Origin: Escherichia coli
GTDB lineage: Bacteria; Pseudomonadota; Gammaproteobacteria; Enterobacterales; Enterobacteriaceae
Direction: 5' to 3' (one strand)
Assembly (NCBI RefSeq): GCF_024502345.1
Contig: NZ_JALDNN010000001.1
DNA length: 64,000 bases
Part shown: positions 1 through 64,000 of the stretch, piece after piece
How the letters are laid out: each line of letters starts with the position of its first letter
Numbering within the stretch: position 1 is the first letter of the stretch
Made by a program: the position numbers and the translations under genes
Notes under the pieces: generated by a model
Seen by the model: only the letters and a program-made list of their open reading frames with translations
The model's database searches: none
What the model was told of the DNA's origin: nothing

Positions 1-347
1 AATGTTTGCAAACGCTGGAGCGAGTGGTTGAAACCGGCGTGGACGGCATAAAGCTGCATCCGCTGCATATTGTGAAAGGCAGCATTATGGCGAAAGCCTG
101 GGAAGCGGGGCGTTTGAACGGTATTGAACTGGAGGATTACACGCTCACTGCCGGAGAAATGATTCGCCATACGCCACCGGAAGTGATCTACCACCGCATT
201 TCCGCCAGCGCCCGTCGTCCGACGCTGCTTGCTCCTCTGTGGTGCGAAAATCGATGGACGGGAATGGTCGAGCTGGATCGCTATCTGAATGAACATGGCG
301 TACAGGGATCGGCGCTGGGACGTCCGTGGCTACCTCCTACGGAGTAG
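1..347 (+). CDS. yhcC: radical SAM family protein YhcC, C-terminal part (gene begins upstream of the window)
   Basis: Open frame from window start to stop at 347; sits immediately upstream of arcB as in K-12; identity from synteny only. Confidence 0.7.
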   Translation, partial: CLQTLERVVETGVDGIKLHPLHIVKGSIMAKAWEAGRLNGIELEDYTLTAGEMIRHTPPEVIYHRISASARRPTLLAPLWCENRWTGMVELDRYLNEHGVQGSALGRPWLPPTE

Positions 348-442
348 GTCGTTGAGGGGAATTCCGCATTTCTCACACAATTTATAACGTAACTGTCAGA
401 ATTGGGTATTATTGGGGCAGGTTGTCGTGAAGGAATTCCCTA

Positions 443-2779
443 ATGAAGCAAATTCGTCTGCTGGCGCAGTATTATGTTGACCTGATGATGAAGTTAGGTC
501 TGGTGCGCTTCTCAATGTTGCTGGCGCTGGCCCTCGTCGTTCTTGCCATTGTGGTACAAATGGCGGTAACCATGGTGCTGCATGGTCAGGTCGAAAGCAT
601 TGATGTTATTCGTTCTATCTTCTTTGGTTTGCTGATTACGCCGTGGGCGGTCTACTTTCTATCGGTGGTCGTCGAGCAACTGGAGGAGTCACGACAACGT
701 CTGTCACGGCTGGTGCAAAAACTGGAGGAGATGCGCGAGCGCGATTTGAGCCTCAACGTTCAGTTAAAAGATAATATTGCCCAGCTAAATCAGGAAATTG
801 CCGTTCGTGAAAAAGCGGAAGCAGAACTGCAGGAAACCTTCGGCCAACTGAAAATTGAAATCAAAGAGCGCGAAGAGACACAAATTCAGCTCGAGCAGCA
901 ATCCTCATTCTTACGTTCCTTCCTTGATGCTTCACCCGACCTGGTTTTTTATCGTAACGAAGATAAAGAGTTTTCCGGCTGTAACCGCGCGATGGAGCTG
1001 CTGACCGGAAAAAGCGAAAAACAACTGGTTCATCTGAAACCTGCTGATGTTTACTCACCGGAAGCCGCTGCGAAAGTCATTGAAACCGATGAAAAAGTGT
1101 TCCGTCATAATGTGTCACTGACCTATGAACAGTGGCTGGATTACCCGGACGGGCGCAAAGCCTGCTTTGAAATCCGTAAAGTGCCGTACTACGACCGCGT
1201 GGGTAAACGTCACGGTTTGATGGGCTTTGGTCGCGACATTACCGAGCGTAAGCGGTATCAGGATGCGCTTGAACGGGCCAGCCGCGACAAAACGACGTTT
1301 ATCTCCACCATCAGTCACGAATTGCGTACACCGCTGAACGGTATCGTCGGCCTGAGCCGCATTCTGCTGGATACCGAACTCACCGCCGAGCAGGAAAAAT
1401 ATCTCAAAACTATCCATGTTTCGGCCGTCACGCTGGGGAATATCTTTAACGATATTATCGACATGGATAAGATGGAACGGCGCAAGGTCCAGCTTGATAA
1501 TCAGCCGGTTGATTTCACCAGCTTCCTTGCCGATCTGGAAAATCTCTCCGCATTGCAGGCGCAACAAAAAGGATTGCGCTTTAACCTGGAGCCTACGCTG
1601 CCATTACCGCATCAGGTCATTACCGACGGGACGCGTTTACGGCAGATCCTGTGGAACCTCATCAGTAACGCCGTCAAATTCACCCAGCAAGGCCAGGTTA
1701 CCGTGCGCGTGCGCTACGATGAAGGCGATATGCTGCATTTTGAAGTGGAAGACTCTGGTATCGGCATTCCGCAGGATGAGCTGGATAAAATCTTCGCCAT
1801 GTATTACCAGGTGAAAGACAGTCATGGCGGTAAACCTGCCACCGGCACCGGTATTGGTCTGGCCGTTTCTCGTCGTCTGGCGAAAAATATGGGCGGCGAT
1901 ATTACGGTTACCAGCGAACAGGGCAAAGGTTCAACCTTTACGTTGACGATCCACGCACCGTCGGTGGCAGAAGAGGTCGATGATGCGTTTGATGAAGACG
2001 ATATGCCTTTACCGGCGCTGAATGTGCTACTGGTGGAAGACATTGAACTGAACGTGATTGTTGCGCGTTCTGTGCTGGAAAAATTAGGTAACAGCGTTGA
2101 TGTCGCCATGACCGGCAAGGCGGCGCTGGAGATGTTTAAACCGGGCGAATACGACCTGGTGTTGCTGGATATTCAGTTGCCAGATATGACCGGGCTGGAT
2201 ATCTCTCGTGAACTGACGAAGCGTTATCCGCGCGAGGATTTACCGCCGCTGGTGGCCTTAACCGCTAACGTGCTGAAAGACAAACAAGAGTACCTCAATG
2301 CTGGAATGGATGATGTGCTGAGTAAGCCGCTTTCTGTTCCGGCGCTAACCGCGATGATCAAGAAATTCTGGGATACCCAGGATGATGAGGAGAGTACGGT
2401 GACGACAGAAGAGAACAGTAAATCAGAAGCATTGCTCGATATTCCCATGCTGGAACAGTATCTCGAACTTGTAGGACCGAAGCTGATCACCGACGGGTTA
2501 GCGGTGTTTGAGAAGATGATGCCAGGCTATGTCAGCGTGCTGGAGTCGAATCTGACGGCGCAGGATAAAAAAGGCATTGTTGAGGAAGGACATAAAATTA
2601 AAGGTGCGGCGGGGTCAGTGGGGTTACGCCATCTGCAACAGCTGGGTCAGCAAATTCAGTCTCCTGACCTTCCTGCCTGGGAAGATAACGTCGGTGAATG
2701 GATTGAAGAGATGAAAGAAGAGTGGCGTCACGACGTAGAAGTGCTGAAAGCGTGGGTGGCAAAAGCCACTAAAAAATGA
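443..2779 (+). CDS. arcB: aerobic respiration control sensor kinase ArcB
   Basis: 778 aa; N-terminal membrane segment, H-box (SHELRTPLN), ATPase, receiver and HPt regions; length and sequence as recalled for ArcB. Confidence 0.97.
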   Translation: MKQIRLLAQYYVDLMMKLGLVRFSMLLALALVVLAIVVQMAVTMVLHGQVESIDVIRSIFFGLLITPWAVYFLSVVVEQLEESRQRLSRLVQKLEEMRERDLSLNVQLKDNIAQLNQEIAVREKAEAELQETFGQLKIEIKEREETQIQLEQQSSFLRSFLDASPDLVFYRNEDKEFSGCNRAMELLTGKSEKQLVHLKPADVYSPEAAAKVIETDEKVFRHNVSLTYEQWLDYPDGRKACFEIRKVPYYDRVGKRHGLMGFGRDITERKRYQDALERASRDKTTFISTISHELRTPLNGIVGLSRILLDTELTAEQEKYLKTIHVSAVTLGNIFNDIIDMDKMERRKVQLDNQPVDFTSFLADLENLSALQAQQKGLRFNLEPTLPLPHQVITDGTRLRQILWNLISNAVKFTQQGQVTVRVRYDEGDMLHFEVEDSGIGIPQDELDKIFAMYYQVKDSHGGKPATGTGIGLAVSRRLAKNMGGDITVTSEQGKGSTFTLTIHAPSVAEEVDDAFDEDDMPLPALNVLLVEDIELNVIVARSVLEKLGNSVDVAMTGKAALEMFKPGEYDLVLLDIQLPDMTGLDISRELTKRYPREDLPPLVALTANVLKDKQEYLNAGMDDVLSKPLSVPALTAMIKKFWDTQDDEESTVTTEENSKSEALLDIPMLEQYLELVGPKLITDGLAVFEKMMPGYVSVLESNLTAQDKKGIVEEGHKIKGAAGSVGLRHLQQLGQQIQSPDLPAWEDNVGEWIEEMKEEWRHDVEVLKAWVAKATKK

Positions 2780-2891
2780 CCCCGGCTAGACCGGGGTGCG
2801 CGAATACTGCGCCAACACCAGGGAAATCTTGGCTGCGCCGTAAATTATTATGATGAGTTACAAGGGCACAGCACTGTTTTTCAGGCCGCAC
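2771..2891 (-). ncRNA. arcZ: ArcZ small RNA (SraH/RyhA)
   Basis: 121 nt; reverse complement reads GTGCGGCCTGAAAAACAGTGCTG...GGTCTAGCCGGGGTCATTTTTT, matching ArcZ as I recall it; 3' hairpin plus U-tract at 2771-2798 overlaps the arcB stop. Confidence 0.85.
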
Positions 2892-3008
2892 GCAGTTAAG
2901 ATAGCAAAACTTAAATGATTTGTTACATGAATCAGTTAAATGTGTGATGCGTACCATTTTTATTAAAAAAATTAATGTGTTTCAGTCAATTGCGAAAGGA
3001 TGATCACA

Positions 3009-3662
3009 ATGAAGAAAATTGGCGTAATTCTGAGCGGATGCGGCGTCTATGACGGTTCTGAAATTCATGAAGCGGTGTTGACGTTGTTAGCTATTTCACG
3101 CAGCGGTGCGCAGGCGGTCTGCTTTGCACCGGATAAGCAGCAGGTTGATGTTATCAACCATTTAACTGGCGAAGCGATGACGGAAACGCGCAACGTGCTG
3201 ATTGAAGCGGCACGAATAACGCGCGGTGAAATCCGTCCTCTGGCCCAGGCCGATGCCGCTGAACTGGATGCGTTGATTGTGCCGGGGGGGTTTGGCGCGG
3301 CGAAGAATTTAAGCAATTTTGCCACTCTTGGTAGCGAATGCACCGTTGACCGTGAATTAAAGGCGCTGGCACAAGCGATGCATCAGGCCGGAAAACCGCT
3401 TGGTTTTATGTGTATTGCCCCGGCGATGCTGCCGAAAATTTTCGATTTCCCGCTGCGTTTGACCATCGGTACTGATATCGATACCGCAGAAGTGCTGGAA
3501 GAGATGGGCGCGGAGCATGTGCCGTGTCCTGTCGATGATATCGTGGTTGATGAAGACAATAAGATTGTCACCACCCCAGCATATATGCTGGCGCAGAACA
3601 TTGCAGAAGCGGCGAGCGGCATTGATAAGCTGGTTTCCCGCGTGCTGGTTCTGGCTGAATGA
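3009..3662 (+). CDS. elbB: glyoxalase ElbB (DJ-1/PfpI-like)
   Basis: 217 aa from ATG at 3009 (track ORF starts 9 nt earlier); [21 protein letters not shown]. Confidence 0.9.
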
Positions 3663-4387
3663 GTAAAAGCCGCTTAACGGTGTTTAGTTTCGTTCGCCGT
3701 TTTCTTTTGCGGTTAATGGTTGTCCTCGCCGTTTTCTGGGGCGGGGGCATCGCGTTGTTTAGCGTTGCGCCTGTTCCCTTCTCAGCGGTAATGGTCGAGC
3801 GACAGGTCAGCGCCTGGCTGCATGGCAATTTTCGTTACGTGGCACATTCTGACTGGGTCAGTATGGATCAAATCTCGCCGTGGATGGGACTGGCGGTGAT
3901 TGCCGCAGAAGATCAGAAATTTCCTGAGCACTGGGGCTTTGATGTCGCTTCCATTGAGAAAGCCCTGGCGCACAATGAGCGCAATGAAAACCGTATTCGC
4001 GGTGCTTCAACGATTTCTCAACAGACAGCCAAAAATCTCTTTTTATGGGATGGGCGTAGCTGGGTTCGAAAAGGGCTGGAAGCCGGATTAACGCTGGGGA
4101 TAGAAACTGTCTGGAGCAAAAAGCGTATCCTGACGGTTTACCTGAATATCGCCGAATTTGGCGACGGTGTGTTTGGCGTCGAAGCTGCGGCACAACGTTA
4201 TTTCCACAAACCCGCGAGCAAACTTACCCGATCGGAAGCTGCCTTACTGGCAGCTGTATTACCTAATCCACTTCGTTTCAAAGTCTCCGCGCCATCGGGC
4301 TACGTGCGCAGCCGTCAGGCGTGGATTTTACGGCAGATGTATCAGTTAGGCGGTGAGCCGTTTATGCAACAACACCAGCTGGATTAA
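3659..4387 (+). CDS. mtgA: monofunctional peptidoglycan glycosyltransferase MtgA
   Basis: 242 aa; transglycosylase motifs; 4-nt overlap with elbB stop. Confidence 0.92.
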
Positions 4388-5016
4388 GCTTCGCGCGAAG
4401 CGAGGGCCAGCGTTTTGCTCTCACGAGGTTGCAGATCTTTCTGCAGGGCAATAGCCAGCGCCGGTTGGGCGATAAATCGTTTCCACAACCGCTCTTGCTT
4501 ACGCAGACAACACCACTTTGACCAGGTCGCCAGTGGAATCAATGTGCTTTCACCAATGTTGTCGCAGACAACGGGGATAACCTCTGACTCACTAATGCGG
4601 TGACAGAGGATATTCTGCGGCTTCAGCGACATCGTCACGATACGGTTATCCTGCAAATAACACTTCAGATGTTTCAGTAACTGGCGCAGTTGTGCAACGT
4701 CTTCTTCGTAACGGCATTGTTCAGCAAATTCGGTCAGCGTAATGGAGGGCTTGCCGTCAAAATCGGCAATCACATCGTAGACATAACCGGTTCCGCAATC
4801 CGTCTCAACGGTACCGTGATAGCGCGGTATTCCACTCCAGTCTTTTAACCGGCGACCAAGATGCGCGTAGTACTTTAACTCACGACGGATCTCTTTATCG
4901 CCACCATCGCCACGATGGTAGACAATCTTGATACAGCGTTGGGCATCTTCCGGATGCGCATAACATTTCCGATGTCTTCCGGTGCCCAGGGGACTTTGTT
5001 CAGATAAGCGAATCAT
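4384..5016 (-). CDS. yrbL: protein YrbL
   Basis: 210 aa ORF, convergent with mtgA; sequence and position as in K-12. Confidence 0.85.
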
Positions 5017-5229
5017 GCCATCTCCTGGAAATATTTTCTGACGATCTCCAGTATGGTCGATTAACTTAAACGAAACCTAAACAATGCTTCTTAAGGTTTT
5101 CTTAAGGTTCTTCTGAAAGTAAAAAGCGCACGAAATGTACAATTGACGTTGATTGAGAACGATTTCAGTACGTGATTTTCTTATTGTCGGGGGGAGTTTG
5201 AAGGGAGTTGTATGTCAAAGTGATGAAGA

Positions 5230-5502
5230 TTAATCTTCATCAAAACCAGAATTAAAGAGGGCGATAACGGCGGCCAGTGCTTCCTCTTCCTGTGGACCGG
5301 TCGCTTCAACTTCAATCTGCCGCCCTTTGGCAGAATCCAACATCAGCAGCGCAATAACGCTGTTGGCTTCAGCCTCGGTGCCTTCGTCATTACGTAACAG
5401 CACTTCAGCGTCAAAACCCTGCATTAATTCAAACAGCTTCATTGCAGGCCGGGCATGCATGCCCAGCTTGTTTGTGATTTCAACAGTTTGCTTGACGGTC
5501 AT
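5230..5502 (-). CDS. npr: phosphocarrier protein NPr
   Basis: 90 aa HPr-like protein ([10 protein letters not shown]); last gene of the rpoN operon. Confidence 0.93.
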
Positions 5503-6353
5503 GGTTTACGTTTTTCCAGCGTACGATGGCGTGACTGGACGTTTTTACCGCGCGAGCGGAAGTAGTCAGCCAGTTGCTCTGCAATATACACCGAACGGTG
5601 CTTCCCGCCGGTACAACCAATGGCGACCGTCAAGTAGCTACGGTTGTTGGTTTCCAGCATAGGTAACCATAGCTCAAGATAGCTTCGCGTCTGGTAGATA
5701 AAATTGTGTACTTCTGTGTGGCGGTCGAGGAACGCGGCGACAGGTTTATCAAGACCCGTCATTGGACGCAGTTTCGGATCCCAGTGCGGGTTCGGCAAGA
5801 AGCGCACGTCAAAGACGTAATCTGCATCGATAGGGATACCGTGTTTGAAGCCGAAAGACTCAAAGACCATGGTCAGTTCGCGTTCACGTTTACCCAGCAG
5901 ACGGGTACGCAGCATTTCAGCCAGCTCGTGAACGGACATTTCTGAGGTATCGACAATCAGATCCGCTCGCGAACGCAGAGGCTCCAGCAAATCGCTTTCT
6001 TTGTCGATAGCACTTTCCAGCGACAGGTTTTTGCTGGAAAGCGGATGCAGTCGGCGCGTGTCACTGTAACGACGAATTAAGGTATTACGGTCGGCATCCA
6101 GGAACAGGAGTTGCGGTGAGAAAGCGTCAGGCAGGTTACTCATCGCCTGTTCGAATATTTCTGGTGACTCCGGCATATTACGAACATCAATGCTGACGGC
6201 GGCAGAAATCTCGCGATCGGCCAGGGTTCGAGCCAGATCGGGTAACAACACTACGGGAAGGTTATCCACGCAGTAAAAACCCATATCTTCCAGCGCACGC
6301 AGGGCGACAGATTTACCTGAACCTGAACGTCCGCTGACGATCATCAGTACCAT
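5499..6353 (-). CDS. rapZ: RNase adapter protein RapZ
   Basis: 284 aa; Walker A GRSGSGKS; 4-nt overlap with npr. Confidence 0.93.
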
Positions 6354-6398
6354 GTACTGTTTCTCCTCACAACGTCTAAAAGAGACATTACCGAATAA

Positions 6399-6890
6399 CT
6401 ACGCTTCATCCGGAGTACCTTCGGTATCCGTAATGATTTGATACAGCTCTTCATCGCTCTGGGCTGCGCGTAAACGGCGGCAGATGGTTTTGTCCGCCAG
6501 ACGTTTCGCCACCAGCGACAGAGTATGCAGGTGCGTTTTAGTTTGGTCTGCCGGCACCAGCAGGGCAAAAAGTAAGTCCACCGGTTGGTTGTCGATGGCA
6601 TCGAAAGCTATAGGCGTTTCGAGCTGAACGAAAACGCCAACGGCGCGCAGAGTATCTTCTTCCAGTTTGCCATGCGGAATGGCAATACCATTGCCGATAC
6701 CGGTACTGCCCATTTTTTCCCGCGTCAGGATAGCTTCAAAAACCACCTGAGGCGGCAGGCTAAGTTGTTTCGCCGCCAGCTCGCTGATGATTTCCAGGGC
6801 GCGTTTTTTGCTCTGACAGTGGACGCGGCTTCGCGTACATTCCCTGTTAAGAACACTGCTAAGCTGTAGAGTTGTATCATTATTTGTCAT
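6399..6890 (-). CDS. ptsN: nitrogen-related PTS EIIA, PtsN
   Basis: 163 aa from ATG at 6890 (MTNNDTTLQL); track ORF is 8 codons longer. Confidence 0.9.
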   Translation of the reverse strand: MTNNDTTLQLSSVLNRECTRSRVHCQSKKRALEIISELAAKQLSLPPQVVFEAILTREKMGSTGIGNGIAIPHGKLEEDTLRAVGVFVQLETPIAFDAIDNQPVDLLFALLVPADQTKTHLHTLSLVAKRLADKTICRRLRAAQSDEELYQIITDTEGTPDEA

Positions 6891-7007
6891 AATTTCACCT
6901 AAGAACCTGCCCACTCAAACAGTGGAACAGGCTCGGAGCATTAACCGTACAAATGGCCCGTTGTGCCGCACAACAGGCCGCCATGCACATGCTAATTGCC
7001 CGGACAA

Positions 7008-7295
7008 TTAGTGTTGTTTCAGTTTATCTTTATGTTTGGTCAACTGGCGTGCCAGCTTATCAATTAAGCCATCAATGGCAGCGTACATGTCCTGACCTTC
7101 CGCGCTGGCATGAATTTCACCACCGTTTACATGCAGTGTTGCATCTGAGGTGTGGGTGACTTTCTCCACTTTCAGAACAACATAGACCTGGTTGATTCGG
7201 TCAAAATATTGCTCAAGTTTGGCAAATTTGGCTGTAACAAATTCGCGCAGTGCCTCGGTGATCTCGACGTTATTTCCGGTAATGTTGAGCTGCAT
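7008..7295 (-). CDS. hpf: ribosome hibernation promoting factor
   Basis: 95 aa from ATG at 7295 (MQLNITGNNVEIT); track ORF is 28 codons longer. Confidence 0.9.
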   Translation of the reverse strand: MQLNITGNNVEITEALREFVTAKFAKLEQYFDRINQVYVVLKVEKVTHTSDATLHVNGGEIHASAEGQDMYAAIDGLIDKLARQLTKHKDKLKQH

Positions 7296-7317
7296 AGTGT
7301 CTTCCTTATCGGTTGGG

Positions 7318-8751
7318 TCAAACGAGCTGTTTACGCTGGTTTGACGGCGGAATGGATAAAGACTCTCGGTACTTCGCAACAGTGCGGCGTGCCACCATGA
7401 TACCTTGTTCCGACAGCAAAGAGGTTAACTTGCTGTCGCTCAACGGTTTCGCTGGGTTTTCCGCCGCGATTAATTTCTTCACCAGCGCACGAATCGCCGT
7501 GGAGGAAGCTTCGCCGCCGCCCTCGGTATTGACGTGACTGGAAAAGAAATACTTCAGTTCAAAAATGCCTCGTGGACTATGCAGGTATTTTTGCGTGGTC
7601 ACGCGAGATATCGTCGATTCATGCATTTCGACAGCCTGGGCGATATCGGCCAGTACCATCGGTTTCATATATTCTTCACCTTGCTCAAAGAAGGCTTGCT
7701 GCTGTTCAACGATACAGCGACTCACGCGCAGTAGCGTATCGTTACGGCTTTCCAGACTCTTGATCAACCATTTGGCATCCTGCAGATTGCTGCGGATAAA
7801 CTGGCTGTCACCATCGTTGCGCGCGTTATTGCACATCGAGGCGTAGTGCTGGTTGATTTGCAGACGCGGAATGCTGTCACTGTTGAGTTCTACCGTCCAG
7901 TGACCGTTATGCTTACGCACCAGCACATCTGGAATGACATACTCAGGTTCGCCAGTCTGGATCGACTGCCCGGGGCGCGGATCGAGCGACTGGATCAGAT
8001 TGACGGCTTCTTTCAGCACATCTTCTTTCAGACGCGTGACGCGCATTAAAGTGCGGAAGTCGTGATTGGCTAACAGATCGAGATGATCGCTAATGATCAG
8101 TCTGGCCTCTTCCAGCCACGGCGTGGTTTTATCGAATTGGGAGAGTTGGATTAGCAGGCAGTCACGCAGATCTTTTGCCGCTACACCGACCGGATCAAAC
8201 CGTTGGATCCGCTTAAGGACGGCTTCAACCTCGTCGATGTCGATCTCTTCATCGCCCATACTTTCGAGAATATCTTCCAGCGGGACAGTCAGATAACCGG
8301 TGTCATCAACGGCATCGACGATAGAGGTAGCAATAGCGCGGTCAGTGTCGGAAAACGGTGTCAGCTCGACCTGCCACATCAGGTAATCCTGCAAGGTCTG
8401 CGTCGTTTCGCCCTGATAGACCGGCAGCTCATCGTCAATGTAGTCACCGCTGGTGCCGGATGGTGTACCAGCGGTGTAAATGGTGTCCCAACTGGCATCG
8501 AGCGGCAGCTCTTCCGGCATCTCTTTTTGTTCGAGCGCGTCGGCGGTGTCCAGCGTTTCACTGTCTTGCGTTTCGCGGGTGTCGATTTCTTCATGAGTGT
8601 CGATTTGCTCAAGCAGCGGATTACTCTCCAGCGCCTGCTGTAGCTCCTGCTGAAGTTCCAGCGTCGACAACTGCAACAGACGAATTGCCTGTTGAAGCTG
8701 TGGCGTCATCGCCAGTTGTTGGCTAAGCCTGAGTTGCAAACCTTGCTTCAT
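7318..8751 (-). CDS. rpoN: RNA polymerase sigma-54 factor
   Basis: 477 aa; Gln-rich N-terminus, acidic region, RpoN box ([10 protein letters not shown]). Confidence 0.97.
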
Positions 8752-8798
8752 GTTCAGAATCGTACTCTCCTGCTAAAACGTCGCAAACTTCTACCCTA

Positions 8799-9524
8799 TC
8801 AGAGTCTGAAGTCTTCCCCAAGGTATACACGCTTAACGTGTTCGTCTTGTAAGATTTCTGTAGGCGTGCCGTGGGCGATCAAATGCCCCTGACTGACGAT
8901 ATAAGCGCGTTCACAAACCGCCAGTGTTTCACGCACGTTGTGGTCAGTGATCAGCACGCCCAGGCCGCTGTCGCGCAGGTGCTCAATGATGCGTTTAATG
9001 TCGATAACCGAGATCGGGTCAACCCCGGCAAACGGTTCGTCGAGCAGAATAAATTTCGGATTCGCAGCCAGTGCGCGGGCAATTTCTACACGGCGACGTT
9101 CACCCCCGGAGAGTGACTGCCCCATGCTGTCACGCAGGTGCTCAATGTGAAACTCTTCCATCAGCTCGTTCGCGCGGTCTTCACGTTGTTCAGCAGACAA
9201 GTCGTCACGAATTTGCAGTACCGCCATCAGGTTATCGTAAACGCTGAGGCGACGGAAAATGGAGGCTTCCTGCGGCAGATATCCGATACCGCGGCGCGCG
9301 CGTGCATGCAGAGGCAGCAGACTGATATCGTCATCATCAATAATGATGTTGCCCGCATCGCGCGGCACAATGCCAACAACCATATAGAAAGTGGTGGTCT
9401 TACCGGCACCGTTTGGCCCCAGCAGACCGACAATTTCCCCGGAGTTGACGGTCAGGCTGACGTCTTCTACCACGCGACGGCCTTTATAGGCTTTTGCAAG
9501 GTTCTTTGCAGTTAATGTTGCCAT
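8799..9524 (-). CDS. lptB: LPS export ABC transporter ATPase LptB
   Basis: 241 aa; Walker [13 protein letters not shown] signature LSGGERRR. Confidence 0.97.
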
Positions 9525-9530
9525 AACGAA

Positions 9531-10088
9531 TTAATTACCCTTCTTCTGTGCCGGGGTCTGGCCTTTGTTGTTTTTGTCCTGCAGCTGCGACGGCACCAGA
9601 ACGGTGGTTACGCGCTTGCCTTTGTCGCTGAAAGCCTGCATTTTCTGCTCTTTCACCAGGTAAGTGATCTTATCGCCCTTAATGTTGCTATCGACCTGCT
9701 GCAGATAAGCATTACCCGTCAGAACGACAAAATCTTTTGCCAGTTCGTAGTGCATCTGGGAAGCGTGACCTTCAACGGGTTTACCGTTGTCCTGCATCTG
9801 GTAGAACGTTGCCGGTTTACCGTAGCCGTCAATCACTTCTTTACCTTGTTCGCCACCCGGACGGGTAACGACCACTTTGTCGGCATTAATTTTGATGGTG
9901 CCCTGGGTGACGATGACATTACCGGTAAAGGTAACCACGTTGCCTTGCATATCAAGAGATTGCTGGTCCGATTCAATGTGGATCGGCTGATCAGTGTCTC
10001 CGGTTACGGCAAATGCCGGAATGCTGGCGGCCAGAAGTGAGCTGGCAAGCACAAGATTAAGGCTGAGTTTGTTTGTTTTGAATTTCAT
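9531..10088 (-). CDS. lptA: LPS transport periplasmic protein LptA
   Basis: 185 aa from ATG at 10088 (MKFKTNKLSLNL); signal peptide; overlaps lptC 3' end. Confidence 0.92.
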   Translation of the reverse strand: MKFKTNKLSLNLVLASSLLAASIPAFAVTGDTDQPIHIESDQQSLDMQGNVVTFTGNVIVTQGTIKINADKVVVTRPGGEQGKEVIDGYGKPATFYQMQDNGKPVEGHASQMHYELAKDFVVLTGNAYLQQVDSNIKGDKITYLVKEQKMQAFSDKGKRVTTVLVPSQLQDKNNKGQTPAQKKGN

Positions 10089-10632
10089 AGGATGTTCTAA
10101 CCTTTTCAATCAGCTCGGCGTTCTTGCTGCGTAAGTTGCCGCGCATTTTCAGACCGCTGGAGTTAAATGTTGTTCCGTATAACGTGACGAGGTCTTCAGA
10201 GGTAACATCCTGCGTCACCAGATTGATCTGCGCGTTATCCGTCGTGATTCTGCGAAGTTGAGAGTCCGGCACAAGTGCGTTGACTTCAACGTGTCCATAT
10301 AAATAGAGCATCCGGTCATTGGTCAGCTTGGCTTTATCTGCTTTTACGGACCATGTCGGGATTTTATCCTTATCAAACGTGGTAAGTACCGGCTGCGTAA
10401 ACCACGAAACGGCCTGATCGGAATAATATTCAACGTGTTGAGCAATCAATCGATAGCTTAGTGCCCCTTCTGGGTTATAGACGAGCGTGTCCGTATGCTC
10501 GCTTTTATAGGTGGGATCATTGTTGTTGACGACCACCTGGGCGGTATCGTCTTTTTCGGCCATATTAATGCCGATCATCACCAGAACCGCCAGTGATAGC
10601 ACAATGATAACCCAACGTCTGGCTTTACTCAT
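10057..10632 (-). CDS. lptC: LPS export protein LptC
   Basis: 191 aa; single N-terminal TM helix. Confidence 0.93.
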   Translation of the reverse strand: MSKARRWVIIVLSLAVLVMIGINMAEKDDTAQVVVNNNDPTYKSEHTDTLVYNPEGALSYRLIAQHVEYYSDQAVSWFTQPVLTTFDKDKIPTWSVKADKAKLTNDRMLYLYGHVEVNALVPDSQLRRITTDNAQINLVTQDVTSEDLVTLYGTTFNSSGLKMRGNLRSKNAELIEKVRTSYEIQNKQTQP

Positions 10633-11195
10633 ATCGATTGCCCTTTGGCTTCATCCAGTTTGCCCCGCGCCAGGAGTAATAAGTCGCAAACTTCGCGCAC
10701 TGCGCCACGACCGCCAGCAATGCGCGTCACGTAATCGGCGCGCGGGATCAACAGTGGATGCGCATCGGCCACGGCGACGCTTAAACCCACTTTTTCCATT
10801 ACCGGCCAGTCGATGAGATCATCGCCGACATAAGCCACATTTTCTGGGGCAATCGCCAATTTTTCCAGCAGATCGCTAAAGGCGATCAGTTTGTTTGACT
10901 GCCCCTGATACAAGTGAGTGATCCCCAATGTGGCACAACGATCTTCTACCAGTTTAGCCTTTCGCCCGGTAATGATAGCGACTTCAATATCAGAGGTGAG
11001 CGCACAACGAATGCCATAACCGTCACGAACATTGAACGCTTTCAGCTCTTCGCCGTTATTGCCCATATAAATCAGGCCATCTGACAGTACGCCATCAACG
11101 TCGAGGATTAGCAGACGAATGTTCTCTGCTTTTGCTATAACGTCGGCGCTGACAGGGCCGTAACAGGTCGCAAGCGACGCACCTGCTTTGCTCAT
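10629..11195 (-). CDS. kdsC: KDO 8-phosphate phosphatase KdsC
   Basis: 188 aa HAD family (ILDVDGVLSDG); 4-nt overlap with lptC. Confidence 0.93.
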   Translation of the reverse strand: MSKAGASLATCYGPVSADVIAKAENIRLLILDVDGVLSDGLIYMGNNGEELKAFNVRDGYGIRCALTSDIEVAIITGRKAKLVEDRCATLGITHLYQGQSNKLIAFSDLLEKLAIAPENVAYVGDDLIDWPVMEKVGLSVAVADAHPLLIPRADYVTRIAGGRGAVREVCDLLLLARGKLDEAKGQSI

Positions 11196-11215
11196 TGTTG
11201 TTTATCCTTGAATCT

Positions 11216-12202
11216 TTACACTACGCCTGCACGCAGTAAATCATGCATATGTAACACACCGAGTAAATGGTCGCCATCGGCAACCATCACGGAGGTGATA
11301 TGGCGGGACTGCATTAAGTTCAGTGCCTCAACGGCCAGAATGCCAGGGCGCACGCGTATTCCCCCCGGCGTCATCACATCGGCAATACTTAACTGACGAA
11401 CATCCACGCCCATATCGAAGACACGGCGTAAATCACCGTCGGTAAAGATGCCTTCAATCATCATATTGTCATCGCAAATGACAGTCATACCAAGATTTTT
11501 GCGGGTAACTTCCAGCAACGCGTCACGCAGACTGGCCGTTTTCTTAACATGCGGGATCTCATCGCCCGTATGCATAATATCGTTTACGCGCAGCAGAAGT
11601 TTACGACCCAGTGCGCCGCCTGGGTGTGAGAGCGCAAAATCTTCAGCAGTAAAGCCGCGTGCTTTTAACAGCGCGACAGCGAGGGCATCGCCCATAACCA
11701 GCGTGGCGGTGGTGCTGCTGGTCGGTGCCAGCCCTAACGGACAGGCTTCTTTCGCTACTTTAACACACAGATGCACATCTGCGGCGCGCGCCATGCTGCT
11801 CTCCGGGCGACCGGTGATGCAGATTAACGGTACGTGAAGACGCTTAAGCACTGGAATTAAGGCAGTGATTTCGCTGGATTCACCTGAGTTAGAGATAGCA
11901 ATCACCACATCCTGTGGGGTGACCATGCCTAAATCACCATGCGCGGCTTCACCAGGATGGACGAAAAATGAAGGTGTACCGGTGCTGGCAAACGTTGCGG
12001 CCATTTTGCGCCCGATGTGCCCCGATTTCCCCATCCCCATGACGACAACTTTCCCTTTACACCAGAACATCTTTTCACAGGCAAGCGTGAAATTCTGATT
12101 GATGTATTGATCAAGCTCCGCCAGGCATTCACGTTCAATCGCCAGGACTTCTTTACCTGCTTGCTGAAAGTCAAAACCCGGTTGTAACTCTACGTGCGAC
12201 AT
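11216..12202 (-). CDS. kdsD: arabinose 5-phosphate isomerase KdsD
   Basis: 328 aa from ATG at 12202 (MSHVELQPGFD); SIS plus tandem CBS regions. Confidence 0.92.
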   Translation of the reverse strand: MSHVELQPGFDFQQAGKEVLAIERECLAELDQYINQNFTLACEKMFWCKGKVVVMGMGKSGHIGRKMAATFASTGTPSFFVHPGEAAHGDLGMVTPQDVVIAISNSGESSEITALIPVLKRLHVPLICITGRPESSMARAADVHLCVKVAKEACPLGLAPTSSTTATLVMGDALAVALLKARGFTAEDFALSHPGGALGRKLLLRVNDIMHTGDEIPHVKKTASLRDALLEVTRKNLGMTVICDDNMMIEGIFTDGDLRRVFDMGVDVRQLSIADVMTPGGIRVRPGILAVEALNLMQSRHITSVMVADGDHLLGVLHMHDLLRAGVV

Positions 12203-12215
12203 AATGCGTTTCCAG

Positions 12216-13193
12216 TTATTCAACGAGTATTGGCGATAACCAGTACAACATCGCCAGCCATACGATAAATCCGCCAGTTAATAATACCCCTACACCACGG
12301 CCCGGTTGCGGGGAGCGCCGCCAGCACAGCAACGCAAAAATAATGCTCACCAGCAACATCACGCTGTAGTCACGACTGTACGCCAGTGGATCAATCTCTC
12401 CTGGCGTTATCAGCGCGGGTAAACCCAACACGATGACAATATTAAAAATGTTTGCGCCAATGATATTTCCGACAGCAATGTCGTTTTCACCTTTGCGAAC
12501 GCCCGCTATTGCGGTTGCCAGTTCCGGCAGGCTGGTTCCGATAGCAATTGCCGTCAGACCCATCGTCAACTCGCTGATGGCAAAGTAATTCGCCAGCACC
12601 GTGGCGTTATCAACCACCATCCGCGTGGCCACTGGCATGATGATAAGCGCAATGCCGAGCCATAAAAACGCGACGGGCAATCCGCCGTCACGCGGCAGCT
12701 CTGCAAGCTGCTCTCTGGTCAGGCTGTCAGTCCCCTGACGTTCAGCCTGACGTGCAAGTTTAACAATGAACAGCAGCCATAGCACAGCCAGAAAGAGGAG
12801 AAAGATACCATCGCTGCGACTAAGTTGTCCGTCATAGAGTACGGAACCGGCCACCACGCTGACCAACAACATTAAGGGTAATTCACGGCGTAGAACATCA
12901 GAATGGACGGTAAAAGGACGAACCAGCGCAGCCAGACCGAGGATCAGCAATATATTGATAATGTTTGAGCCGAGGGCTGTACCAACGGCTAAATCGCGTT
13001 GTTCGTGCAGAGACGCGGCAAGCGAGACGATGATTTCTGGTAACGATGTACCAATACTGACCACCGTCATGCCGATGATCAGCGGCGGGATGCCAAAGGT
13101 TCGGCAAAGAATAGACGCGGCAAAAACCAGGCGGTCGGCACTGTAAACGACCAAAAGTAAACCAACAATTAACAGTGCCGTAGCTAAAAGCAT
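12216..13193 (-). CDS. yrbG: Na+/Ca2+ exchanger family inner membrane protein YrbG
   Basis: 325 aa polytopic membrane protein with duplicated GTSLPE motifs. Confidence 0.9.
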   Translation of the reverse strand: MLLATALLIVGLLLVVYSADRLVFAASILCRTFGIPPLIIGMTVVSIGTSLPEIIVSLAASLHEQRDLAVGTALGSNIINILLILGLAALVRPFTVHSDVLRRELPLMLLVSVVAGSVLYDGQLSRSDGIFLLFLAVLWLLFIVKLARQAERQGTDSLTREQLAELPRDGGLPVAFLWLGIALIIMPVATRMVVDNATVLANYFAISELTMGLTAIAIGTSLPELATAIAGVRKGENDIAVGNIIGANIFNIVIVLGLPALITPGEIDPLAYSRDYSVMLLVSIIFALLCWRRSPQPGRGVGVLLTGGFIVWLAMLYWLSPILVE

Positions 13194-13402
13194 CTAACGT
13201 CCTTTCTTCAGGTATACTCGCCGGTCCGCTGAAGATTTTCAGAAAGCCGTAACGGATTCTTAATTTTGACTTTATGCGGCTAAAAAGTAAAACAAATGCC
13301 AGCTTTCGCTAACCACGGCGGGTAATATTCTGTAAATATGTTGGGTTCAAGGTTAAATTGAGCGCCATGCTTAGAAAATCAACGCAAGACGAAGGGTGAA
13401 TT

Positions 13403-15002
<1,600 letters not shown>

Positions 15003-15006
15003 GTTC

Positions 15007-15558
15007 ATGCAAACGAAAAAAAATGAAATTTGGGTGGGTATCTTTTTATTAGCAGCACTACTGGCGGCGCTGTTTGTTTGCCTGAAGGCGGCGAACGTGA
15101 CGTCCATACGTACTGAACCGACCTATACGCTTTATGCGACGTTCGATAACATTGGCGGCCTGAAAGCGCGCTCTCCGGTCAGTATTGGTGGCGTTGTTGT
15201 GGGCCGGGTGGCGGATATTACGCTGGACCCGAAAACCTATCTGCCGCGCGTAACGCTGGAAATTGAACAACGTTATAACCACATTCCTGATACCAGTTCG
15301 CTGAGCATTCGTACTTCCGGCCTGCTGGGGGAACAATATCTGGCATTAAACGTTGGTTTTGAAGACCCGGAACTGGGGACTGCTATCCTGAAGGATGGCG
15401 ATACAATTCAGGACACCAAGTCTGCGATGGTGCTGGAAGATCTCATTGGTCAGTTCCTTTACGGTAGTAAAGGCGATGACAATAAGAATAGTGGCGATGC
15501 GCCAGCTGCTGCGCCAGGTAATAATGAAACCACTGAACCTGTGGGTACAACGAAATAA
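15007..15558 (+). CDS. mlaD: MCE-domain phospholipid-binding protein MlaD
   Basis: 183 aa from ATG at 15007 (MQTKKNEIWVG); track ORF starts at an upstream TTG. Confidence 0.9.
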   Translation: MQTKKNEIWVGIFLLAALLAALFVCLKAANVTSIRTEPTYTLYATFDNIGGLKARSPVSIGGVVVGRVADITLDPKTYLPRVTLEIEQRYNHIPDTSSLSIRTSGLLGEQYLALNVGFEDPELGTAILKDGDTIQDTKSAMVLEDLIGQFLYGSKGDDNKNSGDAPAAAPGNNETTEPVGTTK

Positions 15559-16211
<653 letters not shown>

Positions 16212-16212
<1 letters not shown>

Positions 16213-16505
16213 TGAGCGAGTCACTGAGCTGGATGCAGACGGGTGACACGCTGGCGTTATCCGGAGAGCTGGATCAGGACGTTCTGCTACCGCTTTGGGA
16301 AATGCGTGAGGAAGCGGTGAAGGGGGTTACCTGCATCGATCTTAGCCGTGTGTCCCGCGTGGATACGGGGGGACTGGCACTGCTGCTCCATCTTATCGAT
16401 CTGGCGAAAAAGCAGGGCAACAATGTGACGCTTCAGGGGGTAAACGACAAAGTGTATACCCTGGCGAAATTGTATAATTTGCCTGCTGATGTTCTGCCTC
16501 GTTAA
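16212..16505 (+). CDS. mlaB: STAS-domain protein MlaB
   Basis: 97 aa from ATG at 16212 (MSESLSWMQTGD); start overlaps mlaC stop (TAATG). Confidence 0.85.
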
Positions 16506-16664
16506 ATTTTTTCAGGCCGGATATGGCGTTAACCGCCTGTCCGGCAAACCTGCCTGCAAGTCGAGCCTTGTCTGATTTATCAGCGAGGCTTTTTGCTTAT
16601 TTATGCCAGCGCAACTTTGCTCTAAGATGTTTCGCTGGTTTATTAACTGATGATTGAAGATCCC

Positions 16665-16919
16665 ATGGAAAATAATGAAATTCAGAGCGTGTTGATGAAC
16701 GCTCTCTCCCTCCAGGAAGTCCACGTTTCCGGCGATGGCAGCCACTTTCAGGTTATTGCCGTGGGTGAGTTGTTTGACGGCATGAGTCGGGTTAAAAAAC
16801 AGCAGACGGTCTATGGTCCGCTGATGGAATATATTGCGGATAACCGCATTCATGCTGTGTCGATCAAAGCGTATACCCCTGCGGAGTGGGCGCGCGATCG
16901 CAAACTGAACGGCTTTTGA
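16665..16919 (+). CDS. ibaG: BolA-family acid stress protein IbaG
   Basis: 84 aa from ATG at 16665 ([10 protein letters not shown]). Confidence 0.85.
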
Positions 16920-16973
16920 GCTATGGGCGATTCGCCGGTAGCGGATATGAATTGTTAACTGAGAACAAACTAA

Positions 16974-18233
<1,260 letters not shown>

Positions 18234-18280
18234 TCGTCTGAAAGCTGGCAGCCCCGTACGCGGGGCTACCGCCAGACCAC

Positions 18281-18559
18281 TCATTTTTTCGGTTTAGTGT
18301 AGCTACGCATCAACTGCGTTCTGTCGATAAACTCATGGGTCTGCGGATCATGGTAGCGTGATGGCCAGATAACCCAGGGGTCAGTTCCCAGGGCCTTCGC
18401 AATAATCATCTCTCCTTTCGGCCATGGGCGCGATAATGCATTCGCCAGCGTTGAGGAACTCAAACCATTTCTGCGAGATTCCGCCGCCATTGACGTTCCC
18501 TTCTTGCGCAAACCCGCAATGATGTCAGCGGGATGCCAGTCAATGAAATTACTTTCCAT
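18281..18559 (-). CDS. sfsB: Ner-like DNA-binding protein SfsB (Nlp)
   Basis: 92 aa (MESNFIDWHPADIIAGLRKKG). Confidence 0.85.
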   Translation of the reverse strand: MESNFIDWHPADIIAGLRKKGTSMAAESRRNGLSSSTLANALSRPWPKGEMIIAKALGTDPWVIWPSRYHDPQTHEFIDRTQLMRSYTKPKK

Positions 18560-18787
18560 CTTTCCTCACTCCTTAAGTTAGTCGCTTTCATTCAGAACAC
18601 TTCTTCTGTCGAGCATCACTATACTCCTGATGGCCGATTGCTCTAAAAAGTTCCTGTAAAGAGTGTGAATATTCAGAATATATAAAGATGTATACACTGG
18701 TTTTTCAGTGCATTATTACGCTGAATAAGTATTCTTATGGAGTTTACTGGAATCATCCCGCGCACTGCGCGGGATGAGGGGAGGGGA

Positions 18788-19759
18788 TTAACGATCGCGT
18801 TGAACAGCGATGTGCGCGAGGCCGATGAGTGCTTCTCGCCAAGGGGTGTCCGGGAGCACCTGTAACGCTGCGATGGCTTTGTCTGCTTCTTCCTCGGCGC
18901 GCTGACGCGTCCATTCAAGAGATCCACAAGCGTTCATTGCTTCCAGAACCGGTTCCAGAAGATGGCGACCGTTACCCTGTTCGATGGCGGTACGGATCAT
19001 CTGTGCCTGTTCTGGTGTGCCATGATGCATCGCATGCAGCAGCGGCAGCGTCGGTTTACCTTCGTTCAGATCGTCGCCGACGTTTTTACCTAACTGTTCG
19101 CCATCGGCATTGTAATCGAGTAAATCGTCGATCAACTGGAAAGCAGTGCCGAGATAGCGCCCATAATCCTGCAGGCCTTTCTCCTCCTCCGGCGTACAGC
19201 CAGCCAGAATTCCGGAACACTGCGCGGCAGCCTCAAACAGACGCGCGGTTTTGCTATAGATAACGCGCATGTAGTTTTCTTCAGTGATGTCCGGATCGTT
19301 AACATTCATCAGTTGCAGAACTTCACCTTCTGCGATGACGTTTACGGCTTCTGACATGACTTCCAGCACTTTGAGTGAACCGAGGCTGGTCATCATCTGG
19401 AAAGCGCGGGTATAAATAAAATCGCCTACCAGCACGCTGGCGGCATTGCCAAATGCGGCGTTGGCGGTAGCTTTACCCCTGCGCATATCTGATTCATCCA
19501 CAACGTCGTCGTGCAGCAGAGTCGCCGTGTGGATAAACTCGATCAGGGCAGCAATGGTGACATGCGCATTTCCCTCATAGCCAACAGCTCGTGCAGCCAG
19601 TACAGCAATCATCGGACGAATACGTTTACCGCCGCCGCTGACGATGTAATAGCCTAACTGATTGATCAGTTGGACGTCGGAATTAAGCTGCTCAAGGATT
19701 GCCGCATTAACACCCGCCATATCTTGCGCGGTTAACTCATTGATTTTTTCTAAATTCAT
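18788..19759 (-). CDS. ispB: octaprenyl diphosphate synthase IspB
   Basis: 323 aa; polyprenyl synthase DDxxD motifs (LLHDDVVDESD, DDLLDY). Confidence 0.93.
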   Translation of the reverse strand: MNLEKINELTAQDMAGVNAAILEQLNSDVQLINQLGYYIVSGGGKRIRPMIAVLAARAVGYEGNAHVTIAALIEFIHTATLLHDDVVDESDMRRGKATANAAFGNAASVLVGDFIYTRAFQMMTSLGSLKVLEVMSEAVNVIAEGEVLQLMNVNDPDITEENYMRVIYSKTARLFEAAAQCSGILAGCTPEEEKGLQDYGRYLGTAFQLIDDLLDYNADGEQLGKNVGDDLNEGKPTLPLLHAMHHGTPEQAQMIRTAIEQGNGRHLLEPVLEAMNACGSLEWTRQRAEEEADKAIAALQVLPDTPWREALIGLAHIAVQRDR

Positions 19760-19981
19760 CGCAAAAGCCGGGCTTTTCGCCCCGATTACCTTACTGTGAA
19801 CAAAGGCAACTTAGGGTTTATGGTTAGGAATATAGGGTGATTGTACTGAAAAAATGGCACAGATAAACGTTACCGTACAAGTTGTGTTTTTTTTCTTCGT
19901 GTATTGACTGTAGCACTTGTCAAAGGCGTGCGTTTTGCGTAATATTCGCGCCCTATTGTGAATATTTATAGCGCACTCTGA

Positions 19982-20607
<626 letters not shown>

Positions 20608-20633
20608 GTTTTTCGCGTCCCGGTAACGGATGA

Positions 20634-20662
20634 AAGCCCCGCAACACGTTGCGGGGCTTTTT
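20634..20662 (+). terminator. intrinsic terminator after rpmA
   Basis: Hairpin AGCCCCGCAACACGTTGCGGGGCT followed by TTTTT. Confidence 0.7.
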
Positions 20663-20733
20663 ACATTCGATAACCGGTAAAAATGCGCATGGTGCGACGT
20701 TAATCCGCAAATGCGCTTTGCAGGGAATACGGT

Positions 20734-21699
20734 ATGAAGCAGCAGGCAGGCATTGGCATTCTTTTGGCGCTCACCACAGCAATTTGCTGGGGGGCGTTGC
20801 CAATCGCAATGAAGCAGGTGCTGGAGGTGATGGAACCTCCGACAATCGTGTTTTACCGTTTCTTGATGGCGAGTATTGGCCTGGGTGCCATTCTTGCGGT
20901 GAAGAAGAGGTTGCCGCCATTACGCGTGTTTCGTAAGCCACGCTGGTTGATTTTGTTGGCAGTGGCGACCGCCGGGCTGTTTGGGAACTTCATCCTGTTC
21001 AGCTCATCCTTGCAATACCTGAGTCCGACCGCTTCGCAGGTGATTGGGCAACTCTCGCCAGTTGGCATGATGGTTGCCAGCGTATTTATCCTGAAAGAGA
21101 AAATGCGCAGCACTCAGGTTGTAGGGGCATTGATGCTCCTGAGCGGCCTGGTGATGTTTTTTAACACCAGTCTGGTCGAGATATTTACAAAGCTCACCGA
21201 TTACACCTGGGGAGTTATCTTTGGGGTCGGTGCGGCGACGGTTTGGGTGAGTTATGGCGTGGCGCAAAAGGTTTTATTGCGTCGGCTGGCCTCACCGCAG
21301 ATCCTGTTTTTACTGTACGCTTTATGTACAATTGCGCTCTTCCCTCTGGCAAAGCCTGGAGTGATAGCGCAGCTTAGCCACTGGCAGCTCGCATGTTTAA
21401 TTTTTTGCGGACTGAATACATTGGTAGGATATGGCGCCCTGGCGGAAGCGATGGCTCGCTGGCAGGCAGCGCAGGTGAGCGCGATCATCACGCTCACCCC
21501 ACTGTTTACGCTGTTTTTTTCAGATCTTTTATCACTGGCCTGGCCCGATTTCTTCGCCAGACCGATGTTAAACCTTTTAGGTTATCTCGGTGCGTTTGTC
21601 GTGGTTGCGGGCGCGATGTATTCCGCCATTGGTCATCGTATTTGGGGCGGATTACGTAAGCATACAACGGTGGTATCGCAACCCCGCGCAGGCGAATGA
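20734..21699 (+). CDS. yhbE: EamA/DMT family inner membrane transporter YhbE
   Basis: 321 aa polytopic membrane protein. Confidence 0.85.
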   Translation: MKQQAGIGILLALTTAICWGALPIAMKQVLEVMEPPTIVFYRFLMASIGLGAILAVKKRLPPLRVFRKPRWLILLAVATAGLFGNFILFSSSLQYLSPTASQVIGQLSPVGMMVASVFILKEKMRSTQVVGALMLLSGLVMFFNTSLVEIFTKLTDYTWGVIFGVGAATVWVSYGVAQKVLLRRLASPQILFLLYALCTIALFPLAKPGVIAQLSHWQLACLIFCGLNTLVGYGALAEAMARWQAAQVSAIITLTPLFTLFFSDLLSLAWPDFFARPMLNLLGYLGAFVVVAGAMYSAIGHRIWGGLRKHTTVVSQPRAGE

Positions 21700-22887
<1,188 letters not shown>

Positions 22888-22892
22888 TCAGC

Positions 22893-22925
22893 AAAACCCC
22901 GGCCATGTGCCGGGGTTTCTTTTTG
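22893..22925. terminator. bidirectional intrinsic terminator between convergent obgE and dacB
   Basis: Hairpin CCCCGGCCATGTGCCGGGG flanked by A-run upstream and T-run downstream. Confidence 0.7.
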
Positions 22926-22926
22926 A

Positions 22927-24360
22927 CTAATTGTTCTGATAAATATCTTTATACAAACGGCTTTCAAAACGCACTAACGGAATACGGCGATTACGCTGAT
23001 CCGCAGGTTCTACTGCATAGCCAGAAAGATATTGTACAAACGCCATTCGTTGCCCGCTCGCTGTGGTAATGAATCCCGCCAGGTTATATACCCCCTGCAA
23101 CGAACCGGTTTTCGCTGAGACTTTTCCATCCACGCCCGCCTGATGCAGACCTGCACGGTACTGCAAAGAGCCGTCATAGCCCGCCAGCGGCAGCATGGAG
23201 ATAAAGTTAAGTTCATTGTCGTGTTGGGCAATGTATTGCAGCACCTGCATCATGGTGGCGGGGGCAATCAGGTTATGCCGCGAAAGCCCTGAACCATCGG
23301 CAATAATGGTGTTTCCAATATCGACACCGGCTTGCTGGCGCAGGATCTGACGCACGGCGTCCGACCCGGCCCGCCATGTTCCAGGCACATTGAAGCGCGC
23401 ATGGCCTATCATGCGGAAAACCGTATCGGCGATCATGTTGTCCGACTTTTTCAGCATAATCTTAAGCAGATCGTGCAACGGGGCCGACTGTTTACTGGCA
23501 ACTACCGTTCCAAGTTCGTTAACCTGAGTCTGGCGCAGCAGTGTTCCGCTCCAGGTGATACCTGCCTGTTTTAACTCATCTTTCAGAATTGCCCCGGCAT
23601 AGCTGGCTCCATCCTGCACGGCAAAAGCCAACGGGAGCGGCTCAGAACGTTGCGGCAGGCATCCCGTTAGCGTAAAGCGGTTCAGGTCGCCTGGTACGAC
23701 ATCCAGTTCGCAGTATTGCGCTTCGGCAGAACCACGGGGGAGTGTGCGTACCTGGCTGAACATCGTAACGGGGTAATAAGATGCCACGCGTATAAAAGCC
23801 ATATCACCAGGTTTTGGGGCACTGTAGAGCGAGACGGAGAAACAGTTGCGGTCAACTATGGCGGCGGCAGGCGGAGCGCTAAAGCATTGTGTCATGTCAT
23901 TCCATGGCCAGCCGGGGGCTTTATCGTGGCTGGCGAAAATGGAGGTATCTATCAACACATTGCCATCGATTTGGTTGACGCCAGATTTTTTCAAAGTCGC
24001 GACCATATTGCGAATATCCTGACGTTTTAACGTCGGATCGGCACCAAATCGCGCCACTAAGTCACCCTTAAGTACGCCGTTTTCCACATTGCCTTTGGTT
24101 TCAAGCGTCGTGGTAAAACGAAAATCGGGGCCGAGTTGAATCAACGCCGCCAGCGCAGTAATCACTTTCTGCGTACTGGCGGGCAGCGCCATCTGCTGAC
24201 TGTGGTAATCAATAGCGGGGGCCGACGCGCCGACTTTTTGCACCATCAGGGCAAGGTTGGCACCAGCGGGGAGTTGAGTAATGTACTCATCAACATTTGC
24301 GGCCTGAACACTAAACGCTATACAGCTGGTCAATCCGATGATAAATCTGGAAAATCGCAT
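22927..24360 (-). CDS. dacB: D-alanyl-D-alanine carboxypeptidase/endopeptidase PBP4
   Basis: 477 aa; signal peptide, STQK active-site motif. Confidence 0.95.
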   Translation of the reverse strand: MRFSRFIIGLTSCIAFSVQAANVDEYITQLPAGANLALMVQKVGASAPAIDYHSQQMALPASTQKVITALAALIQLGPDFRFTTTLETKGNVENGVLKGDLVARFGADPTLKRQDIRNMVATLKKSGVNQIDGNVLIDTSIFASHDKAPGWPWNDMTQCFSAPPAAAIVDRNCFSVSLYSAPKPGDMAFIRVASYYPVTMFSQVRTLPRGSAEAQYCELDVVPGDLNRFTLTGCLPQRSEPLPLAFAVQDGASYAGAILKDELKQAGITWSGTLLRQTQVNELGTVVASKQSAPLHDLLKIMLKKSDNMIADTVFRMIGHARFNVPGTWRAGSDAVRQILRQQAGVDIGNTIIADGSGLSRHNLIAPATMMQVLQYIAQHDNELNFISMLPLAGYDGSLQYRAGLHQAGVDGKVSAKTGSLQGVYNLAGFITTASGQRMAFVQYLSGYAVEPADQRNRRIPLVRFESRLYKDIYQNN

Positions 24361-24607
24361 AATCTCGCGCTAACAACCTGGAATCGAGCCGTCATACTAC
24401 GGCGCAACGCCCTATAAAGTAAACGATGACCCTTCGGGAACTTCAGGGTAAAATGACTATCAAAATGTGAATTGTAGCTGACCTGGGACTTGTACCCGGG
24501 TCGGTATTTTTTTGCTTCTGGTCCCGGTGAGGAGTTATGCCGGGCAGGCCGAACAGCCGGGGTGGGTGAAGACTTGCCCCATCAGGAATATTCAAGAGGT
24601 ATAACAA

Positions 24608-25084
<477 letters not shown>

Positions 25085-25127
25085 GAATTACCCAATACTC
25101 AAGATGTTGATGTATTGTAAAGAAAGG

Positions 25128-25151
25128 AAAAAGGCCGCTATGCGGCCTTTT
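25128..25151. terminator. terminator hairpin between convergent greA and yhbY
   Basis: AAAAAGGCCGCTATGCGGCCTTTT. Confidence 0.65.
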
Positions 25152-25239
25152 ATCAACGAACAGAGCGTGGCATTTTGCTCTCCTGCCTGCGGAAAACCCC
25201 TCGTTTTACACAGCAAATGTGTGTAACTTTAGGATAATC

Positions 25240-25533
25240 TTAGCGTGGCAGCGAGATTTTACGTTCTTTAGTTGGGCGATAAAGCACCAGCGTTTTACCG
25301 ATGACCTGTACATTACAGGCGCCGGTTTCGCGCACGATAGCTTCCACGATCAAGGTTTTAGTTTCGCGATCTTCGGTGGCGATTTTCACCTTGATGAGTT
25401 CATGGTGCTCTAACGCTTGTTCAATCTCGGCCAGCACCCCTTCGGTCAAACCATTACTGCCAAGCAGAACAACTGGCTTGAGCGGATGTGCCAGACCTTT
25501 CAGGTGCTGTTTTTGTTTAGTACTCAGATTCAT
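25240..25533 (-). CDS. yhbY: CRS1/YhbY-type RNA-binding protein
   Basis: 97 aa (MNLSTKQKQHLKGLAHPLKPVV). Confidence 0.9.
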   Translation of the reverse strand: MNLSTKQKQHLKGLAHPLKPVVLLGSNGLTEGVLAEIEQALEHHELIKVKIATEDRETKTLIVEAIVRETGACNVQVIGKTLVLYRPTKERKISLPR

Positions 25534-25658
25534 CGTATTTTTTGCTTACGTTGGGATTGAAAACGGGTCATTCTACCGCCATCTCCCATATATCACCAAA
25601 TAGGCGCGTAAAAATTTACGCAATTGGTTACGATGAGTTATCCCCATGGGAAAGTTAA

Positions 25659-26288
25659 ATGACAGGTAAGAAGCGTTCTGCCAGCTCCAGCCGCTGGCTT
25701 CAGGAACACTTTAGCGATAAATATGTTCAACAGGCACAGAAAAAGGGGTTACGTTCCCGTGCCTGGTTTAAACTTGATGAAATACAGCAAAGTGACAAAC
25801 TCTTTAAACCGGGAATGACGGTTGTCGACCTTGGTGCTGCTCCGGGTGGTTGGTCACAATATGTGGTCACCCAAATTGGCGGCAAAGGCCGCATCATCGC
25901 TTGCGATCTTTTACCTATGGATCCTATCGTTGGTGTGGACTTTCTTCAGGGCGATTTTCGTGATGAACTGGTGATGAAAGCACTGCTGGAGCGCGTTGGC
26001 GACAGCAAAGTCCAGGTTGTCATGTCCGATATGGCACCAAACATGAGCGGAACACCGGCGGTGGATATCCCCCGTGCCATGTATCTGGTGGAACTGGCGC
26101 TAGAAATGTGTCGTGATGTATTAGCGCCAGGTGGCAGTTTTGTAGTGAAGGTGTTCCAGGGCGAAGGTTTCGATGAGTATCTAAGGGAAATTCGCTCCCT
26201 GTTTACGAAGGTCAAAGTTCGTAAGCCGGACTCTTCTCGTGCACGTTCGCGGGAAGTGTATATTGTAGCGACCGGGCGTAAACCCTAA
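25659..26288 (+). CDS. rlmE: 23S rRNA 2'-O-ribose U2552 methyltransferase RlmE (FtsJ)
   Basis: 209 aa; SAM-binding motif [13 protein letters not shown]. Confidence 0.95.
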
Positions 26289-26387
26289 CCGGGAGATTTC
26301 AGACGAAAGTTTGAAAGATGCTGGATATAGAGTATCCTGACGCTGTTTTTAACACAGTTGTAATAAGAGGTTAATCCCTTGAGTGAC

Positions 26388-28322
26388 ATGGCGAAAAACC
26401 TAATACTCTGGCTGGTCATTGCCGTTGTGCTGATGTCAGTATTCCAGAGCTTTGGGCCCAGCGAGTCTAATGGCCGTAAGGTGGATTACTCTACCTTCCT
26501 ACAAGAGGTCAATAACGACCAGGTTCGTGAAGCGCGTATCAACGGACGTGAAATCAACGTTACCAAGAAAGATAGTAACCGTTATACCACTTACATTCCG
26601 GTTCAGGATCCGAAATTACTGGATAACCTGTTGACCAAGAACGTCAAGGTTGTCGGTGAACCGCCTGAAGAACCAAGCCTGCTGGCTTCTATCTTCATCT
26701 CCTGGTTCCCGATGCTGTTGCTGATTGGTGTCTGGATCTTCTTCATGCGTCAAATGCAGGGCGGCGGTGGCAAAGGTGCCATGTCGTTTGGTAAGAGCAA
26801 AGCGCGCATGCTGACGGAAGATCAGATCAAAACGACCTTTGCTGACGTTGCGGGCTGCGACGAAGCAAAAGAAGAAGTTGCTGAACTGGTTGAGTATCTG
26901 CGCGAGCCGAGCCGCTTCCAGAAACTCGGCGGTAAGATCCCGAAAGGCGTCCTGATGGTCGGTCCTCCAGGTACCGGTAAAACGCTGCTGGCGAAAGCGA
27001 TTGCAGGCGAAGCGAAAGTTCCGTTCTTTACTATCTCCGGTTCTGACTTCGTAGAAATGTTCGTCGGTGTGGGTGCATCCCGTGTTCGTGACATGTTCGA
27101 ACAGGCGAAGAAAGCGGCACCGTGCATCATCTTTATCGATGAAATCGACGCCGTAGGCCGCCAGCGTGGCGCAGGTCTGGGCGGTGGTCACGATGAACGT
27201 GAACAGACTCTGAACCAGATGCTGGTTGAGATGGATGGCTTCGAAGGTAACGAAGGTATCATCGTTATCGCCGCGACTAACCGTCCGGACGTTCTCGACC
27301 CGGCCCTGCTGCGTCCTGGCCGTTTCGACCGTCAGGTTGTGGTCGGCTTGCCAGATGTTCGCGGTCGTGAGCAGATCCTGAAAGTTCACATGCGTCGCGT
27401 ACCATTGGCACCCGATATCGACGCGGCAATCATTGCCCGTGGTACTCCTGGTTTCTCCGGTGCTGACCTGGCGAACCTGGTGAACGAAGCGGCACTGTTC
27501 GCTGCTCGTGGCAACAAACGCGTTGTGTCGATGGTTGAGTTCGAGAAAGCGAAAGACAAAATCATGATGGGTGCGGAACGTCGCTCCATGGTGATGACGG
27601 AAGCGCAGAAAGAATCGACGGCTTACCACGAAGCGGGTCATGCGATTATCGGTCGCCTGGTGCCGGAGCACGATCCGGTGCACAAAGTGACGATTATCCC
27701 ACGCGGTCGTGCGCTGGGTGTGACTTTCTTCTTGCCTGAGGGCGACGCAATCAGCGCCAGCCGTCAGAAACTGGAAAGCCAGATTTCTACGCTGTACGGT
27801 GGTCGTCTGGCAGAAGAGATCATCTACGGGCCGGAACATGTTTCTACCGGTGCGTCCAACGATATTAAAGTTGCGACCAACCTGGCACGTAACATGGTGA
27901 CTCAGTGGGGCTTCTCTGAGAAATTGGGTCCACTGCTGTACGCGGAAGAAGAAGGTGAAGTGTTCCTCGGCCGTAGCGTAGCGAAAGCGAAACATATGTC
28001 CGATGAAACTGCACGTATCATCGACCAGGAAGTGAAAGCACTGATTGAGCGTAACTATAATCGTGCGCGTCAGCTTCTGACCGACAATATGGATATTCTG
28101 CATGCGATGAAAGATGCTCTCATGAAATATGAGACTATCGACGCACCGCAGATTGATGACCTGATGGCACGTCGCGATGTACGTCCGCCAGCGGGCTGGG
28201 AAGAACCAGGCGCTTCTAACAATTCTGGCGACAATGGTAGTCCAAAGGCTCCTCGTCCGGTTGATGAACCGCGTACGCCGAACCCGGGTAACACCATGTC
28301 AGAGCAGTTAGGCGACAAGTAA
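26388..28322 (+). CDS. ftsH: ATP-dependent zinc metalloprotease FtsH
   Basis: 644 aa from ATG at 26388 ([10 protein letters not shown]); Walker A GPPGTGKT, zinc site HEAGH. Confidence 0.95.
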
Positions 28323-28353
28323 GTTCCCGCATCAGATGACTGTATTTGTACCG

Positions 28354-28384
28354 AAAACCCCGGGGCGTGCTCCGGGGTTTTTTC
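28354..28384 (+). terminator. intrinsic terminator after ftsH
   Basis: AAAACCCCGGGGCGTGCTCCGGGGTTTTTTC. Confidence 0.7.
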
Positions 28385-28411
28385 TTATCAATTCATACCA
28401 GGGATAACATC

Positions 28412-29260
28412 ATGAAACTCTTTGCCCAGGGTACTTCACTGGACCTTAGCCATCCTCACGTAATGGGGATCCTCAACGTCACGCCTGATTCCTTTTCGGA
28501 TGGTGGCACGCATAACTCGCTGATAGATGCGGTGAAACATGCGAATCTGATGATCAACGCTGGCGCGACGATCATTGACGTTGGTGGCGAGTCCACGCGG
28601 CCAGGGGCGGCGGAAGTTAGCGTTGAAGAAGAGTTGCAACGTGTTATTCCTGTGGTTGAGGCAATTGCTCAACGCTTCGAAGTCTGGATCTCGGTCGATA
28701 CATCCAAACCAGAAGTCATCCGTGAGTCAGCAAAAGTTGGCGCTCACATTATTAACGATATCCGCTCCCTTTCCGAACCTGGCGCTCTGGAGGCGGCTGC
28801 AGAAACCGGTTTACCGGTTTGTCTGATGCATATGCAGGGAAATCCAAAAACCATGCAGGAAGCCCCGAAGTATGACGATGTCTTTGCAGAAGTGAATCGC
28901 TACTTTATTGAGCAAATAGCACGTTGCGAGCAGGCGGGTATCGCAAAAGAGAAATTGTTGCTCGACCCCGGATTCGGTTTCGGTAAAAATCTCTCCCATA
29001 ACTATTCATTACTGGCGCGCCTGGCTGAATTTCACCATTTCAACCTGCCGCTGTTGGTGGGTATGTCACGAAAATCGATGATTGGGCAGCTGCTGAACGT
29101 GGGGCCGTCCGAGCGCCTGAGCGGTAGTCTGGCCTGTGCGGTCATTGCCGCAATGCAAGGCGCGCACATCATTCGTGTTCATGACGTCAAAGAAACCGTA
29201 GAAGCGATGCGGGTGGTGGAAGCCACTCTGTCTGCAAAGGAAAACAAACGCTATGAGTAA
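28412..29260 (+). CDS. folP: dihydropteroate synthase FolP
   Basis: 282 aa from ATG at 28412 ([12 protein letters not shown]); track ORF is 22 codons longer. Confidence 0.93.
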
Positions 29261-30590
29261 TCGTAAATATTTCGGTACCGATGGGATTCGTGGTCGTGTA
29301 GGGGATGCGCCGATCACACCTGATTTTGTGCTTAAGCTGGGTTGGGCCGCGGGTAAAGTGCTGGCGCGCCACGGCTCCCGTAAGATTATTATTGGTAAAG
29401 ACACGCGTATTTCTGGCTATATGCTGGAGTCAGCACTGGAAGCGGGTCTGGCGGCAGCGGGCCTTTCCGCACTCTTCACTGGCCCGATGCCAACACCGGC
29501 CGTGGCTTATCTGACGCGTACCTTCCGCGCAGAGGCCGGAATTGTGATATCTGCATCGCATAACCCGTTCTACGATAATGGCATTAAATTCTTCTCTATC
29601 GACGGCACCAAACTGCCGGATGCGGTAGAAGAGGCCATCGAAGCGGAAATGGAAAAGGAGATCAGCTGCGTTGATTCGGCAGAACTGGGTAAAGCCAGCC
29701 GTATCGTTGATGCCGCGGGTCGCTATATCGAGTTTTGCAAAGCCACGTTCCCGAACGAACTTAGCCTCAGTGAACTGAAGATTGTGGTGGATTGTGCAAA
29801 CGGTGCGACTTATCACATCGCGCCGAACGTGCTGCGCGAACTGGGGGCGAACGTTATCGCTATCGGTTGTGAGCCAAACGGTGTAAACATCAATGCCGAA
29901 GTGGGGGCTACCGACGTTCGCGCGCTCCAGGCTCGTGTGCTGGCTGAAAAAGCGGATCTCGGTATTGCCTTCGACGGCGACGGCGATCGCGTGATTATGG
30001 TTGACCATGAAGGCAATAAAGTCGATGGCGATCAGATCATGTATATCATCGCGCGTGAAGGTCTTCGTCAGGGCCAGCTGCGTGGTGGCGCTGTGGGTAC
30101 ATTGATGAGCAACATGGGGCTTGAACTGGCGCTGAAACAGTTAGGAATTCCATTTGCGCGCGCGAAAGTGGGTGACCGCTACGTACTGGAAAAAATGCAG
30201 GAGAAAGGCTGGCGTATCGGTGCAGAGAATTCCGGTCATGTGATCCTGCTGGATAAAACCACTACCGGTGACGGCATCGTTGCTGGCTTGCAGGTGCTGG
30301 CGGCGATGGCACGTAACCATATGAGCCTGCACGACCTTTGCAGCGGCATGAAAATGTTCCCGCAGATTCTGGTTAACGTACGTTACACCGCAGGTAGCGG
30401 CGATCCACTTGAGCATGAGTCAGTTAAAGCCGTGACCGCAGAGGTTGAAGCTGCGCTGGGCAACCGTGGACGCGTGTTGCTGCGTAAATCCGGCACCGAA
30501 CCGTTAATTCGCGTGATGGTGGAAGGCGAAGACGAAGCGCAGGTGACTGAATTTGCACACCGCATCGCCGATGCAGTAAAAGCCGTTTAA
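29253..30590 (+). CDS. glmM: phosphoglucosamine mutase GlmM
   Basis: 445 aa; active-site serine context SASHNP; 8-nt overlap with folP. Confidence 0.95.
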
Positions 30591-30608
30591 AGCGATAAAT
30601 GACTGGCT

Positions 30609-30636
30609 AAAAAGGCGGCGATTGTCGCCTTTTTTC
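30609..30636 (+). terminator. intrinsic terminator after glmM
   Basis: AAAAAGGCGGCGATTGTCGCCTTTTTTC. Confidence 0.7.
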
Positions 30637-30817
30637 TCAGCGAACACATCGGTTTTGCTGTTTTTTTCCGCAGTTGATACAATGCGATAAAATTGCCCTT
30701 GCGAAGGTCATTCGCTTTGGTTAGTATTCACACCCGCTTCAGTGGGAAAGATTAAAAACTCCCGCTTTATTGGTTGAAGCATTGGTACGCGGCAACTCCG
30801 CAAGGAACAGGTTGATT

Positions 30818-31150
30818 ATGTACGAAGCTCTTTTGGTAGTTTTCCTTATTGTGGCAATTGGCCTTGTTGGTCTGATCATGCTGCAGCAAGGTAAAGGCGC
30901 TGATATGGGAGCCTCCTTCGGAGCAGGCGCTTCCGCTACGCTGTTTGGTTCAAGTGGTTCTGGTAACTTCATGACCCGCATGACGGCGCTGCTGGCAACG
31001 TTATTCTTCATCATCAGTCTGGTGCTGGGTAACATCAATAGCAACAAAACCAATAAAGGTAGCGAATGGGAAAATCTGAGTGCACCGGCGAAAACCGAAC
31101 AAACTCAGCCAGCTGCTCCGGCTAAGCCGACCAGCGATATCCCGAACTAA
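30818..31150 (+). CDS. secG: protein translocase subunit SecG
   Basis: 110 aa from ATG at 30818 (MYEALLVVFLIVAIGL). Confidence 0.93.
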   Translation: MYEALLVVFLIVAIGLVGLIMLQQGKGADMGASFGAGASATLFGSSGSGNFMTRMTALLATLFFIISLVLGNINSNKTNKGSEWENLSAPAKTEQTQPAAPAKPTSDIPN

Positions 31151-31164
31151 AAAGTAGTATCCGT

Positions 31165-31251
31165 GCCGAGGTGGTGGAATTGGTAGACACGCTACCTTGA
31201 GGTGGTAGTGCCCAATAGGGCTTACGGGTTCAAGTCCCGTCCTCGGTACCA
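31165..31251 (+). tRNA. leuU: tRNA-Leu (anticodon GAG)
   Basis: 87 nt; acceptor stem GCCGAGG/CCTCGGT, anticodon loop CTTGAGG, long variable arm, 3' CCA encoded. Confidence 0.9.
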
Positions 31252-31262
31252 AATTCCAGAAA

Positions 31263-31288
31263 AGAGACGCTGAAAAGCGTCTTTTTTC
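31263..31288 (+). terminator. intrinsic terminator after secG-leuU
   Basis: Hairpin AGACGCTGAAAAGCGTCT followed by TTTTTT. Confidence 0.75.
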
Positions 31289-31325
31289 GTTTTATAAGCC
31301 AGGTTAAGTATTCTTAATTTGATAA

Positions 31326-32279
31326 CTATTTACCTAGGCATAAATCTGTTTCATCTAGTTTGAAATCTGTAATTTCTAACTTTTGCATTATTACCGGAAG
31401 CACTTGGTGAATTATTCTCATGCCAGTAAGGATCTCGTTCATGTATATATCTGGATGAATGCGAGATTTATTGAAATCGAAACGTTCGGCTTCTGCTGCA
31501 ACGCTAAGTTGGTCAGCGGTGTTATAAACCATTTCCAGAAGTTCGGCTCTTAACGGAATTCCCGCCCTGAATGCCATCATCTTGAGTTGATTCAACCAAT
31601 TTTCGTAGTCTTTTTTAACTCTATAACGAAATTCTTTAAAGTTTGACGCAACAGGAGTATCAATTTCAATTTTGCATGCAGCAAGTGATATCAATGAACT
31701 CTGAATATTGATGGCTTCGCTTGAATAGACATCTAAATCGTCGTCCTGAATCAACTCATCAACATATGCTATGTAGAAACCATAAACATCATTCAGAGCA
31801 TGATAAATATCATTAATTACAGAACAATGAGCATTGCTCTCTAATATCTCCCAAAAAGCCTCTTCTTCATCAGCATTATCGTCGTCAATATTAAGTCCTT
31901 CAGGAAAGGAAAGAGGTGTAGGAAAACCTATTCGCTTTAATACATCAATTGTTTCTTCAACCAAAAAACCATCTTCGTCAGTAAGAAGTTGTGTTATATA
32001 ACCCGTTTCAGCATCGTCCATAGCTCGTCGAGCAAGAAAATGGATAAGTCGATCCCATTTCTCAGCATTCGCGACTGAGCCTGTCCATTCAACTAGTTGA
32101 GGAGAATAATCTCCTATTTGTGTAATATTTCTGAACTTTTTTTCCATATCAGCGGACATGTGTTCCCCTTTTTTCCACTTGCTAATTTGTGTTGAGGAAA
32201 CACCTAAGTGGCTTGCTAAATCTTTTTGAGTGCATTTCAGAGTATGTAATGCGAGGCGTACAAAATATTCACCATTCAT
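31326..32279 (-). CDS. hypothetical protein, N-terminal XRE/Cro-type HTH plus unrecognised acidic C-terminal domain; occupies the slot held by yhbX in K-12
   Basis: 954-nt ORF (317 aa) with AAGGA 7 nt before the ATG; N-terminus TQKDLASHLGVSSTQISKWKKGE fits the Cro/C1 HTH pattern; AT-rich (about 33-36% G+C by hand count); function unknown. Confidence 0.75.
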   Translation of the reverse strand: MNGEYFVRLALHTLKCTQKDLASHLGVSSTQISKWKKGEHMSADMEKKFRNITQIGDYSPQLVEWTGSVANAEKWDRLIHFLARRAMDDAETGYITQLLTDEDGFLVEETIDVLKRIGFPTPLSFPEGLNIDDDNADEEEAFWEILESNAHCSVINDIYHALNDVYGFYIAYVDELIQDDDLDVYSSEAINIQSSLISLAACKIEIDTPVASNFKEFRYRVKKDYENWLNQLKMMAFRAGIPLRAELLEMVYNTADQLSVAAEAERFDFNKSRIHPDIYMNEILTGMRIIHQVLPVIMQKLEITDFKLDETDLCLGK

Positions 32280-32290
32280 CGGTCATTCCT

Positions 32291-32379
32291 TTTACTGAGC
32301 ATAAAAACATAAAGTAAAAATAGAATGCGCTGAAATTTACTTTATTTCATTTAACTTTTACTTTAATTCCGAATTCGGA
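32291..32379. promoter_or_regulatory. repeat-rich putative promoter/operator of the 317-aa HTH gene
   Basis: TTTACT at 32291 with inverted AGTAAA at 32313; direct TTTACTTTA at 32336 and 32357 (21-nt spacing); perfect 12-bp palindrome TCCGAATTCGGA at 32368-32379. Confidence 0.3.
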
Positions 32380-32418
32380 CATGGTGGCCCCTAAACGCAG
32401 TCACATTCTCTTAGCCGT

Positions 32419-32443
32419 AAAAAAAGGCCGCATTTGCGGCCTT
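32419..32443 (-). terminator. intrinsic terminator after argG
   Basis: On the minus strand: GGCCGCAAATGCGGCC followed by TTTTTTT. Confidence 0.75.
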
Positions 32444-32462
32444 TAGCACGAAAGCTATGATA

Positions 32463-33821
<1,359 letters not shown>

Positions 33822-33857
33822 TTAATTAACTGATGATGAGCCTGGATTTCCGCTCTC

Positions 33858-33895
33858 ACTGAATTTTTATGCAAAATAAATGAGTTTTCATTTAA
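33858..33895. promoter_or_regulatory. two adjacent ARG-box-like sites (ArgR operator) upstream of argG
   Basis: ACTGAATTTTTATGCAAA and AAATGAGTTTTCATTTAA resemble the TnTGAATwwwwATTCAnw consensus; 50-90 bp upstream of the argG ATG. Confidence 0.5.
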
Positions 33896-34153
33896 TCATC
33901 TTTTATCGGAGACAGGAAGAGTTTAGTGTGTTTTTTGTAAAATAATGCGCTTAAGGGAGAGCAGGAGAAGGCAAAAGTATTCAACAAATGAAAGTGAACT
34001 GGATATTCATTCACGTGATTAGCAATAAACGTTGACAAAATGTGGCATGGATCACTATAATGCCTGCAGATTTTACGTCCCGTCTCGGTACACCAAATCC
34101 CAGCAGTATTTGCATCTTTTACCCAAAACGAGTAGAATTTGCCACGTTTCAGG

Positions 34154-34230
<77 letters not shown>

Positions 34231-34351
34231 CTTTCCCTTAGAGTCCTTTTTCAAATATACTGTGAAGACTTCGGCCTTCGTAGTGGGATTTGAAAAAATC
34301 CTTCTGGAAAGTGCTCCAGACCGCAGTTGCGGTTATAGGGTTCAGTTATAT

Positions 34352-34378
34352 AAAGCCCCGATTTATCGGGGTTTTTTG
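34352..34378 (+). terminator. terminator/attenuator-like hairpin between metY and rimP
   Basis: AAAGCCCCGATTTATCGGGGTTTTTTG; a second weaker hairpin plus T7 run follows at about 34398-34420. Confidence 0.5.
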
Positions 34379-34436
34379 TTATCTGACTACAGAATAACTG
34401 GGCTTTAGGCCCTTTTTTTATGTCTTGGGGGTGGGC

Positions 34437-34889
34437 TTGTCCACATTAGAGCAAAAATTAACAGAGATGATTACTGCGCCAGTTGAGGCCCTGGGTTTTG
34501 AACTGGTTGGCATCGAATTTATTCGCGGTCGCACATCCACACTGCGCATCTATATTGATAGTGAAGATGGCATCAATGTTGATGATTGTGCTGATGTGAG
34601 CCACCAGGTAAGTGCTGTGCTGGATGTTGAAGATCCCATCACCGTTGCTTATAACCTGGAAGTCTCCTCACCGGGTCTCGATCGCCCACTGTTCACGGCT
34701 GAACACTACGCCCGTTTTGTCGGAGAAGAGGTGACTCTGGTTCTCCGTATGGCGGTACAAAACCGTCGTAAATGGCAGGGCGTTATCAAAGCGGTAGACG
34801 GTGAAATGATCACAGTTACCGTCGAAGGTAAAGATGAAGTGTTCGCGCTGAGTAATATCCAGAAGGCGAACCTGGTTCCCCACTTTTAA
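34437..34889 (+). CDS. rimP: ribosome maturation factor RimP
   Basis: 150 aa if initiated at TTG 34437 ([11 protein letters not shown]); exact start uncertain, track ORF begins at an upstream TTG. Confidence 0.85.
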
Positions 34890-34916
34890 TAGTCTGGATG
34901 AGGTGAAAAGCCCGCG

Positions 34917-36404
<1,488 letters not shown>

Positions 36405-36428
36405 TAAACTGTAGCAGGAAGGAACAGC

Positions 36429-39101
36429 ATGACAGATGTAACGATTAAAACGCTGGCCGCAGAGCGACAGACCTCCGTGGAACGCCTGGTACAGCAATTT
36501 GCTGATGCAGGTATCCGGAAGTCTGCTGACGACTCTGTGTCTGCACAAGAGAAACAGACTTTGATTGACCACCTGAATCAGAAAAATTCAGGCCCGGACA
36601 AATTGACGCTGCAACGTAAAACACGCAGCACCCTTAACATTCCTGGTACCGGTGGAAAAAGCAAATCGGTACAAATCGAAGTCCGCAAGAAACGCACCTT
36701 TGTGAAACGCGATCCGCAAGAGGCTGAACGCCTTGCAGCGGAAGAGCAAGCGCAGCGTGAAGCGGAAGAGCAAGCCCGTCGTGAGGCAGAAGAATCGGCT
36801 AAACGCGAGGCGCAACAAAAAGCTGAACGTGAGGCCGCAGAACAAGCTAAGCGTGAAGCTGCTGAACAAGCGAAACGTGAAGCTGCGGAAAAAGACAAAG
36901 TGAGCAATCAACAAGACGATATGACTAAAAACGCCCAGGCTGAAAAAGCCCGCCGTGAGCAGGAAGCTGCAGAGCTCAAGCGTAAAGCTGAAGAAGAAGC
37001 GCGTCGTAAACTCGAAGAAGAAGCACGTCGCGTTGCTGAAGAAGCACGTCGTATGGCGGAAGAAAACAAATGGACTGATAACGCGGAACCGACTGAAGAT
37101 TCCAGCGATTATCACGTCACTACTTCTCAACATGCTCGCCAGGCAGAAGACGAAAGCGATCGTGAAGTCGAAGGCGGCCGTGGCCGTGGTCGTAACGCGA
37201 AAGCAGCGCGTCCGAAGAAAGGCAACAAACACGCTGAATCAAAAGCTGATCGTGAAGAAGCACGCGCAGCAGTACGTGGCGGTAAAGGCGGAAAACGTAA
37301 AGGTTCTTCCCTGCAGCAAGGCTTCCAGAAGCCTGCTCAGGCCGTTAACCGTGACGTTGTGATCGGCGAAACCATCACCGTTGGCGAACTGGCGAACAAG
37401 ATGGCGGTTAAAGGCTCTCAGGTCATCAAAGCGATGATGAAACTGGGCGCAATGGCAACCATCAACCAGGTTATCGATCAGGAAACCGCACAGCTGGTTG
37501 CTGAAGAGATGGGCCACAAAGTTATCCTGCGTCGTGAAAACGAGCTGGAAGAGGCGGTAATGAGCGACCGTGACACGGGTGCTGCGGCTGAACCGCGCGC
37601 GCCGGTTGTGACCATCATGGGTCACGTTGACCACGGTAAAACCTCTCTGCTGGACTACATTCGTTCAACGAAAGTTGCCTCTGGCGAAGCGGGCGGCATT
37701 ACCCAGCACATTGGTGCATACCACGTTGAAACTGAAAACGGCATGATCACCTTCCTGGACACCCCGGGGCACGCCGCGTTTACTTCAATGCGTGCACGTG
37801 GTGCGCAGGCAACGGACATCGTAGTCCTGGTTGTTGCTGCCGACGACGGCGTGATGCCGCAGACCATCGAAGCAATCCAGCACGCGAAAGCGGCGCAGGT
37901 ACCGGTGGTGGTTGCAGTGAACAAGATTGATAAACCAGAAGCCGATCCGGATCGTGTTAAGAACGAACTCTCCCAGTATGGCATCCTGCCGGAAGAGTGG
38001 GGCGGTGAAAGCCAGTTCGTACACGTATCTGCGAAAGCGGGTACCGGCATCGATGAACTGCTGGACGCTATCCTGCTGCAGGCGGAAGTTCTGGAGCTGA
38101 AAGCGGTACGTAAAGGTATGGCGAGCGGTGCGGTTATCGAATCCTTCCTCGATAAAGGTCGTGGTCCGGTTGCTACCGTTCTGGTACGTGAAGGTACTCT
38201 GCACAAGGGCGATATCGTTCTGTGTGGCTTCGAATACGGTCGTGTTCGTGCGATGCGTAACGAACTGGGTCAGGAAGTGCTGGAAGCGGGTCCGTCCATT
38301 CCGGTGGAAATCCTCGGCCTGTCCGGCGTACCGGCTGCGGGTGATGAAGTTACCGTTGTACGTGACGAGAAGAAAGCGCGTGAAGTTGCACTGTATCGTC
38401 AGGGTAAATTCCGCGAAGTTAAACTGGCGCGTCAGCAGAAATCTAAACTCGAGAACATGTTCGCCAACATGACCGAAGGCGAAGTTCACGAAGTGAACAT
38501 TGTCCTGAAGGCAGACGTACAGGGTTCTGTGGAAGCGATCTCCGACTCCTTGCTGAAACTGTCTACTGACGAAGTTAAAGTGAAGATCATCGGTTCTGGC
38601 GTAGGTGGTATCACCGAAACCGACGCCACCCTGGCTGCGGCGTCCAACGCCATCCTGGTTGGCTTTAATGTACGTGCTGATGCCTCTGCACGTAAAGTGA
38701 TTGAAGCGGAAAGCCTGGATCTGCGTTACTACTCCGTCATCTATAACCTGATCGACGAAGTGAAAGCGGCAATGAGCGGTATGCTGTCTCCGGAACTGAA
38801 ACAACAGATTATCGGTCTGGCGGAAGTTCGTGACGTATTCAAATCACCGAAATTTGGTGCCATTGCAGGTTGTATGGTTACCGAAGGTGTGGTTAAACGT
38901 CACAACCCGATCCGCGTTCTGCGCGACAACGTGGTTATCTACGAAGGCGAGCTGGAGTCCCTGCGCCGCTTCAAAGATGACGTTAACGAAGTCCGTAACG
39001 GTATGGAATGTGGTATCGGCGTTAAGAACTACAACGATGTCCGCACTGGCGATGTGATCGAAGTATTCGAGATCATCGAAATCCAACGTACCATCGCTTA
39101 A
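36429..39101 (+). CDS. infB: translation initiation factor IF-2
   Basis: 890 aa; repetitive [11 protein letters not shown]-terminal region, G domain ([18 protein letters not shown]). Confidence 0.97.
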
Positions 39102-39114
39102 GGTTGTCTGGGTT

Positions 39115-39188
39115 GTAGGCCGGATAAGGCTTTTACGCCGCATCCGGCAGCCGTTGCCTGATGTGACGCTGGCGCGTCTTATCAGGCC
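39115..39188. repeat. REP (repetitive extragenic palindrome) pair
   Basis: GTAGGCCGGATAAGGC...ACGCCGCATCCGGCA and GCCTGATGTGACGCTGGCGCGTCTTATCAGGCC. Confidence 0.7.
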
Positions 39189-39223
39189 AACGTGAACAGC
39201 CCTTCCACCTGAAATTAATTTTA

Positions 39224-39249
39224 AAAAGGGGCTAACAGCCCCTTTTTTG
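39224..39249 (+). terminator. hairpin plus T-run immediately upstream of rbfA
   Basis: AAAAGGGGCTAACAGCCCCTTTTTTG. Confidence 0.55.
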
Positions 39250-39264
39250 TCAGGAGAATTTATT

Positions 39265-39666
39265 ATGGCGAAAGAATTTGGTCGCCCGCAGCGCGTAGCG
39301 CAGGAAATGCAAAAAGAGATCGCTCTCATCCTGCAGCGTGAAATTAAAGATCCTCGCCTGGGCATGATGACCACCGTTTCCGGTGTCGAAATGTCTCGCG
39401 ACCTGGCGTATGCCAAAGTATATGTGACGTTCCTCAACGACAAAGATGAAGACGCGGTTAAAGCGGGCATCAAAGCGTTGCAAGAAGCTTCTGGTTTCAT
39501 CCGCAGCCTGCTGGGGAAAGCGATGCGCCTGCGTATCGTGCCGGAACTGACCTTCTTCTACGACAACTCTCTGGTTGAAGGGATGCGCATGTCAAACCTG
39601 GTGACCAGCGTGGTCAAACATGACGAAGAACGTCGTGTTAACCCGGACGACAGCAAGGAGGACTAA
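39265..39666 (+). CDS. rbfA: ribosome-binding factor A
   Basis: 133 aa from ATG at 39265 ([15 protein letters not shown]). Confidence 0.93.
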
Positions 39667-40610
39667 TGAGTCGTCCTCGTCGTCGCGGTCGCGACATTAA
39701 CGGCGTTTTGTTGCTGGATAAACCGCAGGGTATGTCCAGCAATGATGCGCTGCAAAAAGTGAAACGGATTTATAACGCCAACCGTGCCGGGCATACCGGT
39801 GCGCTGGACCCGCTGGCAACTGGCATGTTGCCAATTTGCCTCGGGGAAGCGACGAAGTTTTCCCAGTATCTGCTGGACTCCGACAAACGCTATCGGGTCA
39901 TTGCGCGTCTTGGACAGCGTACCGATACTTCTGATGCCGACGGACAAATCGTTGAAGAACGTCCGGTAACCTTTAGCGCAGAGCAACTGGCGGCGGCGCT
40001 GGATACTTTCCGTGGCGATATCGAACAGATCCCTTCGATGTATTCAGCACTGAAATATCAGGGTAAAAAACTGTACGAATATGCGCGTCAGGGCATTGAA
40101 GTACCGCGTGAAGCGCGCCCGATTACCGTTTATGAATTGCTGTTTATTCGCCACGAAGGCAATGAGCTGGAGCTGGAAATTCACTGCTCAAAAGGCACTT
40201 ATATCCGCACCATCATTGATGACCTGGGTGAAAAACTCGGTTGTGGCGCGCATGTTATTTACCTGCGTCGTCTGGCGGTAAGTAAATATCCGGTTGAACG
40301 GATGGTGACCCTGGAACATCTGCGTGAACTGGTCGAACAAGCCGAACAGCAGGATATTCCGGCTGCGGAGTTACTTGATCCATTACTGATGCCAATGGAC
40401 AGTCCAGCTTCGGACTACCCGGTGGTGAATCTTCCGTTAACGTCTTCTGTTTACTTCAAAAATGGTAACCCAGTTCGTACATCCGGTGCGCCGCTGGAAG
40501 GACTGGTTCGCGTTACAGAAGGTGAGAACGGCAAATTTATCGGTATGGGCGAAATTGACGATGAAGGCCGCGTTGCGCCTCGTCGTCTGGTGGTTGAATA
40601 CCCGGCGTAA
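39666..40610 (+). CDS. truB: tRNA pseudouridine-55 synthase TruB
   Basis: 314 aa; catalytic Asp context [12 protein letters not shown]. Confidence 0.95.
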
Positions 40611-40662
40611 TGTTAACCGTCTTGCGATAACAGGTCGCTACGAGTAGAATACTGCCGCTTAA

Positions 40663-41137
<475 letters not shown>

Positions 41138-41274
41138 AGGTTCGCGCGGCTAATGAGAGGCTTTACCCACATTGGGCTGGGTTAGGGTTGTCATTAGTCG
41201 CGAGGATGCGCAGAAGATCGGGTATTAACACCAGTGCCGTAAGGTACTGTCTAAGAAAGAGAAAGGATATTACA

Positions 41275-43410
41275 TTGCTTAATCCGATCGTTCGTAAATT
41301 CCAGTACGGCCAACACACCGTGACTCTGGAAACCGGCATGATGGCTCGTCAGGCTACTGCCGCTGTTATGGTTAGCATGGATGACACCGCGGTATTTGTT
41401 ACCGTTGTTGGCCAGAAAAAAGCCAAACCAGGTCAGGACTTCTTCCCACTGACCGTTAACTATCAGGAGCGTACCTACGCTGCTGGTCGTATCCCGGGTA
41501 GCTTCTTCCGTCGTGAAGGCCGCCCAAGCGAAGGCGAAACGCTGATCGCGCGTCTGATTGACCGCCCGATTCGCCCGCTGTTCCCGGAAGGTTTCGTCAA
41601 CGAAGTTCAGGTTATCGCCACCGTGGTTTCTGTTAACCCGCAGGTTAACCCGGATATCGTCGCGATGATTGGTGCTTCCGCAGCACTGTCTCTGTCTGGT
41701 ATTCCGTTCAATGGTCCGATTGGTGCTGCTCGCGTAGGTTACATCAATGACCAGTACGTACTGAACCCGACTCAGGACGAGCTGAAAGAGAGCAAACTGG
41801 ATCTGGTTGTTGCCGGTACTGAAGCCGCTGTTCTGATGGTTGAATCTGAAGCTGAACTGCTGAGCGAAGACCAGATGCTGGGCGCAGTAGTGTTCGGTCA
41901 TGAACAACAGCAGGTTGTTATTCAGAACATCAATGAACTGGTGAAAGAAGCCGGTAAACCACGTTGGGACTGGCAGCCGGAGCCGGTAAACGAAGCGCTG
42001 AACGCGCGCGTTGCTGCACTGGCTGAAGCTCGCCTGAGCGATGCTTACCGCATCACCGACAAACAAGAGCGTTATGCGCAGGTTGATGTCATCAAATCTG
42101 AAACCATCGCGACGCTGCTTGCTGAAGACGAAACCCTGGACGAAAACGAACTGGGTGAAATTCTGCACGCTATCGAGAAAAACGTTGTTCGTAGCCGCGT
42201 ACTGGCAGGCGAACCGCGTATCGACGGTCGTGAAAAAGATATGATCCGTGGTCTGGATGTGCGTACTGGCGTGCTGCCGCGTACTCACGGTTCTGCGCTG
42301 TTCACCCGTGGTGAAACGCAGGCGCTGGTTACTGCAACGCTGGGTACCGCTCGTGACGCACAGGTTCTTGATGAACTGATGGGCGAACGTACCGACACCT
42401 TCCTGTTCCACTACAACTTCCCTCCGTACTCCGTAGGCGAAACCGGCATGGTCGGTTCTCCGAAGCGTCGTGAAATTGGTCACGGTCGTCTGGCGAAGCG
42501 CGGCGTGCTGGCAGTCATGCCGGATATGGACAAATTCCCGTACACCGTACGTGTTGTGTCTGAAATCACTGAATCCAACGGTTCCTCTTCTATGGCTTCC
42601 GTGTGCGGCGCGTCTCTGGCGCTGATGGACGCAGGTGTGCCGATCAAAGCTGCCGTTGCGGGTATCGCAATGGGTCTGGTGAAAGAAGGCGACAACTACG
42701 TTGTACTGTCTGACATTTTGGGCGACGAAGATCACCTGGGCGATATGGACTTCAAAGTTGCGGGTTCCCGCGAGGGTATCTCTGCATTGCAGATGGATAT
42801 CAAAATTGAAGGTATCACCAAAGAGATCATGCAGGTTGCGCTGAACCAGGCTAAAGGTGCGCGTCTGCATATCCTGGGCGTAATGGAACAGGCGATCAAC
42901 GCGCCGCGTGGCGATATCTCTGAGTTCGCACCGCGTATCCATACCATCAAGATCAACCCGGACAAGATCAAAGATGTTATCGGTAAAGGCGGCTCTGTTA
43001 TCCGTGCCCTGACCGAAGAAACCGGCACCACCATCGAAATCGAAGATGACGGTACTGTGAAGATCGCAGCGACCGACGGCGAGAAAGCGAAACACGCTAT
43101 TCGTCGTATCGAAGAGATCACTGCAGAAATTGAAGTGGGCCGCGTCTACACTGGTAAAGTGACCCGTATCGTTGACTTCGGCGCATTTGTTGCCATCGGC
43201 GGCGGTAAAGAAGGTCTGGTACACATCTCTCAAATCGCTGACAAACGCGTTGAGAAAGTGACCGATTACCTGCAGATGGGTCAGGAAGTACCGGTGAAAG
43301 TTCTGGAAGTTGATCGCCAGGGCCGTATCCGTCTGAGCATTAAAGAAGCGACTGAGCAGTCTCAACCTGCTGCAGCACCGGAAGCTCCGGCTGCTGAACA
43401 GGGCGAGTAA
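41275..43410 (+). CDS. pnp: polynucleotide phosphorylase
   Basis: 711 aa if initiated at TTG 41275 ([14 protein letters not shown]); KH and S1 regions at C-terminus. Confidence 0.93.
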
Positions 43411-43517
43411 GGTTGCCATTTGCCCTCCGCTGCGCGGGGGGCTTTTAACCGGGCAGGACGCCTTGTTAGCAACCGGGAACAGGACGTTCATTCAACCGTG
43501 GTCTTCGGGAGTGGGAA

Positions 43518-44402
43518 ATGAAGCCTTTTTTGCGCTGGTGTTTCGTTGCGACAGCACTTACGCTTGCAGGATGCAGTAATACTTCCTGGCGTAAAAGTGA
43601 AGTCCTCGCGGTACCATTGCAACCGACTTTACAGCAGGAAGTGATTCTGGCACGTATGGAACAAATCCTTGCCAGTCGGGCTTTAACCGATGACGAACGC
43701 GCACAGCTTTTATATGAGCGCGGAGTGTTGTATGATAGTCTCGGTCTGAGGGCATTAGCGCGTAACGATTTTTCGCAAGCGCTGGCAATCCGACCGGATA
43801 TGCCTGAAGTATTCAATTACTTAGGCATATATTTAACGCAGGCAGGCAATTTTGATGCTGCCTATGAAGCGTTTGATTCTGTACTTGAGCTTGATCCAAC
43901 TTACAACTACGCGCACTTGAATCGCGGGATCGCATTATATTACGGCGGTCGTGACAAGTTAGCGCAAGATGATCTGCTGGCGTTTTATCAAGACGATCCC
44001 AATGATCCTTTCCGTAGTCTGTGGCTTTATCTCGCCGAGCAGAAGCTCGATGAGAAGCAGGCTAAAGAAGTGTTGAAACAGCACTTCGAAAAATCGGATA
44101 AGGAACAGTGGGGATGGAACATTGTCGAGTTCTACCTGGGCAACATTAGCGAACAAACGTTAATGGAAAGGCTCAAGGCGGACGCAACGGATAACACCTC
44201 GCTCGCTGAGCATCTCAGTGAAACCAACTTCTATTTAGGTAAGTACTACCTAAGTCTGGGGGATTTGGACAGCGCCACGGCACTGTTCAAACTGGCGGTT
44301 GCCAACAACGTTCATAACTTTGTTGAGCACCGATACGCATTGTTGGAATTATCGCTCCTGGGCCAGGACCAAGATGACCTGGCAGAATCGGACCAGCAAT
44401 AG
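43518..44402 (+). CDS. nlpI: TPR-repeat lipoprotein NlpI
   Basis: 294 aa; lipobox LAGC. Confidence 0.95.
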
Positions 44403-44581
44403 CTGACGTACACATCAGCCCGTAATCTTTTTTGATTGCCATCACCTTAACGGGTGAGGGCGTTGTTGTTCGTTAATACACCTACTTTGAGCCGGTTCAC
44501 ACTTTTCAATGAAAATTGCTGATCAATTTCATGATGAGTTATGTAGACTGGCCGCCATTAATTTTGAGGCACACGTACTAC

Positions 44582-46471
44582 ATGGCTGAATTCGAAACCA
44601 CTTTTGCAGATCTGGGCCTGAAGGCTCCTATCCTTGAAGCCCTTAACGATCTGGGTTACGAAAAACCATCTCCAATTCAGGCAGAGTGTATTCCACATCT
44701 GCTGAATGGCCGCGACGTTCTGGGTATGGCCCAGACGGGGAGCGGAAAAACTGCAGCATTCTCTTTACCTCTGTTGCAGAATCTTGATCCTGAGCTGAAA
44801 GCACCACAGATTCTGGTGCTGGCACCGACCCGCGAACTGGCGGTACAGGTTGCTGAAGCAATGACGGATTTCTCTAAACACATGCGCGGCGTAAATGTGG
44901 TTGCTCTGTACGGCGGCCAGCGGTATGACGTGCAATTACGCGCCCTGCGTCAGGGGCCGCAGATCGTTGTCGGTACTCCGGGCCGTCTGCTGGACCACCT
45001 GAAACGTGGCACTCTGGACCTCTCTAAACTGAGCGGTCTGGTTCTGGATGAAGCTGACGAAATGCTGCGCATGGGCTTCATCGAAGACGTTGAAACCATT
45101 ATGGCGCAGATCCCGGAAGGTCATCAGACCGCTCTGTTCTCTGCAACCATGCCGGAAGCGATTCGTCGCATTACCCGCCGCTTTATGAAAGAGCCGCAGG
45201 AAGTGCGCATTCAGTCCAGCGTGACTACCCGTCCTGACATCAGCCAGAGCTACTGGACTGTCTGGGGTATGCGCAAAAACGAAGCACTGGTACGTTTCCT
45301 GGAAGCGGAAGATTTTGATGCGGCGATTATCTTCGTTCGTACCAAAAACGCGACTCTGGAAGTGGCTGAAGCTCTTGAGCGTAACGGCTACAACAGCGCC
45401 GCGCTGAACGGTGACATGAACCAGGCGCTGCGTGAACAGACACTGGAACGCCTGAAAGATGGTCGTCTGGACATCCTGATTGCGACCGACGTTGCAGCCC
45501 GTGGCCTGGACGTTGAGCGTATCAGCCTGGTAGTTAACTACGATATCCCGATGGATTCTGAGTCTTACGTTCACCGTATCGGTCGTACCGGTCGTGCGGG
45601 TCGTGCTGGCCGCGCGCTGCTGTTCGTTGAGAACCGCGAGCGTCGTCTGCTGCGCAACATTGAACGTACTATGAAGCTGACTATTCCGGAAGTAGAACTG
45701 CCGAACGCAGAACTGCTGGGCAAACGCCGTCTGGAAAAATTCGCCGCTAAAGTACAGCAGCAGCTGGAAAGCAGCGATCTGGATCAATACCGCGCACTGC
45801 TGAGCAAAATTCAGCCGACTGCAGAAGGTGAAGAGCTGGATCTCGAAACTCTGGCTGCGGCACTGCTGAAAATGGCACAGGGTGAACGTACTCTGATCGT
45901 ACCGCCAGATGCGCCGATGCGTCCGAAACGTGAATTCCGTGACCGTGATGACCGTGGTCCGCGCGATCGTAACGACCGTGGCCCGCGTGGTGACCGTGAA
46001 GATCGTCCGCGTCGTGAACGTCGTGATGTTGGCGATATGCAGCTGTACCGCATTGAAGTGGGCCGCGATGATGGTGTTGAAGTTCGTCATATCGTTGGTG
46101 CGATTGCTAACGAAGGCGACATCAGCAGCCGTTACATTGGTAACATCAAGCTGTTTGCTTCTCACTCCACCATCGAACTGCCGAAAGGTATGCCGGGTGA
46201 AGTGCTGCAACACTTTACGCGCACTCGCATCCTCAACAAACCGATGAATATGCAGTTGCTGGGCGATGCACAGCCGCATACTGGCGGTGAGCGTCGTGGC
46301 GGTGGTCGTGGTTTCAGTGGCGAGCGTCGTGAAGGCGGTCGTAACTTTAGCGGTGAACGCCGTGAAGGTGGTCGTGGTGATGGTCGTCGTTTTAGCGGCG
46401 AACGTCGTGAAGGCCGCGCTCCGCGTCGTGATGAATCTACCGGTCGTCGTCGTTTCGGTGGTGATGCGTAA
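44582..46471 (+). CDS. deaD: DEAD-box RNA helicase DeaD (CsdA)
   Basis: 629 aa from ATG at 44582 ([13 protein letters not shown]); motifs [15 protein letters not shown]; RG-rich C-terminal repeats. Confidence 0.9.
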
Positions 46472-46513
46472 TCATCGCTGAACAGCGAACACAGTCTGTA
46501 AAATAATATATAC

Positions 46514-46544
46514 AGCCCCGATTTGAACCATCGGGGCTTTTTTT
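46514..46544 (+). terminator. intrinsic terminator after deaD
   Basis: AGCCCCGATTTGAACCATCGGGGCT followed by TTTTTTT. Confidence 0.7.
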
Positions 46545-46552
46545 CTGTCTTT

Positions 46553-46572
46553 TGTACTCGTGTACTGGTACA
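46553..46572. promoter_or_regulatory. TrpR operator-like palindrome in the mtr promoter
   Basis: TGTACTCGTGTACTGGTACA with GTAC half-sites as in trp-type operators; a TyrR-box-like TGTAAAATAATATATACA lies at 46497-46514. Confidence 0.5.
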
Positions 46573-46624
46573 GTGCAATACATAACAACGCAGTCGCACT
46601 ATTTTTCACTGGAGAGAAGCCCTC

Positions 46625-47869
46625 ATGGCAACACTAACCACCACCCAAACGTCACCGTCGCTGCTTGGCGGCGTGGTGATTATCGGCGGCACCATTATTG
46701 GCGCAGGGATGTTTTCTCTGCCAGTGGTCATGTCCGGGGCGTGGTTTTTCTGGTCAATGGCGGCGCTGATCTTTACCTGGTTCTGTATGCTGCATTCCGG
46801 CTTGATGATTCTGGAAGCTAACCTGAATTACAGAATCGGTTCGAGTTTTGACACCATCACCAAAGATTTGCTGGGCAAAGGCTGGAACGTGGTCAACGGC
46901 ATTTCCATTGCCTTTGTGCTCTATATCCTGACCTATGCCTATATTTCTGCCAGTGGTTCGATTCTGCATCACACCTTCGCAGAGATGTCACTAAACGTCC
47001 CGGCACGGGCGGCGGGTTTTGGTTTTGCATTGCTGGTAGCGTTTGTGGTGTGGTTGAGCACTAAAGCCGTCAGTCGCATGACAGCGATTGTGCTGGGGGC
47101 GAAAGTCATTACCTTCTTCCTCACCTTTGGTAGCCTGCTGGGGCATGTGCAGCCTGCGACATTGTTCAACGTCGCCGAAAGCAATGCGTCTTATGCACCG
47201 TATCTGTTGATGACCCTGCCGTTCTGTCTGGCATCGTTTGGTTATCACGGTAACGTGCCAAGCCTGATGAAGTATTACGGCAAAGATCCGAAAACCATCG
47301 TGAAATGCCTGGTGTACGGTACGCTGATGGCGCTGGCGCTGTATACCATCTGGTTGCTGGCGACGATGGGTAACATCCCGCGTCCGGAGTTTATCGGTAT
47401 TGCAGAGAAGGGCGGTAATATTGATGTGCTGGTACAGGCGTTAAGCGGCGTACTGAACAGCCGTAGTCTGGATCTGCTGCTGGTCGTGTTCTCAAACTTT
47501 GCGGTAGCGAGTTCGTTCCTCGGCGTAACGCTGGGTTTGTTTGACTATCTGGCAGATCTGTTTGGTTTCGACGACTCGGCTGTGGGCCGCTTGAAAACGG
47601 CATTGCTGACCTTTGCCCCGCCAGTTGTGGGGGGGCTGTTGTTCCCGAACGGATTCCTGTACGCCATTGGTTATGCTGGTTTAGCGGCTACCATCTGGGC
47701 GGCAATTGTTCCGGCGCTGTTAGCCCGTGCATCGCGTAAACGCTTTGGCAGCCCGAAATTCCGCGTCTGGGGTGGCAAGCCGATGATTGCGCTGATTCTG
47801 GTGTTTGGCGTCGGCAACGCACTGGTGCATATTTTATCGAGCTTTAATTTACTGCCGGTGTATCAGTAA
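46625..47869 (+). CDS. mtr: tryptophan-specific permease Mtr
   Basis: 414 aa polytopic membrane protein. Confidence 0.93.
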
Positions 47870-47872
47870 TCA

Positions 47873-47975
47873 GCGGGCCTTATCCGACATTTCTGCTGCC
47901 TACACAATGCCTGATGCGCTTCGCTTATCAGGCCTACGTAGGACAGCGTTGCCAGCTCGGATAAGGCTTCCCGCG
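47873..47975. repeat. REP cluster
   Basis: Contains GCCTGATGCGCTTCGCTTATCAGGCCTAC flanked by partial REP copies. Confidence 0.7.
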
Positions 47976-47985
47976 TTAAGACACA

Positions 47986-48993
47986 CTATCCCAACAACTC
48001 TTCCTTAACATCCATCGCCAGCTCAAACGAATGCAGGCGCGCCTGGTGGTCGAAAATCTGCCCGTTAACCATAATCTCATCGGCGTCGGTTTCGCGCAGG
48101 ATCGACTGCAAGCCATGACGCACTTTCGCTTTATCGCCCACCAGCGACATACTCAGCGCCTGTTGCACGCCATACTGCTCAGACGGTGACCAGAACTGAT
48201 CCATATTTTGAATCGGCGGCGGCAGTTGCCCGGTTTCGCCACGGCGCAGCTTCACAAAGGCTTGCTGCATTGAGGTAAACAGAAATTCAGCGTCGCGGTT
48301 GCTGTCGGCAGCGATAATATTGATGCACACCATCGCGTATGGTTTTTCCAGTCGTGCCGACGGTTTGAAGTTGCTGCGATAAAGATGCAGCGCCTGGAAC
48401 AACATATCCGGCGCGAAGTGTGAGGCAAACGCAAACGGCAGACCAAGCTGCGCCGCCAGTTGCGCGCTGTAAAGGCTGGAGCCTAACAACCACACGGGGA
48501 TTTTCTCGCCATAGCCTGGTACCGGGCGCACATGCGGATTGGGATCGCGGGCGTCAAACCAGTCCACCAGCTCCGCCACATCGCGGGGGAAATTATCAAT
48601 ATCGCCGCTCATATGACGACGTAGCGCCATCATTGTCCGTTGGTCACTACCCGGAGCACGACCCAGCCCCAAATCGATTCGCCCCGGATAGAGTGTATTA
48701 AGCGTGCCGAACTGTTCTGCAATGACCAACGGTGAGTGGTTAGGCAACATCACGCCGCCAGACCCCAGATGCAGCGTGGTGGTATTCGCCGCCAGATAGC
48801 CAATCAATACCGACGTGGCAGCACTGGCAATGCCAGTCATATTGTGGTGTTCTGCCAGCCAGTAGCGATGATAGCCGCGCTTTTCAGCCAGACGGGCGAG
48901 ATCGAGAGAGTGGGAGAATGCTTCTCGCGCTGAAGAACCTTCGGGAATGGGGGCCAGATCGAGTAGCGAAAACGCAATGGTTTTATCAGTCAT
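47986..48993 (-). CDS. yhbW: luciferase-like monooxygenase family protein YhbW
   Basis: 335 aa. Confidence 0.88.
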
Positions 48994-49073
48994 AACAGCT
49001 CACTTTGTTACCGATTAATCTTTAATACTGCATTAAAGAGTAGTTAAAGTTGTTAACAAAGTGAGCTATTTAC

Positions 49074-49952
49074 TTAGGCTTGCAGCTCCAGTCCTGCCAG
49101 CCGCCACCAGTAGCCGTTACAGTCGCTGTTCGCCGTCAACGGCAGTGGTGCAGCGCCATTTTCATTAGCGCGGAAGGCGTCGAGCATCGCGAAAGTGTCA
49201 GTACCCTGCGGTGACAGGCGGACCACATCAACCAGGCCCTGCATGGATGCCAGCTCGTTACCGAGGTTGTAAACGTAGCCGCTCATGGTCTGAATGCCAT
49301 TGAGTACAAACACTTGTTGGTTTTCCTGCGACAGCACGTTGCGCCCGTTCGGATACTTAATGCAGCAGGTTTCACACTCATCTTTCGGGCGGTCTTCCGA
49401 ACGCGCGGTAAAGCAGCGAGCGGAGTAGGCCAGCGGTAGATGACCGTAGCTCAGGACTTCCACTTCAAACTGGTTGCGAATGCCCAGCTCATCGCACTGA
49501 TTAAGCAGATTCACCAGCCAGTCGCGGGAAAGCTCCACCGGCATACACCAGCGCATCATGCCCTGTTTGAGCAATATTTTCAGCGTCACCGCGTTATAGC
49601 AGTTCAGCGCGTGTCCGGCGACGAACGGCAGTTTGCGTTCAGCGCACATATTCACCACGCCGAGATCGCTGGCTTCAATCAGAAACTCACCGTTCTCAAC
49701 ATAGCGTTTCAGTTCGCCCAGTTCAGATGATGCCTGCACCAGCGCCAGCGTGGAGAGCACTATCTGCTTACCACTTCCGGCGAGCGATTTTGCCATCTCC
49801 AGCCAGTCGCCAACTTTGGTTGCCCGGCGCTTGCTGCAAACCGCTTCGCCAAGATAAATCACGTCGGCGCTGCTGGTGGCGGCCTGCTGATAAAAATCTT
49901 CCAGCGTCTCTTTTGGCCAGTACCACAGCACTGGCCCTAAGGAATATTTCAT
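49074..49952 (-). CDS. ubiV: U32-family protein UbiV (YhbV)
   Basis: 292 aa from ATG at 49952 (MKYSLGPVLWYWPKE). Confidence 0.85.
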   Translation of the reverse strand: MKYSLGPVLWYWPKETLEDFYQQAATSSADVIYLGEAVCSKRRATKVGDWLEMAKSLAGSGKQIVLSTLALVQASSELGELKRYVENGEFLIEASDLGVVNMCAERKLPFVAGHALNCYNAVTLKILLKQGMMRWCMPVELSRDWLVNLLNQCDELGIRNQFEVEVLSYGHLPLAYSARCFTARSEDRPKDECETCCIKYPNGRNVLSQENQQVFVLNGIQTMSGYVYNLGNELASMQGLVDVVRLSPQGTDTFAMLDAFRANENGAAPLPLTANSDCNGYWWRLAGLELQA

Positions 49953-49960
49953 TGATCTTC

Positions 49961-50956
49961 TCACTGCCATTTACGGTGATACGCGCCAAGGGTGGTCTGC
50001 GTGCCTTCGGACATCGACCCGAGCGTCTCCATCCACGCGCTTTGCGGTACGAAGTTTTGCGGATCGGCCTTACAACGGTCGATAGCCTGACGCCAGACTT
50101 TCGCCACTTGGCTGACATACGCCGGGCTACGCTGGCGGCCTTCAATTTTCACCGAAGCGATATTCGACGCCATTAACTCCGGCAGCAGTTCCAGGGTATT
50201 GAGACTGGTTGGTTCTTCCAGCGCGTGATAGCGCTCGCCGTCCACCAGATAACGCCCTTTACACAACGTCGGATAACCTGCGTTTTCGCCGTCCTGATAA
50301 CGGTCGATCAGCACTTCGTTCAGGCGGGATTCCAGCCCCTGCGGCGTTTGCTGCCAGCGCACGAAACGGGCCGGAGAACACGCACCTACAGTGTTGGGCG
50401 ACTCACCCGTCAGATACGACGACAGATAGCAACGGCCTTCCGACATAATGCACAGGCTGCCAAAAGCAAAGACTTCCAGCGGGACAGGTGTGACCCGTGC
50501 CAGCTGTTTCACCTGATGAATCGACAACACGCGCGGCAGCACCACGCGGGCAACGTCAAAATGGCGATGATAAAAGTTAATCGCCTCTTCATTGGTCGCC
50601 GAAGCCTGCACTGACACATGACGCTCAATATGCGGGTAACGCTCGGCGGCGTACTCCAGCATGGCGAGGTCGGCGAGGATCAGCGCGTCGGCACCCAGCT
50701 GCGCCGCCATATCCACGGCGCGCTGCCAACGCGCGTAACCGTCCGGATGCGCAAAAGTGTTAATCGCGATGTGAAGTTTGCGGCGATGTTGATGGACAAA
50801 ACTCACCGCTTCCTGCAATTTTTTCTCGGTAAAGTTAAGGCCGGCGAAGTGACGGGCATTGGTATCATCTTTTAGCCCGATATAAACAGCATCTGCGCCG
50901 TTTTCGATGGCCGCCTTAAGCGCCGGGAGATTTCCGGCAGGGCAGAGCAGCTCCAT
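49961..50956 (-). CDS. ubiU: U32-family protein UbiU (YhbU)
   Basis: 331 aa from ATG at 50956 (MELLCPAGNLPALK). Confidence 0.85.
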   Translation of the reverse strand: MELLCPAGNLPALKAAIENGADAVYIGLKDDTNARHFAGLNFTEKKLQEAVSFVHQHRRKLHIAINTFAHPDGYARWQRAVDMAAQLGADALILADLAMLEYAAERYPHIERHVSVQASATNEEAINFYHRHFDVARVVLPRVLSIHQVKQLARVTPVPLEVFAFGSLCIMSEGRCYLSSYLTGESPNTVGACSPARFVRWQQTPQGLESRLNEVLIDRYQDGENAGYPTLCKGRYLVDGERYHALEEPTSLNTLELLPELMASNIASVKIEGRQRSPAYVSQVAKVWRQAIDRCKADPQNFVPQSAWMETLGSMSEGTQTTLGAYHRKWQ

Positions 50957-51164
50957 AATTTTTCCTGAAGGTTGCGCTATCAAAACGCAAAAATGTTAAC
51001 GAACTGGGATTTTAGTTAACCTTGCTGCGACAATTTTTGATTTAAGGCAGTTAAAGTTGTATTGGTGGTAGCAGCAATTTCATATGGAATTGTTGATTTA
51101 TACCGCTATGTTATTTTTCTGATATGGCAAAATAGGATGATTGTTGAAACAGGGAGTAAAACTC

Positions 51165-51689
51165 GTGTTGGATAAACTGCGTTCCCGCATTGTGCATTTG
51201 GGACCATCTCTGTTGAGTGTACCGGTAAAACTGACGCCATTTGCGCTAAAACGCCAGGTTCTTGAGCAGGTCTTAAGCTGGCAATTCCGCCAGGCGCTGG
51301 ATGATGGTGAGCTGGAGTTCCTTGAAGGCCGCTGGTTAAGTATTCATGTGCGTGATATTGACCTGCAATGGTTTACCTCGGTGGTGAATGGCAAACTGGT
51401 GGTCAGCCAGAACGCGCAAGCTGATGTGAGTTTTAGTGCCGACGCCAGCGATCTGCTGATGATTGCGGCGCGTAAACAAGATCCGGATACGCTCTTCTTC
51501 CAGCGTCGGCTGGTGATTGAAGGCGATACGGAACTGGGGCTGTATGTGAAAAACCTGATGGACGCCATTGAACTGGAGCAAATGCCGAAAGCCTTACGCA
51601 TGATGCTGCTGCAACTGGCGGATTTTGTTGAGGCGGGAATGAAAACCGCGCCTGAAACCAAACAGACATCGGTAGGTGAACCATGCTAA
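51165..51689 (+). CDS. ubiT: SCP2-domain protein UbiT (YhbT)
   Basis: 174 aa if initiated at GTG 51165, with AGGGAG 8 nt upstream; divergent from ubiU. Confidence 0.8.
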   Translation: MLDKLRSRIVHLGPSLLSVPVKLTPFALKRQVLEQVLSWQFRQALDDGELEFLEGRWLSIHVRDIDLQWFTSVVNGKLVVSQNAQADVSFSADASDLLMIAARKQDPDTLFFQRRLVIEGDTELGLYVKNLMDAIELEQMPKALRMMLLQLADFVEAGMKTAPETKQTSVGEPC

Positions 51690-52186
51690 TTCGAGTAGAA
51701 ATTCCCATTGATGCGCCGGGTATTGATGCCCTGCTGCGTCGTTCATTCGAAAGTGATGCGGAAGCGAAGCTGGTTCACGATCTGCGTGAAGATGGCTTTC
51801 TGACGCTGGGGCTGGTGGCGACAGATGACGAAGGTCAGGTCATTGGCTATGTGGCATTTAGTCCGGTTGATGTGCAGGGCGAAGACCTGCAATGGGTCGG
51901 CATGGCACCGTTGGCGGTTGATGAAAAATACCGTGGACAGGGGCTGGCACGCCAACTGGTCTATGAAGGACTCGATTCGCTTAATGAGTTCGGCTATGCC
52001 GCAGTGGTGACGCTGGGCGATCCGGCGCTGTACAGCCGTTTTGGCTTTGAACTGGCGGCACATCACGATCTGCGTTGCCGCTGGCCGGGCACTGAAAGCG
52101 CCTTCCAGGTACATCGTTTAGCGGATGACGCGTTGAATGGCGTAACTGGTCTGGTTGAGTATCACGAGCATTTCAATCGCTTTTAA
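51683..52186 (+). CDS. yhbS: GNAT family N-acetyltransferase YhbS
   Basis: 167 aa. Confidence 0.85.
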
Positions 52187-52475
52187 TCTCCGGGGTTTGC
52201 AGACTGCTTAACAGCTCTGCAAACCCTGCGCCTTCCGCTACCAGACGCTCTTTTTGCCGTTTGGTCAGTTGCTTAACGCGATATTCCGCCCGTAACGCCA
52301 GCGAACGATCGCCCACTGGCGCAGAAAACGCCAGCGTCAGTTCTCCTTTCCCGCGCAGTGCTTTCGCCCCTTTGCCGCTTTGGTGCTGCTGATAGCGGCG
52401 TTCGACATCCGTGGTGATCCCGGTATAAAGCTTATTGTCGGCGGTACGGATCAAGTAAAGAAACCAGGGTGCCAT
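52173..52475 (-). CDS. yhbQ: GIY-YIG domain protein YhbQ
   Basis: 100 aa ([21 protein letters not shown]). Confidence 0.85.
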
Positions 52476-52525
52476 CGTCTGCGTCGCATGTTAAGGTCAG
52501 GCCCACAGTATAAAAGAGAACAGCA

Positions 52526-52948
52526 ATGGAAACACTCATCACCATCAGCCGTTGGTTGGCAAAACAACATGTTGTCACCTGGTGTGTGCAGCAGGAAGGG
52601 GAACTCTGGTGCGCCAATGCCTTTTATCTTTTTGATGCACAGAAAGTCGCCTTCTACATTTTGACGGAAGAAAAAACACGTCATGCGCAGATGAGTGGGC
52701 CGCAGGCGGCAGTTGCCGGAACGGTAAACGGTCAGCCGAAAACGGTAGCGTTAATTCGCGGCGTGCAGTTTAAAGGCGAGATCCACAGGCTGGAAGGTGA
52801 GGAAAGCGACCTCGCACGCCAGGCGTACAATCGTCGCTTTCCGGTTGCCAGAATGCTGTCGGCTCCGGTGTGGGAAATCCGGCTCGATGAAATCAAATTC
52901 ACCGACAACACGCTGGGCTTTGGTAAAAAAATGATTTGGCTACGCGGC

Positions 52949-52969
<21 letters not shown>
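52526..52969 (+). CDS. yhbP: UPF0306 protein YhbP
   Basis: 147 aa. Confidence 0.85.
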
Positions 52970-54230
<1,261 letters not shown>

Positions 54231-54302
54231 TTATTCCCAAGAATTGATAGTGAGCGTAATATTCACGCGCTCAATTATCATAACTTATTCCTGGGGAATG
54301 CT

Positions 54303-55343
54303 ATGACTGGTCAGTCTTCATCTCAGGCGGCAACGCCCATTCAGTGGTGGAAACCCGCGCTTTTCTTTCTCGTTGTCATTGCCGGTCTCTGGTATGTGAA
54401 ATGGCAACCTTACTACGGCAAAGCGTTTACTGCAGCCGAAACCCACAGTATCGGTAAATCTATCCTTGCGCAGGCGGATGCTAATCCATGGCAGGCGGCG
54501 TTGGATTACGCGATGATCTATTTCCTCGCGGTATGGAAAGCGGCGGTGCTGGGGGTGATCCTCGGTTCGTTGATTCAGGTGCTGATCCCGCGTGGCTGGT
54601 TGTTGCGTACGCTTGGGCAATCGCGCTTTCGCGGCACGCTGCTGGGAACGCTGTTTTCACTGCCGGGCATGATGTGTACCTGCTGTGCGGCTCCGGTCGC
54701 GGCGGGAATGCGTCGCCAACAGGTGTCGATGGGCGGTGCGCTGGCATTCTGGATGGGGAATCCGTTGTTAAACCCGGCGACGCTGGTGTTTATGGGTTTT
54801 GTCCTCGGTTGGCAATTTGCCGCGATTCGTCTGGTGGCGGGCCTGGTGATGGTGTTGCTGATTGCGACGCTGGTGCAAAAATGGGTGCGTGAAACACCGC
54901 AAACGCAGGCACCGGTCGAAATTGACATACCGGAAGCACAGGGCGGATTTTTTAGCCGCTGGGGCAGGGCGCTATGGACGCTTTTCTGGAGTACGATCCC
55001 GGTTTACATCCTTGCAGTACTGGTGTTGGGTGCCGCTCGCGTCTGGTTATTCCCCCATGCCGATGGTGCTGTCGATAACAGCCTGATGTGGGTGGTGGCG
55101 ATGGCGGTAGCAGGATGCTTGTTTGTCATTCCCACGGCAGCAGAAATTCCGATTGTACAAACGATGATGCTGGCAGGTATGGGAACTGCTCCGGCGCTGG
55201 CATTGTTGATGACGCTCCCGGCGGTGAGTTTGCCGTCACTGATTATGCTGCGCAAAGCGTTCCCGGCGAAAGCCTTATGGCTGACAGGGGCGATGGTGGC
55301 AGTGTCAGGCGTGATTGTCGGCGGGCTGGCGCTGTTATTCTGA
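54303..55343 (+). CDS. yraQ: permease family inner membrane protein YraQ
   Basis: 346 aa polytopic membrane protein. Confidence 0.85.
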   Translation: MTGQSSSQAATPIQWWKPALFFLVVIAGLWYVKWQPYYGKAFTAAETHSIGKSILAQADANPWQAALDYAMIYFLAVWKAAVLGVILGSLIQVLIPRGWLLRTLGQSRFRGTLLGTLFSLPGMMCTCCAAPVAAGMRRQQVSMGGALAFWMGNPLLNPATLVFMGFVLGWQFAAIRLVAGLVMVLLIATLVQKWVRETPQTQAPVEIDIPEAQGGFFSRWGRALWTLFWSTIPVYILAVLVLGAARVWLFPHADGAVDNSLMWVVAMAVAGCLFVIPTAAEIPIVQTMMLAGMGTAPALALLMTLPAVSLPSLIMLRKAFPAKALWLTGAMVAVSGVIVGGLALLF

Positions 55344-55358
55344 TTTGAGGGAAAACAT

Positions 55359-55442
55359 GTCGGATGCGGCGTAAACGCCTTATCCGACCTACGGTTTGCA
55401 TCGTTGTAGGCCTGATAAGACGCGGCAAGCGTCGCATCAGGC
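55359..55442. repeat. REP pair
   Basis: TGTCGGATGCGGCGTAAACGCCTTATCCGACCTAC and GTAGGCCTGATAAGACGCGGCAAGCGTCGCATCAGGC. Confidence 0.7.
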
Positions 55443-55456
55443 ATTACAAGGGGCTG

Positions 55457-56032
55457 CTATTTAATAAACGTAAACGCCGTAGTTACCCGCTTCACGCCGC
55501 TCACCCGGCTGGCAATATCTGCCGCCGCTTTCGCTTCACGTTCAGTCACCAGCCCCATCAGGAACACTTCACCGTTTTCGGTGGTCACTTTCACGTTGGA
55601 CGATTTCACCAGGTCGCTGGTTAAGAGCTGCGAACGCACTTTGGTGGTGATCCACGTATCATTAGACGCTTCGCCCAGACCAATCGGCTGGCCCTGACGA
55701 ATCTCGTTATACACTTCGTTGGCACCGTCTACGCCCATAGCAATCTGTTTGGCGCGAGCCGAAAGTTCAGCGTTTGGTGACTGCCCAACCAGCAGCACTT
55801 TGCCCTGATAGGCCGTTACATTAATGCGCGCTTCTTTCTTAATCTGTTCGTCTTTCGACAATGCGCTGTTCACGCGCACTTCCAGGGTACCATCGTCCAC
55901 CTGGGTGCCGACACTGCGTGGGTCAGTTGCGGCTTTGGTACCCACAGCAGCGGTACCCACTACGGCAGCGGCAACACAACCTTGCAACAGCAGCGCGGAA
56001 ATAAGGACTGCGATTGGCGATAATGCCTTCAT
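55457..56032 (-). CDS. dolP: BON-domain outer membrane lipoprotein DolP (YraP)
   Basis: 191 aa; lipobox LLQGC. Confidence 0.9.
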   Translation of the reverse strand: MKALSPIAVLISALLLQGCVAAAVVGTAAVGTKAATDPRSVGTQVDDGTLEVRVNSALSKDEQIKKEARINVTAYQGKVLLVGQSPNAELSARAKQIAMGVDGANEVYNEIRQGQPIGLGEASNDTWITTKVRSQLLTSDLVKSSNVKVTTENGEVFLMGLVTEREAKAAADIASRVSGVKRVTTAFTFIK

Positions 56033-56041
56033 GTATTCTCC

Positions 56042-56632
56042 TTAATCATCCTGGTGAGGGAAAAGCGTGTTATCGATCAGATCGCACAGGCAATTTACCG
56101 TCAGCATATGCATTTCCTGAATGCGAGTACTACGATGCGAAGGAATGCGGATCTCCACATCCTGTGGCCCTAACAAACCTGCAAGTTCACCGCCGTCATA
56201 GCCGGTCAATGCCACAATGGTCATATCACGCGTAACGGCAGCTTCTACCGCTTTTACAATATCGCGGCTGTTGCCACGGGTAGAAATGGCTAACAATACA
56301 TCTCCCGCATGACCCAGCGCCCGCACCTGTTTTGCATACACTTCATCATGTAAGCGATCGTTGGCAATCGCCGTTAAGACAACATTATCAGTATTTAGTG
56401 CAATGGCAGGTAAGCTGGGCCGCTCCGTTTCGAAACGGTTGATCATGCTGGCAGCAAAATGCTGTGCATTGGCAGCGGAAGTTCCATTACCACAACAGAG
56501 GATTTTGTTGCCATTGAGCAGAGACTGAACCAGCGTCATGGCCGCACGGGAGATGGCATCCGGAAGCGCCTCTGCCGCCGCAATTTGAGTTTGAATGCTT
56601 TCAGTGAAGCAAGCTTTAATTCTTTCTTGCAC
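56042..56632 (-). CDS. diaA: DnaA initiator-associating protein DiaA (SIS domain)
   Basis: 196 aa. Confidence 0.9.
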
Positions 56633-56651
56633 GCTAATCCTTAAACCTTAA

Positions 56652-57047
56652 TTATGAGTGGTCATTAAAGGCATCCTTAATCCACTCAACCTCATTCCCG
56701 GTGAAGGCTACCACATCGAACCGGCAATCCACAGTATCAAAACTCCCATTATGACGCGCGAGCCACAAGCGGGCAGTCTGTAATAATTTGTGTTGTTTGC
56801 TGCGGGTCACACTGGCTGCCGCGCCGCCATAAAGCGCAGAGCGGCGATAGCGTACCTCGACAAAAACGGTGGTCCGGCCTTCACGCATTATCAGATCGAT
56901 CTCGCCGCCACGCTCGTTCACGTTAGCGGCGATAAACCGCAGTCCTTTGCCTTCCAGCCAGCGAAGCGCTTGTGCTTCCCACGCATCGCCGGTCTGTTTG
57001 GTGGTTAACTGGCGGGGACTACCTGACCTTGTTGGTACTGTAGCCAT
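56652..57047 (-). CDS. yraN: UPF0102 protein YraN
   Basis: 131 aa; 43-nt overlap with lpoA 3' end. Confidence 0.85.
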
Positions 57048-59041
57048 GATAACTTCCTGTTAATCACGCAATCCGGGTTTGCCGTCAGGCTTCCGGTATT
57101 ACCGTTGATTTCAAAACCCTGAACCTGGCGCATTTGTGAGAAATGATTTGCCAGCGACCAGGCATCGACGCCCATCGCATACATGCGAGCCAGTGAATAA
57201 TCGTTATTCACCGCGCTGAGTGCCTGCTGCATTAACGGCAGATTACCGCCCGCCAGCATCGGGATTTCGCTGTACTGCAAACCTTCCATCTCCAGACGGA
57301 AATCCGGGCCTGCGGTGCCTTGTGCGCTGCGGGAGCTGGCGTACAGCATTGCACCGCTCTGGCTACCGTTACGCATGGCGATCATCGGTTTGATAAAAGC
57401 GATTTCACCCGGCGTTGCCACAATGTACACCGCATCGACACGACCGCCATTATTGGTGAACTGGTCATCGGTTGGCGTGGTTTGCAGCGTTGGATTGTTG
57501 GTCGTCATACCGGAGTCGGTTGTCGCTCTGGGAGTAATCGGTGTACCCGTTAAAGCGATACCAGAACCGCCGTTAACACCCGCGCGTAATTCGCTGGTGG
57601 AACCAAATTTTTGTTGCAGAACGGTGCCGCCGCCCAGTTTCTGCCACTCTTGCGCAAACGCATTGGCTACGCGATCGCCCAATGAACTGCGTGGGATCAG
57701 CACCAGCGGCGCTTGTTTACCCTGGTCACGAATATGACGCGCTGCATCGCGCGCTTCGTCTTCCGGTGAAAGCGCGAAGTAACAAATATTGACGCGGTTT
57801 TCGATATTCTCCGGCTGGTTCAGTGCCAGTACGTTCAGCGGGGTGTTGCTCTTCAGCAACTCTTCAACGTTATTTTTCAGCAACGGACCAACCACAATAC
57901 TCGCGCCATCCTGCTGAACCTGGCTTAAGATCTGGCTAAGTGGTTGTGATGAGGTATCGTAGATTTTCAGCTCTGCGGATGGATTTGCGGGTGCGCTTAC
58001 CGCTGCGGTGCTTGTGGCCGGGGCGCTTACAGGCACCGGCTGGGCCGCAGGCTGTTCACCGGTCAGATCGCTAACCGAGGCTTGTGCCGGGCTGGCAACG
58101 CCATCCACGGTTTGCGGCTGAGGTTGTTCAGCTACGTCTGCGGCAGGTGCGGCAGCTACCTGAGCCGCCACTGGCTGAGTGCCGATATTTTTCGCCGCTT
58201 CAAAGCCTTGCTGAATAGTGCGACCAAATACCGCTGCCTGGCCATTCAGCGGCAACAGCAGGGCGATTTTGTTGGTCGAGGCTGGTTTAAACGCTTTTAC
58301 GTTAACCAACTGCGTTGGCAGCATTTTCGCGCCCGGATTGTTCGGATAACGTTTTTGCCAGTCGGCGATCCCGGCTTTCATCATGTCGGGATCGTTACGG
58401 TTATCAAACCAGACGCGCTGCAGATCCAGCCAGCCTTGCAGAATATTTTCGTCGGCGTTGATCACCAGCGTATTCGCCTGTTCCTGAGTCATGGAGGAGA
58501 GCGCCTGCCAGGTGGCATCAATATTCTGCTGTTTTTCTTTCGCGCCGAGCAGCGGTTCCTGAGCAATTAACGCGCGCAGTAAATCAATGGAAGGACGCCC
58601 CTGGCTGGCATCGATTTTTGCCTGCCAGTAACGCGCTTGCTGGTTTTGTTCTAAATCGGCAGGTGTGATTTTCGCCAGCAAGTTTTGCGCGCCAGCAAAA
58701 TCTTTCTGCGCCAGTTTAATCTCTACCGCCAGCAGTGTTTTCTCGCGACGCTGAGAATCGTTCAGTTCTTGCGGTAGTTGGTTAAACAACTCAACCGCCT
58801 GCCCGGTTTTACCTTCTTTCACCAGTGCACGAATGGCGAGTAATTGCCAGTTGATCCTGGTATCATCAGAGCTTTGCTGCATCTGCTGAAGATAAAAGGC
58901 AGAATCAGCCTGCGCCGTGCCCTGCATATAAGCAGTGGACTGATCGGGAGTATGGGTGCCACAACCGGCGAAAATCAGGGCTGCCAGAACAACAGGCAGA
59001 CAACGCGCGGCTTTCAAACGAGAAAATGTTGAGGGTACCAT
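57005..59041 (-). CDS. lpoA: PBP1A activator lipoprotein LpoA
   Basis: 678 aa; lipobox FAGC; Ala/Pro/Gln-rich linker. Confidence 0.9.
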
Positions 59042-59104
59042 AATGTATCCAGTGATATTTTTTTACGCAATGCTCAATATTAAATCGGCAATACGGACGA
59101 CACA

Positions 59105-59965
59105 ATGAAACAACACCAATCGGCGGATAATTCTCAGGGCCAGCTTTACATTGTACCGACGCCAATCGGCAATCTGGCGGATATCACCCAGCGTGCGTTA
59201 GAGGTATTACAGGCCGTTGATCTGATTGCCGCCGAGGATACTCGTCACACCGGTTTATTGCTGCAACATTTTGGGATTAATGCCCGGTTGTTTGCGCTGC
59301 ACGACCATAACGAACAACAAAAAGCCGAAACGCTGCTGGCGAAGCTGCAAGAGGGGCAAAACATTGCGCTGGTTTCCGATGCCGGAACGCCGCTAATTAA
59401 CGATCCTGGCTACCATCTGGTGCGTACCTGCCGTGAAGCGGGGATTTGCGTGGTGCCGCTACCCGGGCCGTGTGCTGCTATCACTGCGTTAAGCGCCGCG
59501 GGTTTACCCTCTGACCGTTTCTGTTACGAAGGCTTTTTACCTGCCAAATCAAAAGGCCGCCGTGATGCGCTAAAAGCCATTGAAGCGGAGCCGCGCACGC
59601 TGATTTTTTATGAATCCACCCACCGTCTGTTAGATAGCCTGGAAGATATCGTTGCGGTATTAGGCGAATCCCGCTACGTGGTTCTGGCGCGTGAGCTGAC
59701 CAAAACCTGGGAAACCATTCACGGCGCGCCCGTTGGCGAGCTGCTGGCGTGGGTAAAAGAAGATGAAAACCGTCGCAAAGGCGAAATGGTGCTGATTATC
59801 GAAGGTCATAAAGCACAGGAAGAAGACTTACCCGCCGATGCCCTGCGCACGCTGGCGCTGCTACAGGCAGAACTGCCGTTGAAAAAAGCGGCGGCGCTGG
59901 CGGCAGAAATTCACGGCGTGAAGAAAAATGCGCTGTATAAGTATGCGCTGGAGCAGCAGGGGTAA
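59105..59965 (+). CDS. rsmI: 16S rRNA C1402 2'-O-methyltransferase RsmI
   Basis: 286 aa; divergent from lpoA. Confidence 0.9.
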
Positions 59966-60007
59966 GAGTGCCGAAGCGTTGCGTTAATCAAAACGCAACG
60001 TCTTCTT

Positions 60008-61099
60008 TTACCGCACGATGACGGTAATGGTGGCGGTGCCCTGAAATTTTCCTGTTTCCAGCTCACCACCGACCAGATTAACTGGCCAGGCGCGCATGTT
60101 GATGGTGCCATGCCCGGAAGGATCAACGGGAAGGATACCGTTCTGAAAAGGAATATTTGCAACTCCGCCGCCGAGATTTTCAATACGAATACCGACATCG
60201 GGCGCATTGTCTGAACTTCTTCGTCTGGCGACCAGGTTGTACTGGTCTACTACCCCAGTTGTACCGTCGATGCGCATTTGCAACGAGTTTTTAATCTTTG
60301 AAGTATCACCACAGTCATAAGTGATATCAAAGTCTACTGGAGTAAAACCGTCTGGCATGGCATTGCGGGTGGTAAACTTCTGACCATTGATGAATCCAAA
60401 ATTAACCTTAATAACATCGCCCTGATTAATTTTGCACGACTGTGGGGCGGTGAGATTTCCCTGAATCGATAACTTGACTAAATCATGGAAGTCACCTGTA
60501 GACGGGCTTCCCATTCCATCGACCCATGCGCCTTTAATGACGGCAATATCCGTTTTCGGAATGGTCATCGAGCCGAGAAATGGCTTGGTGACATACAGGG
60601 TAAAGGTGGTATTTGCACCAATATTAACGGGTCCATAACGAGACGTGTCACCCTGGCAAACACCCGTTTGAGTTGCAGCAGAATATACGGTGTTGCTTTT
60701 TATCTGTGTGAATCGGGTGTTAACAGAAACGGTCTGGTCAGTCACGAGTCCTGGAATGTCATTCGCCTGTAATGTGGTTTTAATATCCAGACTATCATTG
60801 AGTTTGTAATATCCTGCTTGATGTCCAGTGGTGGTAAGTACAGGGCTGACCATATAGACAAGTTTAACTGCCTTACCCGCAGAGCAGGTACAGGCGTATT
60901 GCCAGTTAGTGCTACTTAGCGTGGCAGAGGTAAACTCCCGTCCTGTCACGTTATCTGTCTGGTTCACCGTAACATCATCAACCACACTGCTGTAATTTGT
61001 CGCACCGCTAGTGCTGTCAGCTCCACACCCTCCTGAGGAGGCATAAGCGCAGGATGTGGATATCAACAAAAGTCCTGTTATAAGAGGCGCTCTTTTCAT
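60008..61099 (-). CDS. yraK: fimbrial adhesin-like protein YraK
   Basis: 363 aa from ATG at 61099 (MKRAPLITGLLLISTSCAYA); track ORF extends 86 codons into the usher gene. Confidence 0.8.
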   Translation of the reverse strand: MKRAPLITGLLLISTSCAYASSGGCGADSTSGATNYSSVVDDVTVNQTDNVTGREFTSATLSSTNWQYACTCSAGKAVKLVYMVSPVLTTTGHQAGYYKLNDSLDIKTTLQANDIPGLVTDQTVSVNTRFTQIKSNTVYSAATQTGVCQGDTSRYGPVNIGANTTFTLYVTKPFLGSMTIPKTDIAVIKGAWVDGMGSPSTGDFHDLVKLSIQGNLTAPQSCKINQGDVIKVNFGFINGQKFTTRNAMPDGFTPVDFDITYDCGDTSKIKNSLQMRIDGTTGVVDQYNLVARRRSSDNAPDVGIRIENLGGGVANIPFQNGILPVDPSGHGTINMRAWPVNLVGGELETGKFQGTATITVIVR

Positions 61100-61109
61100 T
61101 TTTTTATCC

Positions 61110-63626
61110 TTAATGGCACTGCGCCGTGCCTTGTAATACAGAGGTTGTTGGTTCTGAATCCGGTGTACTAAAAGCAAACTGACATTGTTGATCTGCCTGA
61201 TTTCCCCAGCGTACAGTCCAGCTTTGTGATTTACTCGATATCCCAGAGAGATATAGTATGCCGCCCTCATCGACGATACTTTGTTGCCCCGTCTCATCGT
61301 TGCTGGCAAGAGCGCCAAAGGGCAACGGTTTACCGTTGCGATCGCTGACTGTAACAAGTACGCGATAACCGATATTGGCGTTGAAACGCGCCGCTACCAT
61401 TGCACCTCTGTTGGGCACCACAAACTGTGTTGTTTGCTCAAGATCGACGTTATCGGGCAGCTGCGTAGTATCTACCGAGAGACGGTTTTCCTGGTAAGTC
61501 GTGAGATAAGGAACCACTGCATAGCCAAAGGGATCAGTAGCAATCCCCGGATAGTTTTGTATCCTCACGCCAGAAGCCCCATTAGCATCGATAAGCGCAA
61601 AAGCGTTGCCCAGATATTGCGAGAGCGTCACGCCATGAGGATGGATAACCACGCCGCCGGTAACGCCGTAATTGTATTGGCTGCTGTCATTACCGTAACT
61701 GTATCCGGCACTGAAGGTGCCATAAGGTGAACGGTAACTGGCGTTCAGGCTACTGTTATGGTTGTTATCGTCATCCAGACTTTGTTCCAGGCTATAGCTC
61801 AGGCGACCATCATCCAGCAGTGAGCCATCAAGACGCATTTCATGTTGGGTTGGGCGATCTTTCTGGCTGGTCATCTGATAGGAAACCCGGCTACGCGGTA
61901 ACCAGCGTTCTAACGGAATACTGAGATTCAAAGAGAGTGCGCGGTCATTATTTTGATCCGTGTAGCGACTGTATTGATAATTCAGGCTGTAACCAATTCC
62001 CCATTGCTGGCCGGAAACCCCAACTGAGATATTCCTGTTTTTATCGTTATTGCCCCAATAGTCTTGCTGCGAACCGGAGGCATACAGACTTACCCCATCA
62101 AATATTGTCTGGCTGATGTTGAATTGAATTTCACTTTTTTGGCGACTGTTATAGTCCCAATTGCGGGTATTGGCTTCATCAAAACTAAAATAGCCATCGT
62201 TGGTATAGCGATAGTAGCTAACAGCGATATTGGTGTTGGTTTCCGGGATATCTTTGATGTACTGCGTACGCCATTGATAGCCATGAAAAGAGTGCTGGTT
62301 ATCGAATTGGGTGTCAGCTCTGTTGATATCCATCGACAACGCGCCCAGTGCGCCAAGTGTGCCGCCGATACCGATCCCCAGCGCATAATAATCTTCAGAA
62401 CCGAGCAGGCCGCCATACAGCGTAAAAGTATTATTCAAACCATATATTGCCGTGGCTTCAGCAAATTCGGGTTCCTTGCTATCACTGTTTGCATCAGCGC
62501 GATAGCGTCCAGCGGTCGCGCTATATTTTAGATGCCCAGGTCGCTGCATCATGGGTAATGAAGAATAAGGCTGGATAAAGCGACGTTGTGTACCGTCACT
62601 TTCTTCAATCGTGACTTCTAAATCGCCGCTGTTGGAAGAGGGGTAGAGATCGTTAATTTCAAAGGCACCCGCTGGCACGTTGCTTTGATAGATCACATAA
62701 CCATTTTGCCTGATAGTCACGATTGCACTACTGTTTGCGATACCGCGTACCGTTGGGGCAAATCCGCGCTGGCTGTTTGGCAACATATTATCGTCGGAAG
62801 CGAGTTGCACGCCAGTAAAGGTGTAGCTGGAAAAAATACTGCCGCTGGTGGCGCTTTCTCCCAGAAGCAACTGAGACTTCAACGCCTTGATATCACGTTG
62901 TAAATAACTACTGATAGTGTTCCAGCTTGACGCCTGATCGTTGCGTGTCCACGTAGAATAGTTACGTAATCGCCAGGGGCCAAAATTAGCACCATTTTGC
63001 ATATTCAGGTACTGTCGTTGGCTACGATTGCCCTGGCGGTAACGGTTATTAGAACCTGTAAACGAGTAGTTGGTAAACAGCGTTGGTATACCATCGTCCC
63101 AACGAGAAGGGGAGACGTAACCTCTTGCATCACGGTACAGTGCAATTTGGGGAATGCTCAAATTAAGTCGCTGATGATTGAAATCAAATTCAGCAGCTGT
63201 ACCGGGAATGATTTGTTCAAGCGAGTTGATCACGCTATCGTCATCTTTTTCAGCCAGCGCCGGGATTTCATCCACCTTAATACCCAGCTCACGTAGTTGT
63301 TCTACCGTAAACTGTGGCTGCAGAAGTTGCTCTGCATTGGCGGTAAATGTAATTTTTTTCTGTGAAACCTTCTTTTTATTCAGCCAGATATCAACCTGAT
63401 AAGTTCCTGGTAGTTGTGCGTATTTTTTTGAAAAACGTGACAGATCAGTTGTTTGCATACCACTTTTTGTAGTTTCCAGCATAATGGGGTCGAAATAATA
63501 CTCTTCGGCGTTAGCGGTAGTGCAAAGCATGCCGCTGCCAGTGAGCACCATCGGCAAACAGCGTTTGATGATGAGCGCCAACTGTTTCGGTGTGCGTTTA
63601 TGTCCCTGGTGGTGTCGTTGTGGCAT
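61110..63626 (-). CDS. yraJ: fimbrial outer membrane usher YraJ
   Basis: 838 aa. Confidence 0.85.
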   Translation of the reverse strand: MPQRHHQGHKRTPKQLALIIKRCLPMVLTGSGMLCTTANAEEYYFDPIMLETTKSGMQTTDLSRFSKKYAQLPGTYQVDIWLNKKKVSQKKITFTANAEQLLQPQFTVEQLRELGIKVDEIPALAEKDDDSVINSLEQIIPGTAAEFDFNHQRLNLSIPQIALYRDARGYVSPSRWDDGIPTLFTNYSFTGSNNRYRQGNRSQRQYLNMQNGANFGPWRLRNYSTWTRNDQASSWNTISSYLQRDIKALKSQLLLGESATSGSIFSSYTFTGVQLASDDNMLPNSQRGFAPTVRGIANSSAIVTIRQNGYVIYQSNVPAGAFEINDLYPSSNSGDLEVTIEESDGTQRRFIQPYSSLPMMQRPGHLKYSATAGRYRADANSDSKEPEFAEATAIYGLNNTFTLYGGLLGSEDYYALGIGIGGTLGALGALSMDINRADTQFDNQHSFHGYQWRTQYIKDIPETNTNIAVSYYRYTNDGYFSFDEANTRNWDYNSRQKSEIQFNISQTIFDGVSLYASGSQQDYWGNNDKNRNISVGVSGQQWGIGYSLNYQYSRYTDQNNDRALSLNLSIPLERWLPRSRVSYQMTSQKDRPTQHEMRLDGSLLDDGRLSYSLEQSLDDDNNHNSSLNASYRSPYGTFSAGYSYGNDSSQYNYGVTGGVVIHPHGVTLSQYLGNAFALIDANGASGVRIQNYPGIATDPFGYAVVPYLTTYQENRLSVDTTQLPDNVDLEQTTQFVVPNRGAMVAARFNANIGYRVLVTVSDRNGKPLPFGALASNDETGQQSIVDEGGILYLSGISSKSQSWTVRWGNQADQQCQFAFSTPDSEPTTSVLQGTAQCH

Positions 63627-63655
63627 TCCCTGATGACCTGTGTTTTTTATATTTG

Positions 63656-64000
63656 TTATTGCAGTGGACGAGTTTCTGTCCTGGAACTGCCGCCATAATC
63701 ATTGATTGCAGCCCATTTCACGTTCTTTCCGCCAGATGCAGGAAGTGGTAACTGTTTATGTTCTCCGGGCGCGATATATTCAATTTTGCTTGTGAGATCG
63801 GTTTTATCGACTGCCAGTCCGGCAAATACGACGTAATATTCAGTTGGGTTATATATATTGAGTGAATGGTCACTACGTTTAAATTCCAGTGATGTCCACG
63901 CATCGTTTACCCGTCCCTTCAGGTGTGCGGGGCGATAAAACATTTTGATCCGTGTTTTAAATACCAGCGTCAACTCGTTAGCATTAACATCATCTGATTT
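63656..64000 (-). CDS. yraI: fimbrial periplasmic chaperone YraI, C-terminal part (gene continues past window end)
   Basis: PapD-like chaperone C-terminal domain (NPTEYYVVF); lies upstream of the usher. Confidence 0.75.

Follow-up and report, generated by a model that had tools for sequence, protein, structure and literature searches.

The arcZ small RNA gene of a non-K-12 Escherichia coli strain and its conserved overlap with the 3' end of arcB

Within the 64,000-nucleotide stretch of DNA analyzed here (the window), we find that the minus strand of positions 2771-2891 is, on the strength of sequence comparison, almost certainly the arcZ gene of an E. coli strain other than K-12. ArcZ was discovered in 2001 and has been studied extensively since then; the feature is accordingly already known, and the copy in the window is identical to the reference. 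An sRNA annotation with exact coordinates can now be added at this position. The genes that make up the locus are as follows:

443-2779, plus strand: arcB, coding for a sensor histidine kinase of 778 amino acids (open reading frame list, Pfam and K-12 annotation).
2771-2891, minus strand: arcZ, coding for the full-length 121-nt ArcZ sRNA, with the +1 position at 2891 and the 3' end at 2771/2772 (K-12 identity, Rfam and Term-seq).
3009-3662, plus strand: elbB, divergent from arcZ (K-12 annotation mapped onto the window).

Read on the ArcZ strand, positions 2771-2891 of the minus strand give a 121-nt sequence running GUGCGGCCUG...GGGGUCAUUUUUU. When the entire window was searched against Rfam, the ArcZ family (RF00081) was recovered at 2784-2891 on the minus strand with a score of 120.8 bits (e-value 4e-27), as against a gathering score of 66, and the match covered model positions 1-106 of 106; it ends at 2784, 13 nt short of the actual 3' terminus, because the RF00081 model stops inside the terminator. 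Alignment to the arcZ locus of K-12 MG1655 (b4450) revealed no divergence, with 121 of 121 positions identical. The covariance-model match and this alignment both bear out the initial annotation, which had recognized the 121-nt ArcZ sequence on this strand. The flanks from 2675 to 3193, including the arcZ promoter region, are also fully identical to K-12, and 44 of 5001 positions differ from it in the surrounding 5 kb; the host is therefore E. coli, but not K-12. The locus is carried by 5416 of 5426 complete E. coli genomes, 5266 of which are at least 99% identical to the window over 2600-3100. The predicted fold of the ArcZ RNA has an energy of -42.3 kcal/mol (z = -2.7). Automatic annotation with PGAP left arcZ out of an E. 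coli genome with the identical sequence. Nothing counts against the identification as ArcZ.

The transcription start of ArcZ has been mapped by 5' RACE, as cited in a review (PMC11331407), and the sequence upstream of it contains two elements:

2898-2926, minus strand: arcZ promoter of the extended -10 type (read from the sequence relative to the +1 at 2891, with the hexamers being putative assignments).
2919-2947, minus strand: a block conserved across genera that lies over and upstream of the -35 element (TCACACATTTAACTGATTCATGTAACAAA), and is a candidate operator for phosphorylated ArcA (ArcA-P).

The promoter elements on the minus strand comprise a -35 hexamer GTAACA (2926-2921), a 17-nt spacer, a TGn motif (2906-2904) and a -10 hexamer TATCTT (2903-2898), and both hexamers are invariant in 17 species of Enterobacteriaceae, in which the TGn motif and the upstream block likewise show little or no variation. 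A simple promoter scan missed this promoter because it has 8 of the 12 consensus matches and the scan needs 9 of 12; we rejected this negative result, as the promoter is of the extended -10 type and is invariant across genera. ArcA-P has been reported to bind the arcZ promoter and to repress arcZ when oxygen is low (PMC11331407), and the conservation of the promoter and of the sequence upstream of it appears to fit this published repression.

Placing the consensus structure and the processing site known from the literature on the transcript gave the following anatomy:

2833-2872, minus strand: 5' stem-loop (GCUGUGCC...GGCGCAGC) from the Rfam consensus structure, in the variable 5' part that is removed by processing.
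2824-2828, minus strand: RNase E motif GA↓UUU (the arrow marks the cut), ArcZ nt 64-68, read from the sequence as a predicted site.
2771-2826, minus strand: processed 56-nt active form of ArcZ, nt 66-121 (literature cut site placed on the sequence).
2808-2823, minus strand: conserved core and target-pairing region CCCUGGUGUUGGCGCA, ArcZ nt 69-84 (from the sequence, with its role taken from the literature).
2795-2819, minus strand: stem-loop 2 (GGU...GCGC AGUAUUC GCGC ACC) from the Rfam consensus structure.
2779-2797, minus strand: Rho-independent terminator hairpin of arcZ, with an 8-bp stem and the loop CUA (terminator scan and RNA fold).
2771-2776, minus strand: U6 tail of ArcZ, the complement of the final two Lys codons of arcB (AAA AAA), read from the sequence.

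RNase E, whose consensus is RN↓WUU, is reported to cut ArcZ at GA↓UUU immediately 5' of CCCUGGUGUUGGCGCA and thereby to release a 56-nt 3' fragment (PMC11331407). The window has this motif followed by the core at ArcZ nt 64-84 (window 2828-2808), and the position of the cut site places the 56-nt processed form at 2826-2771. It had been stated initially that ArcZ is processed to a short 3' fragment that acts with Hfq on targets including rpoS, which agrees with the same review. At the 3' end of ArcZ the terminator stem (2797-2779) is followed by CA and then by six uridines at 2776-2771, so that the GC-rich hairpin and U6 tract noted earlier at the end of the RNA are indeed present. Extracts of the Term-seq table of Adams et al. 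2021 (PMC7815308) give a strong ArcZ 3' end at K-12 position 3350696 on the plus strand; this corresponds to 2772 in the window, one base inside the annotated end of ArcZ.

Expression, processing and regulation of ArcZ in the strain from which the window derives are carried over here from K-12 by sequence identity. On this basis, Hfq would bind ArcZ and cleavage by RNase E at GA↓UUU would free the 56-nt fragment, whose single-stranded core would then pair with its targets, namely the rpoS leader, resulting in activation, and flhDC and mutS, resulting in repression; phosphorylated ArcA would in turn repress the arcZ promoter at low oxygen. The translation of rpoS is reported to be activated by ArcZ through opening of the leader hairpin and blocking of Rho (PMC11331407). 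The best computed duplex between ArcZ and the K-12 rpoS leader has an energy of -22.1 kcal/mol, with 381 of 500 shuffled fragments being at least as good, which makes this comparison uninformative; the published rpoS site at -91 to -63 is overlapped only by a near-optimal duplex of -21.8 kcal/mol at -88 to -52.

The 3' end of arcZ is physically joined to that of arcB. The ArcB protein contains the expected set of Pfam domains, namely HKR_ArcB_TM, PAS, HisKA, HATPase_c, Response_reg and Hpt, and its C-terminus reads ...KATKK, followed by a TGA stop at 2777-2779. The two genes are convergent and overlap by 9 nt (2771-2779), equal to the overlap in the K-12 record NC_000913.3, which places arcZ (b4450) at 3350577-3350697 and arcB at 3350689-3353025 on the opposite strand. 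The claim that the last 9 nt of ArcZ overlap the arcB stop region thus holds in the window, as it does in the K-12 annotation. These 9 nt span the TGA stop together with the final two Lys codons of arcB, and the UCA between the stem and the tail of ArcZ corresponds to the arcB stop codon on the opposite strand. We also observe that the same six bases encode both the U-tail of ArcZ, which serves in termination and Hfq binding, and the conserved Lys-Lys of ArcB.

We then examined the locus in other bacteria by scanning one genome per species for the exact 29-nt core CCCTGGTGTTGGCGCAGTATTCGCGCACC, which includes the target-pairing region CCCUGGUGUUGGCGCA. At least 120 species of Enterobacterales have a match, in genera ranging from Escherichia to Proteus, Photorhabdus, Yersinia and Erwinia, and all the matches listed belong to Enterobacterales. 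The 120 other species among the matches listed, along with the window, provided 121 loci in which we located arcB by tblastn. Among these listed matches, arcB is convergent with arcZ in 118 of the 121 loci; the overlap measures 9-11 nt in 100 of these 118 (99 species and the window); and ArcB ends in KK in 101 of the 118. The exceptions to this overlap among the matches listed are 18 loci, mainly from Pantoea, Mixta, Pluralibacter and Morganella; for most of them, arcB either stops up to 10 nt before reaching the end of ArcZ or extends into it by no more than 2 nt. The gene elbB is upstream of arcZ and divergent from it in 77 loci among the matches listed. A previous account describes the arcB/arcZ overlap as usually being ten bases and as absent in Pectobacterium carotovorum (PMC11331407). 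The UCA or UUA that follows the hairpin is invariant even where the arcB stop has moved elsewhere, which hints at a constraint acting on the RNA side.

An alignment of the 115 distinct ArcZ sequences revealed a highly variable 5' half, with T66 and the positions beyond it being invariant or nearly so; within this region, the invariance of nt 69-97 and of stem-loop 2 follows by construction from the core search. The 5' half varies by genus, and different complementary stem arms are visible in the alignment. In the terminator stem 97.6% of the cells across the 115 sequences are paired, and three of the eight pairs change on both sides (GC/AU/GU), as compared with 25-63% paired in controls in which the 3' partner was slid by 1-3 columns. 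The terminator stem, as judged from this alignment, covaries.

Given that the terminator hairpin lies at the junction of the two genes, the initial annotation had proposed that it can terminate both convergent transcripts. This was the sole part of the earlier finding that went beyond textbook knowledge. Under this proposal the hairpin at 2779-2797 would be a bidirectional intrinsic terminator that ends the transcripts of both arcZ and arcB. The hairpin does come right behind the arcB stop, and its fold is just as good in the arcB sense, where it is preceded by an A6 run; it is also GC-rich and sits where two convergent transcription units end, as is characteristic of bidirectional terminators. 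Such terminators are known between convergent E. coli genes, and head-on collisions of RNA polymerases can enhance them, according to a study in which arcB and arcZ are not mentioned (bioRxiv 10.1101/2022.10.23.513370). However, the terminator scan called none on the plus strand, and what comes after the hairpin in the arcB direction is UGCGCGAAUACUGCGCC, which is complementary to ArcZ stem-loop 2 and has no U-run. Specifically, the plus-strand sequence after the hairpin is TGCGCGAATACTGCGCC, and the U-run (U6) is present on the minus strand only. This segment belongs to the part of the sRNA that does not vary, which makes a U-run on the arcB side impossible in any of the at least 120 species. 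The Term-seq extracts (PMC7815308) also point to an ArcZ end only: arcB and arcZ are each named three times in the file, two of the passages for each being the same rows, and the mentions of arcB all seem to fall on rows for arcZ. A separate 3' end in the arcB sense is not apparent in these extracts of the table, with the arcB mRNA possibly being too rare to be called, and a literature search for arcZ named as a bidirectional terminator returned nothing relevant. By the canonical sequence test, which the shared-terminator proposal fails, the hairpin is a terminator of the minus strand only; the proposal is not supported, and we regard it as quite unlikely. The hairpin may have a partial role in the termination of arcB, for example through pausing or head-on collisions of polymerases. 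Data on the 3' end of arcB would be needed before the shared-terminator idea is taken any further.

A second terminator in the arcB direction was also considered in the region antisense to arcZ, where in E. coli the strand opposite the ArcZ 5' stem forms a hairpin followed by ACUGUUUUU at 2874-2880. We do not claim it, as its fold is no better than that of shuffled sequences (z = -1.25) and most other genera lack the U-run.

The reading that we prefer is that the hairpin would terminate arcZ only, and that transcription of arcB probably continues beyond it, antisense to ArcZ. Reciprocal repression of arcB and ArcZ has been reported (PMC11331407), and read-through of arcB would allow it. If arcB transcription stopped at the hairpin, the stretch in common with ArcZ would be limited to the terminator and the tail, some 27 nt at most, and an antisense model is easier to satisfy with arcB read-through. 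Extending this, we tentatively raise the view, which we consider more doubtful than probable by some distance, that the overlap might be a two-way constraint and not a chance product of tight gene packing, with arcB read-through providing a built-in antisense partner of ArcZ and setting the strength of the feedback; in such a two-way constraint the arcB transcript would continue antisense to ArcZ because there is no U-run on the arcB side. If this were true, the amount of arcB read-through would determine how strongly ArcB and ArcZ feed back on each other.

One further feature of the region is an open reading frame that overlaps arcZ on the same strand:

2769-2957, minus strand: mechanical open reading frame of 62 amino acids, not a gene (open reading frame list).

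The notion that it encodes a small protein, making the locus dual-function, has a negligible chance of being correct: E. coli has the frame open from an ATG, and E. albertii, E. whittamii and a third other Escherichia genome likewise show no interruption, but in these three the ATG is ACG, and the frame is interrupted by stops in Citrobacter, Klebsiella and Pseudescherichia, with an open reading frame of at least 50 amino acids in the same frame being present in only 14 of 114 loci among the matches listed, with differing extents. A Pfam search with the 62-residue product found no family at e-values up to 1, and the frame is absent from both the K-12 annotation and one PGAP-annotated genome. 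Its ATG (2957-2955) is located inside the promoter, 66 nt upstream of the ArcZ +1, with the first 22 codons being promoter sequence; as a result, the known ArcZ transcript does not contain this ATG. The 15 nt 5' of the ATG consist of A and T only, with no Shine-Dalgarno sequence. The apparent conservation of amino acids among close relatives is accounted for by conservation of the promoter and the sRNA at the DNA level. The absence of a Pfam family and the loss of the start and the frame in relatives uphold the earlier opinion that the sRNA explains this frame better, and to the sRNA one may add the promoter. The open reading frame is spurious and should not be called as a gene.

Compared with known systems, the closest counterpart is ArcZ of K-12 itself (also SraH/RyhA; RF00081, b4450), with which the window shares the sequence, the promoter region, the arcB/arcZ/elbB gene order and the 9-nt overlap; there is no difference within the gene, and the strain of the window differs only in the surroundings (the above 44 positions). 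The bidirectional terminators of E. coli described from SEnd-seq, as cited in bioRxiv 10.1101/2022.10.23.513370, resemble this locus in having one GC-rich hairpin between overlapping convergent ends. The arcZ hairpin differs from them in that it has a U-run on one side, with the arcB side abutting the structured, invariant body of the sRNA. ArcZ also resembles other Hfq-dependent sRNAs that are matured by RNase E, such as MicL, which is named together with ArcZ in the above review (PMC11331407), and in which the active species is the 3' part. In these sRNAs, as in ArcZ, a conserved seed and a terminator with a U-tail are combined with a variable 5' part. Unlike them, ArcZ has a separate gene and a promoter of its own, and it overlaps the gene of the sensor kinase whose system represses it.

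The triplet that joins the terminator stem of ArcZ to its U-run (window 2777-2779, minus strand; UCA or UUA) was examined in our alignment of 115 distinct ArcZ sequences from the Enterobacterales, and its first and third bases (T113 and A115 in ArcZ numbering) are invariant in all 115. As these bases are retained even in lineages that have the stop codon of arcB at another position, such as Pantoea, the constraint on the triplet may act on the RNA and not on arcB alone.

Read in the direction of arcB, the sequence complementary to the 5' stem of ArcZ precedes ACUGUUUUU (2874-2880, plus strand), and the two together form a weakly terminator-like arrangement. Termination at this point would endow arcB with a 3' UTR antisense to nearly the whole of ArcZ. 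The fold preceding 2874-2880 in the arcB sense was no better than those of shuffled sequences, and conservation of the U-run across the 115 sequences is limited to the Escherichia/Citrobacter group. On the opposite strand, the Term-seq table of Adams et al. 2021 (Supplementary file 2; PMC7815308) places a Rho-dependent site antisense to arcB at K-12 3351461 (+), i.e. window ~2007 (-), inside arcB and 764 nt past the ArcZ 3' end. This site could belong to ArcZ transcripts that run past their terminator, or to a distinct antisense transcript.

A comparison of window 2600-3100 against 5426 complete E. coli genomes left 10 without any match and another 55 with query coverage below 80%; one match was plasmid-borne. 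The missing or partial matches possibly arise where the arcB-arcZ-elbB junction has been rearranged or has undergone an insertion or deletion. In E. coli C (NZ_CP029371.1, 1593-1821) the locus is 100% identical to that of the window, and its automatic RefSeq annotation contains arcB and elbB with no arcZ feature, whereas the curated K-12 record alone of the two annotates arcZ.

Further Rfam matches in the window, all above the gathering score, were:

24391-24512, plus strand, greA leader
31165-31248, plus strand, first of two tRNAs
34154-34227, plus strand, second of two tRNAs
34319-34419, plus strand, rimP leader
39118-39188, plus strand, naRNA4
40701-40815, plus strand, S15 leader
41045-41216, minus strand, SraG sRNA

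This complement of elements fits the arcB-to-pnp region of K-12.

Follow-up and report, generated by a model that had tools for sequence, protein, structure and literature searches.

The start codon of lptA lies inside lptC, and we consider it probable that ribosomes initiate lptA there de novo, using a ribosome-binding site embedded in lptC, and not by termination-reinitiation. Coupling of lptA to lptC would be weak at most. The window analysed here is a 64,000-nt stretch of the Escherichia coli contig NZ_JALDNN010000001.1, in which the two genes overlap by 32 nt. This overlap is a real and ancient feature of the yrbG-kdsD-kdsC-lptC-lptA-lptB operon. It is also already known from the reference annotation and the literature, in which Benedet et al. 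gave its length as 32 nt (PMC4986956). In the comparison of related loci, what is conserved is where lptA starts, within the Tyr/Asn-Glu codons of LptC, and not how far that start lies from the lptC stop. What the comparison adds is detail and no surprise, namely a start embedded in the upstream gene, synonymous sites that are frozen, and a stop that drifts against a fixed start.

The genes in the window run yhcC-arcB ... lptB-lptA-lptC-kdsC-kdsD-yrbG / mlaFEDCB ... lpoA-rsmI-yra, in an orientation inverted relative to that of K-12. A preliminary description of this DNA had listed six gene overlaps and had stated that they match K-12, and both statements were borne out. Direct translation gave intact ORFs for all genes named in the six overlaps and located every overlap at the coordinates given below. 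The same six overlaps are annotated in K-12 MG1655 and also in the PGAP annotation of strain 88-3493. On alignment with K-12, the three junctions in the lpt and mla genes were identical, and the other three differed at 1-3 bases that left starts and stops untouched. This arrangement is the usual one for this part of the E. coli genome and has been published before. The genes and junctions are as follows.

9531-10088, minus strand: lptA, 185 aa, with an N-terminal signal peptide (ORF and translation)
10057-10632, minus strand: lptC, 191 aa (ORF and translation; same annotation in K-12)
10057-10088, minus strand: lptC/lptA overlap, 32 nt, out of frame (direct translation, K-12 annotation)
10629-11195, minus strand: kdsC (direct translation)
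10629-10632, minus strand: overlap of the kdsC stop and the lptC start, ATGA, 4 nt (translation and K-12 annotation)
15577-16212, plus strand: mlaC (direct translation)
16212-16505, plus strand: mlaB (direct translation)
16212, plus strand: overlap of the mlaC stop and the mlaB start, TAATG, one shared A (1 nt) (translation and K-12 annotation)
51683-52186, plus strand: yhbS (direct translation)
52173-52475, minus strand: yhbQ (direct translation)
52173-52186, convergent: yhbS/yhbQ 3'-end overlap, 14 nt (translation and K-12 annotation)
52526-52969, plus strand: yhbP (direct translation)
52949-53467, minus strand: yhbO (direct translation)
52949-52969, convergent: yhbP/yhbO 3'-end overlap, 21 nt (translation and K-12 annotation)
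56652-57047, minus strand: yraN (direct translation)
57005-59041, minus strand: lpoA (direct translation)
57005-57047, minus strand: lpoA/yraN overlap, 43 nt (translation and K-12 annotation)

Counted from the annotation of strain 88-3493 together with the ORFs of the window, there are 13 overlapping pairs, seven of which were absent from the preliminary description.

3659-3662, same strand: elbB/mtgA overlap, 4 nt (annotation/ORFs)
4384-4387, convergent: mtgA/yrbL overlap, 4 nt (annotation/ORFs)
5499-5502, same strand: rapZ/npr overlap, 4 nt (annotation/ORFs)
29253-29260, same strand: folP/glmM overlap, 8 nt (annotation/ORFs)
39666, same strand: rbfA/truB overlap, 1 nt (annotation/ORFs)
44582-44589, same strand: yrbN/deaD overlap, 8 nt (annotation/ORFs)
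51683-51689, plus strand: ubiT/yhbS overlap, 7 nt (annotation/ORFs)

The lpt locus is nearly universal in the species. Of 5426 complete E. coli genomes, 5425 have a match to at least 80% of a 2.5-kb lpt segment (window 9000-11500), and in 5405 the identity is at least 99%; the segment is about 99.8% identical to that of strain 88-3493. Elsewhere the window is not K-12, since it is about 1 kb shorter in the tRNA-Leu/argG region, at the position of yhbX. This interval is occupied by yhbX in K-12 and in strain 88-3493, and in the window by a 317-aa ORF (31326-32279, minus strand) with a weak N-terminal HTH_19 match. Of the 5426 complete genomes, 236 have a match to at least 80% of a 1.3-kb segment carrying this ORF (31150-32470).

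The 32 nt of the overlap comprise the last 10 lptC codons and the stop, and the first 10 and two-thirds codons of lptA. The Pfam LptC domain covers residues 9-183 of the 191 residues of LptC, and the Pfam LptD_N domain covers residues 37-149 of LptA. The shared bases encode residues past most of the former domain and before the latter. A run of 10 codons free of stops is not unlikely by chance, with a probability of about 0.6 in random sequence. What goes beyond chance is conservation, the overlap being kept in 80/80 Enterobacteriaceae species and in 8/9 distant loci.

The 80 species came from a genome scan with LptA, and their loci were retrieved with six peptide patterns, one of which was MKFKTNKL, so that the sample is biased somewhat toward a conserved LptA N-terminus. 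Because the species are related, invariance counts among them are not independent events, although comparisons within the alignment share the same tree. In a protein homologue search with LptA, the matches listed were all at least 82% identical. Nine more distant loci, whose LptA is 41-52% identical, were obtained by a 50%-cluster search and contig look-ups.

The overlap is 32 nt long in 76 of the 80 species and 17, 17, 101 and 170 nt in the other four, and it is never zero. Both 17-nt overlaps (loci L067 and L075) result from an earlier lptC TAA. In Entomohabitans teleogrylli (L061) and Tenebrionibacter intestinalis (L072) the lptC TAA is mutated to TCA and TAC, and lptC runs 170 and 101 nt into lptA, respectively, the junction lying near locus position 2530. 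In eight of the nine distant loci the lptA ATG is embedded in the LptC codons (TAT/AAT)GAA, and the overlaps counted from the homologous ATG are 8, 14, 14, 17, 20, 20, 20 and 26 nt. In the ninth (L088) lptA starts at the homologous ATG and lptC ends upstream of it, leaving no overlap; the loss, in an AT-rich genome (GC 20%), came through a premature lptC stop. All overlap lengths equal 2 mod 3, as would be expected if the frame relationship is ancestral and the lptC stop alone has moved.

A natural LptC-LptA fusion, taken as a hint of frameshifting, was considered and rejected. The one candidate (P0189, 348 aa) came from a single metagenome scaffold (L096 1501-2547; ENA ERZ919311 scaffold_2922), in the context kdsD-kdsC-[lptC-lptA]-lptB-rpoN, and is most likely an indel or a pseudogene. 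Its ORF contains a partial or truncated LptC domain and a seemingly out-of-frame stretch, followed by a complete LptA that has a signal peptide of its own. In appearance it is an lptC that runs on into lptA after a frameshift, and not a true fusion.

The overlap could be an artefact of annotation if the true lptA start were another codon. There are three in-frame candidates: TTG at 10109, ATG at 10088 and GTG at 10052, which is codon 13. The overlap would vanish only with the GTG, which lies 4 nt after the lptC stop, whereas a start at the TTG would lengthen it. A remark in Rhodius et al. (PMC1312014) has been counted for misannotation of the lptA start; it does not readily agree with later work, which puts lptAp1 and lptAp2 within lptC, upstream of lptA. 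Since the signal peptide is cleaved off, the N-terminus of mature LptA does not tell which codon is the initiator. Against misannotation, the ATG is invariant in 80/80 Enterobacteriaceae species, and the Tyr codon of LptC around it is TAT, never TAC, throughout this set. In contrast, GTG stands at codon 13 in no more than about 35 of the 79 distinct sequences, and a start there would give LptA a signal peptide without a charged N-region. In the distant homologues, plausible LptA signal peptides all begin at the homologous ATG, and the upstream in-frame TTG is closed by a stop in one distant locus. The comparative evidence argues against misannotation, which we regard as extremely unlikely.

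Conservation at the junction is concentrated in a short block around the lptA start, which contains a Shine-Dalgarno-like motif. Two candidate promoter elements were matched in the 3' part of lptC.

10057-10115, minus strand: near-invariant block of 59 nt, from -27 to +32 counted from the lptA ATG; it includes the ribosome-binding region of lptA, its start codon and the overlap
10101-10107, minus strand: GAAAAGG, Shine-Dalgarno-like, inside the lptC codons GAA-AAG-GTT, 12 nt before the lptA ATG
10149-10176, minus strand: sigma-E-like match GGAACAA-N16-TCTGA inside lptC (consensus scan), candidate for a published lptAp promoter
10110-10139, minus strand: second sigma-E-like match GCAACTT-N18-GCTGA (consensus scan), candidate, with its -10 box in the invariant block

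The block is the lowest-diversity 59-nt window of the 1.13-kb lptC-lptA alignment of 79 loci (0.065 against a median of 0.222). Across 179 windows, the diversity of lptC third positions has a median of 0.516 and reaches its minimum, 0.155, in the last 19 codons, where about 47% of these positions are invariant compared with 6% elsewhere. The third positions of lptA show a diversity of 0-0.12 inside the overlap and of 0.46 elsewhere. The common variable sites inside the overlap are only +8, +11, +14 and +29, which are third positions in lptC and second positions in lptA. Changes at these sites are silent in LptC and alter the N-region of the LptA signal peptide (F/S, K/R, T/I, L/R). The frozen synonymous sites in the last 20 or so lptC codons are a clean example of an embedded start constraining the gene upstream. 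At the kdsC/lptC junction (10616-10648) third-position diversity is also low, 0.21 in the first 19-codon window against about 0.5, which suggests the constraint usual near a translation start.

GAAAAGG is invariant in 79 distinct sequences, the lptC third positions included, and purine-rich equivalents are found upstream of the lptA ATG in the distant loci. We infer that it is the Shine-Dalgarno element of lptA. Its spacing of 12 nt is beyond the optimum, and the embedded site may thus be weak by itself. The 131-nt lptA start region folds no better than shuffled sequences (z = +0.11), and no Rfam match at E <= 1 was found in 9400-10800. Minor promoters, the sigma-E-dependent lptAp1 and lptAp2, have been reported within lptC, upstream of lptA (PMC4986956). 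At the first sigma-E-like match listed above, both boxes vary between species at lptC third positions, which gives the candidate no independent support. A sigma-70 promoter scan around the overlap regions found none, counts being at or below the shuffled expectation.

It is conceivable, though unlikely, that the 59-nt block is a dedicated cis-regulatory element that sets the LptC:LptA ratio under LPS stress, in which case the overlap itself would be selected and not merely tolerated. Such an element might take the form of a promoter or leader, a small RNA target or a nuclease target.

On the reading that we prefer, the LptC codons TAT-GAA (Tyr-Glu) supply the start codon of lptA, and the ribosome-binding region, GAAAAGG with an A-rich unstructured stretch, would lie in the last 20 or so lptC codons, LptC continuing for 10 codons beyond the lptA start in the other frame. 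Ribosomes would most likely start lptA de novo, whether on the long operon transcript or on a shorter one made from a minor promoter within lptC, and not by reinitiation after the lptC stop 32 nt downstream. The overlapping bases encode the tail of LptC past its Pfam domain and, in LptA, the positively charged beginning of the signal peptide. Their double use is seen in the frozen synonymous sites, and the few changes within the overlap are silent in lptC and absorbed by the signal peptide. Coordinates, conservation, the pattern of constraint and the absence of predicted structure are results of the analysis, and the mode of initiation is inferred. We take de novo initiation as the best reading because of the reported range of coupling, the unstructured start region and the promoters inside lptC.

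The preliminary description had regarded the same-strand overlaps as consistent with translational coupling. This is reasonable for kdsC/lptC (4 nt) and mlaC/mlaB (1 nt), and doubtful for the 32-nt and 43-nt overlaps. Start and stop codons touch in the first two pairs and do not in lptC/lptA and lpoA/yraN. Termination-reinitiation has been demonstrated experimentally in other gene pairs at spacings of -4 and -1 nt (PMC10666635, PMC12548453), and kdsC/lptC and mlaC/mlaB are standard stop-start overlaps that are plausibly coupled in this way. The review of Brown and Wade (PMC12548453) gives -4 to +3 nt as the optimum for coupling. Lengthening the overlap weakens it more sharply than widening the gap does, and one systematic study saw none at -25 nt; the review also records conflicting results on coupling and distance. 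Huber et al. (2023, PMC10666635) showed that reinitiation in E. coli requires overlapping or nearly touching stop and start codons.

For lptA, termination-reinitiation would mean that a ribosome ends lptC at 10057-10059, stays on the mRNA, slides back some 30 nt and initiates again at the ATG of lptA, so that LptA output follows that of LptC; a similar process would act at lpoA/yraN over 43 nt. LptC and LptA contact each other physically in a single machine, and gene overlaps are over-represented among the subunits of complexes (PMC10666635). Bidirectional scanning has been proposed (PMC12548453), as has 70S scanning, and the conservation of the overlap in 80/80 species and 8/9 distant loci can be counted on the same side. 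However, the steep fall of efficiency with overlap speaks against it, and so does the finding that, in an araBp-lptC strain with lptC expression off, lptAB are transcribed from lptAp1 and lptAp2 only, that is, expressed without translation of lptC (PMC4986956). Moreover, relatives keep the start context with overlaps that measure anywhere from 8 to 170 nt, so the position of the stop is seemingly not selected. We consider reinitiation at these long overlaps quite unlikely. Coupling might instead proceed by RNA unfolding, as at the MS2 coat/lysis junction, if translation of the end of lptC or lpoA melted a structure that hides the downstream ribosome-binding site. Unfolding is the accepted mechanism for the -50-nt overlap in MS2 (PMC12548453), and the yraN region has a predicted fold of this kind, described below. 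At lptA, however, the folding score of the 131-nt region and the A-rich start region speak against such a structure, the invariance of the block leaves no room for covariation, and the stem at yraN is short (5+2 pairs) and statistically weak. We give this mechanism a small chance of being right. Translation of lptC might also interfere with that of lptA. Ribosomes on the last 30 nt of lptC would cover the lptA start, heavy lptC translation would limit lptA initiation on the operon mRNA, and the internal promoters would supply LptA independently. A ribosome footprint of about 30 nt does span the whole overlap, and separate lptA promoters inside lptC fit such an interplay (PMC4986956). This interplay is compatible with de novo initiation and not exclusive of it, and we consider it unlikely. 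De novo initiation at the embedded site stays the reading that we prefer, and a long overlap should not be taken as evidence of translational coupling.

The same logic would apply to yraN, with a Shine-Dalgarno-like motif inside lpoA and an overlap encoding the N-terminus of YraN before its domain. The ATG at 57047 is the only viable start of yraN: the frame is closed by a TAA four codons before it, and the next candidate, GTG at codon 43, falls within the Pfam UPF0102 domain, whose first residue is 24. The Shine-Dalgarno-like motif, AGGAAG, is strong and lies 6 nt upstream of the ATG. In the region 57005-57066 (minus strand), UUAAC.GG just upstream of this motif pairs with CC.GUUAA at the lpoA stop, enclosing the start region. 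The fold is slightly better than chance (z = -1.68), 16 of 200 shuffles folding as well, so that RNA unfolding may contribute to yraN expression. For experimental design, deleting or recoding the 3' end of lptC hits the start region of the essential lptA, and doing so at the 3' end of lpoA hits that of yraN.

For the convergent pairs, the preliminary description had proposed shared terminator space. This finds no support at yhbS/yhbQ, where folding gave no hairpin with a T-run, and may be a weak possibility at yhbP/yhbO. A terminator scan found none in either overlap, with counts at the shuffled expectation. At yhbP/yhbO a predicted hairpin (52939-52970) spans the overlap, with a U7 (52924-52930) on the yhbO (minus) strand only (z = -1.0). 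The T-run begins 7 nt beyond the stem, which is why the simple scan missed this hairpin. Hairpin and U7 could form a yhbO terminator inside the coding end of yhbP.

Compared with known systems, the lptC-lptA junction agrees in its genes, their order, the 32-nt length and the junction sequence with the overlap published for the yrbG-lptB operon of K-12 (Sperandeo, Martorana, Benedet et al.; PMC4986956). No difference from the K-12 locus was seen at the junction, although the strain of the window is itself not K-12 and carries an HTH gene in place of yhbX. The motifs of the coupled -4 (ATGA) and -1 (TAATG) overlaps (PMC10666635, PMC6728339) are exactly those at kdsC/lptC and mlaC/mlaB, and rapZ/npr, elbB/mtgA and rbfA/truB also have stop-start motifs of this reinitiation class. 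In contrast, lptC/lptA (-32) and lpoA/yraN (-43) have starts far upstream of the stop, outside the range in which reinitiation has been demonstrated. They resemble the MS2 coat/lysis overlap (-50 nt) in being long, same-strand and out of frame, the second gene starting deep within the first. The MS2 pair is coupled by unfolding of a hairpin, whereas the predicted structure is not significant at the lptA start and is weak at yraN.

Follow-up and report, generated by a model that had tools for sequence, protein, structure and literature searches.

Between leuU and argG, a minority of Escherichia coli genomes carry a gene for a helix-turn-helix (HTH) protein at the place where K-12 has yhbX. The question raised by this locus is what a DNA-binding protein with no linked target could be doing there, and what its large C-terminal domain contributes. 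We addressed it by comparative analysis of the 64-kb window (the whole stretch of 64,000 nucleotides containing the gene) and of the homologues of its product.

A single-gene islet between leuU and argG

Homology to K-12 stops at position 31293 and restarts at 32462. The DNA in between has a GC content of 0.34-0.41 (vs ∼0.53 in the flanks) and stands in place of the 2,048-bp yhbX segment of K-12. The landmarks of the locus are as follows.

31294..32461, unstranded: low-GC islet of 1,168 bp (promoter, operator and gene, plus the argG terminator)
31165..31251, plus strand: leuU, tRNA-Leu(GAG), marking the left border; its own terminator hairpin lies at 31259-31288
31326..32279, minus strand: open reading frame of 317 aa (coordinates include the stop codon), an XRE-type HTH joined to an orphan acidic helical domain
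32423..32444, minus strand: intrinsic terminator hairpin of argG, inside the islet and kept in Salmonella

The gene stands alone in the islet between leuU and argG. The islet is present in 236 of 5,426 complete E. coli genomes (∼4%), and yhbX occupies the locus in 5,167 of them; in Salmonella the gene is found at the same locus, colinear with the E. coli copy. No repeats bordering the islet were found. A self-mobilising cassette with a tyrosine recombinase was considered and rejected, as terminal repeats are absent and the recombinase fold gave no match.

The reading frame opens with ATG, has a Shine-Dalgarno sequence (AAGGAA) 7-12 nt 5' of the start, and is labelled in E. coli genomes as a "helix-turn-helix domain-containing protein" (WP_001012978.1). 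At E≤1e-3 we collected 745 homologues, nearly all of them full length (312-325 aa); at 50% identity, the full-length members of the family form about 300 clusters. Divergence between copies (0.17-0.28 at non-synonymous vs 0.76-0.87 at synonymous positions, the latter saturated) is indicative of purifying selection. Together, the mostly full-length homologues and the low non-synonymous divergence establish that this is a real gene rather than a chance open reading frame. A literature search found nothing on this gene.

A DNA-binding head on an orphan helical domain

32109..32264, minus strand: XRE/Cro-C1 HTH domain, residues ∼6-57, with the recognition helix S28-S-T30-Q31-I-S-K34-W35-K36
31329..32108, minus strand: acidic all-alpha bundle specific to the family, residues 58-317
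31836..31904, minus strand: Asp/Glu-rich loop of variable length, residues ∼126-148 (NIDDDNADEEEAFWEILE), gap-rich in the family alignment
31395..31463, minus strand: the most conserved motif of the family (invariant or near-invariant alignment columns), opening the last long helix

A preliminary description, made from the DNA alone, had proposed an XRE-type HTH fused to an acidic, probably helical domain, and each element of that architecture was borne out. The HTH matches Pfam HTH_19 (E 5.4e-5, residues 6-42) and HTH_3 (E 2.7e-3), and 68 of the 102 family members compared match the latter at E≤1e-3; its five-helix fold superimposes on solved XRE domains. The whole protein is acidic (pI 4.64, net charge -24, D+E 17.4%), with the charge unevenly distributed: the HTH domain has a pI of 9.3, vs 4.34 for the 260 residues 58-317 with their net charge of -27. 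The D/E content reaches 32% at residues 120-150, where the loop (residues ∼126-148) varies in length across the family while staying acidic and is modelled by AlphaFold2 with lower confidence. With a 102-sequence alignment the model is all-alpha and confident (pLDDT 94, pTM 0.87); a model built from 47 sequences was poor at residues 245-282, a region that the larger alignment resolved. The same description had noted the lack of familiar catalytic signatures and of membrane helices, and we concur: a motif scan of the 317-aa protein found no Walker A, HExxH, Rx4-6H (HEPN) or GIY motif, and the Kyte-Doolittle mean over 19 residues peaks at 1.07, with no membrane segment. A regular-expression match to PD-(D/E)xK at residues 276-307 was dismissed, as residue 307 varies, a helix is predicted for this stretch and no nuclease fold was matched.

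The helical domain has no relatives outside its own family in Pfam, PDB or AlphaFold-DB. One distant Vibrio match in AlphaFold-DB is labelled "Hemerythrin-like"; this identity was rejected, as the family has just two conserved histidines and none of the 102 members matches a hemerythrin Pfam model. A CI/LexA-type self-cleaving domain is likewise not indicated (no Peptidase_S24 match in the protein or the family, and an all-alpha domain), nor is a TPR-like one (no RRNPP/TPR structure among the matches of the C-terminal model and no TPR Pfam match in any member). The most conserved motif reads R273-I-H275-P-D277-I-Y279-M-N281-E282-(I/L)-L-x-G286-M-R288-x-I-H291-Q-V-L-P295. The best reading of the domain is as an oligomerisation or sensor module.

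Distribution, genomic context and selection

The family has a patchy distribution over Alpha-, Beta- and Gammaproteobacteria, Desulfuromonadota and Acidobacteriota. Comparison of about 80 loci from several phyla showed the gene by itself, without a conserved neighbour: any given gene family is found beside it in at most 5 of the 80, and no locus has an adjacent conserved toxin gene of the kind seen in HigA, MqsA or HipB-type operons. NCBIfam antitoxin models match the HTH alone and fall far under their cut-offs. The downstream gene in Acinetobacter and the extension of protein P0142 have no Pfam match. The GC content of the gene is under that of its flanks in all eight hosts compared, by 8-20 points in seven of them and by 2 points in Photorhabdus. 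Occurrence on mobile replicons is sparse. A tblastn search of 50,697 phage genomes gave no matches, the 2.9 million viral contigs of IMG/VR yielded one distant full-length match and three fragments (the neighbours of the viral-contig homologue L093 carry no phage hallmarks), and only five plasmid records matched. Overall, this appears from the comparison to be a horizontally spread single-gene family.

These data bear on the possibility that the gene is a relic, namely the immunity repressor of a decayed prophage, an integrative element or a toxin-antitoxin pair beside a tRNA gene. Its place next to leuU inside a low-GC islet and an HTH resembling those of phage repressors and antitoxins would fit such an origin. 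On the other hand, the gene is alone in ∼80 loci with integrase, toxin and conserved neighbour all missing, is nearly absent from the phage, viral and plasmid collections, lies in an islet without flanking repeats and is under strong purifying selection, and we regard this origin as highly improbable. The related suggestion of the preliminary description, an ordinary regulator that has lost its target, is disfavoured as well. A gene that is lone in so many loci, and yet is selected and has retained its own operator (see below), points to the solitary state as the norm of the family rather than a product of decay.

A paired operator that co-varies with the recognition helix

The DNA upstream of family members contains a 9-11-bp A/T-rich near-palindrome with the consensus aTTTAGTAAAt, which was first spotted by eye and tested afterwards. 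Exact TTTA[CG]TAAA sites number 82 in 13,000 nt of upstream DNA (65 loci), vs 5 in the remaining 710,887 nt of locus DNA, a ∼900-fold enrichment (mean of 0.58 and maximum of 5 in shuffles). The sites come in pairs spaced by 20 bp (11 pairs), 21 bp (30) or 22 bp (4), that is, by about two helical turns, and the majority are arranged as a 30-bp inverted repeat, TTTAGTAAA-N12-TTTACTAAA. Of 41 loci, 29 have a site overlapped by their best sigma70-like element, with 16.4 expected under random placement. Two promoter layouts are seen: a TTGACA-like -35 element between two sites, the second of which lies within the -35/-10 spacer, or a first site abutted by a TATAAT-like -10 element. The 9-bp near-palindrome is short compared with a canonical HTH dimer site.

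The identity of residue 30, the first of the recognition helix, co-varies with base 3 of the site. T30 accompanies TTTAGTAAA in 43 of 43 loci and A30 accompanies TTAAGTAAA in 9 of 10 (Fisher p = 2e-9, counting loci without correction for kinship), and helix and site have switched together at least three independent times in the tree (for example, in L037 relative to its sister L019, and in L051 relative to its sister L030). This protein-DNA co-variation and the conservation of the operator support the earlier proposal of a DNA-binding protein, and predict that the HTH recognises the operator sequence-specifically.

In the E. coli islet the following candidate sites were located.

32357..32365, unstranded: operator-like site 1, TTTACTTTA on the plus strand, -86 to -78 relative to the ATG and 21 bp away from site 2
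32336..32344, unstranded: operator-like site 2, TTTACTTTA on the plus strand, -65 to -57 from the ATG
32310..32318, unstranded: operator-like site 3, TAAAGTAAA on the plus strand (TTTACTTTA on the gene strand), -39 to -31 from the ATG
32291..32299, unstranded: possible fourth site, degenerate (CTCAGTAAA on the gene strand), -20 to -12, suggested by alignment with Salmonella

The layout is colinear with that of Salmonella, where site 1 aligns with TTAAGTAAA, site 2 with a TTTACTAAA site occupying the -35/-10 spacer, and the degenerate fourth site with a TTTACTAAA site at -20. Three of the four copies of the 9-mer TAAAGTAAA in the window fall within 56 nt upstream of the gene. The E. coli copy is atypical in that these sites differ by two bases from the family consensus despite its T-type helix. 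No sigma70 consensus promoter was found upstream of the E. coli gene, so its regulation there may be weakened or different.

A probable self-repressing cassette

We consider it probable, from this comparative evidence, that the protein is a sequence-specific DNA-binding protein, most likely repressing its own synthesis, which moves as a self-contained cassette of ∼1.1 kb (promoter, operator and gene). The binding to DNA, a repressing and not an activating effect, and the oligomeric state are all inferred here. The 260-residue helical domain would dimerise and hold two HTHs ∼21 bp apart, and two site pairs could permit a higher-order assembly. Occupancy of the sites would block RNA polymerase, so that the gene would be negatively autoregulated. 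The helical domain, which carries an invariant polar stripe (H275/D277/Y279/N281/E282/R288/H291), may take in a signal from a ligand or a partner protein, and DNA binding would be altered as a consequence. As a sole conserved target, its own promoter offers no obvious selectable output, which implies that this account lacks an essential element. With no linked target, the output must either be exerted in trans, on DNA of the host or of an invader that bears the sites, or sit in the helical domain.

Possible output through host genes or in conflict with mobile DNA

An output on host DNA would make the protein a domesticated, otherwise ordinary trans-acting transcription factor, controlling also unlinked host genes with TTTAGTAAA-type sites, with the helical domain binding a small-molecule or protein signal. 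We consider this somewhat unlikely. The operator and the HTH are well defined, and an A/T-rich 9-mer should turn up in many promoters by chance. That some lineages have carried the gene for long is suggested by the colinearity of E. coli and Salmonella at the same locus, and Serratia marcescens has the gene at one fixed core position in 111 data blocks (flanked by an MFS gene and pflA). However, the gene looks foreign by its low GC in every host examined (marginally so in Photorhabdus) and is confined to 4% of E. coli, a conserved regulon across phyla is hard to envisage, and the five exact sites in 711 kb of flanking DNA are all isolated, none being paired. Nor is there a characterised homologue. 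Serratia PigP is encoded by a 615-bp ORF within an operon (PMC3585978), and ProR is encoded ahead of a RelE/ParE toxin and has a GC-rich palindrome as its binding site (PMC12996984); both were rejected as identities by size, operon context and binding site.

The other option, in line with the standalone conflict-system component that the preliminary description had also considered, is a single-gene anti-phage or anti-plasmid module, whose helical domain would sense a component of the invader. Its output could be the binding of A/T-rich sites on invader DNA or an unrecognised toxicity of the acidic domain, with autorepression limiting the dose. This appears to us rather unlikely. Besides the patchy occurrence, the low GC and the status as an alternative "allele" to yhbX, it is favoured by the strong conservation of the family despite its horizontal spread, and by the Fic, VapC, ParE-antitoxin, HipA-like, IS3 or AAA_14 genes that adjoin some copies. 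On the other hand, homologues have no consistent defence-island context and no recurrent neighbour, and many lie between core genes (for example, secG/argG, pflA, V-ATPase or rpoD).

A further link to conflict systems is a genuine sister clade (P0133 and P0271-P0275), in which a C-terminal TIR domain is added to the same helical domain, with the R273...P295 motif kept. The TIR matches the PADLOC model PDC-S66 (E 1e-64), ThsB (E 7e-37) and Pfam TIR_2 (E 3e-22). In these proteins the recognition helix has diverged and operator sites are absent; the helical domain would be coupled to a TIR effector instead of a working operator-reading HTH, suggestive of a transferable module for sensing or assembly. 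However, the clade is tiny (6 clusters, 54-100% identical and including Stenotrophomonas, in a family of more than 1,000), and the E. coli protein has no TIR or other effector domain. Its PADLOC-DB v2 matches are limited to the HTH (best E 1.8e-4, residues 16-40), with no full-length match to any model of a known or candidate anti-phage system, and the preliminary description was right to refrain from naming one. A metagenomic protein joining the domain to a GIY-YIG motif would point in the same direction, but was set aside as a single cluster on a 1.4-kb contig. Paired operators in phage DNA were also considered: at least 120 viral contigs fit the pattern, mostly in AT-rich DNA or tandem repeats suggestive of chance, and neither a family member nor a related HTH is encoded on any of them.

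A broader version of this proposal, to which we give still less credence, is that the helical domain is a new sensor or assembly module of one-protein immune or conflict devices, gating a DNA-binding head or, in the sister clade, a TIR NADase. The E. coli cassette would then be an undescribed single-gene system against phages or mobile DNA, autorepressed to a low dose and kept as the yhbX alternative at leuU-argG.

Significance

This conserved and widely transferred family combines an orphan, confidently modelled domain with a precisely predicted DNA target and a predicted specificity residue, and is thereby unusually ready for experiment; the operator site of the family is new here. If the helical domain is a sensor able to drive a DNA-binding head as well as, in other proteins, a TIR effector, it would add a new module to the bacterial repertoire of conflict and signalling. 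[quoted passage not shown] The leuU-argG locus itself is a clean natural either/or polymorphism (yhbX vs this gene) in E. coli and Salmonella, usable for population genetics.

Comparison with known systems

The likeness to Thoeris ThsB and to PDC-S66 (the latter itself only a computational candidate) resides in the TIR of the sister clade, whereas the E. coli protein has no TIR and no ThsA-like partner nearby. The RRNPP/Rgg regulators (PlcR, PrgX, ComR, Rgg) differ by their TPR-like domain, and no adjacent peptide gene is seen in the present family, which is Gram-negative. The same logic of an N-terminal XRE HTH with a larger dimerising helical part is found in SaPI Stl, ICEBs1 ImmR and TP901-1 CI, and the helical part of Stl senses phage proteins. 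However, the likeness is limited to the HTH, as a model of the C-terminal domain alone retrieves none of them, and these repressors lie within the mobile element that they control, whereas the gene described here is alone. Similar in arrangement are Aca proteins (Aca7), C-proteins (C.AhdI) and the P22 C2 and 434 repressors, XRE/Cro-C1 autorepressors with operators on their own promoter; in the present family, the overlap of repeated operators with the promoter likewise implies autoregulation. Those proteins have 60-100 residues or known C-terminal domains and regulate adjacent acr, restriction-modification or phage lytic genes, with half-sites ∼10 bp apart; the present family has a 260-residue orphan acidic helical domain, no linked target and a spacing of ∼21 bp.

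Chromosomal setting and encoded protein

The gene of interest lies on an enterobacterial chromosome in the order ftsH-folP-glmM-secG-tRNA-Leu(GAG)-[ORF]-argG-tRNA-Met-rimP-nusA-infB, with a GC content of 0.34-0.41 around the ORF versus ~0.53 in the flanks. Homology to K-12 ends at 31293 (just past the leuU terminator) and restarts at 32462 (the argG stop), so that the 2,048 bp carrying yhbX in K-12 have been exchanged for a 1,168-bp segment. This segment was found in 236 of 5,426 complete E. coli genomes and yhbX in 5,167, and the leuU-argG site is thus essentially dimorphic in the species. An ortholog with 71% protein identity occupies the same place in Salmonella, with which the entire region is colinear (80.7% identical in DNA). 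A degenerate copy of the leuU 3' end and the bases following it is found at 34072-34102, upstream of the tRNA-Met gene metY (it reads GTCCCGTCTCGGTACACCAAATCCCAG; the leuU counterpart at 31236-31261 reads GTCCCGTCCTCGGTACCAAATTCCAG), and the equivalent place in Salmonella holds a 26-nt, 96% copy. The two leuU-end copies flank argG together with the ORF or yhbX, resembling an old attachment-site duplication.

Coding features:
32279 down to 31326, minus strand: ORF with ATG start, 317 codons, AAGGAA ribosome-binding site 7-12 nt upstream

The preliminary description of this ORF as an XRE-type helix-turn-helix (HTH) protein with an acidic remainder held up well: in addition to the start codon and ribosome-binding site, the HTH at residues 6-42 is matched by Pfam HTH_19 (E 5.4e-5) and HTH_3 (E 2.7e-3), the only Pfam matches, and the net charge of residues 58-317 is -27 (pI 4.34), the HTH being basic (pI 9.3). 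The HTH alone was matched in PADLOC, NCBIfam, PHROGs and PDB sequence searches. A motif check likewise returned no Walker A, HExxH or Rx4-6H motif and no membrane segment in the protein.

The C-terminal domain is predicted to be all-alpha, with several helices of 20-28 residues. AlphaFold2 gave a pLDDT of 81 with a 47-sequence alignment (poor at residues 245-282), and a pLDDT of 94 and pTM of 0.87 for residues 58-317 alone with 102 diverse sequences. None of the 102 family members has a Pfam match in this domain. A Foldseek search of AFDB50 produced 28 matches at E<=0.005 and, beyond these, none better than E about 0.9; 26 of the 28 are labelled only as HTH/XRE, transcriptional regulator or 'uncharacterised', the exceptions being an entry from Vibrio called 'hemerythrin-like' and the last, borderline match (the 28th, E 4.8e-3). 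The best-conserved stretch, R273-I-H-P-D-I-Y-M-N-E-(I/L)-L-x-G-M-R-x-I-H-Q-V-L-P295, begins the last helix, and E246, E265, K203 and K233 are also conserved.

A widespread family of lone genes

In a database clustered at 90% identity, 745 homologues pass E<=1e-3. Almost all have a length of 312-325 residues, with full-length alignments at 52-57% identity in Gammaproteobacteria, Betaproteobacteria and Geobacterales. When 1.84 billion representative sequences were searched with a profile, 472 matched (301 below 1e-10), almost all with the same architecture, and a one-genome-per-species scan yielded 75 loci in Alpha-, Beta- and Gammaproteobacteria, Desulfuromonadota, Desulfovibrionaceae, Deferribacteraceae and Acidobacteriota. 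The gene is under purifying selection, as pN is low (0.17-0.28) despite saturated synonymous sites (pS 0.76-0.87). Its GC content was below that of the flanks in all eight hosts examined, by 8-20 points in seven (e.g. Serratia 0.40 vs 0.60, Massilia 0.47 vs 0.64, Oryzomonas 0.45 vs 0.61) and by 2 points in Photorhabdus. Two individual copies call for comment. A protein 100% identical to that of the ORF is encoded on a contig of 1,485 bp assigned to a Collinsella sp. MAG (L018, JAIJJM010000762.1), almost certainly because the bin is contaminated with E. coli, and the copy on the Zophobihabitans entericus chromosome (L043, about 6001-6939) has an in-frame stop within the HTH (…SCSQK*LAAK…) and is probably a pseudogene.

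Reading eight neighbourhoods with Pfam revealed no shared neighbour, and all-against-all ORF clustering revealed no recurrent partner, the top neighbour families occurring in at most 5 of 80 loci and mostly among close relatives (e.g. five Polynucleobacter loci). The immediate neighbours are core genes at some loci (secG/argG, pflA, V-ATPase, rpoD, cysT, iolG) and small accessory modules at others (Fic, VapC, ParE-antitoxin, HipA-like, IS3), and many have no recognised function. A lone gene is therefore the normal state of the family, and the suggestion made from the sequence that the protein might be a regulator whose target was lost is unlikely to hold. A repressor left over from a decayed element is highly improbable: the universal singleton state argues against it, as do the phage and plasmid data, the family gene being absent from 50,697 phage genomes, represented in 2.9 million viral contigs by one distant full-length match and three fragments, and present in five plasmid records.

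In Acinetobacter (19 nt past the stop codon) and Zophobihabitans, a gene of no assigned function follows the family gene and may be a lineage-specific partner; the 270-aa product at locus L011 has no Pfam or NCBIfam match.

Downstream genes at three family loci:
L011, 8982-9794: 270 aa
L043, 7261-7827
L052, 6910-7296

A predicted operator and the helix that probably reads it

The family has a conserved predicted operator, described here for the first time. Each of eight distant genomes has 2-4 copies of TTTACTAAA/TTTAGTAAA in the 200 nt that precede the gene. In 13,000 nt of upstream sequence from 65 loci there are 82 exact copies of the 9-mer (shuffled upstream regions: mean 0.58, maximum 5), against only five, a density about 900-fold lower, in the other 710,887 nt of these loci, where all five sites are isolated. 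The logo reads a-TTTAGTAAA-t. Sites are paired at 20 bp (11 pairs), 21 bp (30) or 22 bp (4), mostly in inverted orientation, so that a 30-bp palindrome results; frequent arrangements, counted from the ATG, are -96/-75/-49/-28, -96/-28, -73/-52 and -45/-24. At many loci a TTGACA-like -35 element lies between the paired sites with the second site in the -35/-10 spacer; at others a TATAAT-like -10 element directly abuts the first site. Overall, sites overlap the best sigma70-like element at 29 of 41 loci (16.4 expected from random placement). Such pairs overlapping a promoter are the classical arrangement of negative autoregulation, and the layout suggests that the family gene is controlled in this way.

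The residue preceding the invariant Q31, the first of the recognition helix, predicts the operator type. For proteins with threonine here (T-type, VS[PS]TQISKWK), the main site is TTTAGTAAA at 43 of 43 loci, and for those with alanine (A-type, VSPAQISKWK) it is TTAAGTAAA at 9 of 10 (Fisher p = 2e-9, with no correction for phylogeny). In a neighbour-joining tree, A-type proteins appear at no fewer than three (>=3) separate positions, with clean T-type/A-type sister contrasts for loci L037 vs L019 and L051 vs L030. In a clade fused to a TIR domain the helix has diverged (…STQQLRKLASLH…) and operator sites are absent. From this association, the sister contrasts and the site-free clade it follows that the family HTH very likely reads the operator directly. 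The DNA-binding role first proposed for the protein is supported by the operator and its co-variation with the helix.

In the divergent Polynucleobacter branch (L072-L075 and L087; 34% identity, helix VSK(V/A)QISKWK), neither operator variant lies within 130 nt of the start, and a single 1-mismatch site (exact in L073) is located about 183 nt upstream; this branch may use a different operator. Two IMG/VR viral contigs, both moderately AT-rich, carry four TTTACTAAA/TTTAGTAAA sites each as a long inverted repeat (L145 4138-4212 and L176 9009-9083; e.g. AGATTTACTAAAACTCGAAGGAAGATTTACTAAATC…TTTTAGTAAATCTTCCTTCGAGTTTTAGTAAATC), with no family member or related HTH close by.

The model carries a caveat for the E. 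coli copy, whose protein has a T-type helix and yet is preceded by different sites.

Operator-like sites upstream of the E. coli ORF:
32310-32318: site 3, TAAAGTAAA
32336-32344: site 2, TAAAGTAAA
32357-32365: site 1, TAAAGTAAA

Alignment with Salmonella shows that the layout is kept (site, -35-like hexamer, ATGAAA in E. coli vs TTGAAA in Salmonella, site, and on to the third site), and a fourth, degenerate E. coli site, CTCAGTAAA, aligns with the Salmonella -20 site. No consensus sigma70 promoter was detected upstream of the ORF. Because of this and the pairing of a T-type helix with TAAAGTAAA sites, the E. coli cassette may be weakly expressed or somewhat differently regulated. The 64-kb window contains one further copy of TAAAGTAAA (24415-24423), intergenic between ORFs 22927-24360 (minus) and 24608-25084 (plus), plausibly by chance.

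Domain fusions

One of the longer proteins of the family, P0133 (484 aa), has a TIR domain added at its C-terminus (Pfam TIR_2 E 3e-22; PADLOC PDC-S66 E 1e-64; ThsB TIR-like models E 7e-37). It belongs to a real sub-clade of six clusters with 54-100% mutual identity, Stenotrophomonas sp. 2619 included, whose members are also singletons with GC below their flanks and still carry the helical domain's conserved motif. To judge from these sequences, the helical domain can function with no operator-reading head and beside a typical conflict-system effector, and the case for a sensor or assembly role, and for a possible link to defence, draws chiefly on this fusion. The link to TIR-based conflict systems is suggestive but thin, and a conflict module as the output appears rather unlikely. 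One metagenomic protein, the sole such case, has a weak GIY-YIG match (E 4.6e-5) in place of the HTH. Other metagenomic variants are P0182, with an acidic-loop insertion resembling ribbon-helix-helix by eye (…RLTANIRRELHTLLKVEAATRRTSIGELLEDLIEKN…), P0142, with a 180-residue C-terminal extension lacking a Pfam match, and P0183, extended at both termini.

Interpretation and comparison with known regulators

The reading with the best support is an autorepressor cassette, self-contained and horizontally mobile, in which the helical domain would hold paired HTHs about two helical turns apart on the promoter of their own gene and probably also take in a signal. As to the biological output, control of unlinked host genes by a domesticated regulator is a tentative possibility. 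The predicted DNA target is unusually well defined and testable. Profile, fold and comparative operator evidence all place the protein in the XRE HTH family. It is not an RRNPP regulator, a CI/LexA-type repressor or a type II antitoxin, nor is it PigP or ProR, and a PADLOC-listed defence protein is ruled out, the PADLOC match covering only the HTH. We found no literature on the protein, its operator or its locus; it is an XRE regulator, as yet uncharacterised, whose second domain is an orphan. In its proposed mode of action it most resembles the small XRE autorepressors (Aca proteins, C-proteins) and the repressors in which an HTH is joined to a helical sensor domain (Stl, ImmR), but both groups have only the HTH in common with the ORF protein.

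Follow-up and report, generated by a model that had tools for sequence, protein, structure and literature searches.

The window, a 64,000-nucleotide stretch of Escherichia coli DNA, contains in order the genes glmM, secG and leuU, an open reading frame for a 317-residue HTH protein (31326..32279, minus strand, ATG at 32279-32277) and argG (32463-33806, minus strand), with the tRNA-Leu gene leuU at 31165-31251 on the plus strand. The HTH gene belongs to a strain-variable 1.18-kb segment (31294..32470) that takes the place of the yhbX segment of K-12-type genomes. This segment has a GC content of ~37%, compared with 51.5% for the whole window, and holds a single gene, the 183-nt spacer upstream of it and its own argG terminator. 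In K-12-type genomes, yhbX fills the gap between leuU and argG and converges on argG, with the two stop codons only 7 nt apart. Homology to these genomes ends on the left after the leuU terminator (31293/31294) and on the right within the last codons of argG (~32470). The right-hand recombination junction of the segment accordingly falls within argG (32463-32475), and the C-terminus of ArgG reads ...ENKVK* in the window strain and ...ENKGQ* in K-12-type strains.

The intrinsic terminator of argG (minus strand, ~32416-32446), a hairpin followed by a run of seven U with a predicted energy of −22.6 kcal/mol (z −4.2), insulates the HTH promoter from argG read-through. In alignments its hairpin is retained in Enterobacter and C. 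koseri with altered stem bases. The terminator is supplied by the cassette; K-12-type genomes do not have a stand-alone one, because yhbX converges 7 nt past the argG stop. At the other end, the leuU terminator hairpin (31259-31288) carries an A run on one side and a T run on the other and has a terminator-like score on both strands, and may also stop the convergent HTH transcript.

Among 5426 complete E. coli genomes, 236 (~4%) carry the HTH gene and 237 the 183-nt spacer, which is full length in the 236 gene carriers; two further Escherichia alleles of the gene exist beside that of the window. The same argG-leuU slot holds orthologues with 68-73% protein identity in C. koseri (L077), Salmonella (L079) and Enterobacter (L081), with conserved flanking genes. 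Judged from these sequences, the distribution points to either an old presence/absence polymorphism with yhbX or repeated allelic replacement.

Two further observations concern the surroundings of the gene. In about 8 of 50 distant loci (L004, L005, L006, L012, L033, L035, L055 and L021), the HTH gene has a tRNA or tmRNA gene as a close neighbour, a few hundred nucleotides away at most, and in the window leuU lies 75 nt downstream of it; such proximity is far commoner than expected from the density of tRNA genes and suggests that tRNA-linked hotspots served as insertion sites, with no integrase seen beside the gene at the tRNA/tmRNA-linked loci. In E. coli, Serratia, Pseudomonas and Acinetobacter, the boundary of the neighbouring called gene falls exactly 183 nt before the start codon (32280-32462 in the window; positions 5818-6000 in L084, L087 and L090). 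The distal boundaries of these four spacers share no sequence similarity, and the common length looks like a coincidence.

A widespread protein family with an XRE-type N-terminus

Only the first ~60 residues of the 317-residue protein resemble anything known. They form an XRE-type HTH whose recognition helix spans approximately residues 29-36, and they are followed by an all-helical C-terminal domain of ~260 residues that leaves four fifths of the protein outside any Pfam family. The window protein itself scores under the Pfam cut-offs (HTH_19, 25.1 bits, cut-off 30.2; HTH_3, 19.2 bits, cut-off 23). Among 70 family members, HTH_3 is recognised in 66 at E ≤ 0.001, and the best of them reaches 2.4e-9; the N-terminal domain has the XRE fold. 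Searches of Pfam, NCBIfam, PADLOC and PHROGs returned a match to the HTH and nothing for the rest of the protein, a sequence-profile search of the PDB gave weak HTH matches only, and the viral structure library BFVD yielded no informative match for the C-terminal domain. The latter matched no known family or fold and contains an invariant patch, H275-P-D-x-Y-x-N-E...R288.

Homology searches returned 745 sequence clusters, and 76 confirmed genomic matches correspond to 73 distinct loci. Full-length homologues with 40-57% identity are patchily distributed in Gamma-, Beta- and Alphaproteobacteria, Desulfuromonas-type genomes and Acidobacteria. One contig (L003; JAIJJM010000762.1, 1485 nt), assigned to a metagenome-assembled genome of a Collinsella sp., matches the E. 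coli gene at 100% identity and is probably mis-binned E. coli DNA. There is no conserved neighbour gene, none being common to more than 4 of 48 loci, and the window cassette consists of the HTH gene alone, with no adjacent toxin gene. A tblastn search of 50,697 phage records gave no match, and matches on plasmids are limited to 5 records. In the literature, no description was found of the protein, its RefSeq accession, the locus variant or the upstream motif described below.

Repeats in the spacer upstream of the HTH gene

A first-pass annotation of the spacer had listed the hexamers TTTACT (32291-32296) and AGTAAA (32313-32318), two direct 9-mers 21 nt apart, a 12-bp palindrome, an AAGGA ribosome-binding site and the argG terminator. 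Inspection of the sequence and a repeat finder located all of these elements exactly where they had been placed. The inverted repeat is in fact 7 nt long (TTTTACT/AGTAAAA), and the 9-mer TTTACTTTA occurs at 32336-32344 and 32357-32365, 21 nt from start to start. A third copy of the 9-mer, missed in that annotation, lies in inverted orientation at 32310-32318 (TAAAGTAAA) and, paired with 32336-32345, makes up a perfect inverted repeat of 10 bp (ATAAAGTAAA/TTTACTTTAT).

In dinucleotide shuffles of 32280-32418, the direct 9-mer repeat was matched in 5.5% of cases, the 12-nt palindrome in 6.2%, a set of three 9-mer copies in 0.7%, and the combination of direct and inverted repeats in 0.5%. By itself, the repeat pattern of the window is only modestly non-random, and its significance comes from the comparative data. 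A loose motif pair, TTTACGGAA and TGAAGTAAA, 21 nt apart, is also found inside a coding region at 53387-53416 (53391/53412); chance alone should yield about one pair of this kind in 64 kb.

The palindrome (TCCGAATTCGGA, 32368..32379) is real and not conserved. Base arithmetic predicts ~16 perfect 12-bp palindromes per 64 kb; the element reads TCCGATTTCGGA and TCCGAATCCGGA in the two other Escherichia alleles and is missing from Salmonella, Enterobacter and C. koseri. It is probably non-functional or lineage-specific. Both roles proposed for it earlier therefore fall away: the variation just described speaks against a part in the operator, and the cassette junction that it might have marked lies ~90 nt away, within the last codons of argG.

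Conservation of the motif at homologous loci

The upstream regions of 48 distant homologue loci (49 counting the window) were compared. All but one of the distant loci (47 of 48, or 48 of 49 with the window) have TTTACT/AGTAAA in the 200 nt preceding the start codon. The distant loci come from many proteobacterial lineages as well as Acidobacteria and Desulfuromonas-type genomes, and the hexamer is usually embedded in a palindrome with the family consensus aTTTA[G/C]TAAAt. Over the 48 distant loci, the upstream regions carry 9.48 motif copies per kb, and the remaining sequence of these loci carries 0.347 per kb. Resolved by position, the 9.48 per kb of the proximal 200 nt compares with 0.1-0.4 further upstream, in coding sequence and downstream. 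The motif was counted 91 times upstream, where shuffled sequence yields 9.7 on average. An unbiased k-mer count likewise returned TTTACTAAA/TTTAGTAAA as the top 9-mer, which 36 of the 48 upstream regions contain and whose background frequency is 0.007 per kb. K-12-type genomes, with their 7-nt yhbX-argG gap, contain no such sites, so that the two expectations of the first-pass annotation, conservation upstream of homologues and absence from K-12, are both borne out.

Adjacent site centres are most often exactly 21 bp apart (36 cases), with 20 bp in 7 cases and 22 bp in 3, and 26 bp is next in frequency. Relative to the best predicted promoter of each locus, the centres cluster at −45, −24, ~+1 and +21. 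The same site pairs are present in three additional, independent loci (Serratia, Pseudomonas and Acinetobacter), and a Polynucleobacter subfamily with 34% identity carries the variant pair GTTACTTAA-N12-TTAAGTAAC, likewise 21 bp apart.

Four sites around a weak promoter

Four copies of the motif, all annotated on the minus strand and here termed O1 to O4, lie in the window upstream of the HTH gene. O1 (32357..32365, centre 32361, −82 from the ATG) reads TAAAGTAAA on the coding strand and lies at about −46 from the predicted transcription start; O2 (32336..32344, centre 32340, −61 from the ATG), also TAAAGTAAA, lies at about −25 in the spacer between the −35 and −10 hexamers; O3 (32310..32318, centre 32314, −35 from the ATG) reads TTTACTTTA on the coding strand and spans the predicted start, placed near 32315, at about +1; and O4 (32291..32299, centre 32295, −16 from the ATG), CTCAGTAAA on the coding strand, lies at about +20 and abuts the ribosome-binding site. 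The E. coli sites consist of TAAAGTAAA three times plus CAGTAAA, each departing from the family consensus at 2 of 9 positions. With a matrix trained on the distant homologues, only O2 scores at least 6 bits in the window, because the E. coli sites represent the variant form TAAA-G-TAAA. O4 is the most degenerate copy in the window, and relatives carry TTTACTAAA at its position.

Since a consensus promoter scan of the window found no site at 9/12 or better, the promoter was placed by reference to the orthologous loci. Its putative −35 hexamer, ATGAAA (32345..32350, minus strand), is assigned by homology only and has 4 of 6 consensus matches; the counterparts are TTGAAA in Salmonella and Enterobacter and TTGCAA in C. 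koseri. The putative −10 hexamer, CATTCT (32322..32327, minus strand), also assigned by homology, is weak (3 of 6 matches); the −10 region is aligned 17 nt downstream of the −35, with hexamers that vary between species (AATAAT in Salmonella, CATAGT in C. koseri). Together, the E. coli hexamers are poor, with 7/12 matches. The Shine-Dalgarno sequence AAGGA (32287..32291, minus strand), 7 nt before the ATG, is conserved in the alignment.

With the promoter placed in this way, the window sites fall at −46, −25, +1 and +20, so that repeated conserved sites overlap the −35, −10 or start of the HTH gene's own promoter. O1 is directly upstream of the predicted −35 hexamer, and its equivalents lie at −44 to −46 in 21 cases. 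From O1 to O4 the spacings are 21, 26 and 19 bp; a 21/26/21 layout is shared by L005, L011 and L014, and the C. koseri locus (L077) has 21/26/20. Across five enterobacterial argG-leuU loci with a mean column identity of 65%, the O1-O4 blocks, the −35 region and the ribosome-binding site are conserved, and the O1 region includes an invariant AAGTAAAA block; O3 is less strictly conserved, and its sequence in Salmonella and Enterobacter is TTCACTTAA. In the two other Escherichia alleles, all four sites are unchanged and the substitutions lie between them: the window and allele L076 differ by 13 substitutions in 105 nt, 0 of 13 being in the 36 nt of the four sites.

Covariation between residue 30 and the operator

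Residue 30 lies at the start of the predicted recognition helix, S-P-T-Q-I-S-K-W-K. Proteins with Thr30 (xTQISKW) are associated with TTTA-S-TAAA sites in 35 loci and never with TTAA-type sites only, and 8 of 11 loci encoding Ala30 proteins have TTAAGTAAA/TTTACTTAA sites; in the Polynucleobacter subfamily, Val30 pairs with GTTACTTAA. In a crude neighbour-joining tree, the Ala/TTAA combination appears at at least 4 separate places, with one exception, L005. This covariation of residue 30 with operator base 3 is indirect evidence that the encoded HTH reads these sites.

For a classical HTH dimer, a palindrome of only 9 bp would be a short target. In the Ala30 lineages, only one half of the site is changed, and these single half-site changes hint that each 9-bp site may be bound by one HTH.

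A putative autoregulated promoter

Taken together, these comparisons make it probable, in our judgement, that the spacer is a multi-operator, negatively autoregulated promoter whose putative sites are read by the HTH of the encoded protein. The first-pass annotation had proposed an autoregulatory operator on the strength of the repeats, and that putative role has gained from the conservation of both the TTTACT-type motif and its 21-bp phasing at the gene's own promoter, in a cassette-specific manner. A promoter of its own would be needed by the HTH gene, because it has no conserved neighbour gene and is separated from argG by a terminator.

In the mechanism that we propose, the gene's weak sigma-70 promoter would be embedded in four copies of a 9-11-bp site, all recognised by the N-terminal XRE-type HTH of the encoded protein. 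The sites would act as two pairs: O1 and O2, 21 bp apart, would bracket the −35 hexamer, and O3 and O4, 19-21 bp apart, would span the transcription start and the leader as far as the ribosome-binding site. The C-terminal domain would hold an oligomer together on sites that are two helical turns apart and thus on one DNA face, either as cooperative dimers or with one HTH per site and bridging C-terminal domains. Protein on O1 and O2 would occlude the −35 hexamer and the spacer, and protein on O3 and O4 the start site and leader; the occupied sites would block the binding or escape of RNA polymerase, so that the gene represses itself. The encoded protein as the binder, its repressive effect, its oligomeric state and its cooperativity are what we infer from this arrangement.

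It is unlikely that the motif is instead bound by something else, be it RNA polymerase, through a UP element or an extended promoter feature, or a host factor. It is true that the motif is rich in A and T and that O1, at about −45, occupies a position at which UP elements act, but the motif also occurs at −24, +1 and +21, where UP elements do not act, its central G/C and its flanks are nearly invariant, and its base 3 varies with residue 30 of the recognition helix. Moreover, the hosts span several phyla, which makes a shared host factor with one fixed site unlikely, the constant element being the co-transferred protein.

Action at the level of RNA, by a leader hairpin between O3 and O4 (UUUUACU...AGUAAAA) that masks the ribosome-binding site or by binding of the protein to leader RNA, appears very unlikely. 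O3 and O4 are inverted in E. coli and lie in the predicted 5' leader, with O4 abutting the ribosome-binding site, and there is a precedent in Aca2, which is reported to control translation by binding leader RNA and whose RNA binding is mentioned in PMC12658196. However, the predicted hairpin is no more stable than those of shuffles (−6.5 kcal/mol, z 0.06), and its pairing is not conserved, since the proximal sites of C. koseri are in direct orientation and O3 is degenerate in Salmonella and Enterobacter; O1 and O2, located upstream at the promoter, cannot act in RNA. An Rfam search over 31100-32600 found nothing above threshold except the tRNA.

We also regard as highly improbable a role of the repeats in the mobility of a small cassette, as sites of recombination or end binding, with the HTH protein as the recombination or transposition factor. 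Such a role would suit a solitary, patchily distributed gene that replaces yhbX as a 1.18-kb unit and that adjoins tRNA/tmRNA genes at 8 of the 50 distant loci, as it does in the window. The sites are one-sided, however, with 9.48 per kb upstream against 0.32 per kb downstream, and are placed relative to the −35, the −10 and the ribosome-binding site rather than to the junctions, and the C-terminal domain has no recombinase or transposase match. Terminal repeats flanking the gene on both sides were also considered and rejected, the sites being absent downstream.

That the repeats are chance low-complexity sequence in an AT-rich acquired segment, possibly a target of H-NS-type silencing, is hardly credible: the spacer does have 35-37% GC against 51.5% for the window, single repeats were each matched in ~5-6% of shuffles and 9-mer matches with ≤2 mismatches number 114 in the window against 124 expected from shuffles, but the motif, the 21-bp spacing and the promoter-relative positions recur in genomes of very different GC, with motif-bearing upstream regions that include ones of 50-56% GC, and chance leaves both the avoidance of the sites by substitutions and the residue 30 covariation unexplained.

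Returning to the autoregulated promoter, a protein that only regulates itself makes little biological sense unless its C-terminal domain is otherwise active or other targets exist, and neither a further activity of that domain nor other targets were found. As a speculative extension, to which we give a rather low likelihood, the HTH gene could form a self-contained single-gene module that is widely transferred and represses itself, a sensor-effector such as a stand-alone defence or addiction-type protein, with its activity in the 260-residue domain and its level kept low, in a signal-releasable manner, by the four-operator promoter. As a result of this analysis, an uncharacterised and widespread protein family gains a concrete predicted DNA target, aTTTA[G/C]TAAAt in pairs 21 bp apart at about −45/−24 and +1/+21, together with a predicted specificity-determining residue at position 30. 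A target so defined also makes it feasible to look genome-wide for other sites of action in those E. coli strains, ~4% of the total, in which the gene replaces yhbX.

Comparison with known systems

Several families of regulators were considered as possible assignments. A type II antitoxin (HigA, MqsA or HipB-like) was rejected in view of the absence of an adjacent toxin gene and of any neighbour in more than 4 of 48 loci, and a regulator of the RRNPP type (PlcR, PrgX) was set aside because no TPR-type peptide-binding domain was found.

The anti-CRISPR-associated autorepressor Aca7 (PDB 9LX1; PMC12658196) is a stand-alone HTH of 68 residues that has one 19-bp inverted repeat, ATGATAACTCAGTTATCAT, as its site. 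The protein described here has instead 317 residues, which include a large additional domain, and four putative sites of 9 bp each, phased at 21 bp. Aca7 regulates an acr operon on a mobile element, whereas the HTH gene has no acr partner and no phage homologues. With no upstream partner gene, no phage match and only 5 plasmid records, assignment as an Aca regulator was rejected.

Controller proteins of restriction-modification (R-M) systems, such as C.AhdI, C.Esp1396I and C.BclI, have ~80 residues and are encoded beside restriction and methylase genes; the present protein differs from them by its 260-residue extra domain. The neighbours of its gene are housekeeping or unrelated genes, with no endonuclease/methyltransferase pair, and it was not classed as a controller protein.

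With the lambdoid repressors (lambda CI, 434 and P22 C2) the protein shares the combination of an N-terminal XRE/Cro-C1 HTH with a C-terminal domain, which in those repressors serves oligomerisation or sensing, and, in the mechanism proposed here, an autoregulated promoter with several operators spaced for cooperative binding on the same face. Lambdoid operators, however, are 14-17 bp long with two clear half-sites, unlike the 9-bp sites described here, and the lambdoid C-terminal domain is a beta-rich S24 peptidase, whereas that of the present protein is all-helical; unlike the lambdoid repressors, moreover, the HTH gene has no prophage context. A repressor of the lambda CI or LexA type was rejected in the absence of a Peptidase_S24 match and given the entirely alpha-helical C-terminal domain.

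In summary, the protein lacks the genomic context or the domains by which the Aca, R-M controller and lambdoid families are defined. The proposed mechanism of regulation is itself an ordinary one, that of an XRE-type autorepressor with multiple operators, and by analogy the arrangement upstream of the HTH gene would work like those of Aca proteins, R-M controllers and lambdoid repressors, in which an XRE autorepressor likewise acts through several operators.

Follow-up and report, generated by a model that had tools for sequence, protein, structure and literature searches.

Non-ATG start codons and over-extended longest-ORF calls in a 64-kb interval of an Escherichia coli chromosome

Introduction

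Where does the rimP gene of Escherichia coli begin, and how well can the start of a bacterial gene be read from its open reading frame? At this locus the question is posed by three candidate start codons, TTG 34425, GTG 34431 and TTG 34437, all of which lie within 12 nt. A sequence-only reading of the 64,000-nt stretch of DNA that carries the gene (contig NZ_JALDNN010000001.1, hereafter called the window) had claimed TTG 34437 as the start of rimP, TTG 41275 as the start of pnp and GTG 51165 as the start of ubiT. It had also warned that calling the longest possible open reading frame over-extends many genes of this interval. All three proposed codons coincide exactly with the starts given by the curated K-12 annotation and by PGAP.

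Weak start codons are a regular feature of this organism. Peptide-verified starts in E. coli comprise 628 ATG, 50 GTG and 10 TTG codons (PMC13245402), and ATG, GTG and TTG account for 83, 14 and 3% of annotated genes, respectively (10.1101/063800). The curated starts in the window include 62 ATG, two GTG and two TTG codons, which fits the genome-wide rate (binomial p = 0.66 against 60 non-ATG codons among 688 verified starts). We consider it very likely that the UUG codons of rimP and pnp and the GUG codon of ubiT are near-cognate starts of ordinary genes, and that the over-extended calls are a by-product of the rule used to make them. In the mechanism that we favor, the initiator fMet-tRNA would read UUG (rimP, pnp) or GUG (ubiT), and a Shine-Dalgarno sequence located 5 to 8 nt upstream would set the position of the initiation codon in all three genes. 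Because the near-cognate codon would be decoded by fMet-tRNA, the three proteins would still begin with methionine.

Results

The window and its reference annotations

The window corresponds approximately to the reverse complement of K-12 MG1655 between ~3.288 and ~3.353 Mb, and represents the E. coli chromosome of a strain other than K-12. Its gene order runs from yhcC' and arcB through rpoN-hpf, ftsH-folP, rimP-nusA-infB, rpsO-pnp, deaD and ubiT to yraK-yraJ. A 24-kb query taken from the window finds matches in 5,425 of 5,426 complete E. coli genomes, and the closest RefSeq genome is that of strain 1500 (NZ_CP040269.1, 99.2%). All 64 curated K-12 coding sequences of the interval map to the window, collinear and intact, with the exception of yhbX, which is replaced. 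The curated K-12 annotation (NC_000913.3) and the PGAP annotation of the closest genome assign identical starts to all 64 shared genes. As for yhbX (541 aa in K-12), it is missing between leuU and argG, where a 317-aa gene (31326-32279, minus strand) is found instead. This gene has a weak N-terminal helix-turn-helix match (Pfam HTH_19, under the curated cut-off) and is annotated alike in strain 1500.

The following RNA features of the window derive from Rfam or from the annotation of the closest genome:

2784-2891, minus strand: ArcZ
24391-24512, plus strand: greA leader
31165-31251, plus strand: tRNA-Leu (leuU)
34154-34230, plus strand: tRNA-fMet (metY)
39118-39188, plus strand: naRNA4, downstream of infB
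40701-40815, plus strand: S15 leader
41045-41216, minus strand: SraG, antisense to the pnp leader

Throughout this work, the strength of a ribosome-binding site is expressed as its predicted pairing with the 3' end of 16S rRNA in kcal/mol. N-terminal peptides are those of K-12 in TRAINSPOTTER Table S1 (PMC13245402). INRI-seq Table S3 covers alternative sites only, such that the annotated rimP and ubiT starts are neither confirmed nor refuted by this table. The PDB sequences of DiaA, RimP and FtsH copy the database annotation and therefore do not constitute independent evidence for a start.

The likely UUG start of rimP

Translation of rimP from TTG 34437 yields a RimP protein that is identical to that of K-12 at 150 of 150 residues. 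The relevant features are as follows:

34437..34889, plus strand: rimP coding sequence, 150 aa, start TTG 34437-34439, with 100% nucleotide identity to K-12 b3170; curated and PGAP start
34426..34435, plus strand: rimP ribosome-binding site, the G-rich run TGGGGGTGGG, identified by pairing with the 16S 3' end
34319..34419, plus strand: rimP leader, Rfam RF01770 (102 bits; gathering score 47), with its end 17 nt upstream of the TTG

If rimP instead began at GTG 34431 or at TTG 34425, then its product would be a 152-aa protein (MGLSTLEQ...) or the 154-aa protein of the longest ORF. Both upstream codons are widespread, with a GTG two codons before the TTG in 80 of 80 enterobacterial species and a TTG four codons before it in 75 of 80. 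TTG 34437 is itself conserved in 80 of 80, and enterobacterial conservation cannot separate it from GTG 34431 because the whole leader is nearly invariant. This near-invariance upstream of rimP arises because the RF01770 leader adjoins the gene. Furthermore, the three candidates are at most 12 nt apart, which is finer than the resolution of a ribosome footprint. TRAINSPOTTER Table S1 holds no N-terminal peptide of RimP, an absence that leaves some room for the upstream codons, and the only rimP entry among the INRI-seq alternative sites is a weak, out-of-frame ATT. A literature search for start-codon mapping experiments on rimP (yhbC) found none.

The position of the ribosome-binding site separates the candidates more sharply. 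TTG 34437 has a predicted 16S pairing of -9.7 kcal/mol, whereas the value is only -0.9 for GTG 34431 and -2.4 for TTG 34425. Indeed, the Shine-Dalgarno sequence falls 5 to 10 nt upstream of TTG 34437, but the same G-rich site overlaps GTG 34431 and is located downstream of TTG 34425. In two species the site reads GGAGG, 5 nt before the TTG, and the GTG there begins with the last G of this motif. The single codon that separates GTG from TTG varies non-synonymously in four species (GGC to GCC, GAC or GCG), whereas residues 2 to 7 of the protein are near-invariant, and the more distant TTG is replaced by CTG in five species.

The choice between TTG 34437 and GTG 34431 is settled by Haemophilus influenzae, whose RimP (P0121) is encoded from a TTG at the matching position; AGGAG precedes this TTG by 6 nt, and an in-frame TAG lies only two codons upstream. 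In Pseudomonas aeruginosa, rimP is called at a GTG that precedes SSKLEQ. Thus, the near-cognate codon aligns with residue 1 of the orthologues with no usable start upstream, and comparison excludes the two alternatives. We infer that RimP of this strain begins at TTG 34437, and regard initiation at either upstream codon as highly unlikely.

The experimentally established UUG start of pnp

The start of pnp is supported by the broadest range of evidence. PNPase translated from TTG 41275 is identical to the K-12 protein at 709 of 711 residues, and the features of this locus are:

41275..43410, plus strand: pnp coding sequence, 711 aa, start TTG 41275-41277, supported by the curated start, a toeprint, a mutant, a peptide and conservation
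41263..41267, plus strand: pnp ribosome-binding site AAGGA, 7 nt before the TTG, read from the sequence
41188..41274, plus strand: pnp over-extension of 29 codons into the pnp leader, from the longest ORF and the curated start

The UUG start of E. coli pnp is experimentally established. Specifically, the toeprint formed by 30S subunits and initiator tRNA lies 15 nt from the UUG, and mutation of the TTG to TGA abolishes translation initiation and expression (PMC5029454). The N-terminal peptide MLNPIVR maps to this TTG at K-12 position 3311168, with additional support from Ribo-RET and INRI-seq (PMC13245402 Table S1).

Comparative data agree with this assignment. The TTG is present in 52 of 52 species represented by Enterobacteriaceae and Erwiniaceae genomes, and AAGGA or AAGGG is kept 7 nt before it at these 52 loci, while sequence farther upstream diverges freely. 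In 23 of the 52 species, no other start-like codon separates the TTG from the nearest in-frame stop upstream; 18 species carry an in-frame stop within 5 to 9 codons of it, and none of the earlier candidates recurs consistently from one species to the next. The extension region is not conserved as coding sequence.

The gene, the start codon and the ribosome-binding site are identical to those of the known E. coli rpsO-pnp operon, with its leader autoregulated by RNase III and PNPase and its small RNA SraG, and the window likewise carries both SraG and the S15 leader of that system. Apart from the two PNPase residues that differ from K-12, nothing substantial distinguishes the locus from its known counterpart.

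The likely GUG start of ubiT

The ubiT gene encodes, from GTG 51165, a protein that is identical to K-12 UbiT at 174 of 174 residues:

51165..51689, plus strand: ubiT coding sequence, 174 aa, start GTG 51165-51167; curated and PGAP start
51152..51156, plus strand: ubiT ribosome-binding site GGGAG, 8 nt before the GTG, read from the sequence

Two TTG codons, 51144 and 51141, lie seven and eight codons upstream, and some automatic annotations start the gene at one of them to give a protein of 181 or 182 aa. The 182-aa version is present in public databases (P0056, 114 member sequences). TTG 51144 is preceded by AGGA at a distance of 6 nt and is shared by Salmonella and Citrobacter. However, predicted pairing is -4.0 kcal/mol for these TTGs versus -7.7 for GTG 51165, and the great majority of homologues among the matches listed are 174 aa long. 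An initial homologue search returned only relatives with at least 90% identity, and more distant ones were obtained through a representative library. In many representative UbiT homologues from this 50%-identity library, residue 2 is matched to residue 10 of the 182-aa product of the longest ORF, so that the first residue of these homologues falls at the GTG.

GTG is found at the equivalent codon in Salmonella, in Citrobacter and in four homologues with 65, 52, 49 and 39% identity. The DNA of these four homologues carries a ribosome-binding site 5 to 9 nt upstream of the conserved GTG and in-frame stops two to five codons upstream, leaving no start-like codon in between. The GTG is therefore aligned with residue 1 of the orthologues, with no usable upstream start, and the comparison excludes the TTGs.

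The promoter of ubiT also bears on this choice. The Fnr site F2, TTGATTTATACCGC, is present at 51093-51106 (plus strand). Based on this site and on the promoter description in PMC10470549, the Fnr-dependent proximal transcription start would be located at ~51140. On such a transcript, the upstream TTGs would lie at the extreme 5' end and would have no ribosome-binding site upstream of them. UbiT (b3157) has no entry in TRAINSPOTTER Table S1 or in the INRI-seq table of alternative sites, and a search of the literature for start-codon mapping experiments on ubiT (yhbT) returned none. We infer that UbiT of this strain begins at GTG 51165; initiation at either TTG is hardly credible.

Further non-ATG and alternative starts

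Although the three non-ATG starts listed in the sequence-only reading are right, the list omits diaA GTG 56632, the internal infB GTG 36900 and, probably, ftsH TTG 26379. The first two are:

56042..56632, minus strand: diaA coding sequence, 196 aa, start GTG 56632-56630; curated K-12 and PGAP start
36900..36902, plus strand: internal GTG of infB, start of a shorter form of IF2 in the K-12 annotation, identical in the window
36921, plus strand: second internal start of infB, an ATG

The diaA GTG is the first start-like codon past an in-frame TAA six codons upstream, and AGGA is located 5 nt before it. No N-terminal peptides of DiaA or DeaD are present in TRAINSPOTTER Table S1.

In the tandem, in-frame arrangement of infB, full-length IF2 is made from an AUG and the shorter forms from GUG158 and AUG165. 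N-terminal peptides are on record for all three starts, those of the two internal ones including MTKNAQAEK... Like rimP, which belongs to the same operon, infB uses a non-ATG codon, GTG, for initiation. Unlike the rimP start, the infB GTG is an additional internal start that yields a second form of the protein, rather than the sole start of the gene.

N-terminomics in K-12 has also revealed alternative in-frame starts for three other genes represented in the window. For rpoN it is a CTG located two codons before the start (8755-8757, minus strand), which Ribo-RET and INRI-seq also detect; for mlaF, a GTG at codon 5 (13415-13417, plus strand); and for lptB, an ATG at codon 48 (9381-9383, minus strand). 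The K-12 protein sequences of all three genes are the same in the window, as is the sequence context for rpoN and mlaF. An in-frame ATG also occurs five codons before the curated ATG of ibaG (16650-16667, plus strand), with predicted pairing of -2.2 versus -1.0, and another is present three codons before the curated ATG of elbB (3000-3011, plus strand). In both genes, either ATG may be the start.

A probable UUG start for ftsH

A different situation is encountered at ftsH, where the curated start rather than the longest ORF appears to be in error:

26379..26381, plus strand: ftsH TTG, three codons before the annotated ATG 26388; probable start of a 647-aa protein (MSDMAK...), supported by profiling, lacZ fusions, spacing and conservation

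The gene is annotated from ATG 26388 (644 aa) in NC_000913.3, by PGAP and in PDB entries. Tetracycline ribosome profiling (TetRP) identified a "new site TTG -9" for ftsH, and in lacZ fusions this TTG initiated more efficiently than the ATG (Nakahigashi et al. 2016, PMC4909307). The same authors cite Wang et al. 1998 and Akiyama 1999, and note that earlier reports of the ftsH UUG never reached GenBank (PMC4909307). INRI-seq also shows an in-frame ftsH peak at TTG -9.

Sequence features point in the same direction. GAGGT (26367-26371) is located 7 nt before the TTG but 16 nt before the ATG, and predicted pairing is -6.5 kcal/mol for TTG 26379 versus -2.7 for ATG 26388. The sequence TTGAGTGACATG at this start is invariant in 38 of 38 enterobacterial species, and P. 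aeruginosa ftsH has the same geometry, with GAGGG followed after 7 nt by TTG AAC GAC ATG. The real start of ftsH is therefore probably TTG 26379, in which case the longest ORF would be right and the curated ATG 26388 wrong.

The ftsH re-annotation (PMC4909307) adds a non-ATG start to those of rimP, pnp and ubiT in the window, in this case with an in-frame ATG nearby. It differs from the others in that the error is reversed, with databases using a downstream ATG while the longest ORF is probably correct.

Over-extension by the longest-ORF rule

The longest-ORF rule begins each gene at the first ATG, GTG or TTG after a stop, and its calls for 66 complete genes were compared with their curated starts. 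The longest ORF exceeds the curated gene in 22 of these 66, by 3 to 86 codons. The greatest differences are found for yraK (86 codons), mlaB (32), pnp (29), hpf (28), folP (22), deaD (22), secG (16), yraR (15) and yhbO (14), and thirteen further genes are over-extended by 3 to 9 codons. When CTG is also allowed, 26 genes are over-extended by 2 to 86 codons, with rpoN extended by 2. The earlier estimate of at least 20 genes over-extended by 2 to 86 codons is thus borne out in its count and its upper bound, but under the ATG/GTG/TTG rule the lower bound is 3 rather than 2. Its named examples, yraK, pnp, hpf, folP and deaD, are all confirmed. Representative cases, in addition to the pnp extension given above, are:

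61100..61357, minus strand: yraK over-extension, 86 codons, the largest (longest ORF 60008-61357; curated start ATG 61099), overlapping yraJ by 248 nt
7296..7379, minus strand: hpf over-extension, 28 codons, overlapping the last 62 nt of rpoN
28346..28411, plus strand: folP over-extension, 22 codons, with pairing of -4.9 at the curated ATG 28412 versus +0.4 at TTG 28346
44516..44581, plus strand: deaD over-extension, 22 codons, wholly inside yrbN in another frame, with pairing of -5.6 at the curated start versus +0.4

Over-extension is an expected by-product of the longest-ORF rule and, if anything, is depleted here. Scanned upstream in the true frame, 33% of the 66 sites meet a start-like triplet ahead of any stop, versus 51.5% when the two remaining frames are scanned from these sites (Fisher p = 0.016). 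In-frame triplets of this kind often precede a gene, either in non-coding DNA or in the last part of its upstream neighbor, with no stop in between.

Might some of these extensions nevertheless be real or alternative starts, with curated starts too short for several genes besides ftsH? The ftsH gene itself offers a precedent, the rpoN CTG has peptide evidence, the upstream ATG of ibaG pairs slightly better than the curated one, and elbB has its in-frame ATG three codons upstream. On the whole, however, the data weigh against such an interpretation. The ribosome-binding site is stronger at the curated start in 20 of the 22 over-extended genes, as is the case for yraK (pairing of -5.9 at the curated start versus -2.4 at the longest start). 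Of the 22 extensions, nine overlap the gene upstream, including those of yraK over yraJ (248 nt), mlaB over mlaC (96 nt), hpf over rpoN (62 nt) and deaD across yrbN; lptA, kdsD, ubiV and mlaD show smaller overlaps. Eighteen genes of the window have their curated start confirmed by an N-terminal peptide, among them five that the rule over-extends (yraR, pnp, rbfA, rplU and ptsN). Moreover, the TetRP tables of new sites (PMC4909307) give only ftsH among the window genes sought by name. With ftsH as the exception and ibaG as a possible second one, the over-extended starts lack a ribosome-binding site of their own, overlap the preceding gene or are contradicted by a peptide. Several curated starts being too short is accordingly an unlikely explanation, and the extensions are best viewed as products of the rule. 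Beside the deaD extension, yrbN (44509-44589, plus strand; 26 codons) overlaps the curated deaD start by 8 nt.

Alignment to curated K-12 proteins and N-terminal proteomics had been proposed as checks on the original claims. The alignment bears out the three non-ATG starts as well as the five over-extensions given as examples, and the proteomic table provides fMet-LNPIVR from the pnp TTG as well as the curated-start peptides of the 18 genes. The warning against over-extension holds for ~21 genes and probably fails for ftsH, whose 3-codon extension is most likely the true start.

Discussion

Why have these genes retained weak start codons? The UUG keeps its first base in all 52 species sampled for pnp and all 80 sampled for rimP, even though A or G at this position would also produce a start codon. 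In the same species, four-fold degenerate sites within the first 60 codons are saturated, such that 0 of 25 sites (pnp) and one of 19 (rimP) are invariant. Non-AUG starts also occur farther out, with UUG for H. influenzae rimP, GUG for P. aeruginosa rimP and pnp, and UUG for P. aeruginosa ftsH, and the GUG of ubiT is kept down to 39% protein identity. In the retrieved sequences of distant gamma-proteobacteria, these codons are located as follows:

10001 and 16483 of L093 (P. aeruginosa): non-AUG starts
601 of L088 (H. influenzae): non-AUG start
401 of each of L089 to L092: non-AUG starts

General surveys identify AUG as the favored start codon (PMC5622118). Given this preference, the stability of the weak starts seen here provides a hint of gene-specific selection for a sub-optimal start. 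Judged from sequence comparison, the notion that these codons are kept by selection rather than being accidents is a doubtful one. The pattern does not amount to evidence for regulation, and the constancy of the first base of the UUG could instead result from constraints on the structure of the leader RNA.

A more speculative proposal is that a weak start subject to discrimination by IF3 might tie the output of genes for ribosome assembly, RNA decay and quality control to the state of the initiation machinery. The infC gene offers a model for such an arrangement. Its AUU start permits autoregulation through IF3 discrimination, and the regulatory role of this codon has been demonstrated experimentally. 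The AUU start of infC is also mentioned in the literature (10.1101/063800). Like rimP, pnp, ubiT and ftsH, infC carries a conserved sub-optimal start, and it is a gene of the translation apparatus. Whereas a regulatory role is known for the codon of infC, what the four genes share with it here is only the conservation of a weak codon. Immature 30S subunits have been found to initiate more readily at non-AUG codons (PMC6868393). If rimP were regulated through its start codon, then this preference of immature subunits would give the gene a feedback loop.

Regardless of how the weak codons came to be kept, the non-ATG starts and over-extended calls in this interval are ordinary details of annotation that are already documented in curated databases and in the literature, and their relevance is to annotation quality only. 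Longest-ORF calling in this region adds spurious N-terminal extensions of 3 to 86 residues to approximately one third of the proteins, whereas ATG-only calling would truncate or lose RimP, PNPase, UbiT and DiaA. Because the curated start of ftsH is probably wrong, the curated annotation is itself not an infallible reference. The sole practical consequence concerns ftsH, for which reference databases keep the downstream ATG despite the published evidence for a UUG start three codons upstream.

Follow-up and report, generated by a model that had tools for sequence, protein, structure and literature searches.

Tandem translation of infB, by which one gene gives rise to IF2-1, IF2-2 and IF2-3, was reportedly worked out in E. 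coli K-12 by Plumbridge et al. in 1985, Nyengaard et al. in 1991 and Sacerdot et al. in 1992, and intracistronic initiation within infB is said to have been described for enterobacteria by Laursen et al. in 2002 (Genes Cells 7:901). The same principle, a second ribosome entry within a coding sequence that yields an isoform without the N-terminal domain, is found in clpB, mrcB, cheA and speA and in the alpha and beta forms encoded by infB of B. subtilis. What sets infB apart is its pair of closely spaced internal starts, 21 nt from each other.

The three forms of IF2 begin at codons 1, 158 (GUG) and 165 (AUG) (PMC13245402; 10.1101/2021.11.18.469101); IF2-2 and IF2-3 are named beta and gamma or, alternatively, beta and beta-prime, and the internal starts fall between the two IF2_N copies of the protein (Margus et al. 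2007). The change g474c, in the third base of codon 158, abolishes IF2-2, and t494c, in the second base of codon 165, abolishes IF2-3 (Madison et al. 2012; PMC3334882). The del1 allele, a deletion that begins 14 nt before AUG1 and stops 32 nt short of GUG158, still makes short IF2; internal initiation is therefore independent of the primary start and relies on a compact cis element (PMC3334882). Ribosome profiling, which the initial annotation of the present locus had proposed as a check, was already available from Meydan et al., whose Ribo-RET data show well-defined peaks in both BW25113 and BL21 at the infB internal site that had been verified earlier (10.1101/520783). Deformylation-assisted N-terminomics, which aims at initiator N-termini, places infB in the group of genes whose peptides point to two or three in-frame starts (PMC13245402), and a homologous pair of IF2 proteoforms was seen in Salmonella (PMC11005335).

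All IF2 isoforms support translation, and cells grow optimally only when both size classes are present. Published work ties the balance of IF2-1 to IF2-2/3 to optimal and cold growth, and replication restart, recombination and the repair of double-strand breaks are influenced by it as well. Cold shock raises both alpha and beta IF2 (PMC6511841). Loss of IF2-1 or an excess of IF2-2/3 leads to sensitivity to two-ended double-strand breaks, and IF2-3 overexpressed alone reproduces the recombination and double-strand-break phenotypes (Mallikarjun and Gowrishankar; 10.1101/2021.11.18.469101).

The window (i.e., the whole stretch of 64,000 nt of E. coli DNA that was analyzed) carries infB within the canonical gene order metY-rimP-nusA-infB-rbfA-truB-rpsO-pnp, which is the same in K-12; the domain architecture of IF2 and the nusA-infB-rbfA synteny both identify the gene as the infB orthologue. 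The coordinates of the features are given in Table 1. Regarding the domains found with Pfam, the protein contains two copies of IF2_N (the top-scoring one at residues 314-364, the other at the N-terminus), IF2_assoc (residues 56-94), GTP_EFTU, EF-G_D2, IF-2 and GTP_EFTU_D2, with the G domain at residues 393-549 followed by the C-terminal domains. The structure PDB 1ND9 represents the IF2 N-terminal domain (residues 2-50), a part that is absent from the short forms. The translated protein is identical to IF2 of K-12 MG1655 at 890 of 890 positions, and the DNA identity of the gene with K-12-type strains is about 99.0%, with synonymous differences only, none of them at or near the internal starts.

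Table 1. Features of the infB region of the window
Feature	Position	Strand	Basis and remarks
metY, initiator tRNA-Met, first gene of the metY-rimP-nusA-infB operon	34154..34230	+	ARAGORN, Rfam, K-12 annotation
nusA, directly upstream of infB	34917..36404	+	ORF list; the identical locus is annotated in this way in K-12 and L002
Shine-Dalgarno-like AGGAAGGA of the primary infB start	36416..36423	+	Anti-SD duplex of -6.5 kcal/mol
infB CDS, full-length IF2-1 (IF2 alpha), 890 aa	36429..39101	+	Starts with ATG, 890 codons, stop TAA; ORF list and translation
24-nt (8-aa) tandem repeats, (A)EQAKREA-type	36737..36894	+	Tandem Repeats Finder rows 36737-36793 and 36780-36894, period 24
Block GCGGAAAAAGACAAAGTGAGCAATCAA, codons 153-161, putative internal translation-initiation region	36885..36911	+	Nucleotide-level conservation, 27 nt
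GTG, codon 158, start of IF2-2 (IF2 beta)	36900..36902	+	IF2-2 CDS 36900-39101, 733 aa
ATG, codon 165, start of IF2-3 (IF2 beta-prime/gamma)	36921..36923	+	IF2-3 CDS 36921-39101, 726 aa
Second tandem repeat set, 24/21-nt, EEEARRK-type, downstream of the internal starts	36981..37064	+	Tandem Repeats Finder

The initial annotation had placed an in-frame GTG at codon 158 and an in-frame ATG at codon 165, and both positions proved exact when compared with the sequence and the open reading frame. It had further equated the two codons with the internal starts of K-12 and suggested an alignment with K-12 infB as a check; around both sites 211 of 211 nt are identical to NC_000913.3, which together with the identical protein and the K-12 annotation bears out the match. 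In the K-12 RefSeq record NC_000913.3, the locus b3168 has three infB CDSs that start at codons 1, 158 and 165; YP_010283915.1 begins at the base homologous to GTG158 (record position 3315543) and YP_010283916.1 at codon 165 (record position 3315522). The attribution of shorter isoforms to GUG158 and AUG165 is backed by these three CDSs and by the papers cited above. Protein, 211-nt region, codon numbers (158 GTG and 165 ATG) and operon context are thus all shared with the K-12 system, and it is close to certain that the window carries E. coli infB with its two well-characterized internal in-frame starts in the canonical tandem-translation arrangement; no feature of the sequence speaks against this. 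Both codons and their flanks are intact, as the claim of a preserved arrangement demands, and from the sequence identity the strain would be expected to use both starts and to keep the capacity for all three IF2 isoforms.

The presence of GTG158 and ATG165 alone is within chance, as they are two of 44 in-frame NTG codons (21 ATG, 20 GTG and 3 TTG) across infB. The two sites stand out among the 44 because of their exact position and their sequence identity with the characterized K-12 sites, together with their conservation and accessibility. Accessibility was computed as the mean unpaired probability over the positions -20 to +15, using partition-function folding in sliding windows of 150 nt. 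Codons 165 and 158 have predicted unpaired probabilities of 0.65 and 0.61, respectively (gene mean 0.41, standard deviation 0.085), which rank first and second among the 44 in-frame NTG codons and correspond to percentiles of 98.8 and 97.3 among all codons of infB. Regarding the pairing with the 3' end of the 16S rRNA, the duplex energy was -3.5 kcal/mol at GTG158 (rank 10 of 44) and -1.9 kcal/mol at ATG165 (rank 29 of 44), and no strong SD/anti-SD pairing was found 5-10 nt upstream of either codon; SD strength was therefore rejected as evidence for both sites. The anti-SD duplex of the primary start ranks second among the 44. With pairing this weak, neither internal site would be singled out by a motif scan on its own.

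For comparison across species, a degenerate DNA pattern encoding the conserved peptide QQFADAGI, which lies 130 codons before codon 158, was run against GTDB species genomes. At least 120 loci were obtained, and 77 of those among the matches listed had usable infB 5' halves; about 40 matches (Flavobacterium, Syntrophomonadaceae and others) represented chance hits or other proteins and were filtered out. The Enterobacterales set was defined by taxonomy and comprises 52 sequences among the matches listed (the window and 51 scanned species), 50 of which bear the codon-158 motif. The subset initially used for synonymous constraint had been defined by the presence of the motif, a circular choice, and the analysis was redone with the taxonomy-based set of 52; two Budvicia species were the only difference between the two sets, and the conclusion was unchanged.

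The equivalent of codon 158 was GTG in 47 and TTG in three (Acerihabitans, 'Enterobacter' BIGb0383 and Ca. Steffania) of the 52 Enterobacterales among the matches listed; in the TTG cases valine is replaced by leucine and a start codon is kept. The codons GTA, GTC and GTT did not occur at this position in any of the 52, whereas GTG makes up about 25% of the valine codons in these gene segments. The codon-158 motif was missing from the two Budvicia species. The synonymous sites of codons 153-161 (GCG GAA AAA GAY AAA GTG AGC AAT CAA) are almost invariant in the 50 motif-bearing orthologues listed: Ala153 is encoded by GCG in 49/50, Glu154 by GAA in 50/50, Lys157 by AAA in 47/47, Val158 by GTG in 47/47 and Ser159 by AGC in 27/27. 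The alanine codons flanking the block make use of all four codons (entropy 1.3-2.0 bits). Among 62 conserved four-fold-degenerate columns of the Enterobacterales listed, for which the median major-codon fraction was 0.53, Val158 and Ala153 are within the four most codon-invariant ones; the other highly invariant columns lie mostly near the primary start (codons 2-6 and 25). Constraint on the start codon and its flanking nucleotides thus exceeds what protein coding would call for in the Enterobacterales among the matches listed, and start codon 158 with its short flanking block is, as judged from this comparison, under nucleotide-level selection throughout the Enterobacterales sampled. (Note that beyond Enterobacterales the aligned codon varies freely, with leucine, alanine and others, and that the low-complexity linker aligns poorly and unreliably there; the poorly aligning Rheinheimera, Alishewanella, Arsukibacterium, Gilliamella, Photobacterium and Alteromonadales genera were left out of the claims.)

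The second internal start is distributed differently. ATG was found at the equivalent of codon 165 in 34 of the 52 Enterobacterales among the matches listed; of the 50 motif-bearing orthologues listed, 16 lack it (18 if all 52 are counted), and GTG takes its place in two of these 16. Photorhabdus, Xenorhabdus, Moellerella, Morganella and Arsenophonus, among the matches listed, have no start codon there, and ATG165 is kept across the Enterobacteriaceae, Erwiniaceae and Pectobacteriaceae sampled despite indels between the two starts. With ATG165 missing in 16 of 50 motif-bearing orthologues, IF2-3 is not a universal requirement. The variants within Enterobacterales are thus the three species with TTG, Budvicia without the motif and the Morganellaceae-type genera without the ATG, and the window represents the canonical form.

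Taken together, these observations can tentatively be read as a largely SD-independent entry site, an A-rich block of about 27 nt (GCGGAAAAAGAYAAAGTGAGCAATCAA), in which the start codon itself is selected, with AUG165 as a younger, lineage-restricted addition and IF2-3 as an evolvable extra; this combined reading is somewhat short of an even chance. Quite apart from it, three independent ribosome initiations on one infB mRNA yield IF2-1 (alpha, 890 aa) from AUG1, IF2-2 (beta, 733 aa) from GUG158 and IF2-3 (beta-prime/gamma, 726 aa) from AUG165. Missing from the short forms are the first IF2_N, IF2_assoc and the first of the repeat arrays; what remains is the second IF2_N together with the G domain and the C-terminal domains. 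The internal site, an A-rich unstructured stretch with a weak SD match, would work mainly through its openness; the predicted folding suggests that accessibility, perhaps with the help of ribosomal protein S1, probably matters more for internal initiation than strong SD pairing does, and AUG165, 21 nt downstream of GUG158, probably profits from the open stretch on which ribosomes land for GUG158.

A competing explanation holds that only GUG158 is selected, that initiation at AUG165 is a by-product of the open region and that IF2-3 has no distinct function. It is consistent with the narrower distribution of the second start among the matches listed (ATG165 in 34/52 vs GTG or TTG at codon 158 in 50/52 Enterobacterales), including its absence from the five genera named above, with the weaker of the two SD pairings at AUG165, and with the fact that genetic studies mostly pool IF2-2 with IF2-3 (PMC3334882; 10.1101/2021.11.18.469101). 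However, AUG165 is used in vivo, with IF2-3 documented (PMC13245402) and its removal requiring t494c (PMC3334882); the codon is retained in three families in spite of the indels between the starts, and IF2-3 alone, when overexpressed, gives recombination and double-strand-break phenotypes (10.1101/2021.11.18.469101). A by-product at AUG165 is plausible, though less likely than not.

Short IF2 could also be translated from a shorter transcript of its own that originates at a promoter or processing site inside infB, and additional cold-responsive internal promoters do exist elsewhere in the nusA-infB operon (PMC6511841). The nusA-infB promoters of that study sit upstream of infB and not inside it, however, and the conserved block lies immediately around the start codon, as for a ribosome-binding region, so that this origin is considered highly improbable. 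A scan of both strands of the interval 36300-37100 for sigma-70-like promoters found none (0.4 expected); the three terminator-like matches in the same scan lie on the minus strand and are no more than chance would give.

That short IF2 arises by proteolysis of the full-length protein, GTG and ATG being ordinary valine and methionine codons, would suit a flexible, charged, low-complexity linker and a chance-level two of 44 in-frame start-like codons, but it is scarcely credible and for K-12 is refuted by published work, as synonymous or near-synonymous changes at both codons abolish the short forms and these forms persist after deletion of the primary start (PMC3334882), retapamulin-arrested initiating ribosomes are seen at the internal site (10.1101/520783), N-terminomics targeting initiator N-termini finds infB to be a multi-start gene (PMC13245402), and a GTG that is either fixed or replaced by TTG with a change of amino acid fits selection for a start codon and not for valine.

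The finding of GTG158 and ATG165 in the window is correct and already known, and the result represents the confirmation of a correct annotation and not a discovery. Mildly new are only the GTG to TTG swaps, the synonymous-constrained block of 27 nt and the lineage-restricted ATG165. The comparative pattern probably overlaps with the enterobacterial intracistronic initiation of Laursen et al. (2002); the conserved GTG and its block fit a conserved internal ribosome-binding region. The conservation of start codon and block, together with the lineage restriction of the second start, may help to annotate infB proteoforms beyond E. coli.

Within the species, infB was matched in 5425 of 5426 complete E. 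coli genomes with identities of 98.2-100%. The 121 nt at 36850-36970 show at least 99% identity in 5418 of the 5425 genomes, whereas the entire gene reaches at least 99% identity in 932 complete genomes only. In a sample of ten diverse E. coli alleles no SNPs were observed at nt 418-560 around the internal starts; as the first 750 nt of infB are SNP-poor throughout (9 of 88 SNP columns in the ten alleles), the SNP-free interval was dropped as site-specific evidence, and low SNP density within E. coli is only weakly specific to the internal starts.

The two internal starts had been described as lying inside the repetitive region, which needs correction: Tandem Repeats Finder puts both just downstream of the first array, whose end (36894) precedes GTG158 by 6 nt. 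They are contained in an A-rich, non-repetitive spacer of 86 nt between the two arrays. The most divergent match among the E. coli genomes, strain E5 (from a donkey), has a deletion of 24 nt that corresponds to exactly one repeat unit (codons 142-149); its internal starts are shifted to codons 150 and 157, and both are intact.

Among the listed matches from the scanned species, the equivalent of infB codon 158 was TTG (Leu) in place of GTG (Val) in Acerihabitans arboris (retrieved infB locus L021), Enterobacter sp. BIGb0383 (L024) and "Ca. Steffania adelgidicola" (L111). The residue is altered by this exchange and the start codon is retained, which suggests that selection acts on initiation rather than on the amino acid. 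The equivalent of ATG165 was absent, among the listed matches, from Photorhabdus (L014, L120 and L124), Xenorhabdus (L052), Moellerella (L054), Morganella (L105), Arsenophonus (L090) and Budvicia (L034/L072), the last of which lacks the entire internal-start motif in infB. Genera without an ATG165 equivalent may produce two IF2 isoforms only, or one, or may initiate elsewhere.

Synonymous diversity along infB was strongly uneven among 10 diverse E. coli alleles; 9 of the 88 SNP columns (window 36429-39101) were located in the first 750 nt vs. 79 in the other 1923 nt. The sole amino-acid difference among these alleles was Q490G, a three-base change (CAG to GGT at codon 490) that distinguishes WP_000133044.1 from WP_000133040.1.

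The infB gene of E. coli strain E5, a natural isolate from a donkey host, comprises 882 codons (NZ_CM172488.1; positions 2602-5250 of locus L003). Exactly one AEQAKREA unit is missing (codons 142-149, 24 nt in frame, corresponding to window 36852-36875), and the internal starts are unaltered, now at codons 150 and 157. The loss of this unit suggests repeat-mediated slippage in the IF2 linker.

An infB with an encoded N-terminus identical to that of E. coli was also retrieved from USCO01000192.1 (L051), a 3546-nt contig labeled 'uncultured Clostridiales bacterium UMGS1583'. The likeliest explanation is contamination with E. coli DNA or mis-binning of this contig in the metagenome-assembled genome of UMGS1583.

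The spacer between infB and rbfA yielded an Rfam match to naRNA4/CssrE, a REP-derived nucleoid-associated RNA (39118-39188, plus strand; 76.6 bits vs. a gathering score of 59.5). Other RNA elements and tRNAs are summarized in the table.

Other RNA elements and tRNAs in the window
Feature	Position	Strand	Remark
ArcZ sRNA	2784-2891	-	known RNA element, expected position
greA leader	24391-24512	+	known RNA element, expected position
tRNA-Leu(GAG)	31165-31251		
metY, initiator tRNA	34154-34230		
rimP leader	34319-34419	+	known RNA element, expected position
S15 (rpsO) leader	40701-40815	+	known RNA element, expected position
SraG sRNA	41045-41216	-	known RNA element, expected position

Follow-up and report, generated by a model that had tools for sequence, protein, structure and literature searches.

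The R/G-rich repeat tail encoded at the 3' end of Escherichia coli deaD and its in-frame length variation between strains

The 3' end of deaD in the stretch of E. coli DNA analysed here (64 kb, referred to as the window) carries a tandem repeat, and the question it raises is whether this is a repeat of the DNA, a repeat of the protein or neither, and whether its length differs between strains. A first-pass annotation, made from the letters of the window, had placed three near-identical units of about 30 nt at 46270-46440, and had credited them with encoding an RG-rich DeaD tail, with causing spurious open reading frames (ORFs) in other frames and with a tendency to slippage and length variation.

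Judged from its matches, this is the 3' end of deaD (csdA), which encodes E. coli's cold-shock DEAD-box RNA helicase. The product scored 1397 bits (1396.7) against the NCBIfam equivalog model NF008642, whose cut-off is 989, and aligned with it end to end, residues 1-629 on model positions 1-628. E. coli RefSeq records in which the stretch is identical or near-identical to the window annotate it as deaD, and RefSeq annotates the gene in 5,425 of 5,426 E. coli genomes. The Pfam domains follow in the order PF00270 DEAD (residues 30-196), PF00271 Helicase_C (232-340), PF25399 DeaD_dimer (374-443), PF03880 DbpA (489-558) and PF12343 DeaD_C (568-629), with which the PDB DeaD fragments 5GI4 and 5B88 agree. 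The features of the gene that concern us are as follows.

44582-46471, + strand: deaD (csdA) coding sequence, 629 aa plus stop, from the ORF list, NF008642, Pfam and the RefSeq loci
46046-46255, + strand: DbpA-type RNA-binding domain (RRM-like), directly 5' of the tail; PF03880, residues 489-558, and PDB 5B88, residues 481-564
46283-46468, + strand: C-terminal R/G-rich tail, Pfam DeaD_C (PF12343), residues 568-629
46469-46471, + strand: deaD stop codon
46514-46546, + strand: intrinsic terminator of deaD, a 9-bp stem with 6 G-C pairs followed by a T-run

The mechanically called deaD ORF reaches further upstream, to a TTG at 44516. At annotated E. coli loci matching the window the gene order is nlpI - yrbN - deaD - mtr - yhbW; 3' of deaD in the window, a 414-aa ORF (46625-47869, + strand) and a 335-aa ORF (47986-48993, - strand) fit mtr and yhbW in position and length, an agreement that covers the downstream side only.

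The last 62 residues of DeaD match PF12343 over the whole model (1-62 of 62) with 43.3 bits against a gathering cut-off of 23.3, and Pfam gives this family the title "DeaD helicase C-terminal disordered region". The R/G-rich repeat tail of deaD is a known and ordinary feature, catalogued as a curated Pfam family; the tail in the window is this region of the Enterobacterales DeaD/CsdA proteins, and nothing of substance differs. With 19 Arg and 19 Gly in 63 residues (60% R+G) it has a net charge of +8 and uses 18 codon types; its Phe residues recur at intervals of 11-15, and its charge blocks alternate in the pattern -++-. This composition and the NF008642 and PF12343 matches bear out the description of the repeats as encoding an RG-rich DeaD tail. 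An AF2 model, built on a shallow alignment of 17 sequences, gave the DbpA-type domain a beta-alpha-beta-beta-alpha-beta fold (pLDDT 61-77) and left the tail (model residues 82-145) at pLDDT below 50 with no secondary structure, a result which that alignment makes only supportive. The tail is predicted to be unstructured and lies outside every solved structure, none of the PDB chains covering it (5B88 ends at residue 564 and 5GI4 at 445).

Within the tail, TRF reported an array (46284-46378) with a period of 33, 2.9 copies and 72% matches; its score of 106 is the highest of any tandem repeat in the 64-kb window. Codon-by-codon dissection resolved it into four in-frame units of 33 nt (11 codons each), with a non-repeated end behind them.

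46280-46312, + strand: unit U0, degenerate and leading, with 21-26 of 33 nt the same as in U1 and U2
46313-46345, + strand: unit U1, whose peptide differs from that of the common E. coli allele
46346-46378, + strand: unit U2, with a 12-nt extension at 46379-46390 (DGRR), the whole being 46346-46390
46391-46423, + strand: unit U3
46424-46468, + strand: non-repeated C-terminal end of 15 residues, holding the RRRFG(G)DA motif

A tandem repeat is indeed present where it had been placed, the four units spanning 46280-46423. Its period is 33 nt and not about 30, and the units are spaced by 33, 33 and 45 nt, the last between U2 and U3. The core peptide of a unit reads (F)(S/G)GERREGGR, and the RRRFGGDA end follows the array. 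Three near-identical units are found at the level of the peptide, FSGERREG occurring three times in the tail; as DNA the units agree at only 18-26 of 33 nt, no exact direct repeat in the window exceeds 12 nt, and a fourth, degenerate unit leads the array. Among 20,000 composition-preserving shuffles of the tail residues a single one equalled this by containing three copies of an 8-mer, or two of a 10-mer. The peptide-level repeat is real.

The synonymous sites of the units were compared with what codon usage alone would give. At positions with the same residue, identical codons were found in 27 of 46 cases against 24.9 expected, and the mean nucleotide identity between units was 22.5 of 33 nt, compared with 21.35 +/- 0.89 under synonymous recoding (p about 0.12). 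Codon usage is enough to explain how far these sites are scrambled, and the repeat is therefore old and kept at the protein level. The units are found again in tails of Klebsiella-, Salmonella- and Serratia-like type, where a tail has 0-5 GERR cores; their number differs between enterobacterial genera, and the GERR core is missing from some enterobacterial tails. These counts come from a homology search with the RNA-binding domain and tail whose matches were mostly gene fragments, among them fragments with a V-rich tail in the +1 frame. The order of the units is held in common with Klebsiella- and Salmonella-like tails. Best conserved across genera is RRRFG(G)DA: tails from Klebsiella to Serratia-like ones retain RRRF-G-DA at their terminus, and R138 and R139 are invariant in the cross-genus alignment (A2). 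Of the 9 coding SNPs that separate the window from the common E. coli allele, 7 lie at third codon positions of the deaD frame and are synonymous. Synonymous sites of the units differ to the extent expected from codon usage, and the units recur across enterobacterial genera; it is therefore protein-level selection, and not recent duplication or homogenisation of the DNA, that maintains the array.

Comparison with other E. coli deaD alleles, the check that had been proposed for the repeat, found length differences, mostly smaller than a unit. The survey covered 5,425 complete E. coli genomes, with about 19 at 90-95% identity and 2 at 80-90% left out of the allele assignment. The tail is of exactly standard length in about 96% of the genomes and of another length in at least 228 (4.2%), the alleles being +12 nt (about 160 genomes), +15 (48), -78 (19) and -132 (at least 1). 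Every one of them keeps the reading frame. The +15 allele occurs in mostly clinical genomes, including strains named ST361, and the -78 allele in clinical and companion-animal isolates. The documented carrier of the -132 allele is a clinical isolate, FXCREC035, which is left without any repeat unit; its count is a lower bound, as standard alleles cover the -132 query in two overlapping pieces. The predicted length variation between strains was thereby borne out. The allele in the window is itself a minority one, with Ser for Gly in unit 1 and, towards the end, Glu for Asp; just 21 of the 5,425 genomes reach at least 99% identity to it over 371 nt.

Direct repeats at the event sites (8 nt at a spacing of 15, 18 nt at a spacing of 78 and 8 nt at a spacing of 132) fit three of the four events exactly; no direct repeat of at least 8 nt accounts for the +12 allele. 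Only the -78 event takes out whole units, and its end points lie in the following pair.

46325-46336, + strand: left copy of the direct repeat CGTCGTGAAGGC, where the recurrent 78-nt deletion has its left end
46403-46414, + strand: right copy of CGTCGTGAAGGC, 78 nt downstream of the left copy

In the common allele this repeat extends to 18 nt (GGCGAACGTCGTGAAGGC), whereas it is shorter, 12 nt, in the window allele, a GAG/GAA difference separating the two. Each -78 haplotype differs from a full-length allele of its own background by 0 SNPs over 1401 nt, and the two haplotypes differ from each other at 21 SNPs. The haplotypes indicate that the deletion arose independently at least twice, on two backgrounds. 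All direct repeats of at least 8 nt in the array are spaced by multiples of 3, which is why the products stay in frame. Since the units have diverged at synonymous sites, the alleles point to short exact repeats of 8-18 nt, and not whole units, as the substrates for slippage or short-homology recombination.

The array resembles the slipped-strand coding minisatellites of bacteria in its in-frame, head-to-tail arrangement beyond chance, in its length polymorphism between strains and in recurrent deletions that end in direct repeats. It differs from them in that its units have diverged as DNA (64-79% identity), so that variation is rare, mostly sub-unit and largely clonal. This also sets it apart from contingency loci with high-frequency switching, as variation in deaD is found in about 4% of genomes and is largely clonally inherited.

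Two further ORFs lie across the tail, as the first-pass annotation had pointed out.

46266-46481, + strand: V-rich 71-aa ORF across the tail in the +1 frame, a by-product; from the ORF list, no Pfam family
46162-46599, - strand: 145-aa antisense ORF over the tail, terminator and intergenic spacer, P/R/S-rich, a by-product; from the ORF list, no Pfam family

The overlap stands, and the repetition as such is not its source. As none of the codons in the tail has TA or TG as its last two letters, a stop cannot form in the +1 frame, and deaD as a whole has only 2 TTA/CTA/TCA codons. From this codon list, the alternative-frame ORFs are by-products of a narrow codon vocabulary and not genes.

Long ORFs on both strands, together with a minimum free energy of -83.9 kcal/mol for the tail region, could be taken to mean that the repeats act at the nucleic-acid level, whether as a structured element in the 3' mRNA or as a target for an sRNA, or that one of the overlapping ORFs is a real gene. 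The fold is not significant (z-score -1.42, with 20 of 200 shuffles folding as well), and a Rfam scan of 43500-47000 returned no match at E <= 0.1; the RNA-element reading was dropped on these grounds. The coding reading was dropped as well, because Pfam found no family in the 71-aa, the 145-aa or a 447-aa antisense ORF. The strain SNPs follow the deaD frame, being synonymous there and changing 4 residues in the 71-aa ORF and 3-4 in alternative frames, the antisense ORF passes through the deaD terminator, and open frames are what the codon vocabulary would lead one to expect. We regard a nucleic-acid or overlapping-gene role as extremely improbable. Just as little credence is given to the idea that the units are chance matches in an R/G/E-rich low-complexity stretch: short matches are expected at 60% R+G and 18 codon types, but the shuffle test contradicts it, as do the regular spacing of 33/33/45 nt and the TRF score of 106.

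A young DNA-level minisatellite (VNTR), born of recent duplication or gene conversion and varying mainly by whole units, would account for a head-to-tail array of period 33 that is polymorphic in length. It is contradicted by the divergence of the units and by the event sizes, and we consider it very unlikely: synonymous identity is no higher than codon usage predicts, the longest exact repeats are 12 nt (window) and 18 nt (common allele), Klebsiella- and Salmonella-like tails have their units in the same order, and no event of +/-33 nt was among the length alleles observed. Nor did any genome match a synthetic +78 allele as a single full-length piece, a query that discriminates poorly since standard alleles cover it in two overlapping pieces. 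Rather more weight, though still little, goes to the view of the tail as an essentially neutral, dispensable low-complexity appendage, whose repeats are a slippage accident without a function of their own and whose length drifts. A clinical isolate without any unit, the range of 0 to 5 units across Enterobacterales, the activity in vitro of a CsdA construct without the tail (PMC11850223) and the fact that both non-synonymous differences of the window from the common allele lie in the tail would all suit it. Against this, FSGERREG is identical in three units whose synonymous sites are randomised, an indication that purifying selection acts on the peptide; both the unit and RRRFGGDA at the terminus are conserved across genera; and the tail is of standard length in nearly all genomes, with every indel seen in frame.

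The reading that we hold with high confidence is that of an old repeat tail, maintained at the protein level and varying in frame through short repeats, with a probable role in RNA tethering, annealing and condensates. The tail would hang off the RRM-like domain as a flexible tether that is not specific for RNA sequence, as the literature on DeaD/CsdA and on basic tails of other DEAD-box proteins suggests; it would raise the local RNA concentration at the helicase core, contribute to ATP-independent strand annealing and give multivalent Arg/Phe contacts for RNA-dependent DeaD condensates, and its exact length would be only loosely constrained. The DEAD-box proteins of E. coli have C-terminal domains of high positive charge, and that of CsdA is the proposed seat of ATP-independent annealing (PMC3590231); a further proposal is that C-terminal extensions serve as secondary RNA-binding sites (PMC1616957). 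Foci formed by DeaD, and its phase separation in vitro, are described in PMC7414142 (citing Hondele 2019) and PMC12758526. Non-specific RNA tethering and annealing, with multivalency for condensates, may therefore, by analogy, be regarded as the likely function of the tail. As the tail-less construct is active, the tail is unnecessary for catalysis in vitro, and the loss of all units in FXCREC035, together with the enterobacterial tails that have no GERR, implies that the array is dispensable for viability.

Similar tails are known from other helicases. The basic tails of Mss116p and CYT-19 and the disordered extensions of RhlE are, like the DeaD tail, unstructured and positively charged, and come after the core or an accessory domain. 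For tails of the Mss116p/CYT-19 type, non-specific tethering of RNA and an annealing activity have been proposed or shown, in work cited in PMC3590231, and the disordered regions of RhlE affect RNA binding and phase separation (PMC11260450). The likeness is one of description and not of sequence homology; the DeaD tail follows an extra dimerisation domain and the RRM-like domain, and is built of a GERREGGR repeat with interleaved acidic residues. The RGG/RG domains of the eukaryotic proteins LAF-1, DDX4, Ded1 and Dbp2, which are linked to RNA binding and condensates, share with it the richness in Arg and Gly, the periodic aromatics, the disorder and the attachment to a DEAD-box core. An RGG/RG box is defined by a tri-RGG, di-RGG or tri-RG with spacers of 0-4 residues; the DeaD tail has one RGG, three RG and only a di-RG, so that tri-RGG, di-RGG and tri-RG are all absent, and unlike eukaryotic RGG boxes it carries two Glu in every unit. 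To our knowledge, the arginine methylation by PRMTs that is typical of eukaryotic RGG boxes is not to be expected in E. coli. Condensates are also described for DeaD (PMC12758526).

For discovery these findings carry little weight: DeaD is among the best-studied proteins of bacteria, and Pfam already has a curated family for its tail. Annotators may take the ORFs overlapping the deaD tail as by-products, and DeaD lengths of 585-634 aa between E. coli strains as genuine in-frame repeat variants and not as errors. The modest added value is at the population level, in the allele series (-132, -78, standard, +12, +15) and the recurrent deletion between copies of an 18-nt repeat. This series is a natural set for relating the length of a disordered tail to RNA binding, annealing and condensate formation. 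It is conceivable, if doubtful, that the tail-length alleles are not neutral and tune RNA tethering and the condensate threshold through the number of Arg/Phe 'stickers', aiding the spread of the lineages that carry them. If true, this tuning could alter growth in the cold, the assembly of ribosomes, or the phenotypes of dormancy and persistence that have been linked to condensates of DeaD.

The cold-shock helicase gene deaD (csdA) lies in a mechanical open reading frame of 651 codons at 44516-46471 (+), and its conventional start at 44582 (MAEFETTF) gives a product of 629 aa. This protein matched the NCBIfam equivalog NF008642 end to end with 1396.7 bits (cut-off 989). The Pfam domains of the protein and the feature following the gene were as below.

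Residues 30-196, DEAD
Residues 232-340, Helicase_C
Residues 374-443, DeaD_dimer
Residues 489-558, DbpA RNA-binding domain (RBD)
Residues 568-629, DeaD_C (PF12343), entry name 'DeaD helicase C-terminal disordered region'
46514-46538 (+), intrinsic terminator with a 9-bp stem, 3' of the deaD stop codon

The 371 nt at 46150-46520 were annotated as deaD in 5,425 of 5,426 complete E. coli genomes, and the gene order at matching loci was nlpI-yrbN-deaD-mtr-yhbW.

At the 3' end of the gene, Tandem Repeats Finder (TRF) placed 2.9 copies of a 33-nt period at 46284-46378, with 72% matches and a score of 106, the top score of any tandem repeat in the whole 64-kb window. Codon-by-codon reading resolved four in-frame units.

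46280-46312 (+), U0, 11 residues, degenerate unit
46313-46345 (+), U1, 11 residues
46346-46378 (+), U2, 11 residues, then a 12-nt extension (DGRR) at 46379-46390
46391-46423 (+), U3, 11 residues

Fifteen further residues follow U3 before the stop codon. FSGERREG occurs three times in the 63-aa tail and one 10-residue peptide twice; since either count was reached in only 1 of 20,000 shuffles of its residues, the repeat is genuine and not just a composition bias. The first-pass annotation had described three near-identical tandem units of about 30 nt, and this observation is confirmed with minor corrections: the true period is 33 nt (one unit spacing, unlike this period, is 45 nt), the degenerate U0 is a fourth unit, and near-identity holds for the peptides but not for the DNA, where pairs of units are identical at 18-26 of 33 nt.

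Two other repetitive stretches were observed. An Arg/Asp-rich low-complexity linker (residues ~446-480, window ~45917-46021) joins the dimerisation domain of DeaD to its RBD, has short repeats of its own (TRF period 9, 45903-45926), is not covered by the PDB fragments, and differs in length among genera, with an extra FERRGD in Klebsiella-like sequences. Four overlapping TRF arrays (period 24 or 21, scores 68-88) at 36737-37064 (+) encode a charged Ala/Glu/Lys/Arg-rich repeat inside an 890-aa ORF (36429-39101), whose position and size suggest a candidate translation initiation factor IF2 (infB).

Where two units carry the same residue, the codons were identical at 27 of 46 positions, against 24.9 expected from deaD codon usage, and the mean pairwise identity of 22.5 nt compares with 21.35 ± 0.89 for a random synonymous redraw (p ~0.12). 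The longest exact direct repeat within the tail of the window is 12 nt. As codon identity between units is at chance level, synonymous sites are saturated while the peptides stay identical, the signature of purifying selection on the peptide of each unit. The same pattern speaks against a recent duplication and against gene conversion, and the repeat is old and maintained at the protein level. Consistent with such selection, the units recur across genera: together with the terminal RRRFGGDA they are also found in Klebsiella-, Salmonella- and Serratia-like DeaD tails. GERR cores number 0 to 5 per tail among the enterobacterial DeaD tails compared, and in farther families (Proteus, Pasteurellaceae-like) the R/G/D-rich tails are of a different kind.

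We compared the 371 nt of the window with 5,425 E. coli genomes, and fetched and translated the outliers. Most genomes were 95-99% identical (mostly about 97%), only 21 of the 5,425 reached ≥99%, and the best match (100%) was strain GF3-3 from guinea fowl. The window therefore carries a minority allele and belongs to an E. coli lineage that has been sampled less. Its allele differs from the common one by two residues (Ser in place of Gly in U1, Glu in place of Asp near the end) and by seven synonymous changes. Five tail length classes were found.

Length classes of the deaD tail in E. coli, relative to the standard length
Standard: 629 aa
+12 nt: duplicates REGG; 633 aa; WP_001306022.1; ~160 genomes (those ≥99% identical to this allele)
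+15 nt: exact tandem duplication of GGCGGTGAGCGTCGT (GGERR); 634 aa; WP_064221452.1; 48 genomes, several named ST361
-78 nt: 603 aa; WP_005001325.1; 19 genomes
-132 nt: every unit removed; 585 aa; WP_336186901.1; at least 1 genome

The length variation between strains expected earlier was thus borne out by the comparison of repeat number across alleles: four non-standard lengths occur in at least 228 of 5,425 genomes (4.2%), with ~21 genomes in low-identity bands left out of the assignment. All tail indels found were in frame. No single-unit change of ±33 nt was seen among these alleles, and a synthetic +78 allele used as query matched no genome as one full-length piece.

Three of the four length events begin and end exactly at direct repeats of ≥8 nt in the common allele: the 18-nt GGCGAACGTCGTGAAGGC, whose copies are spaced by 78 nt, GCGTCGTG (spaced by 132 nt) and TGGCGGTG (spaced by 15 nt). 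The spacing of every repeat of ≥8 nt in this tail is a multiple of three, so slippage is automatically frame-preserving. The 78-nt deletion is recurrent: over 1401 nt the deleted haplotype of EC0026B is free of SNPs relative to the full-length allele of ATCC 8739, that of SCEC020001 is likewise free of SNPs relative to the full-length allele of WCHEC020031, and the two deleted haplotypes differ at 21 sites. In the window, GAG replaces GAA in U1 and cuts the 18-nt repeat to 12 nt, so this allele would be less prone to the deletion. Another -78 carrier, CUVET16-559 (NZ_CP150990.1), has 1399 nt rather than 1401 nt from the deaD 3' end to the mtr start, an additional 2-nt indel lying somewhere in between.

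Three long ORFs lie in other frames.

46266-46481 (+), 71-aa ORF, V-rich, overlaps the tail
46162-46599 (-), 145-aa ORF, P/R/S-rich, overlaps the tail
44936-46279 (-), 447-aa antisense ORF, spans most of deaD exactly in register with its codons

None of the three matched a Pfam family. Because none of the 18 codon types used in the tail ends in TA or TG, the +1 frame cannot hold a stop. The 447-aa frame is open because only TTA, CTA and TCA close an in-register antisense frame, and deaD has two such codons (62 and 119). Of nine strain SNPs, seven fall at third positions and are silent in the deaD frame, but 3-4 residues are altered in the alternative frames. With no Pfam family and SNPs that follow the deaD frame, a coding reading was dropped; these ORFs are by-products of codon vocabulary, spurious as had been proposed. 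An Rfam scan of 43500-47000 (E ≤ 0.1) gave no match, and unusual RNA stability was not found in the tail region (z = -1.42).

Many database DeaD fragments (P0006, P0007, P0033, P0043, P0067, P0070, P0073, P0081, P0049, P0054, P0056) leave the deaD frame within the RG tail for the +1 frame, which lacks stops, acquiring a hydrophobic V-rich tail (...VVKAVV...) that stops just 10 nt past the normal stop. The majority are from automated (Logan/ENA) assemblies and probably reflect sequencing errors, and some may be real frameshift alleles. P0041 and P0001 carry compensated (out-and-back) frameshift segments.

No solved structure includes the tail: PDB 5GI4 stops at residue 445, and 5B88 spans 481-564. 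An AlphaFold2 model of residues 485-629 gave the RBD a beta-alpha-beta-beta-alpha-beta fold (pLDDT 61-77) and left the tail (model residues 82-145) below pLDDT 50 without secondary structure; resting on a shallow alignment, it is supportive only. Of the 63 residues, Arg and Gly contribute 19 each, Glu 8 and Phe 4; the net charge is +8, the charges follow a regular -++- pattern, and each unit opens with Phe. The terminal RRRF-G-DA is the most conserved portion of the tail across genera; at this extreme C-terminus (RRRFG(G)DA, 46424-46468) two Arg are invariant and conservation among Enterobacterales exceeds that of the preceding units, so a short linear motif with its own partner may lie here. 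The C-terminal domains of E. coli DEAD-box proteins carry a strong positive charge, and that of CsdA has been proposed to hold its ATP-independent annealing activity (PMC3590231). C-terminal extensions have been proposed as secondary RNA-binding sites that keep the core on its substrate (PMC1616957), and PMC7414142 (citing Hondele et al. 2019) and PMC12758526 describe DeaD foci in E. coli and phase separation in vitro. By analogy, the array would act as a flexible, non-specific RNA tether and a multivalency module added onto the specific RBD, a role to which, on this literature, we give slightly better than even chances. Two observations speak against the tail being essential: a construct lacking it was catalytically active in vitro, as PMC11850223 summarises Xu et al. 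2017, and natural -78 and -132 alleles exist.

Among known systems, the tail belongs to DeaD/CsdA PF12343, showing all the defining features tested. It may work like the basic C-tails of Mss116p/CYT-19, and can be likened to the disordered extensions of RhlE helicases (PMC11260450). In composition it resembles eukaryotic RGG/RG domains, but it has one RGG, no di- or tri-RGG and no tri-RG, and so falls outside their motif definitions. As a tandem repeat it has copy structure and strain polymorphism but lacks high inter-unit DNA identity, which fits the rarity of variants and the mostly sub-unit event size. The earlier interpretation is supported, and the structural and evolutionary description of the tail can be held with high confidence. 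A repeat-built DeaD tail is already known and ordinary; what is new is descriptive, namely the set of length alleles and the repeated origin of the 78-nt deletion.
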